Of a stretch of 64,000 nt of DNA, positions 1 through 64,000 are shown one piece after another. Position numbers and translations under genes: made by a program. The stretch is taken from assembly GCF_000143415.4 (NCBI RefSeq), contig NW_003314390.1:272973-336972 (forward strand). The letters run 5' to 3'. The notes below the pieces were generated by a model. The model worked only from the letters and a program-made list of their open reading frames with translations, did not search any database and was not told the DNA's origin. How positions within the stretch are numbered: the stretch's first letter is position 1; every line of letters starts with the position of its first letter. The stretch comes from Selaginella moellendorffii (taxonomy: Eukaryota; Plantae; Lycopodiophyta).

Positions 1-543
1 CTTCGGAGGTACGGCAATGGCGTGAAGAAGCGGCTAGTTGACGAGACGCTCTTGATCGATGAAACCGAAGCGCTTTGCTCTTTTCGTTTCTGGTGGAGGG
101 TTTGGACACTGCTATTGCTTCTGTGGAAAACGTTATTGATTGAAGGAGCAGTAGCAGGAGGAGTTCCACTTCTTCGGCCGAGAAGCTGGACCCTGTGGAC
201 AGACCGGCTTTTGTCAGAACTCGGATGAGGTACGAGGGTATGGTAGAAATGCATTTTAAATTTGGAAATGTTGCATGGTATCTTGATTGTCTATATACAA
301 CTTTTGTTCACTAGCGTACATGGAGCTTCTGTATCTGTGGGAAATCTTCTTCCATCTCAATCTCCAAAGTCTTCTTTGTGTGCAAAGCATGGAAATTCTA
401 TTATCTCTCCAGGTTTTTATGGCAATCAGCCACGGAAATTAAATATTAGATATGATGTCATATGGCGTTCATTGCCTGTTGTCGCATCAAATGGATTGAT
501 TGTCAGATGTCTGAATTCTGATCCATTCGTATTCGTTACTTAA

Positions 544-600
544 TTTGTTGGAAAGACTTTGCGCTAGTTAGTCAACCAGCGCAAAGTCTTCCCCAACAAA
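544..600. repeat. Near-perfect inverted repeat (hairpin)
   Basis: TTTGTTGGAAAGACTTTGCGCT...AGCGCAAAGTCTTCCCCAACAAA; arms of about 22 nt with a short spacer. Confidence 0.85.
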
Positions 601-856
601 GAAAGTAACAAAGAAGAGTTTATATCACATGGAATTACATGCTGTGGGTTTATCAATTTGAGGATGCTTTAGGTGATGAAAAAGAATCTGGGGTGGAACT
701 TGGCTATAAAACTACCAGTGCTGGACCTTCTGACATGCACACCCTATATATATGGGATGTCAAATGTGAACCTTGGAGACTAGTGGCAAAGTGATGAATG
801 GCTTAGACATTTCAAAACACTCTGATATTACATTGAAGCATTTGTGTGAGGGATAT

Positions 857-1253
857 TGTTCATTTCATTGGTATTAGAGCCATGTCATCCCACATGAAAT
901 AGCCATTGATAGCAACTGCAAGAAGCTAAACAAACCTTATATGAAGGAAGTCCAAAGAAATATGGCCATGGAAAATCACAATAAATAACCATGAAAGAAA
1001 GAAAGCAATATGGCCTTATTGCATGATAATAAACAAGAGAATGAAAATAGAGGAATAATTCAAATTATATGATATGGGAATGTTAATACTGTCAATTATA
1101 GAAACAAGAGAATGAAAATAGAGTAACAATTCAATTCAAATTATATGGACAACATAAGTCACAATTGAAAATTGGAAACATGGGCCTAGAAGTCAAACTT
1201 AAATACAATGAAATTATAAATACAAAATACTGTTTATTTCATTGGTATTAGAG
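857..1253 (+). mobile_element. Decayed retroelement-like segment with two tRNA-iMet PBS-like motifs
   Basis: CA-T-TGGTATTAGAGCC at 866-881 and TGGTATTAGAG at 1243-1253, one C>T from canonical TGGTATCAGAGC. Both share the context TGTTYATTTCATTGGTATTAGAG. An internal direct repeat AAACAAGAGAATGAAAATAGAG occurs at about 1031 and 1103. Confidence 0.45.
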
Positions 1254-1696
1254 AGGTTCAAGTCTAGTTCTGAAATAATATCATAAAATCTTCTTATATT
1301 TAAAGATTTTCTAGGATGAAGGACCTCACCAGTTGGTTAGGATCATTACCAATTGTATTGGTATAGTATTATGTATTTTACTTAAATATTACCTTTTTAA
1401 ATGGCCTTGAATAATAGTTTATGATGTTTGACTGGAAAATCATCTACAGAAATTTATGGCGTGACTAAAGGACTTCTGTAATATGATATGTTTCTTATCC
1501 TCTGGGGTATAATGCCATGTTTCCTCCATTATTTTCTTCTAACCTGATATGGTTTAAGGGTTATAAAGAAGACTTCATAAATTTCTTCATAGTGGTATCA
1601 AACAAATTGCCACTTTTTAAGTTTGATTGATCTATCCTATGATAACACTACAAACTACCTTGGGTGGTTTAGGTGGGCTAACCACAACAAGGAAGA

Positions 1697-3559
1697 TTAG
1701 GACCGCTTGGCACAGCGGTGAAAGAAGCCAGGCATGAAGGCCTCACAGCCGACACCATCTAGTACCAACACCTGCCGTCCTAGGAGCTGCTGCTCTTCGA
1801 AGAAAGCGTCCAATAAATCCGCCTCAAAACTATGGTATGGCACCAAAATGATGTACACCTTTTCCCTGCCGAACACTTTCAGTGCCTCATCGAAAGCCTC
1901 GTCGCACCACTTCTTCATCTCGGGTACTGTGACTTTCTCCTGACCCTTACATTGAATCCAGAGCTCTAGTGTGCCAAATGCCTCGACTCCAACCTCTACA
2001 TTCCTGCCTCGTAGGAAAAGCCTTCCGTCAACAATGGGGCACGATCCCATGGTCTTCATCACGATGCCATGAGCAGGAAGAAAGATTGTCCTCGGGGGAC
2101 AGTGACTTCCGGCAGCTACAAGCCTTGTACTGGTGTCACCCTTTCTAGCAAAATGGCGTGCCGCCTGACCTGGTCTGAGAAACTGAAACACCTCATCCTC
2201 TCGCGATACCCTTTCGGGAACCCGAACCTCAAACGGGCTGGCACAGATGCAGCCCGGAAACAGGTCGTCAAGCTTCACCGTCTTCCCTCTTGCAAGACAC
2301 AGCCTCACGTAAAGCATCTCCAAGCATGCCCGCTCCAGCGTTTCACTTTGTACCAGATCCGGCCGCAGCTCCACTAGAGGCTGGTGCAGCCTGAGACGGT
2401 GGCCAAGATGGTGCAGTAGCACGTTTGGAGCCTCAAAGACAATCTTCCCTGCTTCTTCCTTCCAGCAAAAGTACCCCCGAATACTTTCTTCCACGGCCAG
2501 CTCGGAGTCGTCAACACTCCCTTGTATAAGACAGTATCTAAAAGCATCTTTTAGTTGCTCCAGGTTGGAGCCTCCGAATTCTATGGCATCTCCTGCCCAG
2601 CACTCCATGGACGTGATCATGCTCCTCCTGGCCTCGTCGATCATTTGCAGGTCATCCAAGCCTATATCCCCAAGTGCGTTTCTCAGGCCCGCTGAAACCC
2701 ATTCCAAAAACCTGGGAACTCCAAGACAGTCTTGAAGCAGCACCCCAAATTGTTCGTGCTCCATCAGATTGCTGGAACCTGCGCCCTGCTCGACCACCTC
2801 CCTAGAGTCTTGCAGAGACAAACCTGTCAAGCGGTGGGCGATCTTAGGCCATTTGCACGCACCAAAAGTACCAACTTCTGGAACCCTGCACCCTGCTAAA
2901 CAAGGAATCAGGATAAGACCCCCTGCCTCCTGCTTGCAGGTGTTCCTCATGAAACGGCCAACTCCATCGCACATCTCCTTGAGGAACACTCTCACCCTTG
3001 TGCCTAGCTGCGCTGCTAGGAGCTGCATCTCGTCTAGAAGAAGATACAAGAGCACCACTCCCGGCTTTCCCTGCTTAAGAAACTCGCATACCTTGCCCAT
3101 GGCCTTTGCAAAGGATGGGAAGCTGCTGATAGAGCCCTGCGTCTCTGCGTCGAGCTTGAAAAACGGCAGCCCGTGCAACAGCTCCGAAAGGATTGTTACC
3201 TCGAGGAACTTGGAGCCATCCATTGCAATATCCGGGCTAGGCATGTGGGAATGCTCGGAGCCTCGGCCGTTGAATGTCACAAAAATCTGATGCACGGCAC
3301 CCGCATCGTAGAGGCTTTTCAGCTGGAAATCCGCTGGCGTGCAGCACAGGCGCACCTGTTCCCTGATTTCCTGCAAGCACCGTGTCTTGCCGATGCCTGA
3401 TCCGCCCTCAAACGTGATGAAGCGAACAGAATTCTCGTCGTCCCCCTCACAGTAGGCCGCGACAAGAGCTTTCACTGTCGCTTTCACGTCCTTCATCAGC
3501 CCTCCTCGGCCGATCAGCGGAACAGGCCGCCGCCTCTTCCTCCCGACCTCTGCTGCCAT
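1697..3559 (-). CDS. Intronless Crinkler/CR-like P-loop NTPase with C-terminal restriction-endonuclease-like domain (620 aa)
   Basis: Uninterrupted ORF. Walker A GGSGIGKT, IFVTFN strand, Walker B LYLLLDEMQ, GVPR motif; C-terminal PIVDG...LWIQCK resembles a PD-(D/E/Q)xK site; N-terminal RKRRR. Confidence 0.7.
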   Translation of the reverse strand: MAAEVGRKRRRPVPLIGRGGLMKDVKATVKALVAAYCEGDDENSVRFITFEGGSGIGKTRCLQEIREQVRLCCTPADFQLKSLYDAGAVHQIFVTFNGRGSEHSHMPSPDIAMDGSKFLEVTILSELLHGLPFFKLDAETQGSISSFPSFAKAMGKVCEFLKQGKPGVVLLYLLLDEMQLLAAQLGTRVRVFLKEMCDGVGRFMRNTCKQEAGGLILIPCLAGCRVPEVGTFGACKWPKIAHRLTGLSLQDSREVVEQGAGSSNLMEHEQFGVLLQDCLGVPRFLEWVSAGLRNALGDIGLDDLQMIDEARRSMITSMECWAGDAIEFGGSNLEQLKDAFRYCLIQGSVDDSELAVEESIRGYFCWKEEAGKIVFEAPNVLLHHLGHRLRLHQPLVELRPDLVQSETLERACLEMLYVRLCLARGKTVKLDDLFPGCICASPFEVRVPERVSREDEVFQFLRPGQAARHFARKGDTSTRLVAAGSHCPPRTIFLPAHGIVMKTMGSCPIVDGRLFLRGRNVEVGVEAFGTLELWIQCKGQEKVTVPEMKKWCDEAFDEALKVFGREKVYIILVPYHSFEADLLDAFFEEQQLLGRQVLVLDGVGCEAFMPGFFHRCAKRS

Positions 3560-4068
3560 TGCTTCTGAAAACCCTAGCTTCTAGAACCTAATCTCAATTT
3601 GCTCTGATCCAATGGTCCAGACTTTTAAACAGCTAGATCGACGGCTCTGACAGTCGTTAGTATCCTTAAGCTCTTGTTATAAGTTGGCAAAAGGCACAAT
3701 GAAAATTTTATTCTAAGTATATTCTTTAAGATGCCAGATAAAAGGTACCCACTAGCAATGCCCACCTGAGAGAACTCATGAGCAAAAGGTCAATTGGGCT
3801 GAGACAATGGACAAACTTACTTTTGCATAACTGAGAAGTTGTCAAAGTGTTACTTGCCAAATTTGTTAAGCCAGCCAAATCCCATTGTAGTGCATTTAAA
3901 TTTTTTTAAGCCTGATGCATTATAAAATAGAATTTTGGTATACACTCAATATCCCTTAACTTTTTATATCAAATTCTTACATGCAAAATAGTATTAAATA
4001 GTGTTTAACACAATTTTGGCATAGTGCCTAACATGAGGGGAGTTATATACCATTTTGTTTGTAGTGAG

Positions 4069-4765
4069 GATACAACGTGATTGGAAACATCAAGGCTTTA
4101 GTAGAGGCAAAATGCCCACACACTGTCTCATCCGCTGTTAGCGTGCTCGTCACTCGAGAGTGCGTCACTGTGGTAATGACAGTAGTTATACTACATAGTA
4201 TGAACTAATTCTACATTGCCCAGCTGAATGGACCAACGTGGACCGTTACCTTTGGGCAGCGAGACAGCCTCATGGCAAACCAGACGGCTGTAAATGCAGA
4301 ACTTCCACCTTTCCGTGCTCATCGCCAGCTTTCAAAGCCATGGCCTCTCCATACAAGATCTAGTTGCTCTCACACTCTGGGCCAAGGCCAATGTGGGAAC
4401 TTCAAATCTCACCTCTATGGTCCATTGCTGAGCTCTTCACCAGATTATATGAACCCTTACTACAACCAATCGCTCAGGAGCCAGTGTCCCTGCAGTGGTA
4501 CCTTTCTCCTCTAGATTTGCAAACTCTAGTGGTGTTTGACAACAAGTACTACAAGGACTTGATAAATTTCAGTAGACTGTTCCACTCTGACCAGACACTG
4601 TGGAGTGGTGGCGATTGGACAGTTGCGCAGCTGGTGCACACTTATGCCATGGATCAAGCGCGATTTTTCCAGGACTTTGCGACTGGAATGATCAATATGG
4701 GGAACCTCAAGCCGCTCTTAGCTCCAAATGGACAGATTCGTCAATACTGTGGCAAAGTGAACTAG
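4069..4765 (+). pseudogene. Class III peroxidase pseudogene (5'-truncated, frameshifted)
   Basis: GYNVIGNIKALVEAKCPHTVS, an intron, then LNGPTWTVTFGQRDS, HTLGQGQC and FDNKYYKDL...MINMGNLKPL...CGKVN in shifting frames. Exon 1 with RLHFHDC is absent. Confidence 0.85.
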
Positions 4766-4831
4766 ATTTTTTCAATATATAAAAATTATCCCTTGGTTCC
4801 AAGGTGTTTATCAAGTATACTTCTTCTCAAG

Positions 4832-5919
<1,088 letters not shown>

Positions 5920-6835
5920 TCACTCAAAAGGCCTGGCCTTTGAAACGTTTGGAAGGGTTGGATTTATAGATAGAGCCTCGCCGTATCTAGCACGGGTGCC
6001 ACGGTGGTGAATGATATTAAACACAACTCGAGCTGGTGTATTTTGACAAGCTTTTTGTTCTGTAATGGAATAAGTCGTATCCATTTCATGTGGTTTGTTT
6101 GTATGAAAGTCGGCGGTGGCACACAAGTTCAAACATTTCACCCTCAAAAGAACCATATCTCAAATCTCACAAGAGATGATCAAGCTTGTCATGAAGTCAA
6201 GTACTGCTCAAATGCATCCTGTGACTTTGGACAATTTTTCTTGGTGGAGTGTTTTACTGGAATCACTCCCTTTCCGCCACCAAAGCATCCTGCCTGTCAC
6301 ATTTGCCTTTGCTGACTAATTTCGTCTGTTGCAAATAAGACATTAGAACTTTCGAGGAGAAAGCCTCCTCCTCCTAAGTACATTCTGCAAGTAGTGTTTT
6401 CTCTCATCAAACGAGAAAGAGTTTGCCAGCAACTTAGATCCTCTTTAGGATCCTCACTTAAAGAGGAACTTTTGAGACTAAAATTAATAGAAAAATATAA
6501 TATTTCATTTAGATATAGTTTTATAATCTATTTCTACATCATTTAAAAGTTTAAGAGAAAATTAATTTTTCATATTGAAGCTAGTAAGCCTAACACATAA
6601 TAATAATATTTTCGAACTTAATACAGACTTGAAAATAAAATTTAATACGTATTTTATAACAAATTATACTAAATAGTGTAAATTATCATTTTATTATATA
6701 AATGTGCATATTTTAAAAACTATGTATTTCTGTAAATCTATAATAAAAAATAGATTTTGTCCTTATTGTCTCTTCAAAATTACATTTTTATAACGAAGCA
6801 ACTTTTATAGCATCTTTCTTCATCTAGCCACACCA

Positions 6836-7387
6836 TGTGATAAACCCTAATATTTATATTTATTATTTATATTTGTTTTCTACTATGAATACTCAGGATA
6901 TAGGAATAACAATTGCAGTTGCCACTGTTCGAGTGGGTGAAATTAATTTTCTCTTCATTCTATTATGTAACATATCAATAGAAGACCCTTTTTCCATGTA
7001 TCTTCCTTCCTTGAATACTAATGTTTTTGAAGACTACTTTATAGTGTGTATCAAATCTAATAGACAAGCTTTGTATAGACTTATCTTCCCTTTCCCTACC
7101 TTAGAGGAATGCTAACTCTAGTGCTTGACCTTTTCATACTCCTCGCTCGTCTCTTCCAGGGGTTGGAATAACGCTATAGGACTCTGGTCCTGTTGTGTTG
7201 GTCTCCAGGATTATTAATTAGGGTTTACACCCCTACTTATATACAAGAATGGATGGACCAGATTCAGTCCCAAATGGACAGTTCATATGCTATAGTACTA
7301 TAATTAGTGTATTACTTAGCTAGAGTAATATATATATACATATATATACATATTTGTATTTAAAAACTTTACACCATCCTCCCCTTT
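6836..7387 (-). mobile_element. LTR-like segment with polypurine tract
   Basis: On the minus strand AAAGGGGAGGATGG (7387-7374) is followed directly by TGTAAAG. The candidate far end TGTGATA is at 6836. About 130 bp is shared with 9463-9600. Confidence 0.55.
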
Positions 7388-9605
7388 GGAAGATGAAAAA
7401 GGTGATAGTAATAAATTAGGTAGAATATCTAAAGTTTTTGTTGGACAATTGTAAACTACCACAAGAATCTAAAACTCCCATAAAACCACTAACAAAGTTG
7501 CTAACAACTATGACTGAAATAAAACTTGAAGCCATGGTATAAGCATTAGTCAACTATGGAATCTTGATGAACCAGTTGTAACTTCATATACTACTGCCAA
7601 ATGCTTAAACCACCTTGAAGCCATAACTTTAAACAAAAGCAAGGGACTTCGAGAGCCACTATAGTCCATGAAATATTATTACAACAAATAATATATCTTG
7701 TATTTAAGTTTGTTTGTTGATAATTCTCCGAGACCACTATTAATTCGAACTCACAACCATAAGTAGAATCAGCCTCATCTTCTAACTCACAACTATAAAT
7801 AGAACCTACCTTTTTATCTTTGTTTAACACTGCATATGGAAAATCGGACTCACTCCATTTGTCTTCCACATCCTCTTTATCCCTTCTTTGATGGAAAAAA
7901 AAAGTTTTAAAACACTAGCTTTATTCAAACTTGCTACACTTATCCTTACTTCACCATTTATATTTAGCCTCACTCCACTATTACATTTGTTCAGCTTCAC
8001 TCTATCTAGGTTAGATGTTCCGTTCGAACTTGTTATGCTCATCTTCACTTTACAATCTATATCATTTATCCTCACTCCACTACAGTATTTGCTTATCCTC
8101 ATTCCATTGTCGGAGCTAGACTCTCATGCGTCCCCTCTACCCCCTCCTTTGAAGAATTTTTTTTTGAAGTGTTAAGGCAAAAAGGAAAAAAGGAAAAAAT
8201 GAGAAAAATTAAGGAAAAATAATTGTAGAAGAAGAAAAAATGGATAAAGAAGCATTAGAATAGGAATTTGTAGTAGTTGGGAATGCAGAAATGGGGAAAT
8301 TAAAAGGACATGTGCTTAAAGTTTGGAAAATAGAAGACTTCTTATCATAAAATATTTCACCCACTATAAGCAAAAGATTCACACCGCTCAACCTCCTTAA
8401 CACATAACTCAACATTTAAAATGGGAAAATCAATAATAATGTCCACACTCTTAAAGCAATACATAAACTCATTAACAATAACGATAAAGTAAAGGCTTTT
8501 ATTAGCACTCACAACTAGGGACATTCATTGAACTTAAAGCTTTGACCAAAGTGAGTCAACCCTTGGAATAGGGGAATATTTAATACTAGAACTAATTAAT
8601 GACTTTGTTAACGAAACAAAAGCAAGATTCTTAACTTCATGCATATAATTAACATTCAAATTAATATGAGGAGGACAGAAAACACTCAACTCATCATTGA
8701 ACTGAAAATGAAAATCATAAGAGTCAGAAATGAATAATGTGCTAGGAAAAGAAGATGTTGCAAACAAAGAAGGAACACTAGCAACATGAAAAAATGGCCT
8801 AAGCTGAGAAATAAGAAAGGATTGGGAAAGAGCAAAAGATAAGGGGAAAAGATCAGATGGCATTTTGAAGGATTGACACCTATCTTGTGAAATCTTCATT
8901 TCATTTCCAAAGTTATTTTCATAATAATTAAGTTCCTCATCATAATCTGAAATCCATTTAAGATCGTAAACATTGTTTTCCCATAAACTTGATCCTCAAA
9001 TATTCTAGACTACATCATATATAACTCGCTAATCGGTGTCATGATCATACTTCACATCAATGGGAGATGGCAAAACATCAAAAATAGGACAATCGATGTA
9101 ATCACATCCTACAGAAGTTGGAGATGGCAATACACCAAAGATTGGGTGTAACACTAATATAATTATATCTCACAACACCAAAAATTCAATTTAATAGAGT
9201 AACATTAGTAGCCTCAAATAACATATTCCTTGATTGATGACGATATAGCATGGTAGGAGAAGAGAATGCAATGAAGATTAAAATAAAGAATAAATCTAAG
9301 CACAATAATAGGTAAAATTCTAGATTTTACAAAAAGCTAATATAGACCTAAATCTAAAAAAGAATGAAGAAATAAGAACAAAAAGCATAATCCCAAATAC
9401 TAAAGCAAAGTATTGTTAAAAAAGCTTTGCTTTTTAGGGAAAAATTGTAGTATCCCTCACTAGTGGGTTTAGACCTTTACTTATATACAAAAATGGATAG
9501 ACCAGATTTAGTCTCAAATGGATGGTCTATATGCTATAGTACTATAATTAATATATTACTTAGTCAGGGTAATACATACATACATATATACACATGTATT
9601 TATAG
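7374..9605 (-). mobile_element. Degenerate internal region and second related LTR fragment
   Basis: 9463-9600 resembles 7217-7360 (GGGTTTA..CTTATATACAA..AATGGAT..ACCAGATT..CAAATGGA..ATATGCTATAGTACTATAATTA). The interior is AT-rich with imperfect tandem repeats (about 7930-8085 and 9060-9150) and no intact pol. Confidence 0.45.
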
Positions 9606-10969
9606 TCTAATCTTTTTGCTTGTGAATAAAAAACGGACAATAAGGACTCAGGAAACAAGCCACACTCGTGATAGCCTAAACACATGTTCTGGACTTAGTC
9701 ATCTGCTAGCCAAAAATGGCATACACTATATTACAAATGGAGTTAGCATGACTAGCCTACTAAAAAAATTAAGCTCTTCATACAAACTCTTGAATTGAAT
9801 CAACACCAGTTTTGGGCTGATCTCCTAGTGTTCTTTTGCTAACTTTCTCTTGTCTTGCATTTTAGATTCATATTCTTAGCCTACAGTCTTGACAATTGCT
9901 ATGATGAGAAGTCATCCATGATCATATCATTGGCATAATCAAAATCCCTCAAATGCTCTCAATTTCTAAGTTGACAAAGTCGAAGGGGAGTGTGAAGTCC
10001 TTCTCAAGGTGGGGTTGGCATTATCTAGATGTTACCATATAACAAAATAATCTAAAATTGACAATATATGATTTTAAACTATGGTTGTTTGTCTTTGATT
10101 ATTATTTTGACTTATTTTTATTAGTGTAAGGTTTCAAATTCAAGTCACACTCTTGCTCCATCTGGTCAAAAGCTTGATGCTTTTGGTTGATCGTACAAAA
10201 TATATTATGCTGCAACCAAAATAGATCAAATTGAATGTAGTAATCACCTTTCACAACATCAGTGAAAGATGACATTGAAAACTTCATCACAAAGCACTCT
10301 CAATTCTGCAAACTAGTGCAAATTAGATCTCTAATGCATCCTTGCCACTCTTGCTGGCTACAAATGTGACTTGTCAATGGGCTGCACAATCTTCACCTCA
10401 ATTACCACCAATTGTCACTTCCATTGGTTGTAAAGTAAGGCTAAAACTTTCCAAATGCTATTGCTCTCTGAGTAGAACCTAGTGCTGTCTATGTAGGGTC
10501 GTCCACTGCTGCTTTCCACATGCGCATACACTTGAGAATGGAAGCAGGCAAAAGACTTGTGCCACCAGCTCCAGCATCAATTCCAGTGTCGACCTCCCTA
10601 AACTTGTAATTAATACTACTGTCAAGTAAAGGTAAAGGTATAGTACCTCCAATCTCCATTGTTTGTTATTGCCTATAGATTCCACCACATTCATTTTAAC
10701 ATTTGTTGACTCCTTTGTGCTCTGATTGTTTAGCCTTTTGGCAATGAAAACAATTGCCATCCATAATAATATATTTTTAAAAAAAAATTGGTGATACATT
10801 AAACTCAGTTCTACTTTCTAAGATCTTCAGGCTGTTTGTGCTGTGGGTTTTCTCAGGTTGCAGCAAATAGTTGTTGGCTTCTTTGCTCAGCATACTTTTT
10901 CTCACTAGGCTTTGCTTTGGTTGTTTTTCGTTTTCCACCAGGTGGAGATCGAGTATGATGTAAAACTCT

Positions 10970-11900
10970 TTAGCTTCTTTTTCTCAACATCCAAACGACT
11001 CGTTGGCTCGAGCTTTGCTTTCCGGCACATTTGCTGCCGCTTCTACCGTTGAAGGTGTTTAGTCGAGAACCCCAGCCGCTTGAGAGACATGAGGCTTCCT
11101 CAAGGAACACTTGATCCCTGGAATCCAGTGACGAGCTCACGTTCCAGGCTCGAAACACAAACATCCGAAGTTTGGAGGAGCTTGAGAAAGCCCAGGGCGG
11201 TGTGTGATGTTGGCGATCTAGAGCGGCTGCTCCAGCCATCCGTGCTGGAGACTTGTCGAGACTTTGGGAGTTTGCTTGGATAAGAGGAAGACGATCAGTA
11301 CACGGTGATGGTGAAGCATCTCATTGTTTTCTGCACCGGGAACTCGGAGTTTTTCCGCGGGTTTTTGGCTGATGCCATCAACTGGAGGCAAGTTTGCAAG
11401 GGTGGTGAAGGATGTTGTCGGCTGTCGCCCAGGAGGGAACGCCATCACCATCCTTGGGAGCCCAAACTTTCGATCCCAGCACCTTGTCCTGCAGCTTCCA
11501 CGGGGAAAAGCTTGTAGAACTGCCCAGCTCTCGCGACCATCCGAGTCCAGCACGTCTGTGTTCGCGGTGCCCTTGAGCTGCGATGGGTCATAAGGATCGA
11601 TGTCCAGCGTCCGGTCCAGTTCGTAGTTTGCATGCTGTGCGCCCGCAAGCTTTGCTCGCAGCCAATGTACTTGTAAAAGGTGGCGTTGGCCGTGACAAAG
11701 ATGTGCCTCGCTCGTCTTTCGCACAAGAAACTGGAGAACGCATCTGGTCTACCTTCGAAATGGCTCCACCTTCGTCGTCTTCCAATGTGATTCCACGGAA
11801 GCATGCTCTTAATCGGAGCCTTGGAGGCCTCGGAGTAGTACAAGAAACCTTTGGTGAGTAGCCTCTCTCCTACTAGGTCGCGCTTTCCCAGCGCATTGCG
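10970..11900 (-). pseudogene. GC-rich frameshifted gene remnant, family not recognised
   Basis: Coding-like composition within AT-rich DNA; protein-like segments HIFVTANATFYKYIGC and QHANYELDRTLDIDPYDPSQLKG lie in different frames. Confidence 0.35.
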
Positions 11901-12269
11901 AACCCTGGCGACTGCAGATGGATCGCAGGGTTGCTACGAACAAAGACCGCTCGACTCTAGCCCAGAGGCAGACTCACGGGACCGAGATAATCCATGTTCA
12001 CAACAACACCATGAGCTGCAGAGCTTTTCCACAAAAGCAGTAGCCAAAAATTTTATAACTGCAACTTCAACTCCACCTTTCCATCTAAGGCAGTAAGTAT
12101 CAAGCACAGCATCAAGATTCAAGTTCTGGCCACTTCTGGAGCACTTAAACCAGAATCATGATTCTCTATAATGCAGGTTATTGACACAAAATTTTAGGAT
12201 TTTCGCACCTAGCATTTGCCCACAGAATACCGAACAAGATGTGTTTATAAACTTAACACCTCTTTATAC

Positions 12270-12475
12270 CTTGGCAAACACCGGATTGCAGTGTTCCACG
12301 AGATGAGATTGTGCTGCGGCATTCTCTGGAGCATTGGTCTCGCCTGGCTGGTCCACGAGAGTTTTGATCATCGTGTTCCTGGAACACGTCCTTGTGTGTG
12401 TGCCTCTTCAAATGCCCATTTTAGGCAAATGCCGTAAGCAAAGTGTTGCAACAAAACTAGATTGTGCTGTGGACG
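12270..12475 (-). pseudogene. PLS-type PPR gene fragment
   Basis: PQHNLV/CCNTLLTAFA*NGHL and QARPMLQRMPQHNLISWNTAI, with a stop and frameshifts; same repeat style as 17519-19264. Confidence 0.65.
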
Positions 12476-13010
12476 CCCTCTTTGTGTGGATATTGTGGCG
12501 AATCCAATGATGAGATCCTCAATAGTTGCTCTTGAGCGAGTTTCTCTATCTCAATGTATGGTCTTCTTGCATCCATGTTTAAGAAGCATGCTAACGAAAC
12601 ACAATCCACACCTTTTCCAGTATCCTTGTAGCACACATCTAATGCCTTGATGTAGCGCTTTTGAGATGGTTTCGAGTCAACCAATACTTGATTTGATGTT
12701 TTATTTTCACTACTAACAAATATTTTGTTTTAAAACATATTGTAATGATATGGAGAATTCTAGACATTTCTAAGTGGAATCACTCTCCAAATATTGAGGC
12801 TACCAAACAATTTCTTCACCATAATCATCACTTATTAATTGCTTAAACTTGCTTCCCAAATAGAAATTAGTGTGCTTACATCCTAGACTCACCATGGACA
12901 GTATCTCTCCTCTGCAGAGTTTTCCCATGCATGATCCTCCCTGTAAGAGCTGCCACAAACCAGGTTTACGCCTTGTCACAACAGTCATACACAATTATAC
13001 TACAAATATT

Positions 13011-14774
<1,764 letters not shown>

Positions 14775-14907
14775 CGCGGACTAGTAGTGATCACTGGCGA
14801 GAGGAGGAAGATAAAGTATAACTTGTGTGATTGATTATATAAACAAGGAGAGAGGAGGGGGAGGAGGAGAGGGAACCACGCAAACACTAGCCTCTACCTT
14901 GGAGGGA

Positions 14908-16583
14908 ATGGATAAGAGGGTGCTAGAGCTCCATGGGCTGTGGAGCTCCAGAGCTACCAGATGGGCTCCCAGGCGCCGTGGAATGCTTGGGACGAAAGGG
15001 CAGCAATGCGGTGTAAGGTGGTTAGGGTCGTCATCCTCGTCCGCCATGAATTGCACTGGTAGGAAGCGAGCGAGCGAGCGATCTTTGTTTCCCTCTTGTT
15101 TGTGCTGATAGCAGAGATTCTTCTTGCAGCACCAGCAGCAGCAGTAGCAGCAGCGCCAGCAGCAGCCAAGGCGGCACCTTACCTCGACGACGCAGCACAA
15201 CTCATCAAGAGCGTCGAGACTTTCATTTTCGATTGTGATGGTCAGTGTGCTCTCGTTCGCTCTCTCCGAGTGTTCTGTAAGACCAACCGGTGATCGATCT
15301 TCCAGGTGTGATATGGAAAGGGGATAAGCTCATCGAGGGCGTGCCCGAGACCCTGGATATGCTCAGAAGAATGGTGCTTTGTGACAAACTTCTGCCTATA
15401 TCTTACACCATCTTTGCAGGGAAAGCGCCTTGTTTTCGTCACGAACAACTCTACAAAGTCGAGGAAACAATACGGGAAGAAGTTTGAGACGCTGGGGCTC
15501 AACGTGAACGAGGTAAAGGCTTTCGATCACCGAGCGCTCTTGTAATTTTTGTGGAGATTGTGGCAGGAGGAGATCTTTGCTTCGTCTTTTGCCGCGGCCG
15601 CATACTTGCAGTCTATAAACTTCCCTTCCAACAAGAAGGTGTGTGTTTCTCTCAGAAATCTGCGTGAGCTGTCACTTATCCCCGCTTTCCACAGGTCTAC
15701 ATTCTCGGTGAAGTTGGAATACAAAAGGAGATGGAGCAGGCAGGAATAAACTTCATCGGTGGCCCTGTGAGTGGTTTTTTCTTCCATCAAAACGCTTGTG
15801 TACCATCTTCCTTACAGATTGGAGCCTCTGTTTGATGAATTAGGAAGACGCTGATAGGAAGATCAATCTAGAACCGGGGCAACTAATGGAACATGACAAA
15901 GACGTTGGTGCCGTTGTTGTGGGATTCGATCGATACATCAACTACTACAAAATCCAGTGAGTGGCAACAACAGCATGCGCTTTGCGATTCTAACTTGCTG
16001 CCTTGAAGGTATGCCACCCTGTGCATTCGAGAGAACCCGGGGTGCCTCTTCATCGGTACAAACTGCGACGCTGTTACGCATCTGACAGATGCACAGGAGT
16101 GGGCTGGTAATGCACTTTCGTTGAGCTAAACTATAGAGTGACTAAAGTGCGCAAATCTTAGGAGGTGGAGCCATGGTTGGCTGCATCAAAGCCTCCACCA
16201 AGAGGGAGCCGCTCGTCGTTGGAAAGCCTTCGACTTTCATGATGGATTATCTGTCCAACAAGTAAGACGTGAGACTTTGAGTGAAGCACATAAAAGGCTG
16301 GCTTGCTTTGTGCAGGTTTGGCATCTCCAAAACGCAGATTTGCATGGTGGGAGATCGATTGGACACGGATATTTTGTTCGGCCAAAACGGTGGCTGCAAG
16401 ACGCTTCTGGTCTTGTCGGGTAACTACGTGTGCGCTTGACTGATGTAGTGCTTATCTCCATGCTGGTCTTTCTCAGGTGTGACGACCTTGAAAACTTTGG
16501 AGAGTCCGGACAACACGATTCAGCCGGACTATTACGCGAACGGGCTTTCCGACTTGCTCAAGCTTGCGAAGCCTGTGGTCTAA
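14908..16583 (+). CDS. PGLP1: Phosphoglycolate phosphatase (HAD family), plastid type, multi-exon
   Basis: FIFDCDGVIWKGDKLIEGVPETL, FVTNNSTKSR, VGKPS, CMVGDRLDTDILFGQNGGCKTLLVLSG, IQPDYY. The start codon is approximate. Confidence 0.9.
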
Positions 16584-16634
16584 GACACAGAGAGCCATGC
16601 AAAAGCATGGAAATATAATCCATTCACAGCGATT

Positions 16635-17370
16635 TTAGACAGATTTGGACGATGCCACAGACATGATTCGCACGAAGTCTGCCTCCGTCACCTCCCCGTC
16701 TCCTAGACAAGTTCGTGTAGCAACAAGAAATCGAAAACGTTTGTTACGCACCATCAGAGTCTGCAACGCGGATCATGTCCTCTACTTCTTTGTCACTGAA
16801 TGGCAGCTCCAGCTCCACGGCCAAGCGCCTCAAATCTCTGAAGGACAGCATGCCCTGACCAGGCAACCATTCAGCGTGTAAGTTGAAGAACGCAACTCCA
16901 CTCACCCGGCCTTGTTCATCCAGGATTGCAAATACCCGGACCAGCTCCTGCTTTGCCTCTCGTTCTCCCATCTTCTTGGTCATCATCTCCACAAACTCTT
17001 CGAAGTCGAGGGTGCCGCTCTGGTCAACGTCTACACTCGCCATCATGTCTCGTATCTCCTGCCACAGCTTTGAGTTCTATGCTCTAGAAAGTTATCGAAA
17101 GTTACCTGTGCGCTTGTTTCGAATCCCAGTGCTCTAGATCATGCCAGGGATCAAGGAAAACCAAACAGGATATCGACTTACTTCATTGCGACTCTGAGCT
17201 CCTTCGCATCAATCGTTCCTGGGATGATAGATACATCGATCAAAAGAATTCCACTAAGAGATGTGAAGAAAACCTGATGAATCCGTGTCAAACATGTCGA
17301 AGGCCTCGCGAAGCTCGCTCCGCTGCTCGTCCGTGATCCCCTGCATCCATGGCTGCTGCTCCTTGCTCAT
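16635..17370 (-). CDS. Centrin (caltractin)-like EF-hand protein
   Basis: [64 protein letters not shown]. Confidence 0.9.
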
Positions 17371-17518
17371 GATCAGATCGATGAGGACTAGATTGCTACA
17401 ATGATGATCTGGAAAAGTCCATGTTTCAAGCTGTAGGTAGTGTGACTTGGTAAAGCACCGAAGACTATGCGCGCGTGGTCCTCACGCGAGGCGAGGTATC
17501 AAAGGAGTGGGGAATCTT

Positions 17519-19264
17519 ATGCTCCGGGCGGGAGGAGGAGGAGGAGGAGCAGCGCGTTTAATCGAGGAAAGAGAACTTTTGGTAGCACTGATCAAGGAGT
17601 GTGGAGATGCCCAAGACCTCAGCGAGGCTCGCCGCCTCCACTCCCACATCCTCAACACCGCCCACAACCGGAACCGCTTGGTGGCCAACTTCACCATCGA
17701 GATGTATGGCAACTGCGGCAGCGTGGAGGACGCACGTCGCGCGTTTGAGTCCATCACCCAGCCCAACCTCTTCTCTTGGAGCATCATCACCCAGGCGTAT
17801 GCCCAGAATGGGCATGTTGCCGAGGCCAAGAACCTGTTCGACAGGATGCCGCAGCGGAATCTCGTGTGCTGGAACACTCTCATGTCCGGGCTCGCGCAGG
17901 TCGGTCAGGCAAGCCAGGCTCGCTCCGTCCTACTCAAGATGCCGCAGCACGGCGTCGTCTCCCTCAACATCCTTCTCGGAGCGTATGCCCAACTCGGGTA
18001 TGTGTCGGATGCCAAGTCCGTGTTTGATGCGATTCCACAGCCCAATACGATCTCCACGAACCTCATCATCTCCGCTTACGCCCAGGCCGGCCACCTCCAA
18101 GCCGCCGAGGACGTCTTCTCGGCTGGCTGCTGTCCGGTGGACGAGATCTCCTGGAACACTCTGGCCATGGGCTACTGCCAGAGCAAGCAAATGGAGCGTG
18201 CCAAGGCTGTGTTTGATGCGACACCGCAGCCCAGCGTGTTCTCGTGGACCATTCTCCTGCAGGGCTATGCGCAAGCTGGGGAAGTTGGCAAGGCCAGGCT
18301 CGCTTTCGAGCGGATGCCCGCGTGGAACAAGGTGGCGTGGACGGCCATGGTGGCGAGCTACGGCGATCAGGGCTTGACGGGCGAGGCGTGGAGGGTGTTT
18401 GAGCAGGCCCCGCACAAAGACCTGGTGCTCTTCAACGCCATGGCCGCGGCGTATGCTCGAAACGGGCATTGCGACGAAGCGGACGCGCTGTTGGGGAGAA
18501 TGCCGGCGTGGAGCGTCATGACATGGAACACCGCCGTGTCCGTGCGCGCGCTCCACGGTCGCCTCGACTCCGCCAAGGCGCTGTTTGACGCCTCCCCGGC
18601 ACCCGACATCGTGACATGGAACTGCCTGGTGGCGGGGTACACGGGCAGCGGCCGGCTCGCGTCGGCCGTGGACATTCTGGCCAAGATGCCGGTGTGGAGC
18701 TCCATCGGCTGGAACGCACTGCTTCGCGCCTACTCGCTTGCCGGGGACGTTGGCAGCGCGAAGGCGCTGTTCGACGCAATGCCCGACCCGGACGTGGTGG
18801 CATGGACCGAGATGACGTCGGTGCTGGCCAGCGCGGGGCTGGGCGATGCCGCCATGACCAGCTTCCAGGAGATGCAGCTGTCGGGCCAGCAGCTGGACGA
18901 CATGGTGATGACAAGCATCCTGTCGGCGTGCAGCCATGCCGGGCTGGTCGTCGAGGGTGTCTTCCTGTTCGCCACAATGTGTAGCGACCATGGGATGGCG
19001 GCAGCGCGGGAGCATTGGTCGTGCATGGTGGACTTGCTCGGGCGGGCTGGCCGCGTGGGAGATGCGCACCATATCATGGCCGAGATGCCAATCGACCCGG
19101 ATCCGGCCACGTTCAAGTCGTTCCTCAGTGCCTGCCGCAACGCTCCCCCTATAGTTGAAGTCATGGCATCTGCGCGCGGGGCCGCCGAGGCCATCACCCA
19201 CCTCGAGCCCGGCCGCTCCTACCCCTACGTGCTTCTCGCCAACCTCAGTCAACCCTGGTCATGA
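17519..19264 (+). CDS. PLS-class pentatricopeptide repeat protein with E-type C-terminus, no DYW, intronless
   Basis: MYGNCGSVEDA, repeated MP.x.(V/I).WN motifs, LSACSHAG, HWSCMVDLLGRAG, PYVLLANL. First in-frame ATG is at 17519. Confidence 0.93.
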   Translation: MLRAGGGGGGAARLIEERELLVALIKECGDAQDLSEARRLHSHILNTAHNRNRLVANFTIEMYGNCGSVEDARRAFESITQPNLFSWSIITQAYAQNGHVAEAKNLFDRMPQRNLVCWNTLMSGLAQVGQASQARSVLLKMPQHGVVSLNILLGAYAQLGYVSDAKSVFDAIPQPNTISTNLIISAYAQAGHLQAAEDVFSAGCCPVDEISWNTLAMGYCQSKQMERAKAVFDATPQPSVFSWTILLQGYAQAGEVGKARLAFERMPAWNKVAWTAMVASYGDQGLTGEAWRVFEQAPHKDLVLFNAMAAAYARNGHCDEADALLGRMPAWSVMTWNTAVSVRALHGRLDSAKALFDASPAPDIVTWNCLVAGYTGSGRLASAVDILAKMPVWSSIGWNALLRAYSLAGDVGSAKALFDAMPDPDVVAWTEMTSVLASAGLGDAAMTSFQEMQLSGQQLDDMVMTSILSACSHAGLVVEGVFLFATMCSDHGMAAAREHWSCMVDLLGRAGRVGDAHHIMAEMPIDPDPATFKSFLSACRNAPPIVEVMASARGAAEAITHLEPGRSYPYVLLANLSQPWS

Positions 19265-19371
19265 CGGTCAAGTCAAGTCAGGTAATGACAGGTCAACGTA
19301 GGCCGACGACTCACGCAAGATGGACGCACAGGTGAGCTTGTAGCTAGGGCAAATTGGTGAGAGGAGGGAGG

Positions 19372-20284
19372 ATGGTCTCCATCGCCAGGGATGGCGAGTG
19401 GGGTAGCGCCACATTGACCCGGGCGGTCGAGCAGCTCCGCTTGTACAAGGCAGCGGAGCTGTTGATCGACGACCAGATTGCTCCAAAGAGGGCGGCGGTG
19501 CTCATCTGTTTGTTCGAGGCCGCCGGAGAGATCCGCGTCATTCTGACCAAGAGGGCGGTCTCGCTCTCCACCCATTCAGGTAAGCGTAGCGCCTACCTCC
19601 ATTGCATGCATGAGGGCTAGAATGCTACGCTTCACTCTTTCAGGAGAGGTGGCACTTCCCGGTGGCAAGAGGGACGAATCGGACGCGAATGATGCAGCCA
19701 CCGCGGTTCGAGAGGCTTACGAGGAGATTGGTTTGGAGCCGGCATCCATCCAAGTTGTTGCCTCGCTCGAGCCCTTTCTATCCAAGGTACTCCATTCTTT
19801 GAAGCTTGGTTTGATTGATTCCACTGAGTTGGAGTGAGCACTGTCCAGCATTTCCTCAGGGTGACCCCGGTCGTGGCCATCCTACCCGACGCACAGAGCT
19901 TCGTTCCTTGCTGCAACCAAGCGGAGGTGGAGTCCCTGTTCGATGCGCCGCTGGAAATGTTCCTCCGGGTACGTACTTGTCTCTGATCTCGATCTCGACT
20001 TGGTCTATCATCTCGATCGTGTAAACTAAAAGCGCTTGGAACACAAACAGGACGAGAAGCATCGATCGGAGCAGCACAACCGGTGTGGAGGGAGCTACAT
20101 GCTACACTACTTCGAGCTCGAGTACCAGGGCAACAAGTACGTCATCTGGGGGCTCACCGCCGCCATCCTCATCCGCGCGGCGTCCATCGTCTTCCAAAGG
20201 CCTCCCGAATTCGAGGAGTTCTGTCCAGACTTTAGATCGATCCATCGCTACCTTGTCAAACAGATCGCCATGAAATCCAGCTAG
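19372..20284 (+). CDS. Nudix hydrolase, CoA-pyrophosphatase subfamily (NUDX11/15/22-like)
   Basis: RAAVLICLF, LTKRAVSLSTHSGEVALPGG, Nudix box AVREAYEEIGL, IWGLTAAILI. Confidence 0.9.
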
Positions 20285-20466
20285 ACATTTTCGAGAAGTT
20301 TTAGATCGGTCCAAACTAGTCAACGGTCCAGTCAACTGGCCAGTCAAAACTCGCGGCTGGCAGGAAGCTACCCGGGAGCTTCGACCGTGGTCTCTTCCCA
20401 CCGAGGTAGGAATTAGGGTTCTTGGATGCCTTGGCGGTGTGAGGCGCGCTGTTCCAGAAGGCCGAG

Positions 20467-21421
20467 ATGGCGACTGGTGGAAGAGTCCGCGGAGTGCCGC
20501 AGCAAGGTGAGTGGAGAATTTGAAGATCGAAGAGATAACAAGGATCTGTGACCAAACAGACCTCGACATCCGGCAGATCATCAAGGAAGCTTGCGTGCGA
20601 TGGCTCAAACCACCCGAAGTGTGCGAGATTCTTCGGCATTATCAGAGCTACGGCTTCAATCTCAACCCCGTTCCGCCCAACAGGCCCGCCAGTGAGTGAT
20701 CCTTTGCTCCTTCCTTGCCTGTGTCGCACTGACTTGTGACTTGCGGCTACTACTACTAGGTGGCTCCTTGTTCTTGTTTGATCGCAAGGCTTTGAGGTAC
20801 TTCCGGAAGGATGGACACAACTGGAGGAAGAAGAAAGACGGCAAGACTGTTCGCGAGGCTCACGAGAGGCTCAAGGTTTGATTTTTATTTCTAGAAACAA
20901 CAAGGCCATCACCATCGCGGTCTCTTGTATGCAGTCTGGGAGCATTGACGTGCTGCATTGTTACTATGCCCATGGAGAAGAGGATCAAAACTTTCAACGC
21001 CGGAGCTACTGGATGCTGGAAGGGTATACCAAAAGAACTTGAGATGGAAAATTTTTTCTCACTTGTATTGTGACTTGCAGTGCTTACGAACACATTGTTC
21101 TTGTTCACTACCTTCAAGTACACCAGGTCAGTGTTGCGGTGCTTGTGTCTTTCTTTCTTTTTCTAGCTTTGACTTCTCTTCCTTTTCCAGGGTCGTGCTT
21201 CTTCATACAGACCTCCAGAGCATCCGGAAGCTTTCTCGCACGCAATGTCACCCTCAGTATCCTCGGAGCACGACGATGTGGATTCAAGTGACGATGTCGA
21301 ACAGATAGACCCGCCGCTGCCTCCACCAGAAGTTTCCAAGCCGCAGCCATCCCTGTTTCATCAACTCTCGTCAAAGGATTGGTCTGTGCTTCTGTCGGAA
21401 ACTCAACAAGATCCCGTCTAT

Positions 21422-21456
<35 letters not shown>

Positions 21457-24330
21457 GCAGCAGCAGGGGGGTTTTTTTCAGTCCGGACAAGGTGGTGGTG
21501 TGTTGGGAGATGATATTGATCTTAACGATCTCTTAGACAGTCCAGGTATGACTCGAGCGGACGTTGCTTTCTGACAGACAGCTCGTTTGAAAAACTCTGT
21601 GCAGACAAGTTCCTCGGCCAGAAGGGGCTCACTCCTGCCGTGAGCTTGGACACGAGCGGATGGAATGAAGTTCTGCGAAGCTATCGAGAAAATCCAACCA
21701 ATGGCCCGGTCAAGCAAGAGGTGCAAGAGGTGTCATGGAAAGAGACTTTAGAGCAGTGTACTACCCCTGCTACCAGGGATGCATTGCTGGGACAAGTCTC
21801 GCCCATGAAATTTGAGGATTGTATGTTCAAGTCGTCACCTAGAGCGGGTCTAAGTCCCAAAGCGATCATGGATGTTCTTTCTCCTCGGGGACTGGGTCGT
21901 CAACCACAGTCACTTCTCGAGGCTCAGCTCCGTGCTGCCACAGCCGAGAACGCCATGAAAACAGCACAAAGCATCTCTCCGGTGAGTGTATTATATTGTC
22001 ACTTCTTACATGTAATCTCTAACACGTCCATGCAGACAAAGCAACGCTGGCGAGAGAGCGTTCCCTCTCCTCCGCCAGCACAAAACGTCCTTGTGGATAT
22101 GGGGCGTGCTTCTCAACAGGTAAAAGCTTCTCCTTCTCTCGCTGGCCTGCTTTACTCAAGGACTTCATGTGTAGACAAATGCATATCAAAATACCTGGCA
22201 GCAGCAGCAGCAGCCGCAAGCTCATCAGCCTTGGCAGGCGCAGCAGTACGAGCTCGACACCGGGAGCGCACCGGTAAAAAACTCAAAGCCCGTCAAACAG
22301 GAAGAGAGCCCGGCCGACAACCTCAAGAAACTGGATAGTTTCGGACGATGGGTGATGCAAGAGATGGGTGACGATAGTCCAGGGGCGCTACTCGCGCCCG
22401 CTCCTGGGGACTCGGGCTCCCTTTGGATCGACGATGATAATGACAGAGAAGAAACCTCCAACCTCTCTACGCAAATGCAGCTTGACATGAGTGTCTCCAT
22501 CGCCCAGGTCCAACGGTTTAGCATTACAGACTTCTCTCCGGACTGGGCTCCTTCCAACGAAGAAACCAAGGTCTCGTCTCACATATACTTATGTCGCTTC
22601 TAAGTTTTGAATCGCAGGTTCTCGTCTCCGGGAGGTTCTTGCCAACTGTTAGCAAACCGCTGGACGTGAAATGGTGCTGCATGTTTGGGGACGTTGAAGT
22701 TCCGGCGGACCTTATAGACGTGGGCGTCCTCCGGTGCAAAGTCCCTCCGCGAGGCCCAGGAAGGAGAAGGATACCCTTCTATATAACATGTAGCGACCGG
22801 CTAGCATGCAGCGAGGTGCGAGAGTTTGAGATCCGTGACGTCCCCGAGCAGCAAAGTGGACAGCTTGACAGGGAAGCGCTGCTTCAACTCAGATTCTCGA
22901 AGATGTTACTCTCGGCTCATGAGGGCGATGATCCAAAGGCTACAGTCGAGTGGAAGCAGATGGAGGACGCTGTGAGAGCGCGCAGCCTGAGTGCTACGAG
23001 CGTCAAGGAGATGCTGCTGCAGGCCTACTTCAAGCTTGACTTAGAGTTGTGGCTGGGTTCCAAACGCAGTGCCTCCGTCCTCGACGAGCATGGCCAAGGC
23101 CTTGTACATATGGCCTCGGCACTTGGCTACGACTGGGCCTTGAAACCGATCCTGGACGCTGGTGTCGTTCCAAACTTTCGGGACGTCCGCGGCTGGACCG
23201 CTTTGCACTGGGCTGCGGCATTTGGAAGGTCTGTCACCTTTTCTAGTTGGTCGTCCTCTTTCTTACACTCTTTCGTGCTAAACTGCAGGGAGGAAACTGT
23301 TGTTGCGCTCATAGCAGCTGGCACGAATCCAAGCCTTGTGACCGATCCCACGTCCAAGCATCCAAACGGTCAGCTCCCTTCGGACTTGGCTTCGGCCGCT
23401 GGCCACAAGGGAATAGCCGGCTTTCTGGCGGAGAAGGCGCTCACTGGCCACCTCTCGTCGCTCACCATCGCGGACACTAGCTTGAACGAGATCAACAGCA
23501 TGTCTGCGACGCTGGCCGGCGAGAGCGCCGTCCAGGAGATGAAACGCCCCGTGGACGAGGAGCACCAGTCGCTGCTCAGGTCCTTCTCGGCCGTGAGGAA
23601 CGCAACCAAGGCCGCCGCGCTCATACACTCGGCGTACCGCCTCGACTCTTTCCGCAGGAGGAGCGGGGGTGATGGCGGCGAGGAAAATCTTGATGACTTG
23701 GGCATGCAGCCGACCGAGCTCCATGCCATGGCACAGACGATTCGGAGGGGCCAGGGCCACCGTGATCATCACGGCAGGATGCAGTCGGTGGCCGCGTTGC
23801 AAATCCAGCGAAAGTTCCGCGGCTGGAAAGGCCGCAAGGATTTCCTGGCGCTGAGGAGGCACGTAGTCAGGATCCAGGTAGTGTAGCATGTTGCTCCGTC
23901 CGTCAACTTTTGTTCTAACGTTGTTTTCAAACGCAGGCGCATGTCCGAGGCCACCAAGTTCGCAAGCAGTTCCGGAAGATCCTGCGGGTGGTGAGCGTGA
24001 TCGAGAAGGCGGTGCTGCGATGGAGGCGGAAACGCGTGGGTCTGCGGGGATTCAGGCCGGACAACACGAATGGCGTGAGCAGCGACGACGACGATTATCT
24101 CCGGGAGGGGCGGAAGCAGAAGGAGATTGTGCTGGACAAGGCCGTGGCGCGCGTCCAGTCCATGGCGCGCTCCGAGCAAGGCCGCGATCAATACCGCAGG
24201 ATGCTCGAAGGCTCGCAATCGCAAGTAAGCTTTTCTACTTCTCTAAGACAGTGCCTCAAGTTGAAACTTACGTGGTTTTGGCTGCCAGGATCAGGATACT
24301 TTGGAAGATCAAGTCATGGTTATAGACTAG
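20467..24330 (+). CDS. CAMTA: Calmodulin-binding transcription activator (CG-1, TIG, ankyrin, IQ)
   Basis: RWLKPPEVCEIL, FRKDGHNWRKKKDGKTVREAHERLK, FSITDFSPDW, ACSEVREFE, GWTALHWAA, IQRKFRGWKGRK, AHVRGHQVRK. Confidence 0.95.
21422..21465 (+). repeat. CAG repeat encoding poly-Gln in CAMTA
   Basis: (CAG)n with one CCG interruption. Confidence 0.9.
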
Positions 24331-25022
24331 CTGGTGGAATATGTGAATTGTTCGAATAGATTCTTTGCTCTGGATTGTTGAGGGAGAATGGACAAAGAAC
24401 AAGTGAAGCAAAGGAAAAGACCTGGATCATACCAGTGTGTCTCTGGACAAATCAATGTGGTGGTTTCAACAAGCACTGGAGCAAAGCTTTTAACTCCAAC
24501 TTCCAAAAAGAAAGAGAGAGAGGTGAGAAAGCGAGCCAAATGCTCACACGAGGTGCCACGTCGTTTTTTCACCTTTTTTACCGCCAGCGGGAGCGGGCAT
24601 CAGGTGCTGTGTCACATTCCACGGCAGGGGTAAAGAAAGAAAAGGGAGGGTGAAAACACTTTGAAAGATTAGGGCTAACGTATTAGCTGCTCCCATGGCG
24701 CCGAGGAGCCACAGATTTGTTTTGGGCAATGCCTCTTTTTGCGATGGCTGTGAGGGAGCAGCGTCCCTCGCTGCTGGGAGCTGGGAATCCATGGCTTTCT
24801 TGACCCCCATTTCCCTCGCGGCGCTAGGCTAGGCGACTAGAAAGCGCGCCAAGATTTCTTCCCCAGAGTGTGTGAGTGTGTGGATCTTGGTCTTGTCTTC
24901 TTGGAAGAGGAGGGAGGAGGATCCGAAAGGAATTGGCATGGATCCGGCAGGCAACAAGAATCTGATGGAGCAGCCACTGTGAATTCCAAGTAAGTTCTTG
25001 CCGGCCGGCACCGGCAGGGATT

Positions 25023-27413
25023 ATGATCTCCAAGGATGGGAAATTCCACCAGGAAACGATGATCACGGCGAGGCGGTGGAGATCACAGCCTGCCAGCCCA
25101 GCGCCAACGCCATTTCAAGATGACAAGTGGAGTGAGCAGGGAAGCAAATCCTTGCAAGACAAGCCGGCCATGGACGCTGCTCCGCGCGATGGCTGGGGGC
25201 TCAACATTCTCAAGCAGCAGCAAAAGGCGCGATTGCCCAAGGGGAGCTTTGTGGATTTGATTGGTGACGCCGACTTGGCCAAGCTCACTCTGAGAGATCA
25301 TGACGAGGAGCTCCAGGAAGAGGCGTCCAGTACCAGCCGAGAATCCACCAGTGCCATCTCGGGGTCTTTGTCGAGCACGGAGCAACGCGGGGTTCCAGCG
25401 TCGTGTAGGACTACTGCTACTAGCGGCCGGGCCTCTTCACGGGCCTCCTCTAGCGTCGGCTCCTCTGGGGAGAGCTCGGACAACATAGATGGCTACTTCG
25501 ATGTCGACGTAGATGACACAAGCGAGCGCCAGGCTTGTGGAGCCAGAGCGGCTGCTTACAAGCGGGGATTGAGCCAGAGGAGAATAAGAGGGAGCAGCAG
25601 TAGTGAGCAGCAGCTATCAAGCTCGAGCGTCGTCGAAGACTCGAGTGAAAAGGACGAGAAATGTTTGGAGAACGAGGGCAGGAAGAACTTCGAGGAGCTT
25701 CAACAACAACTACAACAAGAACAAAGAGCACAAGAAGAAGAAAAGGTGCAGCACCAACAAGTGGTACGTAAAATCTTTCCTTTTCTCTTTCTTTTCCAAC
25801 AATTACCAAGGATTGGCATGCAGGATCCTTTACCAATTCAACATCCGGTGGAGGAACTCTTTTACGCTGTCAAGAACAAGGATGAAGCAAGAGTGAGGGC
25901 GCTGCACAGTGCAAGAGTTGTTCCACTAGAGGTTGCTTCAGGTTTTCTTTTTCCTCGAGTCCTTGTGTTTTAATATTCAAGTGGTTTGTTTTTTCTTTTC
26001 CTTGCAGTCAACCGACAAAAACGGGATGACACCGCTCATCGTGTCTTGCCTCGATGGAACCTTGCTCCAAATGGCACGTCTTCTTATCAGCTTGGGTGCA
26101 AACGTCCACGCATATCGATCCGGTAAATGTATTCAGCGTTTTGTTCGGGAGTTAGAAAACTCATTGCCGTTTGCTTGAATCCTCAAGGTTTACATGCCGG
26201 ATATCCGTTGCATCATGCTGCCAAAAGGGGTCACGACCAGATAGTAGCGCTGCTTCTTTCTCGTGGTGGTATGTATGGTAGCTGTTCTCTAGACATCTGT
26301 AACAGCACTATTTTGCAGCTTCTGCATTGGCTGTGAATGATGATGGTCAAACAGCTCTAGATATGGCAAGGATACGAGGCCATGCTTCTGTGGTACGCGT
26401 GATAGAGGTACACGAAAACCCGCACTCTTGTTGTTTCACGTTTCTCATTTCAATTTTGTGTTTTCCCAAGGACTGGATTTCTCTCTTCAGGGGGATATTG
26501 CGACAAGTTACAGACAATGCAGGCTCTCAGATCATGAAAAGAATGTAAGCTGGGCCCGAGCCAAAGATGATTTGTTAAAACGTTGTGCTCCTTTGCAGCT
26601 GGGCGGTGGTTTTACCATCTGAAGTAACTTCCCATGGCGTTCCGAGGCACGAACTCGTTGTTTATAATTCTCGCAAGGTGAAACACAAGATGGTTTTCCG
26701 TTTATTCTTTTCCTTACGCGAGTCTGTGTCAGCAGGTTCCAATGCCAGAGTCAGTCATCCTTCTTGGAAGTGTTACTAGCGAGTTTGAGGAGCCAGACTA
26801 CTTTCTATCAGATCCCTCAATGATCATAACGGACAAAGTCACAAGTAAGCCTTCGTCTTTTAAGCTAGCAATTATATGCTGGTTCATCCATCTCTGGCAG
26901 AGACGAAGTTCAAGTTCTACTCCCAGGAGCACGGAGACAAGCAACAGCTGTCGGAATTCTACAAAGCTTGCAAGGGAATTCCACAGGTGAGCAACTAGTT
27001 CTAGAGTGACACACCCATCGTCTAAACTCGTACGACTGTAGTGCAAGAAGCAGGCCTCCAAAGGCGAGAGGCTAGCCCGAACAAGGTCCGAGACTCTAGT
27101 TTCTCACGCCGGATCCATTCCTCCTCCATCAACACGCCGGAAGATGGACGACGTTGGGCCACGCCCTTCGCCTTCGGTGACTCGCTCCCGGTCGGAGAAG
27201 GTTCCAAGCTCCAGGAAGAACGTGATATTTCCAGAAGAGTCACTGAGGACGGACGAGCACAGGCAGTGTGTGATTTGCAAGCAGGCAGCAGCAGCAGCAG
27301 CAGCGACGCCGAGGACGTGCGCACACGTCTGTTCGTCGCGCTCATGCTTGGCCAAGCTCAAGAATGGTTCGTGTCCACTCTGCCGAGCTCCGGGACGCGG
27401 CCACCTGGGATAA
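25023..27413 (+). CDS. Ankyrin-repeat RING E3 ligase, XBAT34/35-like, with long Ser/Gln-rich N-terminal extension
   Basis: TPLIVSC, GANVHAYR, PLHHAAKRG, NDDGQTALDMARIRGHASVVRVIE, WAVVLP, GDKQQL, C-terminal CVIC...CAH...CPLCR. The start is uncertain. Confidence 0.8.
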
Positions 27414-27605
27414 GTAGCTCGTTCATTCTTTGGGAAATAAGAATAAAAACCTTCTGGAAGTTTTCGTGTATATTTCTTGGGATCCAAGCATTGAGCAATA
27501 GGTGGTGATATTATGTACAGGCGTGACAAACATGAAATGGAGAGACAGACGATAATAAGTTGGCTGATCTTATAGGAGTGAAGGCTCTGTTGTACGAGGT
27601 GTAGC

Positions 27606-29046
27606 TCACCGCTTCCTGAAAGACTGCGCACGGAATCTTCCGGAGCCAAAGTTCTGAACGCGTCCAAACTCGCGCTGCTCTTTGATGCTCGCAAACAAGG
27701 AGTCGAGAGTGCGGTGCCTCTTGGGCACATCGGAGTAGTCATCCAACTGTGGCCACGAACAAACCAACATCTTTCACCACGAGAAAAAAGAAAGCCGAGA
27801 AGCTATGCATATCCATACCTTGTTGGATCCATATGGCATCCTCAGCTGGACCTGCATTGGACGGTCGTAGTCTTCAAAGTCGTCCCCCAGATCGTCACGA
27901 AATCGAAACTCATTGTCCCAGTTCATTCTCGCACCGCCGCCGCCGCCGCCGCCTCCCCCACGCCCTGGAGGAGGTGGCCTTTGCGTTGGTGCTGGCCTGG
28001 CAAAAACACGAAACCGTCATCAAAAGATCAGAGAGATACCGAGAGAGTAGAGAGAGCATTCCATCCATCATCCATATCCAGCCAGCCAGCCAGCATACTA
28101 CTATACACCGACGACGATCGCTTGAATCGAAAGAACCAGCGCCTTGGCTTGACAGCCATTCCAGAGCAGCCACCAAAGACCAAAGTCGTTCGAGCGAGCG
28201 GGCGGGCGGTCCACCATTCTGTCGACCACCCGCATTGCTGTTCTTGCCAGAGGCTCTTGCCATTTTCAGGATCCAACCCACACAGCAGCCACCAGTAGCA
28301 GCAGTCCAGGCAAGAGAGGAGAAAAAAAAGTGGTAATGCACCATCCAAGACTCACTTGCTGTTCTCATTCACCACCGAGATCTTGAGCTTCCCGGCGGCT
28401 CCCTCGTAGATATCCACTCTATCGCCGGGAGCCAAGTGCTTCCGGGGGAAGCCACTCCGCTTAAACATCTCGTTCCTGTGGCAAGCCAACCAAGTCTTTA
28501 GCCACCTCCGCTCCAAAACCATACAGACTACCTGTTGCCACCGCCGCCGCCGCCCCCGCCGCCACCACGGCTCTTGATGGGTGCGTGATACGGCCGAGAT
28601 CCAGAGTAGAAAGTCTCGCTCCTTCGCTCGGGAATCCTTCCCTGGAGGAGAGAAACAACGCCCAAGTCACATCCATACTTGCACAAAAGCTTCCTTTTTT
28701 TTTCCATGCCTGGCGGATTGCGGCGGAGCGAGAGGCCGCGGAGCGACGAATTGCCTCTCGGGCGTCTCGCCGCGGCGGCGGAGGGCGCTCGCTGCTGCGG
28801 TGTGAACCGTTGCTTCTCACGGGGCTGTGCATCATGGTGTCGCGGTTGAGCTTGATGATCTCATCTACACAGGGAAGAAAGAGCACGCATTTCATCCATC
28901 AGCGCCAGAGAATGCCAATGCAAATGCCAGTGCCAGAGCAGCGAAAATTTACCCAGAGACATGTCCATCTTCTCCTCCTCGCCCTCCTCCAGCTCATTGT
29001 TGAAATCCTCCTCGCGGGGCGGAGATACCATCTGGCTGCTGGACAT
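27606..29046 (-). CDS. UAP56-interacting mRNA export factor (UIEF/FYTTD1-like)
   Basis: N-terminal KMDMSL|DEIIKLNR (UAP56-binding motif), Gly/Arg-rich middle, C-terminal RTLDSLFASIKEQR. The last exons were translated by hand and are missing from the ORF track. Confidence 0.75.
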
Positions 29047-30186
29047 GGCGGAGCGATCTCTCTCCCCCGCCCCGCCCGTTAAACCCTAGTGTAAACCCTC
29101 GCCGCTCGTTCTCTCGCCCCACCCAGGATAGCAAGCCAAACAAGAGATTGGGCTAGCAAGATATTTCCACAGCCGGGAGCACATCCTGGCCGTCCATATC
29201 CAACGGCATAGATGCAACCTTCACCATGGTTAACTATTAAAACCTTAATCCTTTATTAAGGCCGAACCTCCGAAGTTGTGTTTTGTTCGAGGCGTGTGAA
29301 ATGCACCGATATTCCTTTTGGAAAATCTGCATTAGAAAATAGTAGAGATGTAGAGAAATTGGCAAAGAGAGTTAGTTATATAAATGAGGGCAAAAATAAA
29401 AGATTAATAATGTTTAAAAGTGTTTTTTAGTAAGTGATGAAAAGATTGTGAGTATTAATGAAATTGCACTCAATTTTTAATGAGCTTTAGAGTGTTTTTG
29501 GAAAGCCTTGATTTTAACTATATCTCACAGTCAGCCATTAGTAATAAAGCATCCTTAACAATTTTGCTTACATCTTTTGCAACTTTTCTAAATTCCCAAT
29601 TGGGCATAATGTAGTGGAATCTACATAGTATAATGCCTTTTGGTCTCAGTTCTAATAAAGAGATAAGTAGCAATTGCAAACTTAATTGGATCTTGCAAGT
29701 TAAAAAATTCTGGTGTGGGAGACTTCTAATTGAGAATTACATATGTGTTTGACTGAGGGGCCCATAAGATCTTTAAATATTTGTTGGGAATTATAGTACT
29801 CTCACCACATTCTTGGAAAAACTTATTATACAGTTGGCCACATGGCAAAATATCCATTAGTAATGTTCTGCACAAGGGTTTAAAGGTTAGGGTTCTTGGA
29901 AGATAGTAAAGGATATGATATGTCTTTAAATATTTGTTAACATTACGTGGGCACAAGGGTTCTTGAATTGAAAAATTATAGTAAAGGATATGATATGAGC
30001 AGATATAATAACTTTCTGAGACATTTGATACCTGAAATTTATTGTAGCGGAATCAATTTATTATGTCATCAGATTTGGAAACTTACAGGATTGAAACTAG
30101 ATCCTATTTCACAAATTTTCCATTTACAGATCACCTACACGTATGTTGGTATTTTCATAAAAAGAGACTATATCAAATGCCCGAAG

Positions 30187-32068
30187 TTAAAATCCGGGGC
30201 TGAAAGCATGGAACCTCCAGTAGACAAGGCGCGCCCTGGCGCCTCTCAAGGAGCTCCACTGCTTGCAAGCGATGGCCTCGGTCGCACTCTCGACGCTGGT
30301 GAATTCCACCAGAGCTTCCCTCCGCTTCCTCCCCTCCCTCGCCTGCGACACCTCCACCTTGACGATCACACCATGCTCCGCGAAGTGCCTCACCACGTCC
30401 ACCTCTTGGATGTCCGGCACCAGGTTGGAGGCGTGGATCACCTTGGTCGGGGGGCAGCACTTCTTGGCATACGCGTACAGGAACCGGTTCCCAGTCCCCC
30501 AGCTGTAGAAATGCGTGTGAGGGTGCCGCAAGCATGAGTGATCTGATAGAGTGATCTCCATTTTCTTTCCAAACAGTGAAACTCCCTGCAACCACGCTTC
30601 AGCAGTGACAAGCACAAGCTAAACTCGACAGCTCTTGATACCTTGAGGCAGGCCATCGCAAGGTCCGCTTGGAAGCCGTCGCTCATCTGTACCAGTGCGA
30701 GCTCTGGTTTCACAAAGGAGCCTTTGATTCGCAGGACATTTCCGTAGACCGAGAAGAGGTTGTACAGCTTGTGCTCGTTTATCATCTGCAAGCCACAAGC
30801 CACGGCATTCAAGCTGTTCAGTCCAACGTAGTTAAAGGACCGCTGAGACGATCTCATACCCGCGTGTTTAGATTCGAGAGGAGCAGCACGCAGCGCTGGT
30901 TCGTTGTTGGACCTGAAGGCAACAGCCCGGAATTCCCTGGCTTGTAGCACAGCAAGACAAAAACGTATCAAACTCTGTACCGACATCGGACACCGGGTTT
31001 CATCAGGTGAACGTTTCCTGCGCCGAGAATGGACGGAAACCTTGCACTTGGCAAAGAACTGTTTGTGAAGTCTCTGCCAGAAAAGAACCACCAGATATAC
31101 ATGACTGGGAGAAAAGAAAACCGGAACGTAGTACCTGGAAAGATCGTTATTGCATGCCACACGAACTTCGTCGGTCCTGGAAACGGGAGAAAGTGTAAGT
31201 GCGAGTGACTAGAAAGGTACAAACTCACCTTGAGTATTGGATTTCCATAGTGCACGACCCGTTCAAGATCTTGCTTTTGTGGAGACGATGCTTGGCTTCA
31301 CGAGCATCTCGTGGAGAAGCGTACTGGATGAGTGCCTGCGCAAGCACTGTGGAAGAAAGACATGAAAAGCCGCTATGAAACGAGGCAGGCCTACCAGTTG
31401 ACTGAGGAAAGATGGCAATCTTCTCGATGGGCCCGAAACTCTTGAAGGTCTGATGGAGGGCATCCACGGTAACGTGACATACCGAGTCTAGCATCGTCAC
31501 TAGAAGGATTGCGCTGCATGTTTCCTGAGCTTGGCACTCTTTAGCAAGAAAAAGAAAGCAAAGTGGTCGACTACCTCGGCCGGATAGAGCTCTTTACGAG
31601 CAGAGAACTGAATGGAAACGTCCCTCCCCCTGAGAAGAGATCTCAGTTACGAGCGAAAAGGAGAATGCGAGCACTCCCACCTTACGGTTGCCTGGCGCGA
31701 TGCAAAGTGCCGGATGACTAGAAAGGCCTTGGCGATATCTTGCATTTGAACAAAAGCCTTTCACAGCGAGAGAAACAGTGAGCAAGAAAGAAGCTCTCAC
31801 TCGCTTACTTGATTCCATGTCCTCAAGAGAACAATGCCGCTGACTCTTCCAAATGGGCGAACAAGCTCCACAAGATCGTCCTAGGTAGGAAAAACAAACG
31901 ATTCTTCTTCTTGCGACAATCCGATCGATCTCTTCTACTCACCTCGGCCACATCCTGCGCCAGGTTGCGGAGATGGAGCACCTTGCAGGGGGAAGGATTT
32001 GGGAGCTCGGGCTCGCGAGGATACGCGCCGCAAGCAAAGCGATGGTAGCAGCGCCTGGGACGAAGCAT
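30187..32068 (-). CDS. Divergent PTB3/hnRNP-L-like 4-RRM protein, copy A
   Basis: KVLHLRNL, VTVDALHQTFKSFGPIEKI, CTMEIQYS, KLYNLFSVYGNVLRIK, ALVQMSDGFQADLA, CCPPTKVIHASNL, EALVEF. Confidence 0.85.
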
Positions 32069-32107
32069 TCCCCCTTTAAAGCCTTTAAAACATACCTTTT
32101 GCTGTGG

Positions 32108-32131
32108 TTTAGGGTTTATCGATTAGGGTTT
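32108..32131. promoter_or_regulatory. Two telo-boxes in the 89-bp bidirectional promoter
   Basis: TAGGGTTT occurs twice between the divergent ATGs. Confidence 0.6.
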
Positions 32132-32157
32132 AAGGGTTATGTAGAGAGGGGCGAAGA

Positions 32158-34090
32158 ATGCACCAAGCTGCGTCGCGGCGCCTGCTCGCCAGGAGCGCAG
32201 ATCTCTTCTTCTCCAGGCGCTACTGCGCTTCCCCTGCCGCTGGCGCTCTAGAATCCAAATCGCTCGACGAGAATGGATCAAAGCTCGAGCTGGAGCCGTC
32301 CAAGGTCTTACATTTTCGCAATCTCACGCCATACATAAGACGGGTGAGCGGTCTAGATCGCAAAAAAGAAGAGAACATAAGGATTTCGGATTTGTTTTGC
32401 CAGGGTGAGCTTGAGAAACTGGTTCGTCCTTTTGGAAGCGTGACGAGTTACCGATTGACGACAAGGACTCAGGTGTGTACTTGTCAACAGAGAAGCTCAA
32501 ATGATCGTTTCGTGTCTTTCTTCCAGGCGCTCTTGGAGATGAAAAATGTGAAGCAGGCTAAGAAGGTCGTTGATCACTTTTCCTCGGCAAAGGCACTCGT
32601 GAAGTAAGTCATTTTTGTCTCCTTTTCCGTTCGTTCCAATTGCGTGAAAACAGAAAAACAGAAGTCTATGTTGGATTCTCACGGTTTCAAGAGCTAGAAA
32701 AGGATGTGTCCCGTCTAGCTGATCCGGTTCGTGCTAGACGTATAGCGTAAAGCCACCTAAAATCCAAACATTCTTTTGCAGAAACAAGGCGCGAGCAGCA
32801 AAGTCCTTGCAGTGACTGTTACCAATCCAATTTATCCCATCGACGTGTATGTGCTGCACAGGGTGTTCTGCCCCCATGGCAGCGTTGAGAAGATAACCAT
32901 CTCCCGCAAGCTTGGTAAGTTTGTATCACACTTCCGCGTGACGTCTTATGGAATCTATTCGCGTGCAGGTATTTGCGGGTACATACAATTCGATTCCGTA
33001 AAAACTGCTGCTCACGTCAAAGATCTTCTCAATGATCGTCACATTTTCGATGGTTGCTGTAAGATGGAAATACAATATGCCAAGTGTGTGCCTTGTCTGT
33101 TTCTTCACTTCATCCTTTCTAATCGATAATGTTTTTTTAAGGTCCCAGGAACTTGGAGTGTATTTTAATGATGACAACAACAGGTAGAGAACTCCACGCC
33201 AGGCCCAAGCTCTCAGGCTAATCGTTTCTGTGCAGGGACTTCAAGGACACTTCCATTCCTTCAAGAGTACGGAGCGATCCATCGATTCTGGGTGCTCCGC
33301 CCGTTGAAAGTGTACCGGCACTGACTGCAGAGGACGCGGCCGCTGGAGCACCAGCCGTTGTTCCCACGCCTTTCATCGGCCGGCGGAAGCGGGTTGTGCG
33401 CGTGTCCAACTTGAACGTCGAGGTAATCTTCTCCTTCTGGAAGTTCGGCTGATTCATGTGCTTGGACTTGCAGAAAGTTGATGAGGACAAGCTCTTCAAT
33501 CTTTTTTCTCCATATGGAAAGATAAGAAAGGTGCAGGTGATAAAAGTCACCGGTCAGGGCCTGATAGAGATGAGTGACGCGTTTCAAGCGGAACTGGCGT
33601 CAGCCTGTCTCAAGGTAACTTCCTCCCTTTATGGAGACATGTTCAAAACTAACGTCGGCTAGCATGGCTACAGGGTGCGCGGGTTTTCGAGAAAGAACTG
33701 GACACTGTGGTTGTAGACAAGGAGCTTAATCTCAACCAGAGCCGGGACTACACAGACGCGCACGACAACATTTTCTTTCCCAGCTTTGTGAGAAACTGTC
33801 GCGGTCCCTCGCCAACAATTTACGTGTGGGGACTCCCTTCAGGTGTCACCGATGCAGAGCTCATCACTCACTTTTCCCCGCATGGCGAGATAGCTGCCAC
33901 TGAGGTGTTTGCATCCGAGGAAGGGAAGCCGCGAGCACGAGTTCGATTTGATACCAAAGAACAAGCAACCGAAGCTGTCGCTTGCAAGCAGTACAGCGTT
34001 GTCAATGGCTCCACGATCCGGCTCGCCTTTGCGATCAATGGGAAACCAAAGAAAACGTCCAGCAGTAACGCAGCGGAGGCTGGAGACTAG
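32158..34090 (+). CDS. Divergent PTB3/hnRNP-L-like 4-RRM protein, copy B
   Basis: EPSKVLHFRNL, YPIDVYVLHRVFCPHGSVEKI, IFDGCCKMEIQY, DEDKLFNLFSPYG, EMSDAFQAELA, EQATEAVACK, IRLAF. Confidence 0.85.
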
Positions 34091-34318
34091 CCGAAAGAGA
34101 AAGAGGTACTTCCAAGCTTTCATAAATTCAACGTGTGGACTAAACCATACCAATGACCATTTCTCCTTGGTTGCAGATGTCAACGTTTCTCTCTTGCCTT
34201 CGACAGAGAAGCTGCGAATTGGAACTTTCTACGATTATGCATCACTGTGATGTCCATTTTTGACTTCGCGCAGATTAAAAGGTGTATGTTTCGGCGCACA
34301 GCCATCCGAGAGTTTGCC

Positions 34319-34943
34319 ATGGAGGGACAATCATCAAAGTATCTGATGGCTTGGCTTTTGATAGTAACGGTCGAGCTCCACTTCTTGGCAGCGGGGTGTC
34401 GGCTGCTAGAGCACGAGATCCCTTCTCGGGCAGTCGTGGAAGTTTCGGTCTATTGCGAGATTTGCCACGAAGGGCGCAGCATCAAGAACATAGCACTGCC
34501 TGGTCCGTACTATCTCCATCTCTATAAGTTCCTGTCGATGATCACCAGTTCTAGTGGAGTTTACATTCTCGGCATGGTTTGATCCAGGTGTTGTTGCGTT
34601 CCTGGAGTGCAATGGTGCTCGTGTCAGTGGCAGTAGCACCACGGACTCGTCCGGGAAATGGTCGGTGGATGTTCCCAGCGGCTACAACTTGGAGAGGGAT
34701 TGCCGGGTGTCCGTGCTCGAGCGCCCAAGTGGCTGTGGCTTATCGCCGGCCTCCAGCTCCATGCCAGACGTGAGACCGATCATACGAACGAGCAGCGATG
34801 GCAGCAGATTTGCCGCGGCCGAGCCTTTCGTTTACAACTCTCGCGATTGTGGCGAGAATGCGTATCGCCCAAGAAGCGCTCGCGCTCTTGCGGCCTCCAC
34901 GAATGCACTCAGCCTTGGGCCCCCGGATCCACCGCGGCCTTAG
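34319..34943 (+). CDS. Pollen Ole e 1-family secreted protein, 2 exons
   Basis: Signal peptide, VEVSVYCEIC, LPG|VVAFLEC, TDSSGKW, CRVSVLERPSGC. Confidence 0.75.
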
Positions 34944-35135
34944 ACCTTCTCATCACAGCTCGATTCGATACTGTATATTTCTCGTGATTCGTTTTTGAGT
35001 AAAGCATATTGTTGTATTCAAAAAATATGCCGAGTGTACGGAAGGGATATACCGCGGTCCGAGCTTGTGAAATGCGGGCTTGTTTTTGTAGGGCGGCGGC
35101 GGCGGCGGCGGCGGCGAGAAGAAGAAGAGGAGGCG

Positions 35136-37224
35136 ATGAGGTGGGAAGAGGTGGCCAAGGAGCGCGCAACGGGCAGAAGAATCCGTCCAGGCAAGCGATG
35201 GGGTCACACGCTCACTGCCGTCAACAATGGCAAGCTCCTCTTTCTCTTTGGCGGCTATGGCAAGATCGAGACGAGCCACGTCCATGTCTTCGATTCTGGT
35301 GAGTGGATCAGATGGAAAAATTCCTTCTTACACTGTGCCTTCATTGTTTTGGATTGAATTTGTTTTTGGCAGTGACAAAGTCGTGGAGCAAGCCTTTTCT
35401 GAAGGGCACGCTGCCTGCTCCCCGCGACAGCCATACATGCACAGCGGTGGGATCCAAGCTCTTTGTTTTCGGTGGCACCGATGGCACCAGTCCGCTGGAC
35501 GAGCTCTACGTTCTTGACACGAGTAACTTCTCGGCCAACTCCTAGAGCTTCCTTTCATGCAATGCGCTCTAGCCTTTCTTTTCTAGATCTTCTAAGAGTA
35601 ACTCCTAGAGCTCCCTGTCATGCAATGCAGCAACTTACACTTGGACAAAACCCGACACCAGTGGCGACATACCAGCGGCGAGAGAAGGACACAGTGCTGC
35701 TCTGGTTGGCGACGACCTCTACGTGTTTGGCGGCTGCGGCAAGAAGAAACAAGGCCAGGCTCGAGAAGTCTACTATGACGATCTCTATGCGCTCAGCACG
35801 AGTAAGTCCTTAACTTTGTCCTTCTCACAGTGAAGATGAGCTTTTGTTTGTGTGCGTAGCTTCATGTGCGTGGAGGAAAGTTTTGACATCGGGCCCTCGG
35901 CCTTGCTCAAGAGACAGCCACTCTATGTCATCCTTTGGAAACAAGCTCGTTCTTTTCGGAGGAGAGGATGTGCTCAACACGTACTTGGCGGACATCTACA
36001 TTCTCGATGTAGGTAAGACGTGCCCGATGAATTTCTCTTGTGAAGATTAGATTTGTCGACTGCAGGAAGCTTGGAGTGGTCCAGGCTGGAAACACGTGGC
36101 GTGAAGCCGGCTCCGAGGGCCGGTCACGCGGCCGAGCGTATTGGCAACAACTTGATCATCTTTGGTGGCTTTGCGGACAAACGAACGCTTTTCGACGATG
36201 TTTACGTTCTTGATCTACGTAAGTTGGAACCTTTTTCTTTGTCTGCCTTTCCGTTTCATAGCGTCATGTCTAACCTGGTCTTAACACACCTAGTTTTCCA
36301 GTGAGTGGTGAGTGGCACAAGCCAGAAGTCACAGGAAACGGGCCCTCTCACCGCTTCTCTCTCGCAAGCGATCTGATCGATCCGGAAAGAGGTGTCGTCG
36401 CACTTTACGGTGGATGTAACGGGGAGCTTGAAGCGCTTCCTGAGATGTTCTTCTTGCACACAGGTATCGCACTAAATTGTCATCACTTCTTTCTTTCTAT
36501 AGACAGCACAACATTTTTGCAGATCTTGTGACTTCTACTACTTCGAATCAGCAACAGGAATGTGATGGTTCACAGCAGCAACAACAAGTGCATGAACAGC
36601 CGGAGGTGTCGTTTAAGAGGGACTTGAGAGTCAGACGGAACACAAGGCAAGCTTCTTCGTCCACTTCCTCGTCCAGCTCGTCTGATAGCGAGCCAAGCTT
36701 GAAACGCCCAAAACTAAGCGGTGAGTTTTCAAGTTTCATATCTTTTCTGCCTATGATACCCTCTTACAGACGGACCAGAAACAAAGAGCACTGCTCGAGC
36801 GGTCCAGATCCCTTCTCCTTATAGCGTCAAGCCAGTGGCCGAGAAGATCTTCCAAGGCAAGATCACAAGCGTTTTTCATTACGGATATACGCTCGAAACC
36901 AGAATAGATGGCAAGCCTTTCCGTGGCGTGCTCTTCTCGTACAAACCAGGATTCACAGAGGCCGTAGAGTCATACTTGGCAACAGCAAAAACGAGGCAAG
37001 TCTTTGTACAGTTTCCATGTCCATCTCCTTTGCGAGTGTTTGCTTTGCTTGCCAGGCCAGAGACGAATGAAAGAGTGGAAGATTTCCACGAGAAGCCATC
37101 GCTACTAGGAGAGAGCGAATCAGTATTCTATCCTCCTCCTCCAATCTCTCCGCGTAAGTACAGGGATCTACTGGGGAGTAGCAGCAATCCTTTCTTGAAT
37201 GACCTTGCATGGCACTCGACGTGA
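35136..37224 (+). CDS. Kelch-repeat beta-propeller protein with conserved C-terminal domain
   Basis: MRWE..PGKRWGHT, PRDSHTC, AREGHSA, RDSHSM, RAGHAA with FGG motifs; C-terminal FQGKIT...GYTLETRIDGKPFRGVLFS. Confidence 0.88.
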
Positions 37225-37316
37225 TTGAATGCGTAAAAATCAATGTGGATAAGTACAGTTTCCTTCTTTCGCGTTCGAAGGGCCAAAAAAATCACCCACT
37301 CTAAGTTGAAGAAAAA

Positions 37317-37387
37317 TGCACTGCCCGGGAATCGAACCCGGGTCTGTACCGTGGCAGGGTACTATTCTACCACTAGACCAGCAGTGC
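37317..37387 (-). tRNA. tRNA-Gly (GCC)
   Basis: GCACTGCTGGTCTAGTGGTAGAATAGTACCCTGCCACGGTACAGACCCGGGTTCGATTCCCGGGCAGTGCA; full cloverleaf, A/B boxes, T5 terminator immediately downstream. Confidence 0.96.
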
Positions 37388-37662
37388 TCTGTGTTTTGTA
37401 GAAGCTTCTTAATTTACACCCTGTTGAAGAGGAAGATGAGGAGCTCACAAACTTTAATGAAAGTTTCAAAATCACCAAATCTTTTAAAAGGGAAAACACT
37501 CTTGGGAAGTTGCATAGTTCTCTGCTGGGGTTCGTCACGCGGCAAACAAGATGCTGCCTCAAATGATCGTGGCAGTTGTGACTAATGTAAACTTTGATAG
37601 AATCAAAGCTAATTAAAGCGCTTTCGCCCTTATTTTCGTTGTCTGGTGTTGTCAAAGTTTTG

Positions 37663-40600
37663 ATGGAGACGAGAGAAAAGGATGATCCAGAGCTGCGACA
37701 GCCGCTGCTGCGACAAGGGCAAGCGCAAGCAAATGATGGCGACGAGCAGCAAGCGCCGTACACAAAGGCGGGGCTCCTCGGCTTGGCCACCTTCTCGTGG
37801 GTGGCGCCTCTGCTGAAAGTGGGATCAAAAAGGGCCCTGGAATCCAAAGACTTGCCCAAGCTCGCACCCAGCGAGAGTGCCGCGGCGGTGCACCAGCTGA
37901 TGAGCAGGGCATGGCAGGCAAACGCAAGCTCATCCTACCGCCTCTCTAGGAGCTTGGTGAGCATTCTATGGAGGAACTTGGCGGTGGCATCGGCGCTACA
38001 GCTGGTGGCGATGGTGTGCTCCTACACTGGACCTTACCTCATGGACGACCTGGTGCAGAGCTTGGGCGGGGCTGAAGGCAAGTCCCTTGTCATGCTAGCG
38101 CTCATCCTGCTGCTATCGCGGCTTGTTGGGGGATGGGCACAGAGCCAGGGGCTCATACAAGGCCAGATCATCGAGCTGAGGAGCAAGTCGGCACTCACGG
38201 GTTTGCTCTACCTCAAGGGCCTGCGTCTCTCCAGCACCTCGCGGCAGGCTCATGGCAGCGGTGACATCGTCAACTACATGGCCATCGACACCGCTGGGGT
38301 GGCCAGCTGCTTGGAGTTCATCCACCATCTCTGGCGGCTGCCTCTCGAGGTGGTTCTGGCGCTGCTCATCCTCTACAAAAGCGTCGGTATCACGGCGATC
38401 GCGACTCTGGTGGCGACCGTGACCACCGTCGCCGTGAACCTGCCTTATACAAGCATGCAGGATGGATACCAGGCACAGATCATGAAGGCCAAGGACGTGA
38501 GGATGCGAGCCACAGCCGAGTGCTTGCGGAGCATGAAGATCCTCAAGTTGCAAGCTTGGGAAGAGGCTTATCTCAACAAGCTGGAAGCTCTGAGGAGAAT
38601 AGAGTATGACTGGCTCAGAAAGATCTCGTATAACCGGGCTGTCTCCATCTTCCTCTTCTACATCTCGCCGGCATTTGTTGGGATCATCACCTTCGGGACT
38701 TGCATACTTCTCAAGGTACCCCTCACGACAGGCAGGGTCCTCTCAGCATTGGCTACGTTCAGAGTTCTCCAGGCGCCTCTGAGCAGCTTCCCCGACACTT
38801 TGTCCGTACTCGCACAGGCAAGGGTCTCTCTCCGCAGGCTGTCCAGTTTCTTGCTGGAAGAGGAACTCCAAGCTGATGCTGTTTCCCAACTGCCCAGGGC
38901 TGGTGCAGGCGAGTTTGCTGTCCAAGTTCAAGGGGGTGCCTTCAGCTGGGATGGCTCTCCAGAGAAGCTCTCGCTCTCTAACATCCACTTTCACGTGTGG
39001 GAGGGCGCTACTGTGGCAGTGTGCGGCATGGTCGGTTCTGGAAAGTCAACCTTACTGTCCTGCTTGCTGGGACAAGTGCCAAAACTTGCGGGAAAGGTAA
39101 ACGTTTATATAATTGGATGCCAACATTGACTCGACCTTGACTCGACTCGAAAAAATCATGTTTTTTCATGCACGCAGGTCGAGCTGCATGGGAAAGTTGC
39201 GTATGTTGGGCAAACTGCGTGGATACAGAGCGGGAAGGTTCAGGACAACGTGCTCTTTGGAAGTCCTTTGGATCAGTCCAGGTATGACAAGGTTCTGGAA
39301 ATGTGCCAATTGAAAAAGGACTTGGAGGTACTTCCTTATGGTGACCAAACAGAGATTGGTGAGAGAGGCATAAACCTCAGTGGTGGACAAAAGCAGAGGA
39401 TTCAGATTGCTCGTGCTCTATACCAAGACGCTGATATCTACTTGCTTGACGATCCTTTCAGTGCTGTCGACATTGAGACTGGAACTCACATGTTCAAGGT
39501 TCGACGGAGCTAACTCTGTATTGCGTCTCTCCCTCCATATATGCGTATATACTCATTTCAAACTTCACACGTACAGGAAATCATCCTTAAAGCGCTAGCG
39601 TCCAAGACAGTGGTGTTAGTAACTCATCAAGTGGAGTTCCTGGCTGTTGCTGACTCGATACTGGTAAGTGAAAACGGTTCGCTCTTGCAGATTTGCTTGT
39701 CTTTTTCTGACGATCGAAAGTTCTCAGGTTCTCAAAGATGGCTGCATCACGCAGCAGGGGACATACCAAGAGTTGCTGAAGAGTCAAGCTGACTTCAACA
39801 CGCTGGTGCATGCACATAACAAGGCGATGGAGTCCGTAGATCAGAGTTCAAAGTCTCAGCAAGTTCTGCCCGCCGCCGCTGACGACAACGCTGCTGCTGG
39901 TACCATGAGTCCGCAGCCAAAACAGGCGAACCAATTGCAACAGCTGGTTAAGGAAGAGGAGCGCGAGCAGGGCAGCATACACTTGGCACTGTACTGGAGT
40001 TACTGCACAGCTTACTCCAAAGGTGCCCTGATTCCACTGATAGCCATTGGGCCGCTAGCGTTCCAGGTGTTTCAGCTTGCTGGCAACTGGTGGATGGCAG
40101 CAACCTCACAGCTTTCGGTTGCCGCAGCCAAGCTTATCGGTGTCTATGTGGCGTTGACACTCGGGGGATCACTCTTATTTCTTGGAAGGATGGTACTGAT
40201 AGCCATTATGGGCCTGGGAACATCACAGATTTTCTTCTTCAACATGCTCAACCATATTTTCCATGCACCCATGTCCTTCTTCGACTCCACTCCAGCCGGT
40301 CGCATTCTCAGCAGGGTAAGCATATTGTTTGTTTCTTCTTGTTCACATTGAGTTATCACTTGTTTCCGACAGGCATCTTCTGATCAGAGCGCTCTAGACC
40401 TGGACGTACCATTTCGGATTGGTGGTCTTGCAAACTCAACCACGCATTTCATATTTGTGGTTGGAGTGCTGTCGCAATCTGTGTGGCAAGTTTCAGTCGT
40501 GTTTGTGCCTGTGGCGATCCTCTGCGTCAAGCTCCAGGTGCGTGATTGATGAACACAAATGCTTGGTTATGATCTTTCTTATCACAGAGGTACTACATGG

Positions 40601-42093
40601 CATCAGCTAGAGAACTGGCAAGACTTCAAGGCACGCAGAAAGCTCCCATTATTCACCACTTTTCCGAGTCACTAGCTGGGGTAGCCACCATCCGAGGATT
40701 CGATCAGGAAGAGCGCTTCGCGAAACACAGCCTCGCACTCATAGACGACTTTTCTCGGCCGGATTTCTATTCCACCGGAGCCATGGCGTGGGCGACCCTG
40801 CGACTCGAGTTCTTAACCAACATCATGTTCGCCGTCTTTTTGTTCACGCTCGTCTACTTGTCAGGCAGCGTCGATCCAAGTAAGTTTCTCCACTTTTGTG
40901 TTGTGACATCTTATTGCGAACGGACGGCATGCACAGGTTTAGCGGGGCTGGCAGTGACGTATGGGTTGAACATGGATCTCCCGTGGGTCCTCTGGTGTTT
41001 ATGCACTGTGGAGAAGGTGATCATATCCGTGGAGAGAATTCAGCAGTACAGTTGCCTTCCGAGTGAGGCTTCATGGAAAGTCCAAGCAACGAAGCCTTCG
41101 GAGAGCTGGCCTTCAGATGGAACTGTGGAGCTCGTCGACTTGCAGGTTCGAAGCTACTAGTTCACTGCTCAAATGATGACCAAAAACACTTGAACAGGTG
41201 CGCTATACAGATACCTCCCCACTTGTCTTGCACGGCATCACTTGCAAGTTTCCGGGAGGTAAGAAGACTGGAGTTGTGGGACGAACGGGTAGCGGCAAGT
41301 CGACGCTCATCCAGGCCATCTTCCGAGTGATTGAGCCAGCGGGAGGGAGGATCATTATCGATGGTGTTGACATAAGTCGGCTTGGGCTTCATGACCTGCG
41401 TTCAAGGCTGAGCATCATTCCTCAAGATCCCGTGCTCTTTGAAGGCACTGTTCGCTACAACTTGGATCCACTCGGTCGCCATAGTGATGCTGAGCTCTGG
41501 GAGGTGACACAAATTTGTTTTGTTTGATCTGATCTTACTGTGTTGTCTTTTCTTTGCAAGGCACTGGACAAGTCTGAGATTGGCGACTTGGTACGCAACA
41601 AGGAGGGCAAACTTGAGGCATCTGGTACAGTCTACACCCGAGTCTACGTTCGATCTCGTACATCGCTTTAAAACTCGTGTGTTTTTCCAGTGTCGGAGAA
41701 TGGAGAGAACTGGAGTGTGGGGCAGCGCCAGCTCTTGTGCCTAGGGAGGGTGATGCTCAAGCGTGCCCGAGTTTTGGTGCTGGATGAAGCTACTGCTTCC
41801 GTGGATACTGCTACTGCTGCGGTCCTTCAGTCGACCATTTCGAAGGAGTTCACAGGCTGCACCGTCATTACCATAGCTCACAGGCTGCCTACCGTCATCG
41901 GCAGTGATCTCGTCCTCGTCCTAAGCGATGGTAAGCAACTCTGCTTCTCTCTTTCCATGCCTAACCGAAGCGGGGTAACTTTATAGGACGAGTGGTGGAG
42001 TATGATGAACCCGCGAAACTGCTTGACAAGGGCTCTTCACATTTTAGCAAGCTCGTCAGCGAGTACTCTGCGAGCAAGATTTGTAGCACTTAG
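37663..42093 (+). CDS. ABC transporter subfamily C (MRP), lacking TMD0
   Basis: [79 protein letters not shown]. Confidence 0.93.
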
Positions 42094-42197
42094 CATTAAA
42101 CCTGTCATGACCAAGCCAATCTAAAATATCCGGCATCCGATGTGACAATATAGTTAAGAATCGCTATACATGATAAGAGTAAATGAGATAACTTTGA

Positions 42198-43542
42198 TCA
42201 GCACACTCTGGAGGGCTGAACTCTTCGAGAGCGGAGCCTTGCGGCGATGTGCTGCGTCTGCCGCTCTTGTTTCACCGCCACCACTGGCTGCTGCCTGTTG
42301 CATTCCTCGCCATCTTCTTCCGAGTCCGATATCACCAGAATCACCCGGTCCTCATCGCCACCGTATCTAAGCTCCCGCTTCACAGGAGCCTCGTCCTCGG
42401 AAGATCCCGTGTCCTGAGTAGCCACTTTCTTCTTTGCTCGAGCCCTGGCCTTCTGATTCTTCTTCTTCGCCTGGGTTGTCTTCCTGATGCTCTTGCTCTC
42501 GTCCTTGATCACGTCTTCGTCCTCACTCTCGAGCTCTCTGTCCTTGACGACATCATCAGCAAGCTCAATTTCCTTCCCTTCCTCGCCACCACGGCGCGTG
42601 AGAATGAGAAAATGTGCTACAGACTTGTAGCCCATCCGCAAAGCCTGCACAAACAAGCAAAAAAGCTACGTTTGTTACGGCACAAAGCTCGTGTAGCTCT
42701 CTTTACCGTCCTGTAGAGATTCCCAGTGGGAGCCCAGCCTTTCCTGGTCCGGCAGATGCTACAGTTGCAGATGCCTCTACACACCGGGCACTTCCAACTC
42801 TTGTCCGCAAGAGCTTCCTTGACGTTCTCTCCATATCTATATGCAAAAGGAATCTAGAAAAGAGACACCTTGGAAAGCCTTACCTCATGAACAGGCAGTC
42901 GCCGCAAAACTGGCCGTGCAGCGACTCACACTCGTAGCAAAAGGTGCGAAGACCGACAGTCTTTTGCCTGTAGATCATCAACCAAGAAAGGAGAGAGAGG
43001 CATTGGAGAGAAAGAAAGAATGGATGCTAACCTGCATTGGTGGCATGTTTTGCCGGAGAAGGCGTCGTAGATTCGCTCCCCTCCATTGTAGCCATCCACG
43101 AAGAGCTGCCACTCCTCCTTGGCGCAGCCCAGGAGCTTCTCGTGTTCTTGGGTGTACACCTCCGGGATGGGGCCGCCGGTTCCTGCAAGGCGCCCACTGC
43201 GACGAGAGCGGCGCTCGGATGGAGAGGAGCTTCGTTCTTGCACATCGCGATAGCAAGGAGCCGGACACGACTGGAGCCTGGACAAGGAAGAAAGAGAAAT
43301 GGAGAGCTATTGGAGGAGAAAAGAAAGAAAAAAGACAACCTTGCCGATCGCCTGGAGGGTCCAGAGGGTCGGACGACGGCGGGCGTGGGCGGCGGCCTCC
43401 TTTTCTTGGTGGCAATGTCCGCGGACATGGATTCTTTGAGGGCGCCCAGGCCCAGCTCCTGCATTCGCTTGCGATTCTCTTCGATCCTCGCCTGCCGGAT
43501 GAGCTCGTACTCGCCCATCTCCTCTCTTTTCCTCTTGGACAT
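42198..43542 (-). CDS. zf-4CXXC_R1 (CDCA7-like) zinc-finger protein
   Basis: YELIRQARIEENRKRMQELGL, GKTCHQCR|QKT, GQFCGDCL, YGENV, WKCPVCRGICNCSICR, GYKSVAHFL. Confidence 0.88.
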
Positions 43543-43556
43543 TCTCCTCCTTTGCG

Positions 43557-43558
<2 letters not shown>

Positions 43559-43592
<34 letters not shown>
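43559..43592. repeat. (GA)n microsatellite in the CDCA7-like 5' region
   Basis: About 17 AG units. Confidence 0.9.
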
Positions 43593-43596
<4 letters not shown>

Positions 43597-44110
43597 CCAA
43601 AAAGAAGAACGTTCGTTCCCTAGGGTTTTGAGGGGGGTTCTAGGCACCTACTTTTGCGCCAGTTGGACGACCACAATTCTGCCAGCTAGGCGAAGCCTGT
43701 TATTTAACTCACGATCGACCATGTTGACCGAAGTTGACAAAAACCCATTTGATAGAAAAATAACAGAGCCTTGATAAAGATCGTTACAAGCGCGTAGAAA
43801 GAAGATATTTGCAAGAAATTCTTCTTGATCTTCTGACAGGACCTTGATCTTCTGACGAACGAGTCTCTTCTAGTTTCTTTTGGACCCAAATCCAAAAGCG
43901 ATCGATCGAGCTTGCATCAAAGATTGAGCAGCGCTCCCCCAAAGACGTTTCTCAAGATGCATAACTTTTACGTAGCCAAAGTTTCATAAACCTTTTGCTA
44001 CTCTCATTTCTTCCGGAGAGGCTGGAAGAGATCCCTTGCAACTTGTCTACCAGGCCCTCAAATCAAAATCCTCTCCCTTGGGCTTAAAGGCCCATACCAC
44101 AAAGCCACAC

Positions 44111-47100
44111 TTATAAGCCGGGATAAACAGTGGAGGCAATCTCTCTCACGCCCGCTAGCGATAGCTCCAAGCTCGCATGCCCGGCGGTGACTGCAGAGAA
44201 ACGAAGAAACCAGGCCAGGCACGACCATGAGAGAAGAACTCACTCCAAAAACGGTAAAGCTATTACCTCGCAGTAGTGCCTTGAAATCTCTCGCAAAATC
44301 GTCTGCTCTCAGCGAGACTGGTGTGACGCCACACACCCGAAAAATGCACGCCTCCAGATACAAGGACTTCTCCAGGATACTCAGCAGCATGCAGCACGTA
44401 TCCCCAGCTTCCTTCGAAAGTGAAGATCCTGCCTTGCTGGTAGCGATTTCGGACGCGACTAGCATAACTTGATCCTGGAAGAAACAGTCATTCAAGAGTG
44501 TAATCTCGTCAATCTGATTTACCTGCAATGCGTGGAGTATCTCGGGAGCCGGCAGCTCTGGAAAGCGGCCTTTCGTAGCCGATGACCGGCCTTCTTCCAT
44601 GTCCTGCAATGCTTGCCGGGCTTGGATGACGAGGAAGCGGAGCAGGAGGTTGGCAAGCCTGTACACCTGAATCGCGATCGACTCCGAGTACTCAGAGCCC
44701 GACGTAGAATCAAGCTCGTTCCCGGTCGCAGAATGCGGCTTCCTGTGAGAGCCCCTGGCGGTAAGAAGAAACCACGCTGAAGTGCCACCCAAGGTGGCAG
44801 CCTTTGCAAGAGCGACCGTCTCCTGCCTTTGAAGAGGAGGACACGATACTCCTTCGCCAGTGGCCGACCGAACTAATCCTTCGCGTGCAACATAGGCCAG
44901 CAGATGCACAGCCATCTCGCGGAAGTCGACGAGCTCGTCTCGGACGGTGTAAACGGCAGCAATAGGATGACGGATAATCTCGCACAGAAAAGCCGTCACG
45001 TACTGGGCCTCTTGAAGCGCCGAGGAGCTCGTTTGAGCACGATGATATCTTGCCACCTTTCTGCCTTCTGAATCCACGCAGACGTTGGGAGAGCATAACG
45101 CCAAGAGGATTTTATGCCTCTCAGCTTTGAAGTAGGAGATGGTGCTGTCCAGTACAGTTCCCCGGTATGCGTCGTTGTCCCCCAGAGCACGCAGCAAAGA
45201 AGCCACTGCGGCCACACCCAACGCCCACACTGCTTGCTGTGAGGACGTCTCGGTCATTGATATGGAAAACGGTCCTCCTCCATAGTCTTCCTCCCCACGG
45301 TGACTAACCAATGATATAGAGTGCAAGAAGCCCGCAGTGAAAAGCATCTCCGCTCCACTCTTGAAGCAGGATAGGTAGAGACAGAAGCTCATAACAGTGG
45401 CACGGGTGTTGTCATCGCCTCCTAGTGCCATGGACGACACGAGGGACTTGGTCGGAAAATGAGCCTGTAAGATAGGAATCCACGTTGATGGAACCAGACA
45501 GAACCTGATGACCATGTTCATAGCAGCCAAGGCCAAGCACCTGTAGTCCTTGTTCTCAACCATGCCGCACAGCATTGGAAGAAAGCTCAAGGTTTCGGCA
45601 CCGAAGTCAGCCTCGCCTGTAAGTTCCACCTTTGCGGACATAACTTCAAGCGCCACCAGCAGGCACCCAAAGAGATCCTTGAGAGTCACGTCCTTGGCAC
45701 GTTGAGAGTCCAATATAGACTTGATGCAGCTCAGAGATGTGGTGATAGCGGTCGCACAAATTCCACGTAGCTTGTGCTCTTCAGCATTGGTTTCTGGCGA
45801 AATCAATATCTGCCACATCATTGCCTCGAGAAGCTTTGATTGACATGCTACGAACTTCGGCACATAGATTGCTCGATCCATCTCTGCAGATGTAACGGTC
45901 CTCTCAAGTCGGACACAGACTCGTTCCACTAAACTTTTGAGAGTGTCGCAAGTCCAGACTTGACTCTGGAGACAACCCAAACGTAAGAAATTTGGAAGAA
46001 CGAAGACGAAAATCAGACTTACCTTCTTCTCCGCACCAGAAATCTTGACAACGTCCACAAGGCTAGTCACTGCCGAAATGTGAGCGGCTCCGTTGTGGAT
46101 GATGTCATTGGCTTTTTCAAGACTGTAGAGCACGTTTTCTGCAACCTTGGTGGTCAATACATCGCCATCTCGATCCCAAAACTCCAATCCTAACGCACAT
46201 CTGAGTAAGTTGACGTCATAATGGCGGAAATCTTCATGAAGTGTAGGAGACGACGTAGGAGGAATCAAAGCCGTATCCAGTTCTATATCCGCCAGAAAGT
46301 TCGAGATGTCTTGGAAATGGCGATTAGAGATAGTTCTACCATGCAAATCTCCTTGAAGGTTATAATACAGGTCGCTCATAACCAGCAGTTCGATGCTTCC
46401 CGAATAACTGCAAAATTTCCGAAAAGCTAAAGAAACTTGTTATGAGAATGTGATGACAAACCTATAACCACGAGAACTGTATTGATTCACGAGCTCCTTG
46501 AAAGACGGATGCGACAGTATCTATTAAAAACAGATTAGTCACATCGAGAAATAAATAGACACAACCTGAGAGGAGCGCTGAAGAAGACATTTGGTAAATG
46601 AAACATCCATCCCCTTGTTGTCACCTGACAAAAGCTTAACCAGCAAACCGATAACAAAGCACTTCGCTTCCCGCTGCAAGTCAGGCATTTAGATAGATGA
46701 TGAACAAAGTCATGGTCGATCACCTTTGTTTGAAGTACGAATTCCTCTGAGTGATCATAGTCTACGTAGGAAGATAGAATCTCGCGAAGCTGAGTTGACG
46801 AAATCCAGTCAGATAATACAACATTCGATCTTCGCTTCAGATCGTTTGTCTTTGACTCAGCCGTTCTTGACACGGACTGAATAAACATATCGTAGATCAT
46901 TATCTGAAAGATTGACGCCTGACAACGACGGCACAGAGCACGAATAACGTATTCTTCCTGGGATGAGATGTCGGGATCTAGAAGCTCAACAGCTCGATTG
47001 GACAGCGTCTCCCAAAAGGATTTCTTATTCCTCAGCACTGTGATCCCAGTGAGGCATTCGCTACCACCTTGCCATATTGAGAGCAGCAAGGACAGGAGAC

Positions 47101-50100
47101 GAGAAAATACTTCCAAGTACCTGTATGAATTCAAAGTAAGTTAAGAGCTACATTGAACAAATCATACCGTCTGGAGAAAGACGTAGGAACTGTCAGAAGA
47201 TTCCAAATGGCATTCAAAACTTCAGAACTCTTTTCAACATTTCCATCCTTTTCAGCTTCGGCCTCTGACTCGATCCAAGGGGAAATTAGCAATTCCAGCA
47301 TACCAGGCTGTGAAATACACAGTTACAATTGAGCACAGAAGCGTTTAACATACCTGCCACGAGATAGCGCTAGTAACAAAGCTTAAAATGGAATCGAAAA
47401 GAGCAGGACTTTCAAACGCAGAACTTTCTGAGAGAATTCTCTCTATAAAATCACGCATATGTCTCTTCTGCAAACACATCTGCATTCAGCCAGTTTCGTA
47501 AAAACAAAGAAATCGTACCGAATCCACACCGGAGATATAGCTCGCAAGGTTCACAGCTTGGGGCTTTGCCTTTTGGCATATCTCACAAAGCTTCCCCAAG
47601 ATACGCGCACTCAAAATTTGCAGCCTCTGAAATTTTTATTAGTATGCATGTTGTTAATAGTGATATTTGTCTTACAGTGCACCGTTGAAATCCAAAGTAT
47701 GACGTGATAATTGTAATAACTGAAGTCGAAGAAGCAGATTTGTGGAAAAGGAACTGGCATAGAGGAGAAACGGCAAATGCATCCTAAAACCAAAGCGGAA
47801 AATGTTTAAAACCTCACGAACAAGAATTACAAACCGTGTGATGTTCAAGTATCGTATTAATGAGACACAGTGCGGCACAAATTGCTTGCAGCAGAGTGTC
47901 AACCTCCTTTACAGGAACGAGACGATATGTATACAGCTCCTGCAGAAAACAGTGAGAACGAGTGAACAATGACATGCTTTAACATACCTCTAGCTTATGC
48001 GCACTAACAGTCAAAATTTGAAACAACAAACTATGAATGACAGTATCGTTTAGAATTTCCTCCAATACGGCGCTTCTGAGCTTATCCTCGTGCCAGAAAG
48101 TTCCTCTCGTTGCCAAATCGAGCATTTGATAAATCTGAAAATTACATCAAACTTGAACGAAAGGGAATAACACGCAATACCTTGGCAGACATGCACCATC
48201 GCTCGTGCCTTTCTTTGAACTTCCAATTGGAATAATTTACGAGAATACTATGCATGGAGTGAATCACGAAGCCAGATAAGGAATCGGTCCGAACTCCTTT
48301 CTCGAGCAGCAAGATTGCAGCATCCAAGACTAGAAATGCAAGCATCAGTACACAACCATACAGAAAGTTCACATTGGAGAAATTACCAGCCAGTGTTAAA
48401 CAGTATCGACCGCTACTCTGTTCCAGCTTTGAAAGCTTGCAATAGAGATACTCTCCAGACACAATACTGCATTGATGCAACATGAGAGGGGCGAATTTTT
48501 TTTGAGAAAGTACCTTTTGTCCGAGGACTGAATTAAACCGGTTTTTTCTACTCCCGCCATAACTTGTCCAGGGAAGCTGCAACATTAATGAAAGTCCTTA
48601 AACGACGTAAAAAATGTAATCATGCCTGTTTGCGAGTTTTTGAAGCAGGCTGACGCTCTCAGCAATTGCTTTCAGCTCTCCAGGACAGCCAGAAACAAGG
48701 TTCTTGATAACAGAGCACACAAGGCTAATGACGTCGATCCTGAAAAGCGCATACAAGTTCATCTTTCCATGTCCAAAGATTGAATACCTTAAGCTCCTGT
48801 CCATCTTGCCATCAGCGCGAGCAGTTGTTGCAGCTACTGACTTGTCAATGCTAACCAAATGCAATGAGATATCCTGCCAAAAAACACAGTTACACCGGAG
48901 ACAAGAAGCAAAGTAACATAAGCGCCACCTTATTTGATGATAACATTTTGTTCAAGAGAGAAACAACAGAGAGTATTCCTTCAACGCTCTCTTGCGGCCA
49001 CTGAGCCAAGCAAGACAGAATAGTTACCAGGGCACTGTGCTCGCACTGCACCAGAAACGGACACTGATTTTTAGAAAGTCGAACACCAGCATCATTACCT
49101 CCCAGCGCACAAGAGCTACTCCATCATTATACCGCTTCAAAACACGTCCAACAGCACCCGCTGGGATATATAGACCCGAGCAATTAGGAATCTGAACGGC
49201 GCTGGAAATATGTATAACAGAACCAAAACTTTCTTCCTCTTGGTTTGGGCGGTATAGACAAATAACGGGTATTGTCTGGCACAAAAAATTGTACCTACAG
49301 AACCGAATCGCTTTTAACAATCCACCACGGAAGAAAATGTGTACTTACACGCACTCCGCAGACCAACGCCCTTCACACAAGCACGACAATAGACGCAATA
49401 GGGGGTCTATTTCCTGTGGAAAATTATCTCGGAGTGAATACAGAAAGCTTCGTATTGGTCCGTCCACGGCAACTTCCTTGTCCCAGAAAGCGGTGCACAA
49501 CCACTCCTGCAAAAAGTCCAATCAAATGAATACACAAATCGAGCTGCGTAAAGTATAGAACCTGTCCGTCATACGTTTCACAAAGAAGCTCAATAAGCTC
49601 GTTTTGAGAAGTTATGTCAGCCTGCATGAACGATCATAACGAAAAACCAGTATGACTGCATTGATATACCTGGCAAAAATCATAAGCAGCTATGCATGCG
49701 GCACTCAGCGTTTTGACAGATCCATTGTATATGAAACCTGCGAAATGGTTGTAAGACAAGGTTCCACAACAATAAGCCCACATACTCACTCACGTCAGAA
49801 TCTTTCAGTTGCTCCGAGCGCATGAATTTCAAAAGAAAGGCATAAGCCCCGTACTTGAAGGCCTGCTGGGCGTAAACGGCGTGTTCTATGTCCTGTAGGA
49901 TGAAAAAGAAAATAAATCGTGCGCATGGGGCATCTAATACTCACCAGAACCATAGCCTGATCGGGAAGTGACGATACCAAACAGATAAAAGTTGCCCATG
50001 CGAGCAAAAGGGGTGCATACTCGGTAGTCACGGTGAGGTCAAGGCCAGATAAAACAACATCCAGTTCTTGTAACTCGTCAGCTGAAAAGCCATGCCCTCC

Positions 50101-51299
50101 TTGGCTGAAGTATTTGAAGCGTAAATTGGAGGAAAAAAAGAGGTACGACAGGTTTTACCTGAATGATATTTCTCCATGCACCAAAGTGAGAACTAATCGT
50201 AGATCCAGCACCTCTATAAGGATCAATAAAGCTTGACTTCTTACGTGGGCAAGTGTCTTTTCTGCCTCCGATGTAACTGCTAGCCTCTCGCTGTACCGTG
50301 CTTCGAATACGAACTGCAGAATCAGCAAAGAAACCATCATTCCATTTGGCAATCAGTGCTACGTACCTGAAAAGAAACAAACAGATCTTTCCATGTCTGG
50401 ACGCTGCAGCGGGAGTCCGAAAAGGTCATAAATAATATGTCCATAAGCAAAGACTCTTCTGAAACTATTTCATCGGCCCACGCGTCCGAAAATTTGGAAT
50501 CCTGCAACAAACGAAGCATCAGAGAGATGGGAATGATCCAAAGTACGAACCCATTGCTCAGGCCGTGTAGAAGTGACTACGTGGTTCAGGTTTTCAAGCG
50601 CCCGTTTGCCCAGATCCTTGTCAATGAGATCCTGGACCTTCCTAGACATGCATTGCATTGTGAGAAGAAGGCGGGTGCATTTGAGTAAGCATTGTCTTTC
50701 CAGAAAGTAAGTTATGGCAACCTGGAAAACTTGCGCATTAATACTTGAATGGATCGGAAGGAGAAAACTTACGCTTTGTGGCAGTAATGGATCGTCGCAA
50801 GGCACCGACGGGTTATTTTCCATATGCCTCGAGAGAAGAATATAGCTTTGAATCTCATCCAGGTCCTACAAAGAGCAACACAAAGAATTCTTCTCGAGAT
50901 CAAGTACTGCTGTGCAGGCCTACCAGATGCTTGCTGATCCCAAGAGCTGTGCCCTGTAGCTCAGGCTTGACATCCAAAGAATGCGAACCGACAGTGATCT
51001 TGGATCCCTTCAAGGCTTGGTTGGAGGCGGCATTTGGACGTTTGAAAGCGAGAAGCATGTCGATCAGCCAGTTTTGGTGCTCCAGCAGCCTCTCCTCCTG
51101 CAAACAATCGGTGGCAAAGATGCTACATTCTCTCTTGAAGACACACCAATGGATGGATACCAACCAGTTCGATGCGCTTGCGCTGACGGGGTTGAGTGGC
51201 ATCGCCATCGTCCTGGGCGTCCTCCGCGGCGGCGAAATCCTCGAGATCCTCGAACAGATCCCTGTGAGACTCCCACCACAGCGCCGCGGGCGTCGCCAT
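44111..51299 (-). CDS. NUP188: Nucleoporin Nup188-like, many exons
   Basis: N-terminal LWWE.., FKRPN, LDEIQSYILL, YFLERQCLLKCTR; C-terminal FPELPAPEILHALQ and VYPGL*; these match plant NUP188 as recalled. Confidence 0.85.
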
Positions 51300-51342
51300 C
51301 GCCAAAACCCTAGCTAGACCCCTTAGGTAGAAATTTTGGTTT

Positions 51343-51920
51343 TCATCCAAGAAATTTGTCCAATGCCGCCACCAGGGCCGCGGGCGAGGAGCGAGGATAT
51401 GGTAGCAGGGTGCCGAGCTCCATCGCCTTGACGGCGGCCACCAGCGTGGACGGCTTTGCACAGATCAAGAATCGATTGCGCGCCAGCTCCTCGGCGAGCT
51501 CGCACTGATGATTGTCCATGAGATCCTCGTTGATCACTACCACCAGAGGCTTGCCCGCGCGTAGCGTCTCGAAGATACTCCCGGACCCTGGCATTCAATC
51601 ACATTCTTTTGAGTCGATTGATCGATCGATCGATCCATGGATCACTCACCCGCGTGACTGATGACCAGATCGGCGCTGCTCAGCTGCTCGCCCAGATTGG
51701 GAGCAAATGTGAAGTAGTCCACTCGGAGACGATGGTGATCGTCGTCGCGCTCGCGCGTCGTGATTTGTGGGAGGTACGTTCCGCGGCCAATTTGGAGGCG
51801 CAGTGACGAGTAGCCTCGCGAGAGTAGCACGTCTTGGAATTCGTTGCTGTCGACGATACGAATCAAGGCATCAAAGCTGGTGGTGCCAACCGTGACGAAC
51901 ACCCGACCAGAAGGCTCCAT
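51343..51920 (-). CDS. ALG13: UDP-GlcNAc transferase catalytic subunit, 2 exons
   Basis: VFVTVGTTSFDAL, LQIGRG, ADLVISHAG|SGSIFETL, VINEDLMDNHQ.ELA. Confidence 0.93.
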
Positions 51921-52038
51921 AGCCAAAAACCCTATTACGTTCTATGTTACAAAGAAGAAAACCTTTACAAGAACTTTAGTAGTCTAGACTCACTCAAAAT
52001 GGCTTGAGATCCAAACCGGCATCGCGTTAGCTCCTTTC

Positions 52039-53679
52039 TCACTGCTCGGAACTTGGATTAGTGGACGCTCTCCCTCGTTTCGTCGAGAAACTTGGCCGCC
52101 ACAGTGGCCTCTCCCGCTTCGTGAGGCTTGTAGCAGCAAAGATGGACAGTCCCACCAGCAGCGCTCCTCCAAACACGTTTCGCAACATGTTTGGCCTCTG
52201 CCTCGTCTCCACCTTCTGCTCCTCCTCCTCCGCAACATTGCTTCCAAAGTCTTTGGAGCAGCGTACCTCTGCTGCGTCGCAGGAGCTGGAGAGGCTGGAA
52301 GATAATCCTTGAAACTTGTCTACCAGGCCCTTGGAGCACACAATGCAGTCGGAGCAATCCTCCCCCTTGTCCACGGCCGACGCCGGCGGCCTTCTCAAGA
52401 GCGTGCTACTGTCCACTGGTATATCTGCACGGATCATAGCTCAGCTCCGTTAGAAGGCCAGTGTTAGATTTTTGCCAGACCTTTCTCGTCTTCCGTCTTG
52501 CAAGTAGCCACGAAGTTCTTCAGCTTGGAATCCAGCTTGAAGAGCACCGTCTCTAGTTCTTCCAGTAAGTTCATCTGCATTTAAAGATTAAGATGTTCAC
52601 TCAGCCGGGTTCTAATCTAACATTCGAAACAGTCTGTTTACCTCTGGAGAAAGCTCGGCTCCATCCTGCTGCCATAAAAACAATGTAGAAATGAGATCAC
52701 GTCTCTCCCAGCAAATTTACATGGAACATACATACCTGACTTCTACGGAGCTGCTGATTGCTGCAGCCGCCTCCCTCGGTGAAGCTTGCGTCCAAGATGT
52801 CGCTCGGAAGACTTGAATAAGAAAAACGTATTAGGTACAGCAAAAGTTGCATCCACCGGGTCGCGGGCTTACCTTTGCTTGTGATGTATTATAGTGTCGA
52901 GATCCGGAATGAACAGGTTCTCTGGATTACCAAGGCAAGTACATTCCAGCGTCATCTGTTGCATTACACCAAGCATTCTTATTTTATTCTCACGTCGAAT
53001 GCACAAGAGAAATATATTCCAAGGAAGAGAGCTCTACCTTCAGTTTGGGTACATAGCCTTCACGCGGACTGGACGCACAGAGAGGATATTTGATGTACAC
53101 CTCCGAATCCATGTCGTCGAGAAACTAGGAGGTACACGTTATTAACAAAGAAATGACCAAGGTTGGGCACACTTACCTCTTTTAAGTCGAGAGCAATATG
53201 ACCCGCCAAACCAGAACTGTAAGCCTGTTATAGAAACAAAACCACGAGAGTTGGACCCGTTCATCATTCCATGAAAAAATCGAGGATGGAGGGCGAGCAA
53301 TCATCTACCTGATCTGCGATTCCAAGGAGGAAAGGAGAAACAAAATATAAACCTTTAGTCGAGAGAAAGAACAAATCAAATCGCTCATACCTATGTAAAT
53401 GTGGAGCTTGCCGAGATCGTCTTCCTTGGCGCAGAAGAGGCGGCAGCTAATCCTCTGGTCGATGAGGCACTCGTCTTGCACGATGTCGAATTCGCCCAGC
53501 TCCTTCTGCTTGGACCCATGCAGGACTGTGATCTTTAAGCTTCTCTTGGCCGGAATCCGGAAGCTAGAGCTGGTGCTGAAGGAGAGGCGCATAGGCGACG
53601 GGATGCGCGTCACTCGCAAGATTGTGATGGTGAAAACGTAGACGCGGGGGCCCTGGATTGAAGAATTCCTATTCGCCAT
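52039..53679 (-). CDS. Uncharacterised multi-exon protein, possible N-terminal C2-like domain and C-terminal transmembrane anchor
   Basis: Regular GT-AG exons; beta-rich N-terminus (YVFTITILRV, LAGHIALDLKEF); hydrophobic VFGGALLVGLSIFAATSL followed by a basic tail. Confidence 0.55.
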
Positions 53680-54258
53680 GGCTGCTGCGGCGCTTCCTCT
53701 CGCCGATCGCGCATCAAGACGACGAGCTTCTTGCTCGCCTGGCGCCCCAAAGAATCAATCGATCATACCTAGCTAGCGCGCGCTGTTGGAAAAGAGAGAG
53801 AGAGTATGAAACCCTGGATCAAACAAGACGACGATGAATGGACGCGCAGCGCAGCGGAGGGCAAGTAAAAATGCGGCGGCGGAAACCCCTTTGGTAGTTT
53901 TTATGTATAGTAAAAACTCGACATTCTCCTCCAAACGGGTAGCTAGCTCGCCAATATTTACCACCACGGGACAACGGCTGCTTTTTCTTTTTTACCATCG
54001 GCAGTCCCAGTGACCGTTAGAATGTGACAGAATATTCTGATCATGACGGTGCCCGGATATTCCATCTATTCAACTCGTTGACGGATGGCCAGTCAACCCA
54101 ATTCCGTTTACTACGAAAAGAGCATGGGCTTTGATAGAAATGAAATAGTATAATTGCATGAAGGAGCGGACACACTTGGCACCGGCAATGCATGCTGGAT
54201 CATATATAATCAATCAATCAAACCTATGCTCAAAGCAACCGAAAGTTCTCGCCTCACA

Positions 54259-54690
54259 ATGAAGGCTGCTCTAGTGTTTCTTGTGCTTGTGTTCACCACG
54301 TTCGAGGTCACTTTGTCTTCTTCAAGTAGGGATCTCTTGTCCGTCGGTGGAGTTCATGAACAGCAGGATTCACCAGCCGCTCTATCTTTCGGGGATGATG
54401 GTGACGATTTTCACCAAGGCATGGACAGGAAGAGGAGCCACAATGGCAACAACATCAACATCAACATCAATTTCAAGTGTAAGGATGATCATGTAGATTC
54501 AAAGGACGATAACAAGGCTAAGGATGACACAAGAGAGAAGAAACACAAGGAAGTCAAGGATGACAAGAGGGAGGAGAAGAAAAAAGAGGATATGGATGAC
54601 AAGAGCAAGGAGAAGGACGAGAAAGACAAGGATATGGATGGCAAGGACAAGAGCAAGGACAAAGACGACGAGGAGAGAGTGTTTCCCTAG
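54259..54690 (+). CDS. Small secreted Lys/Asp-rich orphan protein (143 aa)
   Basis: TATA-like TATATAA at about 54203, signal peptide MKAALVFLVLVFTTFEVTLS, single exon, AATAAA just after the stop. Confidence 0.7.
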   Translation: MKAALVFLVLVFTTFEVTLSSSSRDLLSVGGVHEQQDSPAALSFGDDGDDFHQGMDRKRSHNGNNINININFKCKDDHVDSKDDNKAKDDTREKKHKEVKDDKREEKKKEDMDDKSKEKDEKDKDMDGKDKSKDKDDEERVFP

Positions 54691-54782
54691 AAAATGGAAT
54701 CTAAAAGAGCACAAACTATGAAGAAATAAATCCATGATCTTCGGATTGTTTGCTTGAAACCCTAAATTTTAGGGCAACTGGT

Positions 54783-56360
54783 ATGGATGAAGAGTTTGTC
54801 CCCGAGGCCGTGGCGCTGGATTGCGGGAATGAGAATGTGGAGGCGGTCGGGATCACAATCATCACTGGCTACCTCGGTGCCGGCAAATCTACGGTAGCAT
54901 TCTTGCGCGAGCAAGCAATGGATTTTCACAGTGAGTTTGATCGCAGCTGGTGAATTTCATACTCCATGCCCAGCACGGCAAGCGAATAGCCGTCATTCTC
55001 AATGAATTTGGCGACGAGCTCGGTGTGGAGAGGGCGATGATCAATGAAGGTGAATCCGGTGCGCTTGTCGAGGAATGGATCGAGCTCCCCAATGGCTGTG
55101 TTTGTTGCAATGTCAAGCACAGCTTTGTTCAGGCACTAGAGCAGCTCACCCAGCGCCGTGACAGGTGAATTTCTTCCCCGAAGTTTTCACTTTTTTTCAT
55201 GGCTTTTCTTACAGGTGTGAGCATGTCTTGCTCGAGACAACCGGGCTTGCCAATCCGGGTCCAGTGGCATCCACTCTTTGGATCGATGATCAGCTTGAAT
55301 CGTCGGTGAGACTGGACGCCATAGTCACGGTAAAGTTGATTGCATTCTAGATAGATTGATCCTTTGACATTATAAATCAGGTGGTTGATGCCAGGAACTT
55401 GCAGCATCAGCTGGATGATAGGGAGGACGCTGAAGCATTCTTGCAACTAGCGCATGCAGTATGAAACCTTTCTCTATCACTAGCGAAAACATGCTGAGAT
55501 TTTTTACTTTTTTATTTTTCTGCTTCTTTTCTGTAGGACGTGATCATTCTCAACAAAGTCGATCTGGTTGACGAGTGCACGCTAACGGATGTGAAACAAC
55601 GAGTTGCTGGGATCAACTCTATTGCGACTGTCTTGGAGGCTGTACGCTGCGAGGTTGATTTAGATGTAGTTCTCAATCGGAGAGCTTATGCTACCAGGGT
55701 AATGGTCTTTGTTTTCGTTTTTTCCTTCTTTGTCTTCTCCTTCGAGCCTATACTATCTTCTTCCTGTGGTGTTTAGGACTCGATTAACCTCCGGGAACTT
55801 GAGAGGAAGCACGACGCAAACTTGCATGGCCAAACGGTCACAACAACCAGCATCGAAGACGACAGGCCCGTGATTTTGAAAAAGGTTAGGACGAGGACGT
55901 TGTGCTTTACTCCGAGCTAAACTTTGCCTTGTAGGTGGATGATTGGCTGGGAGATATTCTTTGGGAAAAGAAAATGGAAATTTATCGAATGAAGGCCATA
56001 CTTCATGTTCATGGTGCGCAGGAAATGCATTTGCTACAGGTAGAATTTGGTGTTTAATTCGATTCTTTCGCATCATAGTTCTGTTGCAGGCTGTCCGTGA
56101 ACTATACGAGATTCTTCCCGGGAGGCTGTGGCGGCCAGCCGAGAAGCGCCAGAGCAAGATAGTTATCATTGGTAACCATTTTTACAGTTTTTACAGTTCT
56201 AAGTTATCAATTGTGTTCATATACACCAGGTCGCAACCTCGACAAAGCATATCTTCAAAGCTCTCTCTCAGCGTGTTGTTTCTCTGGCGGTTTGGCAGAC
56301 GAAAAAGTGTGCTCTCAAAGTATTACCTGTAAGAAATGGTCTGATTTTATTTTCATTTAG
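54783..56360 (+). CDS. COBW/ZNG1-type G3E zinc-chaperone GTPase
   Basis: GYLGAGKST, IAVILNEFG, ELPNGCVCC, LETTGLANP, LNKVDL, YRMKA, KIVIIGRNLD. Confidence 0.9.
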
Positions 56361-56409
56361 CTTGTGCGCTGACACAGGATTTTGCTATTGACAGGCAATC
56401 TTGGCTCTT

Positions 56410-57211
56410 CTACGGGTATCTCACTCTCTGTGGAGCGAACTTTGGAAGACGAGCTTGGAACACGTCGTTGAGGACTGTCAGTGATCCTAAGCTTGTTTTG
56501 AGGAGCTGGAGAACCTGGCAGCGAAAAGATTCGTGAGTAAAACGGTAGCAACAGGTAGAAAACAATGCAAACCTCAACGGGTCCAAGTTGAAGCTCAATT
56601 GTTTCGAGATCCGACACGGCCTCCACTTTATACATGCTCATCAGAGCCACGCTCTTGGCCACTGACACTGGGAAGATTTGGAGGTCGTCAGTGATCATGA
56701 AAGTTACATTCTCCTTGACAAAGCCCTGAGAGGAGGAAGAAGGAGGTTTGGCTGGTCTGGTGGCGGCTGCTGGGCTCGCAAGCACTTGCACAGGGACATT
56801 CATGACAAAGCCACAGGTGGTGCATCTCTGCGTGTTGTCATCCATGGCAATCGCTGGACAGAGTCTTCCCGACGAGCAACGGTAGAAGCTGTGATCACTG
56901 GGCTTGAAAGAGGCAGCGGCACCACCAGAGCTGGCCAAGGCGTTCTCGATTCCCAGGAGCTTGTCCATGAATCCTTCGGGAGCTTGAGGATCAACCAGGA
57001 GCTTCTTGTCGACGTGCATGACGGCGTCGTCCATCTGCTGGACGCTGGTGAAGATCCTGGCAACGCCCACCTGTGCTTCGCCGTGCACGAGCTTCATGGA
57101 CGAGCCGACTGGTAGCAGCAGAAAAGAGAAGAGGACGTCCACGCATTCCTTGCTCGCTTCCAGGTACAAGATTCTCCTGTCCGACTTCTTGCAAACCAGC
57201 GTCACCTTCAT
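56410..57211 (-). CDS. DUF674 family protein, 2 exons
   Basis: RILYLEASKECVDVLFSFLLLPVG, GFVKENVTFMITDDLQIFP, VLQLLKTSLGSLTVLNDVF. Confidence 0.85.
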
Positions 57212-57681
57212 CTTCGATATTGTGTATGATCAGGGAAGACTGATTTTGTGTGTGATCAGGGAAGATCATCCAGCGCGTTTTAAAGCTCGGCATTTGCTTT
57301 TGGAATTGGAGTCAAGCTCAAACAAAGAGCAGCCAAAAGGCTGGAATATGCTATGCTTTCCTTTGTAACGAATTCGTGCAAGAATTTATCCTCAATCCAA
57401 GCCAATGATCTCTTTCTCCTACGTTCTAGCAAGCGAGTCAAACAGTTATAATGACTAGGTAAATACTATACATACTTACTAGGTAGAAGTTTATCCCTCC
57501 CAGGTCAGGCAGGCGAGGTGGGCGTGGCTTTGTTTGGCGATGGCGCAAGCGCGGCGCTTACCGCCCCGCGCCCGCTTCTAGCTCGGGAATACTTCCAGGT
57601 TTGAGCGCCGATCGATCGATCGATCCCATCCATCGGTAGGGTTTTGGAGAGCTTGGAATCTTCCACTGCCGGCCGCGAGCG

Positions 57682-59570
57682 ATGCAGATGCTCAAAAAGC
57701 TCCAGCAGCTGGATGCGTATCCCAAGATCAATGAGGACTTCCACAGCCGCACGCTGTCCGGGGGAGTCATCACTGTTGTCTCCTCCATTTTCATGGCGAT
57801 CCTCTTCATCACGGAGCTTAGTACGTGGTCTTTTGTATCAATTGCTCGTTCTATGGATCACGTTTGGCTTTGGCTTTGTAGAATTGTTTCTTCTTCCGGG
57901 TACCACGAGCGAGCTCTTGGTCGATACATCTCGAGGAGAGACCTTGCAAATCAATGTAAGAAAGGAAATTTCTCCGCAAGGGAAAATAAAATCCCACTGT
58001 TTTCCAATCACGCTGACGGGTGATTCTATGACAGTTTGATATCACCTTTCCGGCTCTAGCGTGCTCGGTTATTAGTCTGGATGCGATGGATGTTAGTGGA
58101 GAACAACACTTGGACGTGGTATGTTATCAGTCAAGAGCCTTTTTTTTTTTTTTTCCTTTTTCCACTAAAACCAATCCTTGTTCTTGCTTGCAGAAACATA
58201 ACATATTTAAGAAGAGATTAGATCCCTCGGGAAAGGTCGTTCAGCCTCCAGTCCAGGAAGATATCGGTGGTCCAAAGGTAAATGATTTCCTTCAGTTTTC
58301 TCGACTTTAACATTCGATTGTTGCTAGATTGATAAACCACTCCAAAAACATGGTGGAAGGCTAGAGCATAACGAAACGTACTGTGGTTCCTGTTTTGGTG
58401 CCGAGCAAGTAAGCTAAGGTATCGCCATATCGTATGGCTACTAACTCGTCCTGCTTTCATCAGTCAGATGATGAGTGCTGTAATAGCTGCGAAGAGGTCC
58501 GGGAAGCGTACCGAAAACGAGGTTGGGCAATACACAATGCCGATTTGATTGACCAGGTGCACTAAGTGAACTAAGGAGTTTGCAGTTTTCGTTTTTCCTT
58601 GTCTGGCCTTGTGTCTGAGATCTAACAAAAGCAACGCAGTGTAAACGCGAGGGGTGGCTTACAAAGATCAAGGAAGAAGAAGGGGAGGGATGCAATATCT
58701 ATGGGTCCTTGGAGGTGAACAAGGTTGCCGGGAACTTTCATTTTGCTCCTGGCAAGAGCTTTTCACAACAACATGTGCACGTCCATGACGTTCAGTCCCT
58801 TCACAAGGAGAAATTCAATGTAAGCTATGGTGCTGTTGCGTTTTTCATGCAGCGTTCTTTCTTCTTGCAGGTCAGCCATTACATCAACGAGCTTAGCTTT
58901 GGCGCTCGGTTTCCAGGAGTTGTGAACCCTCTTGACAAGTAAGCGGGTCGTGTGACGAGTAAGACTTTTTTTAATCTTCGAATGAGTTGCAGAGAGAAGC
59001 GCATTCAAAAGTTTCCATCCGCTATGTACCAATATTTCATCAAGGTATAGCTCTTTGTCATTTTTGTTTCCCTCGTTGCAACTCTGTTTTACCAGGTGGT
59101 TCCGACTGCGTACACGGATATGACCGGGCACAAGATTGTCACAAACCAGGTCATAGTTTCTTCTTTGTCCTTTCGAGATGCGAAGGTATTAACAGCGATT
59201 TGCTTCAGTTCTCAGTAACAGATCATTTCAAGGCAGTAGAAGGTTTAAATGGTCGTTCGTTGCCTGGAGTTTTCTTCTTTTACGAGCTCTCGCCTATCAA
59301 GGTTCGTCAAAGATCTGTGGTCATTCTTCGTAACTTGATATGTACCCGCAGGTTTTGTTTACTGAGAGAAAGACATCCTTCCTTCACTTTCTAACAAACG
59401 TCTGTGCCATCATTGGAGGTAAGTCAACCCCTCGTTGCTGCATTCCAAAATCTAATTGAGTGTGGCTACGGATGACAGGGGTTTTCACTGTCTCTGGCAT
59501 CATCGACTCGTTCATCTACCATGGACATCGGGCAATAAAGAAAAAGATGGAGATTGGCAAATATATATGA
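57682..59570 (+). CDS. ER-Golgi intermediate compartment protein 3 (Erv46) homolog
   Basis: LDAYPKINEDF, LDAMDVSGEQH, YCGSCFGA, CCNSCEEVREAY, VNKVAGNFHFAPG, LPGVFFFYELSPIK, KKMEIGKYI*. Confidence 0.92.
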
Positions 59571-59799
59571 GAAAAACATTGCATAGCTTTTCCATTCAAA
59601 GGTTTTGTTCTGTCTCTCCAGCAACAGTGGCGAGCTCTAAGCATCACAATCAAATACAGTTTCAAAAGTCTGTCATTTGGTGTTCCACGCGTTCTGCGAT
59701 GGAGCTTGTTCGTATTGGCGTCGAATGGCTTGAGGAACTCGGTAAACTATCGAGGTTGCGGAGCTTCGCAACCTTGCAAGCTGCGTCAAGATGTGGAAA

Positions 59800-59877
59800 G
59801 AGCCCGCTTGTGCCTGCGCATCAAGATCAAAGGCCCGAGCCCGCTTGTGCCTGGGCATCAAGATTAAAGGCCCGAGC
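59800..59877. repeat. Tandem repeat, 2 x 37 bp
   Basis: GAGCCCGCTTGTGCCTGSGCATCAAGATYAAAGGCCC occurs twice. Confidence 0.85.
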
Positions 59878-60729
59878 TATGTTTGCATCGTTGGAGAGAG
59901 AGGAGGGGAACGATTTCAGTCCAGGGGTGTTGCAGCCAACAGGGAGGAGTTCGTGCCCGTCTCTTGCTTTAATCATTAAAATTAAAACCACAGCGAACCA
60001 CTCTCAATTTCAAGTTGCCGGCTACAATAAAATGCAGTCACTGTACATCAACTTTGAAGTTGCTGTGTAAGCGCTGTCAGCCTGCACCTGGAGGTAGAAA
60101 CACTTCAGAAGCGTGAAGGTATGAAGGATCGAACCGTACATTGGAAGTGATTATCCTTCTTGATTCTTGATGGCTGCTGTCATTCATTATCCTAGTTCCA
60201 CAGAGCCAATATTGCTCTGGTTACATGATAGAGTTAATGTGTGTGTTTTCAAACCCCAATCTAGTGGCAGTATTGGTGAGTGTTGAAGAGGGACTTTGTG
60301 AAGATCAACGAAGAGATATTGGAGGATAGAGTTCCTTTATATCTAAGACCACTTTATATCTATGAAGCATTTTAGCTGTTGCACATGCATGATTTTTGGA
60401 GGATTAACTTATTGGACATCACACCGAACTTCATAAATTTGTGGTTTAACTTATCGCAACATTTGATATGGTCCTTTCCACTGAGTAAGGAGCTTTTTAG
60501 ATAAACTATGTACCATAAGATTGAGAAAATGAATTAACACCAAGTCATTTATTTTGTATTCTACAGGTGGACGATGATAGGAGTTGTAACATTGTTATTG
60601 TCCCATTTATATACAGCTCAAGTGTTTAATAGATTTTTCTCAAACAAGTGGAAGAATGCTCGTCAAATATTAATCCCACGACTTAACATTACCAACTTGT
60701 AGCAATCACAAAGGTAAAGTCAACTCTAT

Positions 60730-63700
60730 TGTTAGTATTGGATCATGACCATAAAAAAGTTTATTTTAAACTCTACACCCCTATAACATATGTATATTGA
60801 AGAGATGGCAAATAACCATCTCAATCTGAATGCTAAAAGTTCATGTACTTCACAATTATTCCTTTGAAGGTCCAAACAAATTATTTTACCAAACCGTTTG
60901 ATTATACCTGTACTATTCAAACCCAAGGATATCTTAAGACCCTTAATCAATTAGAAAAAGGGGTGCACTTTTGTTTATGGACCCTTTCCTTCTATATTTA
61001 CCCCTATGGATTGTCTCTTGAGTTATTTCCTTTGGTTGCTTACAATCCCCAACCAAAATGTCAAAATGTGAAATGCCATAGCCATAAATGCAAGACTATT
61101 ATCCAAAAGAATTTGATCTAGATAGGATTGTTGGAACACTACTCAATTGAGGAGGAAGTATTCAACAACAATTATAAACATACTAGCAAGAGCACTAACT
61201 TCCATATAGTGAATCAAGTAGTTAAAAGCAATAATGACATATTCATTGCCAATAATCGATCATGAAAATGCCTCATCAAATCAAATGCCATAAACTCAAA
61301 CAAATGAGAAATTGCAATTGACTCCAACCATCCTTCCACAACACAAAGGGGAGTATTACGAATTTGGCACCAAACACAATTACGTATATACTGGATAACA
61401 TTACGTCGCATCTCTAGCCAATAAAAAGACCTATGTAGCTTTTTAGTCATATGACAAAGTCTCATACACCCATATAGAACAAGAAAATCATGGTAGGCAT
61501 GGAGAAAATATGGAATAAAGATCGAAAGCACCACCAGTCATAAATGATCATCAAGATCCGCTCTTACAAAATAAAAAAGACTGTCTTCAAAGCAATATTA
61601 AGAATGTAAATGAGCCTCACAAACCTTGTTATGAAAAGGTAAATCTTGCTTTGCACCTTGTGAACACTAAACATCAAGTATAACAATTACTAATGGCACA
61701 AGATCCTCACAGATGCTAGAAGTATAGGCTTGTCAAAAACATGAGAAGAGAGTGAAGAAGGAAAAAGATCTCAAGAAAAAGCATTAGCATTAGCCATAAA
61801 ACTCTCTAAGTGATGAATAATATGAAAATCATATATGTAAAGCTTCAAAGCCCATTGAGCAATATGCCCAATTAAGTTCTTCCTCTTCAATAATGAAGTA
61901 ACTATAGCATGATCATCTGCTAGTAATGTCCGAAAACCATATAAATATGCATGAAGTTTTTCAAAACCAAATTATTGTTAAACACTCCTTTGTTATGGAC
62001 TAATTCACTTTTACTAGTTGTAATATATTGTAATATACAACTAATATATGTATAATGCACAATACATCACTCCCCCTTTATTTAGAGTGGGCTCTATTTG
62101 CTTACTTGGATTTGCATCCTTGAGTAAAATGAAAGGTTGAGTGTAGTTAGGATATACCACAAATGGAAGAGTTATCAATAGCTCTTTTGATCTATAAAGG
62201 CTCGCTCATAATCCACAGATTAAATGAAAGATGACATTGACGACTTTAACAATACTCACAATGGTGTAATGTGATCAAAAAGGTGATCAACAAAGCGACC
62301 AAGATATTGCACCTTGCCTAAGAAGTGTTGCACATTATTTACATACTTCGGAGTAGGGAATTTTAAAACAGCCACAAGTTTATCAAGATCAACTTGCAAA
62401 CCCTTACAAGAAATATAATACCTAAGATAAGTCATGTTTTTAGACATAAATATGTACTTTAGCTGCTTCAACTTTAAACCAACTTACTATACCTAATCCA
62501 AAACTTTACGAATATCACAAACGTGTTCTTCCCATGTCCCTTCCAAATGAATCAAGACATCATCAATGAAGTTAGTAGTCACTTTCAGCATGTCACAAAA
62601 AACCTCATCTATCATTTGTTGAAAAGTTACTAGAGCATTATTCAAACCAAATAGCATCACTAAAAACTTATATAAACCAAATGGTATATGAAAAACAATT
62701 TTAGGAATATCTTTCTCGGTTATCAACACTTGCTAATATCCAAAAGCAAAATCTAACTTGGTGAACCAATAACTTTTCCCCAGATAATCCAAAAGATTAG
62801 TAGTGTGAAGAAGAGGGTATATATTTGGGATTATTACTTGGTTTAACGGACGATAGTCGATGTAAAAATAAATACTCCTATCAGACATTATTACAAAAAG
62901 AGGTTTACACACTCAAGGACTCCATGACTTTTGAATAACATTTTTTTCTATCATCTCTTTGACATTTACATATCAAATCTTGATCTCTTTTGATAACCGA
63001 CAATGAATAAGAACCTTGATTAGATAAGCATCCCCAATTGGAATAGGATAATGTGTTGTAATCTTGGCCCCAAACGATATGTCAAATTCAAAGAGATTGG
63101 TATACTCCTTTTATAAGCCAATCAATCGCTGCAATATAAAGATTGTCAGAGGGATCAAAAGAAGGAATAGAGGAACAAAATGGAAACATAGAAAAAAATA
63201 ATAGGGAGATAAAAGTGATGAAAGCAAAAGTAGAAACAGAAGGATAGAAAGGAATAGAAGTGAAAAATGGAAGAAATATAAAGAAGTATGAGATAAGGGG
63301 GAAAAACATTAAAGTTACACTTTGCATGATTTCACCAGAACCAATCCATACTAAGAATGAGGTCAAAAACTTGACTTGGCACCACCCACAATGACTGCAA
63401 CTCAAGCTCGAGATCGCCCATATGCATAACTAAATCCCCCTCATCCCATGCATATACGTATGTATGGCCATTGCCATACAAAATGAAAATTAACTTTGCC
63501 GCATGATGTAAATGTAGATAGTAACGTGTGGCAATAAGCCAAACAATAGAAGATAAACTTGAGCTTATATCAACTAACACAGAAAGCATAATAAGGGACT
63601 TTTTGTTGAAAAACAAGCTTGGAAAGTAAACACTGAATAAATTGGTGCTGAGTGAACCCTTTGATGATACTCTTGCAAGAAAGATGAAGGGGTCACTGAT

Positions 63701-64000
63701 TTATTTGCACAAGGACCCTTTACTACTTGTGAAACTCTTCATTTTCTGGAAGCATCTCGATGTCCAGACCTTTTACTATAACAACACCAATAGAACATTG
63801 TTGATGCCAAGGTCTCTACCTAGGAAATGGAGATCATCAATCTGGAAAATGTTGACAATGCCGATAAATGTGATCAACTTCATTATATGGCTAGTAGCAA
63901 ACATCATGTCCTTACCCTTATACTTAAATTTGGGTAGCAGTATCAACTTCTATTGGAACAAGACCATCTCCTACAGAAAGTGGAGTTGAAGGATATGCAA
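60730..64000 (-). mobile_element. Decayed Ty3/gypsy LTR retrotransposon pol (PR-RT-RH-INT), running off the window
   Basis: Protease-like VLVDIS..LILSMDW; RT LDFAFGY*Q, FGLYKFLVMLFGLNNA, FIDDVL; integrase zinc finger FYWLEMRRNVIQYIRNCVWCQ; gypsy domain order; many stops and frameshifts. Confidence 0.9.

What the first reader, a model, noticed from the sequence alone, without database searches (positions are those of the whole stretch)
30187..34090. Head-to-head PTB3/hnRNP-L-like paralogs, both with mitochondrial-type presequences
Seen: two highly diverged 4-RRM genes have ATGs 89 bp apart and share a spacer with two telo-boxes. Each carries an unrelated Arg-rich, acid-poor N-terminal extension before RRM1: MHQAASRRLLARSADLFFSRRYCAS (an R-x-Y-type cleavage-like site) and MLRPRRCYHRFACG. 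Known: plant PTB3 starts only a few residues before RRM1, PTBs are nucleo-cytoplasmic splicing regulators, and lycophyte organelles have very heavy C-to-U editing and complex introns. Inference: this may be a co-regulated, possibly heterodimeric pair of PTB derivatives re-targeted to mitochondria for splicing, editing or RNA stability. I know of no described organellar PTB class.
Basis: partly seen in the sequence, partly recalled or inferred. Interest (0 to 1): 0.8.

Follow-up and report, generated by a model that had tools for sequence, protein, structure and literature searches.

The report
Spikemoss PTB3 offshoots with import-like heads
Two back-to-back spikemoss genes belong to a trio of fast-changing copies of the RNA-binding protein PTB3 whose new front ends look like signals for import into mitochondria, which would be a first for this family, but import was not tested.

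Summary
Window 30187-34090 (Selaginella moellendorffii) carries two intact, divergently transcribed 4-RRM PTB3-type genes. Their ATGs are 89 bp apart, with two telo-boxes in the spacer. Both are transcribed and spliced in runs from four studies, and the assembled transcripts include both ATGs. Comparing the two haplotypes gives pN/pS of about 0.2, so neither gene is decaying.

New here:
- A normal PTB3 (starting MTEPSKV, 70% identical to a clubmoss PTB3) exists elsewhere in the genome.
- A third diverged paralog lies 16 kb from that normal gene. It carries a roughly 39-50 aa N-terminal exon that looks like an organellar presequence, with an exact RxF|AT cleavage motif.
- The three diverged genes form one clade inside vascular-plant PTB3, on branches 8-20 times longer than normal. 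All three have lost the ancestral start codon and begin upstream.

Limits:
- The plus-gene extension is presequence-like. The minus-gene extension is short and weak, and two of four runs assemble its mRNA with a retained intron that stops the frame after RRM2.
- No localisation predictor or experiment was available. Retargeting to an organelle is plausible (about 0.5), not shown.
- Nothing supports a heterodimer.

Verdict: a new variant of a known family. The scan had not noted it before.

The parts
32158..34090 (+). Plus gene CDS, 10 exons, 479 aa (XP_024521608.1, 'PTB homolog 3 isoform X1'). Exons: 32158-32343, 32404-32472, 32527-32603, 32654-32726, 32782-32914, 32969-33083, 33142-33183, 33236-33422, 33474-33614, 33674-34090.
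   Evidence: model; splice joints in RNA contigs; identical to P0001.
30187..32068 (-). Minus gene CDS, 11 exons, 434-440 aa depending on the linker intron (XP_024521602.1, 'isoform X3'). Exons, high to low: 32068-31943, 31880-31809, 31757-31681, 31629-31575, 31524-31395, 31346-31229, 31176-31135, 31073-30994 (NCBI model: to 30985), 30936 (NCBI model: 30912)-30860, 30785-30642, 30585-30187.
32069..32157 (.). 89-bp spacer between the two ATGs; acts as a compact bidirectional promoter plus both short 5'UTRs. The minus-gene contig reaches 32093. Plus-gene contigs start at 32125, 32128 and 32135.
   Evidence: The other haplotype matches at 87 of 89 bases.
32110..32117 (-). Telo-box 1 (AAACCCTA).
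   Evidence: kept in the other haplotype.
32124..32131 (-). Telo-box 2 (AAACCCTA), at the 5' end of the plus-gene contigs.
32158..32295 (+). Plus-gene N-terminal extension (codons 1-46). Codons 1-22 are Arg-rich (5 R, 0 K, 1 D) and end in RRY|CAS. Codons 23-46 form an acidic linker. The ancestral start position now reads GAG CTG GAG CCG TCC AAG.
   Evidence: pLDDT about 30 over residues 1-42.
31988..32068 (-). Minus-gene N-terminal extension (codons 1-27). The first 17 residues carry 4 R, 1 H and no acidic residue; PREPELPNPSP follows.
32305..32343 (+). 39 nt removed when the alternative donor at 32304|32305 is used (isoform X2, 466 aa). This deletes VLHFRNLTPYIRR, the first strand of RRM1.
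   Evidence: the 32302->32402 joint in runs X2 and X8, while the X1 contig runs on to 32342. P0273 and P0274.
30913..30993 (-). Linker intron of the minus gene (30937-30993 in my model, 30913-30984 in the NCBI model). It is retained in the contigs of runs X1 and X7. Retention brings an in-frame TGA at 30968-30970, giving a 241-aa RRM1-RRM2 product.
   Evidence: (continuous pieces 30860-31073).
34106..34176 (+). 71-nt intron in the plus-gene 3'UTR, starting 15 nt after the stop codon. It is spliced in all four runs.
32139..32144 (+). ATG-TAG minimal upstream ORF in the plus-gene 5'UTR.
   Evidence: conserved in the other haplotype.
32085..32093 (-). ATG-TTT-TAA upstream ORF at the far end of the minus-gene 5'UTR contig.

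Best explanation
SHOWN. The locus holds two of three members of a Selaginella moellendorffii-specific, very fast-evolving offshoot of the plant PTB3 family. The normal PTB3 gene is retained on another scaffold. A nearby duplicate, the third paralog (XP_024534018.1), lies 16 kb downstream of it. The window pair sits in a segment that looks paralogous to that one, since an ABC-transporter gene follows in both places. All three offshoots have lost the ancestral start (MTEPSKV) and start at an upstream ATG, so each protein must carry an N-terminal extension. Both window genes are transcribed from a spacer in which the assembled transcript ends lie at most about 31 bp apart. Both are spliced, keep four RRM folds, and are under purifying selection.

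INFERRED. The extension works as an organellar import signal, mitochondrial more likely than plastid. The evidence is strongest for the third paralog: about 39 residues on their own exon, ending RCF|ATT. It is good for the plus gene: 22 residues, net charge +4, an amphipathic stretch at residues 8-18, ending RRY|C. It is weak for the minus gene, which may have kept only the tail of the signal. After retargeting, the proteins would bind pyrimidine-rich organellar RNA instead of nuclear pre-mRNA, which would explain why half of the PTB3-invariant residues have been replaced. The telo-box spacer is an inherited PTB3-type promoter that an inverted duplication made bidirectional.
For: Identity and family:
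- P0001 and P0002 are the window's proteins. Their best outside matches are plant PTB3 at only 34-42% identity.
- Normal S. moellendorffii PTB3 (P0405/P0349) is 70% identical to Diphasiastrum PTB3.

Tree:
- The three diverged proteins form one clade (support 70/71) next to the normal Selaginella PTB3 (40/37), inside tracheophyte PTB3 (99/96).
- Their end branches are 3.9, 2.2 and 1.5, against a median of 0.1.
- They keep only 51-64% of the 219 columns that are at least 90% conserved in PTB3, and they share three derived residues.

Lost start codon:
- The plus gene reads GAG at the old ATG. In the third paralog the old ATG sits at the 3' end of intron 1.
- 214 of about 240 PTB3 proteins start 4 residues before SKV.

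Expression and 5' ends:
- Splice joints appear in runs from four studies. The contigs include both ATGs, and each ATG is the first in frame.

Constraint:
- pN/pS is 0.23 for plus and 0.18 for minus; pooled binomial p = 5.6e-5.

Presequence features:
- Arg only and no Lys, net charge +4, first acidic residue at position 15, 19 or 30, and hydrophobic moment 0.63-0.67.
- Net charge this high occurs in only 3-3.5% of internal PTB windows of the same length.
- P0203 fits the plant motif RX(F/Y)|(S/A)(S/T). Arabidopsis presequences span 7-117 aa, with mean net charge +5.6 (PMC4986872).
- Plus-protein residues 1-42 are predicted disordered and detached from the RRMs.

Precedent:
- RB47, a chloroplast protein of the poly(A)-binding-protein family (PMC2133045; that it has four RRMs is from my own knowledge).
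Against: - No localisation predictor, proteome or import assay could be consulted, so the central step rests on inference from sequence features.
- The extensions are GC-rich (0.62-0.65, against 0.56 for the rest of the CDS). Arg/Ala richness could simply follow from translating a former 5'UTR.
- The plus extension has an Asp at position 15, a Cys at +1 of the proposed cleavage site, and S6P and A11V differences between haplotypes.
- The minus extension is short, contains prolines and has no clean motif.
- AlphaFold2 predicts no helix in the extension.
- No ortholog from another species is available to test conservation. There is nothing between 46% and 94% identity among 5.8 billion clusters or 1.84 billion representatives.
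- Similarity of the extensions to one another is not significant at the protein level.
- Long-branch artefacts may affect the tree.
Confidence: 0.5

Rival explanations
1. The genes are nucleo-cytoplasmic PTB3 paralogs with new or split functions, for example tissue-specific or antagonistic splicing or mRNA regulators. On this view the N-terminal extension is a neutral by-product of losing the old start codon and reading a GC-rich former 5'UTR, or it acts as a basic nuclear-import patch, as the N-terminal region does in animal PTB.
For: - The GC-rich extension gives an Arg bias for free.
- The extensions differ between haplotypes and paralogs.
- The minus extension is not a convincing presequence.
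- Arabidopsis PTB1-3 are nuclear and P-body proteins (PMC4030149).
- The alternative splicing seen here recalls PTB autoregulation through unproductive isoforms (PMC10914923). One isoform lacks the first strand of RRM1. Another retains an intron carrying a premature stop.
Against: - Three paralogs all carry acid-poor, Arg-only N-termini.
- The third paralog's extension is a full-length presequence with an exact -3R cleavage motif on a dedicated exon.
- None of the extensions has a classical K/R-rich nuclear signal.
- The normal PTB3 is retained, so the nuclear role is already covered.
- Replacement of about half of the PTB3-invariant residues while purifying selection continues fits a change of RNA targets.
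Confidence: 0.33
2. The proteins are organelle-targeted, but to plastids or to both organelles rather than to mitochondria.
For: - The third paralog's extension is 26-31% Ser+Thr.
- Dual-targeted Arabidopsis proteins show nearly the same cleavage motif, RX(F/L)|(S/A)(S/T/V/A), as mitochondrial ones (PMC4986872).
Against: - Arg residues lie within the first 8-12 positions.
- The putative signals are short (22 and 39 residues), whereas Arabidopsis transit peptides average 56 residues.
- The plus extension has only 14% Ser+Thr.
Confidence: 0.15
3. The genes are decaying duplicates. On this view the long branches reflect loss of constraint, and the pair is on its way to becoming pseudogenes.
For: - The branches are extremely long, and half of the invariant residues are lost.
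- The minus-gene contigs in two runs carry a premature stop through intron retention.
Against: - Both ORFs are intact in both haplotypes.
- pN/pS is about 0.2, with p = 5.6e-5.
- Four RRMs fold with high confidence.
- Both genes are expressed in four independent studies.
Confidence: 0.04
4. The two proteins act as an obligate heterodimer encoded by a co-regulated gene pair.
For: - The two genes share a promoter of 89 bp or less.
- Plus-gene contig depth is about 4-6 times the minus-gene depth in all four runs. The tool itself warns that this depth measure is poor.
Against:
- The third paralog stands alone with no partner gene beside it.
- The arrangement is explained well enough by an inverted duplication of a gene together with its promoter.
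Confidence: 0.08

Closest known systems
Plant PTB3 (Arabidopsis At1g43190; S. moellendorffii XP_024534073.1)
   Same: Same four-RRM order and the same Pfam signature (RRM_8 on RRM2, RRM_5 on RRM3). The diverged genes nest inside the tracheophyte PTB3 clade, and a telo-box lies just upstream of the start in each.
   Different: - Only 34-46% identical, whereas normal PTB3 proteins are 65-75% identical across all land plants.
- Only 51-64% of PTB3-invariant positions are kept.
- The ancestral start codon is lost.
- They carry a 27-49 residue N-terminal extension that no other surveyed PTB3 has.
Third diverged S. moellendorffii paralog, XP_024534018.1 (P0203)
   Same: It falls in the same fast-evolving clade and has also lost the start codon and gained an upstream start. 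It has a telo-box about 65-75 nt upstream of its ATG and an ABC-transporter gene downstream, as the window locus does.
   Different: It is a single gene, not part of a head-to-head pair. Its presequence lies on a separate first exon, is longer and richer in Ser/Thr, and has an exact RxF|AT motif. It is less diverged from PTB3 (43-45% identical).
Chlamydomonas RB47 (chloroplast poly(A)-binding protein)
   Same: It is a precedent for an RBP family that is normally cytosolic or nuclear working inside an organelle (PMC2133045; that RB47 has four RRMs is from my own knowledge).
   Different: It belongs to a different RRM family (PABP) in a different lineage. Its organellar localisation and function are shown experimentally, whereas here they are only inferred.
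Plant organellar RRM proteins (ORRM, cpRNP, mitochondrial glycine-rich RBPs); this comparison is from my own knowledge and was not tested here
   Same: They combine RRM domains with an N-terminal transit peptide and act on organellar RNA editing, splicing or stability.
   Different: They have one or two canonical RRMs and are unrelated to PTB. They are conserved across land plants or seed plants, not confined to one lineage.

Membership tests
PTB / hnRNP-L family, plant PTB3 subgroup | Four RRMs in PTB order, with the atypical RRM2 (Pfam RRM_8) and RRM3 (Pfam RRM_5). | tested here: met
   Pfam hits lie above the curated cut-offs in P0001, P0002 and P0203. AlphaFold2 gives four RRM folds at pLDDT 85-97.
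PTB / hnRNP-L family, plant PTB3 subgroup | Phylogenetic placement inside PTB3. | tested here: met
   The proteins fall inside the tracheophyte PTB3 clade with 99/96 support. Their exact sister group is unresolved (40/37), and the long branches call for caution.
PTB / hnRNP-L family, plant PTB3 subgroup | N-terminus begins M-[TA]-E-P-S-K-V, that is, 4 residues before the first strand of RRM1. | tested here: not met
   214 of about 240 PTB3 proteins fit this pattern. The window proteins have 47 and 27 residues before the motif and no Met at the old start.
PTB / hnRNP-L family, plant PTB3 subgroup | Conservation of PTB3-invariant residues. | tested here: not met
   Of 219 columns that are at least 90% conserved, 111 (plus), 127 (minus) and 141 (third) are kept. 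This is about the level of a distant non-plant PTB (120).
Proteins with a cleavable mitochondrial presequence | N-terminal 7-117 residues, positively charged, nearly free of acidic residues, Arg-rich, able to form an amphipathic helix. | tested here: inconclusive
   Descriptive features fit: net charge +4, Arg only, hydrophobic moment 0.63-0.67. However, no calibrated predictor was available, AlphaFold2 shows no helix, and GC-rich coding could produce the bias.
Proteins with a cleavable mitochondrial presequence | -3R or -2R processing motif, RX(F/Y/L)|(S/A)(S/T). | tested here: inconclusive
   P0203 has RCF|ATT, an exact fit. The plus protein has RRY|CAS, with Cys at +1. The minus protein has only RCY|HR or RF|AC, a poor fit. 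The motif is taken from PMC4986872.
Proteins with a cleavable mitochondrial presequence | Demonstrated import and processing. | not testable with these tools
   This needs GFP fusions, in vitro import or organelle proteomics.
Bidirectional (head-to-head) gene pair | Divergent genes with starts less than 1 kb apart, both transcribed. | tested here: met
   The ATGs are 89 bp apart, and contig 5' ends lie at 32093 (minus) and 32125-32135 (plus). Both genes are spliced in four studies. The layout is conserved in the second haplotype.

The most novel reading that the evidence does not exclude
Selaginella evolved its own organellar PTB subfamily. Duplicates of the nuclear splicing regulator PTB3 gained an import signal by recruiting an upstream start in a former 5'UTR or 5' exon. 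They moved into mitochondria (or plastids) and were rebuilt to bind the pyrimidine-rich, heavily edited and intron-rich organellar transcripts of this plant. This would be the first PTB-type protein acting inside an organelle.
Probability: 0.4. Interest if true: 0.75.

Novelty: new variant of a known kind. Interest (0 to 1): 0.55.

Why it matters
S. moellendorffii mitochondria hold the plant record for introns (37 in 20 genes) and C-to-U editing (2,139 mRNA sites; PMC5654404). From my own knowledge, the known nuclear-encoded helpers are mostly PPR proteins. If the inference holds, a lineage-specific four-RRM protein family that binds pyrimidine tracts would have been sent into organelles. That would add a new class of organellar RNA factor. 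It would also give a clean, datable example of how a nuclear RNA regulator gains an import signal: the old start codon is lost and an upstream exon becomes coding. The case is directly testable with three short GFP fusions. If the inference fails, the finding is still a clear example of extreme rate acceleration in retained duplicates of a very conserved gene.

Tried and rejected
- Full spliced proteins could not be passed to the tools by reference. I therefore used an alignment of the last exons of both genes for the one exhaustive search, which returned the full-length records.
- Exact look-ups of P0349 and P0352 found no contig. Isoform X1 (P0405) did.
- Extension homology gave mixed results. 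Short colinear DNA matches around the ATG (plus vs third: 16 of 1000 shuffles reach the score) and at CCAGGCGCT (plus vs minus: 11 of 1000) are suggestive. Protein-level alignments are not significant (119, 1721 and 486 of 2000). No similarity to the 5'UTR exon of the normal PTB3 was found.
- I tried the neighbouring PPR gene's N-terminus as a positive control for presequence features. As annotated, it does not look like a presequence, so it is no use as a control.
- AlphaFold2 gave no helix for the extension, so it provides no structural support.
- No sequence from another Selaginella species appears in any collection searched. Conservation of the extension and of the head-to-head layout beyond the two haplotypes could therefore not be tested.
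- The strong match of the plus RRM4 to yeast Pab1 RRM4 is not a domain swap. The normal PTB3 RRM4 also hits Pab1, and the plus RRM4 aligns along its whole length with PTB3 RRM4.
- The old JGI model that fuses the plus gene to downstream ORFs (P0271, 695 aa) is rejected. RNA contigs splice a 3'UTR intron that starts 15 nt after the stop codon.
Full report
**What is there**

The window comes from the spikemoss Selaginella moellendorffii. Earlier notes said so, and the NCBI names of the encoded proteins confirm it.

I built both gene models by hand from GT-AG introns of 48-76 nt and checked them against RNA contigs.
- **Plus gene:** 32158-34090, 10 exons. It encodes 479 aa and is identical to XP_024521608.1 (P0001).
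- **Minus gene:** 32068-30187, 11 exons. It encodes 434-440 aa, depending on how one linker intron is drawn. XP_024521602.1 (P0002) is the 434-aa form.
- **Spacer:** 89 bp separate the two ATGs. AAACCCTA occurs on the minus strand at 32110-17 and 32124-31. The window holds 12 such boxes against 1.5 expected.
- **Domains:** Pfam finds RRM_8, RRM_5 and RRM_1 in both proteins. AlphaFold2 folds four RRMs in the plus protein at pLDDT 85-97, while residues 1-42 score about 30.
- **Relatedness:** the two proteins are 36% identical and share intron positions and phases.

**Are the ATGs and extensions real?**

- An in-frame TAA lies 27 nt upstream of the plus ATG and 57 nt upstream of the minus ATG, with no ATG between.
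- RNA contigs from four runs of four studies show the predicted splice joints. Plus-gene contigs begin at 32125, 32128 and 32135, and a minus-gene contig reaches 32093. Both ATGs therefore lie inside the assembled transcripts, and the two transcript ends are at most about 31 bp apart.
- Contigs cannot fix true transcription starts, so CAGE or 5'RACE is still needed.
- Among about 240 plant PTB3 proteins fetched here, 214 have exactly four residues before the SKV motif of RRM1. The few longer ones keep an internal M[AT]EPSKV, which points to mis-called starts. Only the Selaginella paralogs lack that Met.
- DNA alignment with the normal PTB3 gene shows that the plus gene reads GAG CTG GAG CCG TCC AAG where the ancestor had ATG ACG GAG CCG TCC AAG.

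The extension is therefore obligatory. No in-frame Met precedes RRM1 (the next Met lies inside it), so no later start gives a complete RRM1.

**Family context**

The exhaustive HMMER search found no relative between the two window proteins (267 and 257 bits) and the next PTB-like hit (116 bits). The word searches agree.

That next hit is an old partial model of a third S. moellendorffii gene, XP_024534018.1 (P0203, 465 aa). Three points stand out.
- Its first 49 residues precede the SKV motif. They carry five Arg, no Lys, and a single acidic residue at position 30. They are 31% Ser+Thr and end in RCF|ATT.
- That ending is an exact fit to the plant -3R motif RX(F/Y)|(S/A)(S/T) (PMC4986872).
- This segment lies on its own exon (L002 8002-8141). 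The old ATG survives at the 3' end of the intron that follows.

A normal PTB3 also exists: XP_024534073/4 (P0405/P0349). It starts MTEPSKV and is 70% identical to Diphasiastrum PTB3. It lies only 16 kb upstream of the third paralog, on the same strand, with two PPR genes between them.

An ABC-transporter gene follows the third paralog. One also follows the window pair, after a Kelch gene. This suggests a segmental duplication.

**Phylogeny and rates**

I built an LG+C20 tree of 22 PTB3 proteins.
- The three diverged proteins form one clade (support 70/71), next to the normal Selaginella PTB3 (40/37).
- All of them lie inside tracheophyte PTB3 (99/96).
- End branches are 3.9 (plus), 2.2 (minus) and 1.5 (third), against a median of 0.1.
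- The program warns about meeting long branches and odd amino-acid composition, so the internal order is uncertain.

They keep only 51%, 58% and 64% of the 219 columns that are at least 90% conserved among normal PTB3. They share three derived residues at such columns.

Even so, comparison with the second haplotype (L001) gives pN/pS of 0.23 for plus (9 nonsynonymous, 12 synonymous changes) and 0.18 for minus (3 and 5). The pooled binomial p is 5.6e-5. The spacer matches at 87 of 89 positions and keeps both telo-boxes. These are working genes that changed fast and are now constrained.

**The targeting question**

Descriptive features of the extensions:

| Protein | Putative signal | Arg | Acidic residues | Amphipathic stretch / other | Candidate cleavage site |
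|---|---|---|---|---|---|
| Plus | residues 1-22 | 5 | one Asp, at position 15 | residues 8-18 (moment 0.67) | RRY\|CAS |
| Minus | residues 1-17 | 4 (plus 1 His) | none | two prolines | none clean |
| Third | residues 1-39 | 5 | one, at position 30 | residues 8-18 (moment 0.66) | RCF\|ATT |

Net charge is +4 in each case. Only 3-3.5% of internal PTB windows of the same length reach that value. Arabidopsis presequences span 7-117 residues and average +5.6, so these fall within range but are short.

Four points count against a presequence reading:
- The coding DNA is GC-rich (0.62-0.65), which by itself favours Arg and Ala.
- AlphaFold2 predicts no helix in the extension.
- The plus haplotypes differ by S6P and A11V.
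- Similarity among the three extensions is weak. The short DNA matches are reached by 11-43 of 1000 shuffles, and protein-level alignments are not significant.

No predictor or localisation data were available. I put organellar targeting at about 0.55 for the plus protein, lower for the minus protein and higher for the third. The organelle itself remains undecided, with the mitochondrion more likely.

**Transcript isoforms**

- In two of the four runs, the plus gene is assembled with a donor at 32304 instead of 32343. This removes 13 residues that form the first strand of RRM1. It is NCBI isoform X2, 466 aa.
- In two runs, the minus-gene contigs are continuous over 30860-31073, so the linker intron is retained. 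That brings a TGA at 30968-30970 and a 241-aa RRM1-RRM2 product.
- Unproductive splice forms are a known way in which Arabidopsis PTB1 and PTB2 regulate themselves (PMC10914923). Contigs cannot give isoform proportions.

**Promoter**

Telo-boxes also lie just upstream of the normal PTB3 gene (L003, about 9690-9725) and of the third paralog (L002, about 7925-7940). The boxes in the shared spacer are therefore inherited PTB3 promoter elements. The head-to-head layout is best explained by an inverted duplication whose breakpoint lay just upstream of a short 5'UTR. Plus-gene contig depth is about 4-6 times the minus-gene depth in all four runs. The tool itself warns that this is a poor measure, so it is only weak support for co-regulation.

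**Comparison with what is known**

- Arabidopsis PTB1-3 are nuclear and P-body proteins (PMC4030149). PTB3 is the distant member and has no role in global splicing control (PMC10914923).
- Full-text searches found no organellar PTB.
- RB47, a chloroplast member of the poly(A)-binding-protein family, is a precedent for retargeting a cytosolic or nuclear RBP family (PMC2133045). That it has four RRMs is from my own knowledge.
- S. moellendorffii mitochondria have 37 introns and 2,139 mRNA editing sites (PMC5654404).

**Verdict**

Localisation remains untested, the case for the minus gene is weak, and the heterodimer idea has no support.
- This is a new variant of a known family. Interest is 0.55.

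Noticed in passing
window 34091-34500 and beyond; P0271: Plus-gene RNA contigs continue past the stop codon, through a 71-nt 3'UTR intron (34106-34176), for at least 700 nt. They run across small ORFs at 34247-34943 that have no Pfam match. An old JGI model (EFJ06786.1, 695 aa) fuses these ORFs to the PTB gene. This is either a very long 3'UTR or overlapping transcripts of a small unannotated gene.
   Followed up: partly
window 32139-32144 (+) and 32085-32093 (-): Both short 5'UTRs carry a tiny upstream ORF: ATG-TAG in the plus gene and ATG-TTT-TAA in the minus gene. The plus-gene one is conserved in the second haplotype.
   Followed up: no
L003 10001-12408, L002 1-7862 and L002 8001-10017 (GL377586.1:213285-233456): The normal PTB3 and the third diverged paralog lie 16 kb apart on the same strand, with two PPR genes (1758 and 691 aa) between them. 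The shorter PPR gene ends 138 bp before the paralog's ATG. ABC-transporter genes follow both this paralog and the window pair, which suggests a segmental duplication.
   Followed up: partly
window 33674-34087 (+), RRM4 of the plus gene: This RRM4 matches yeast Pab1 RRM4 (E = 1e-16) far better than it matches PTB RRM4 (E = 8e-4). The normal Selaginella PTB3 RRM4 still matches PTB best (E = 6e-10). It appears that the domain has drifted towards an ordinary RNP-type RRM, with aromatic residues in IYVWGL and RVRF.
   Followed up: partly
whole window: The telo-box AAACCCTA occurs 12 times against 1.5 expected from shuffles, so it is a common element of this gene-dense region and not peculiar to the PTB spacer.
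   Followed up: no
window 32604/32654: Contigs of runs X2 and X8 place the exon 3-4 joint one base off (listed as TA..GA). An A-to-G allele at 32654, which would be synonymous, explains this most simply. It was not checked against DNA reads.
   Followed up: no
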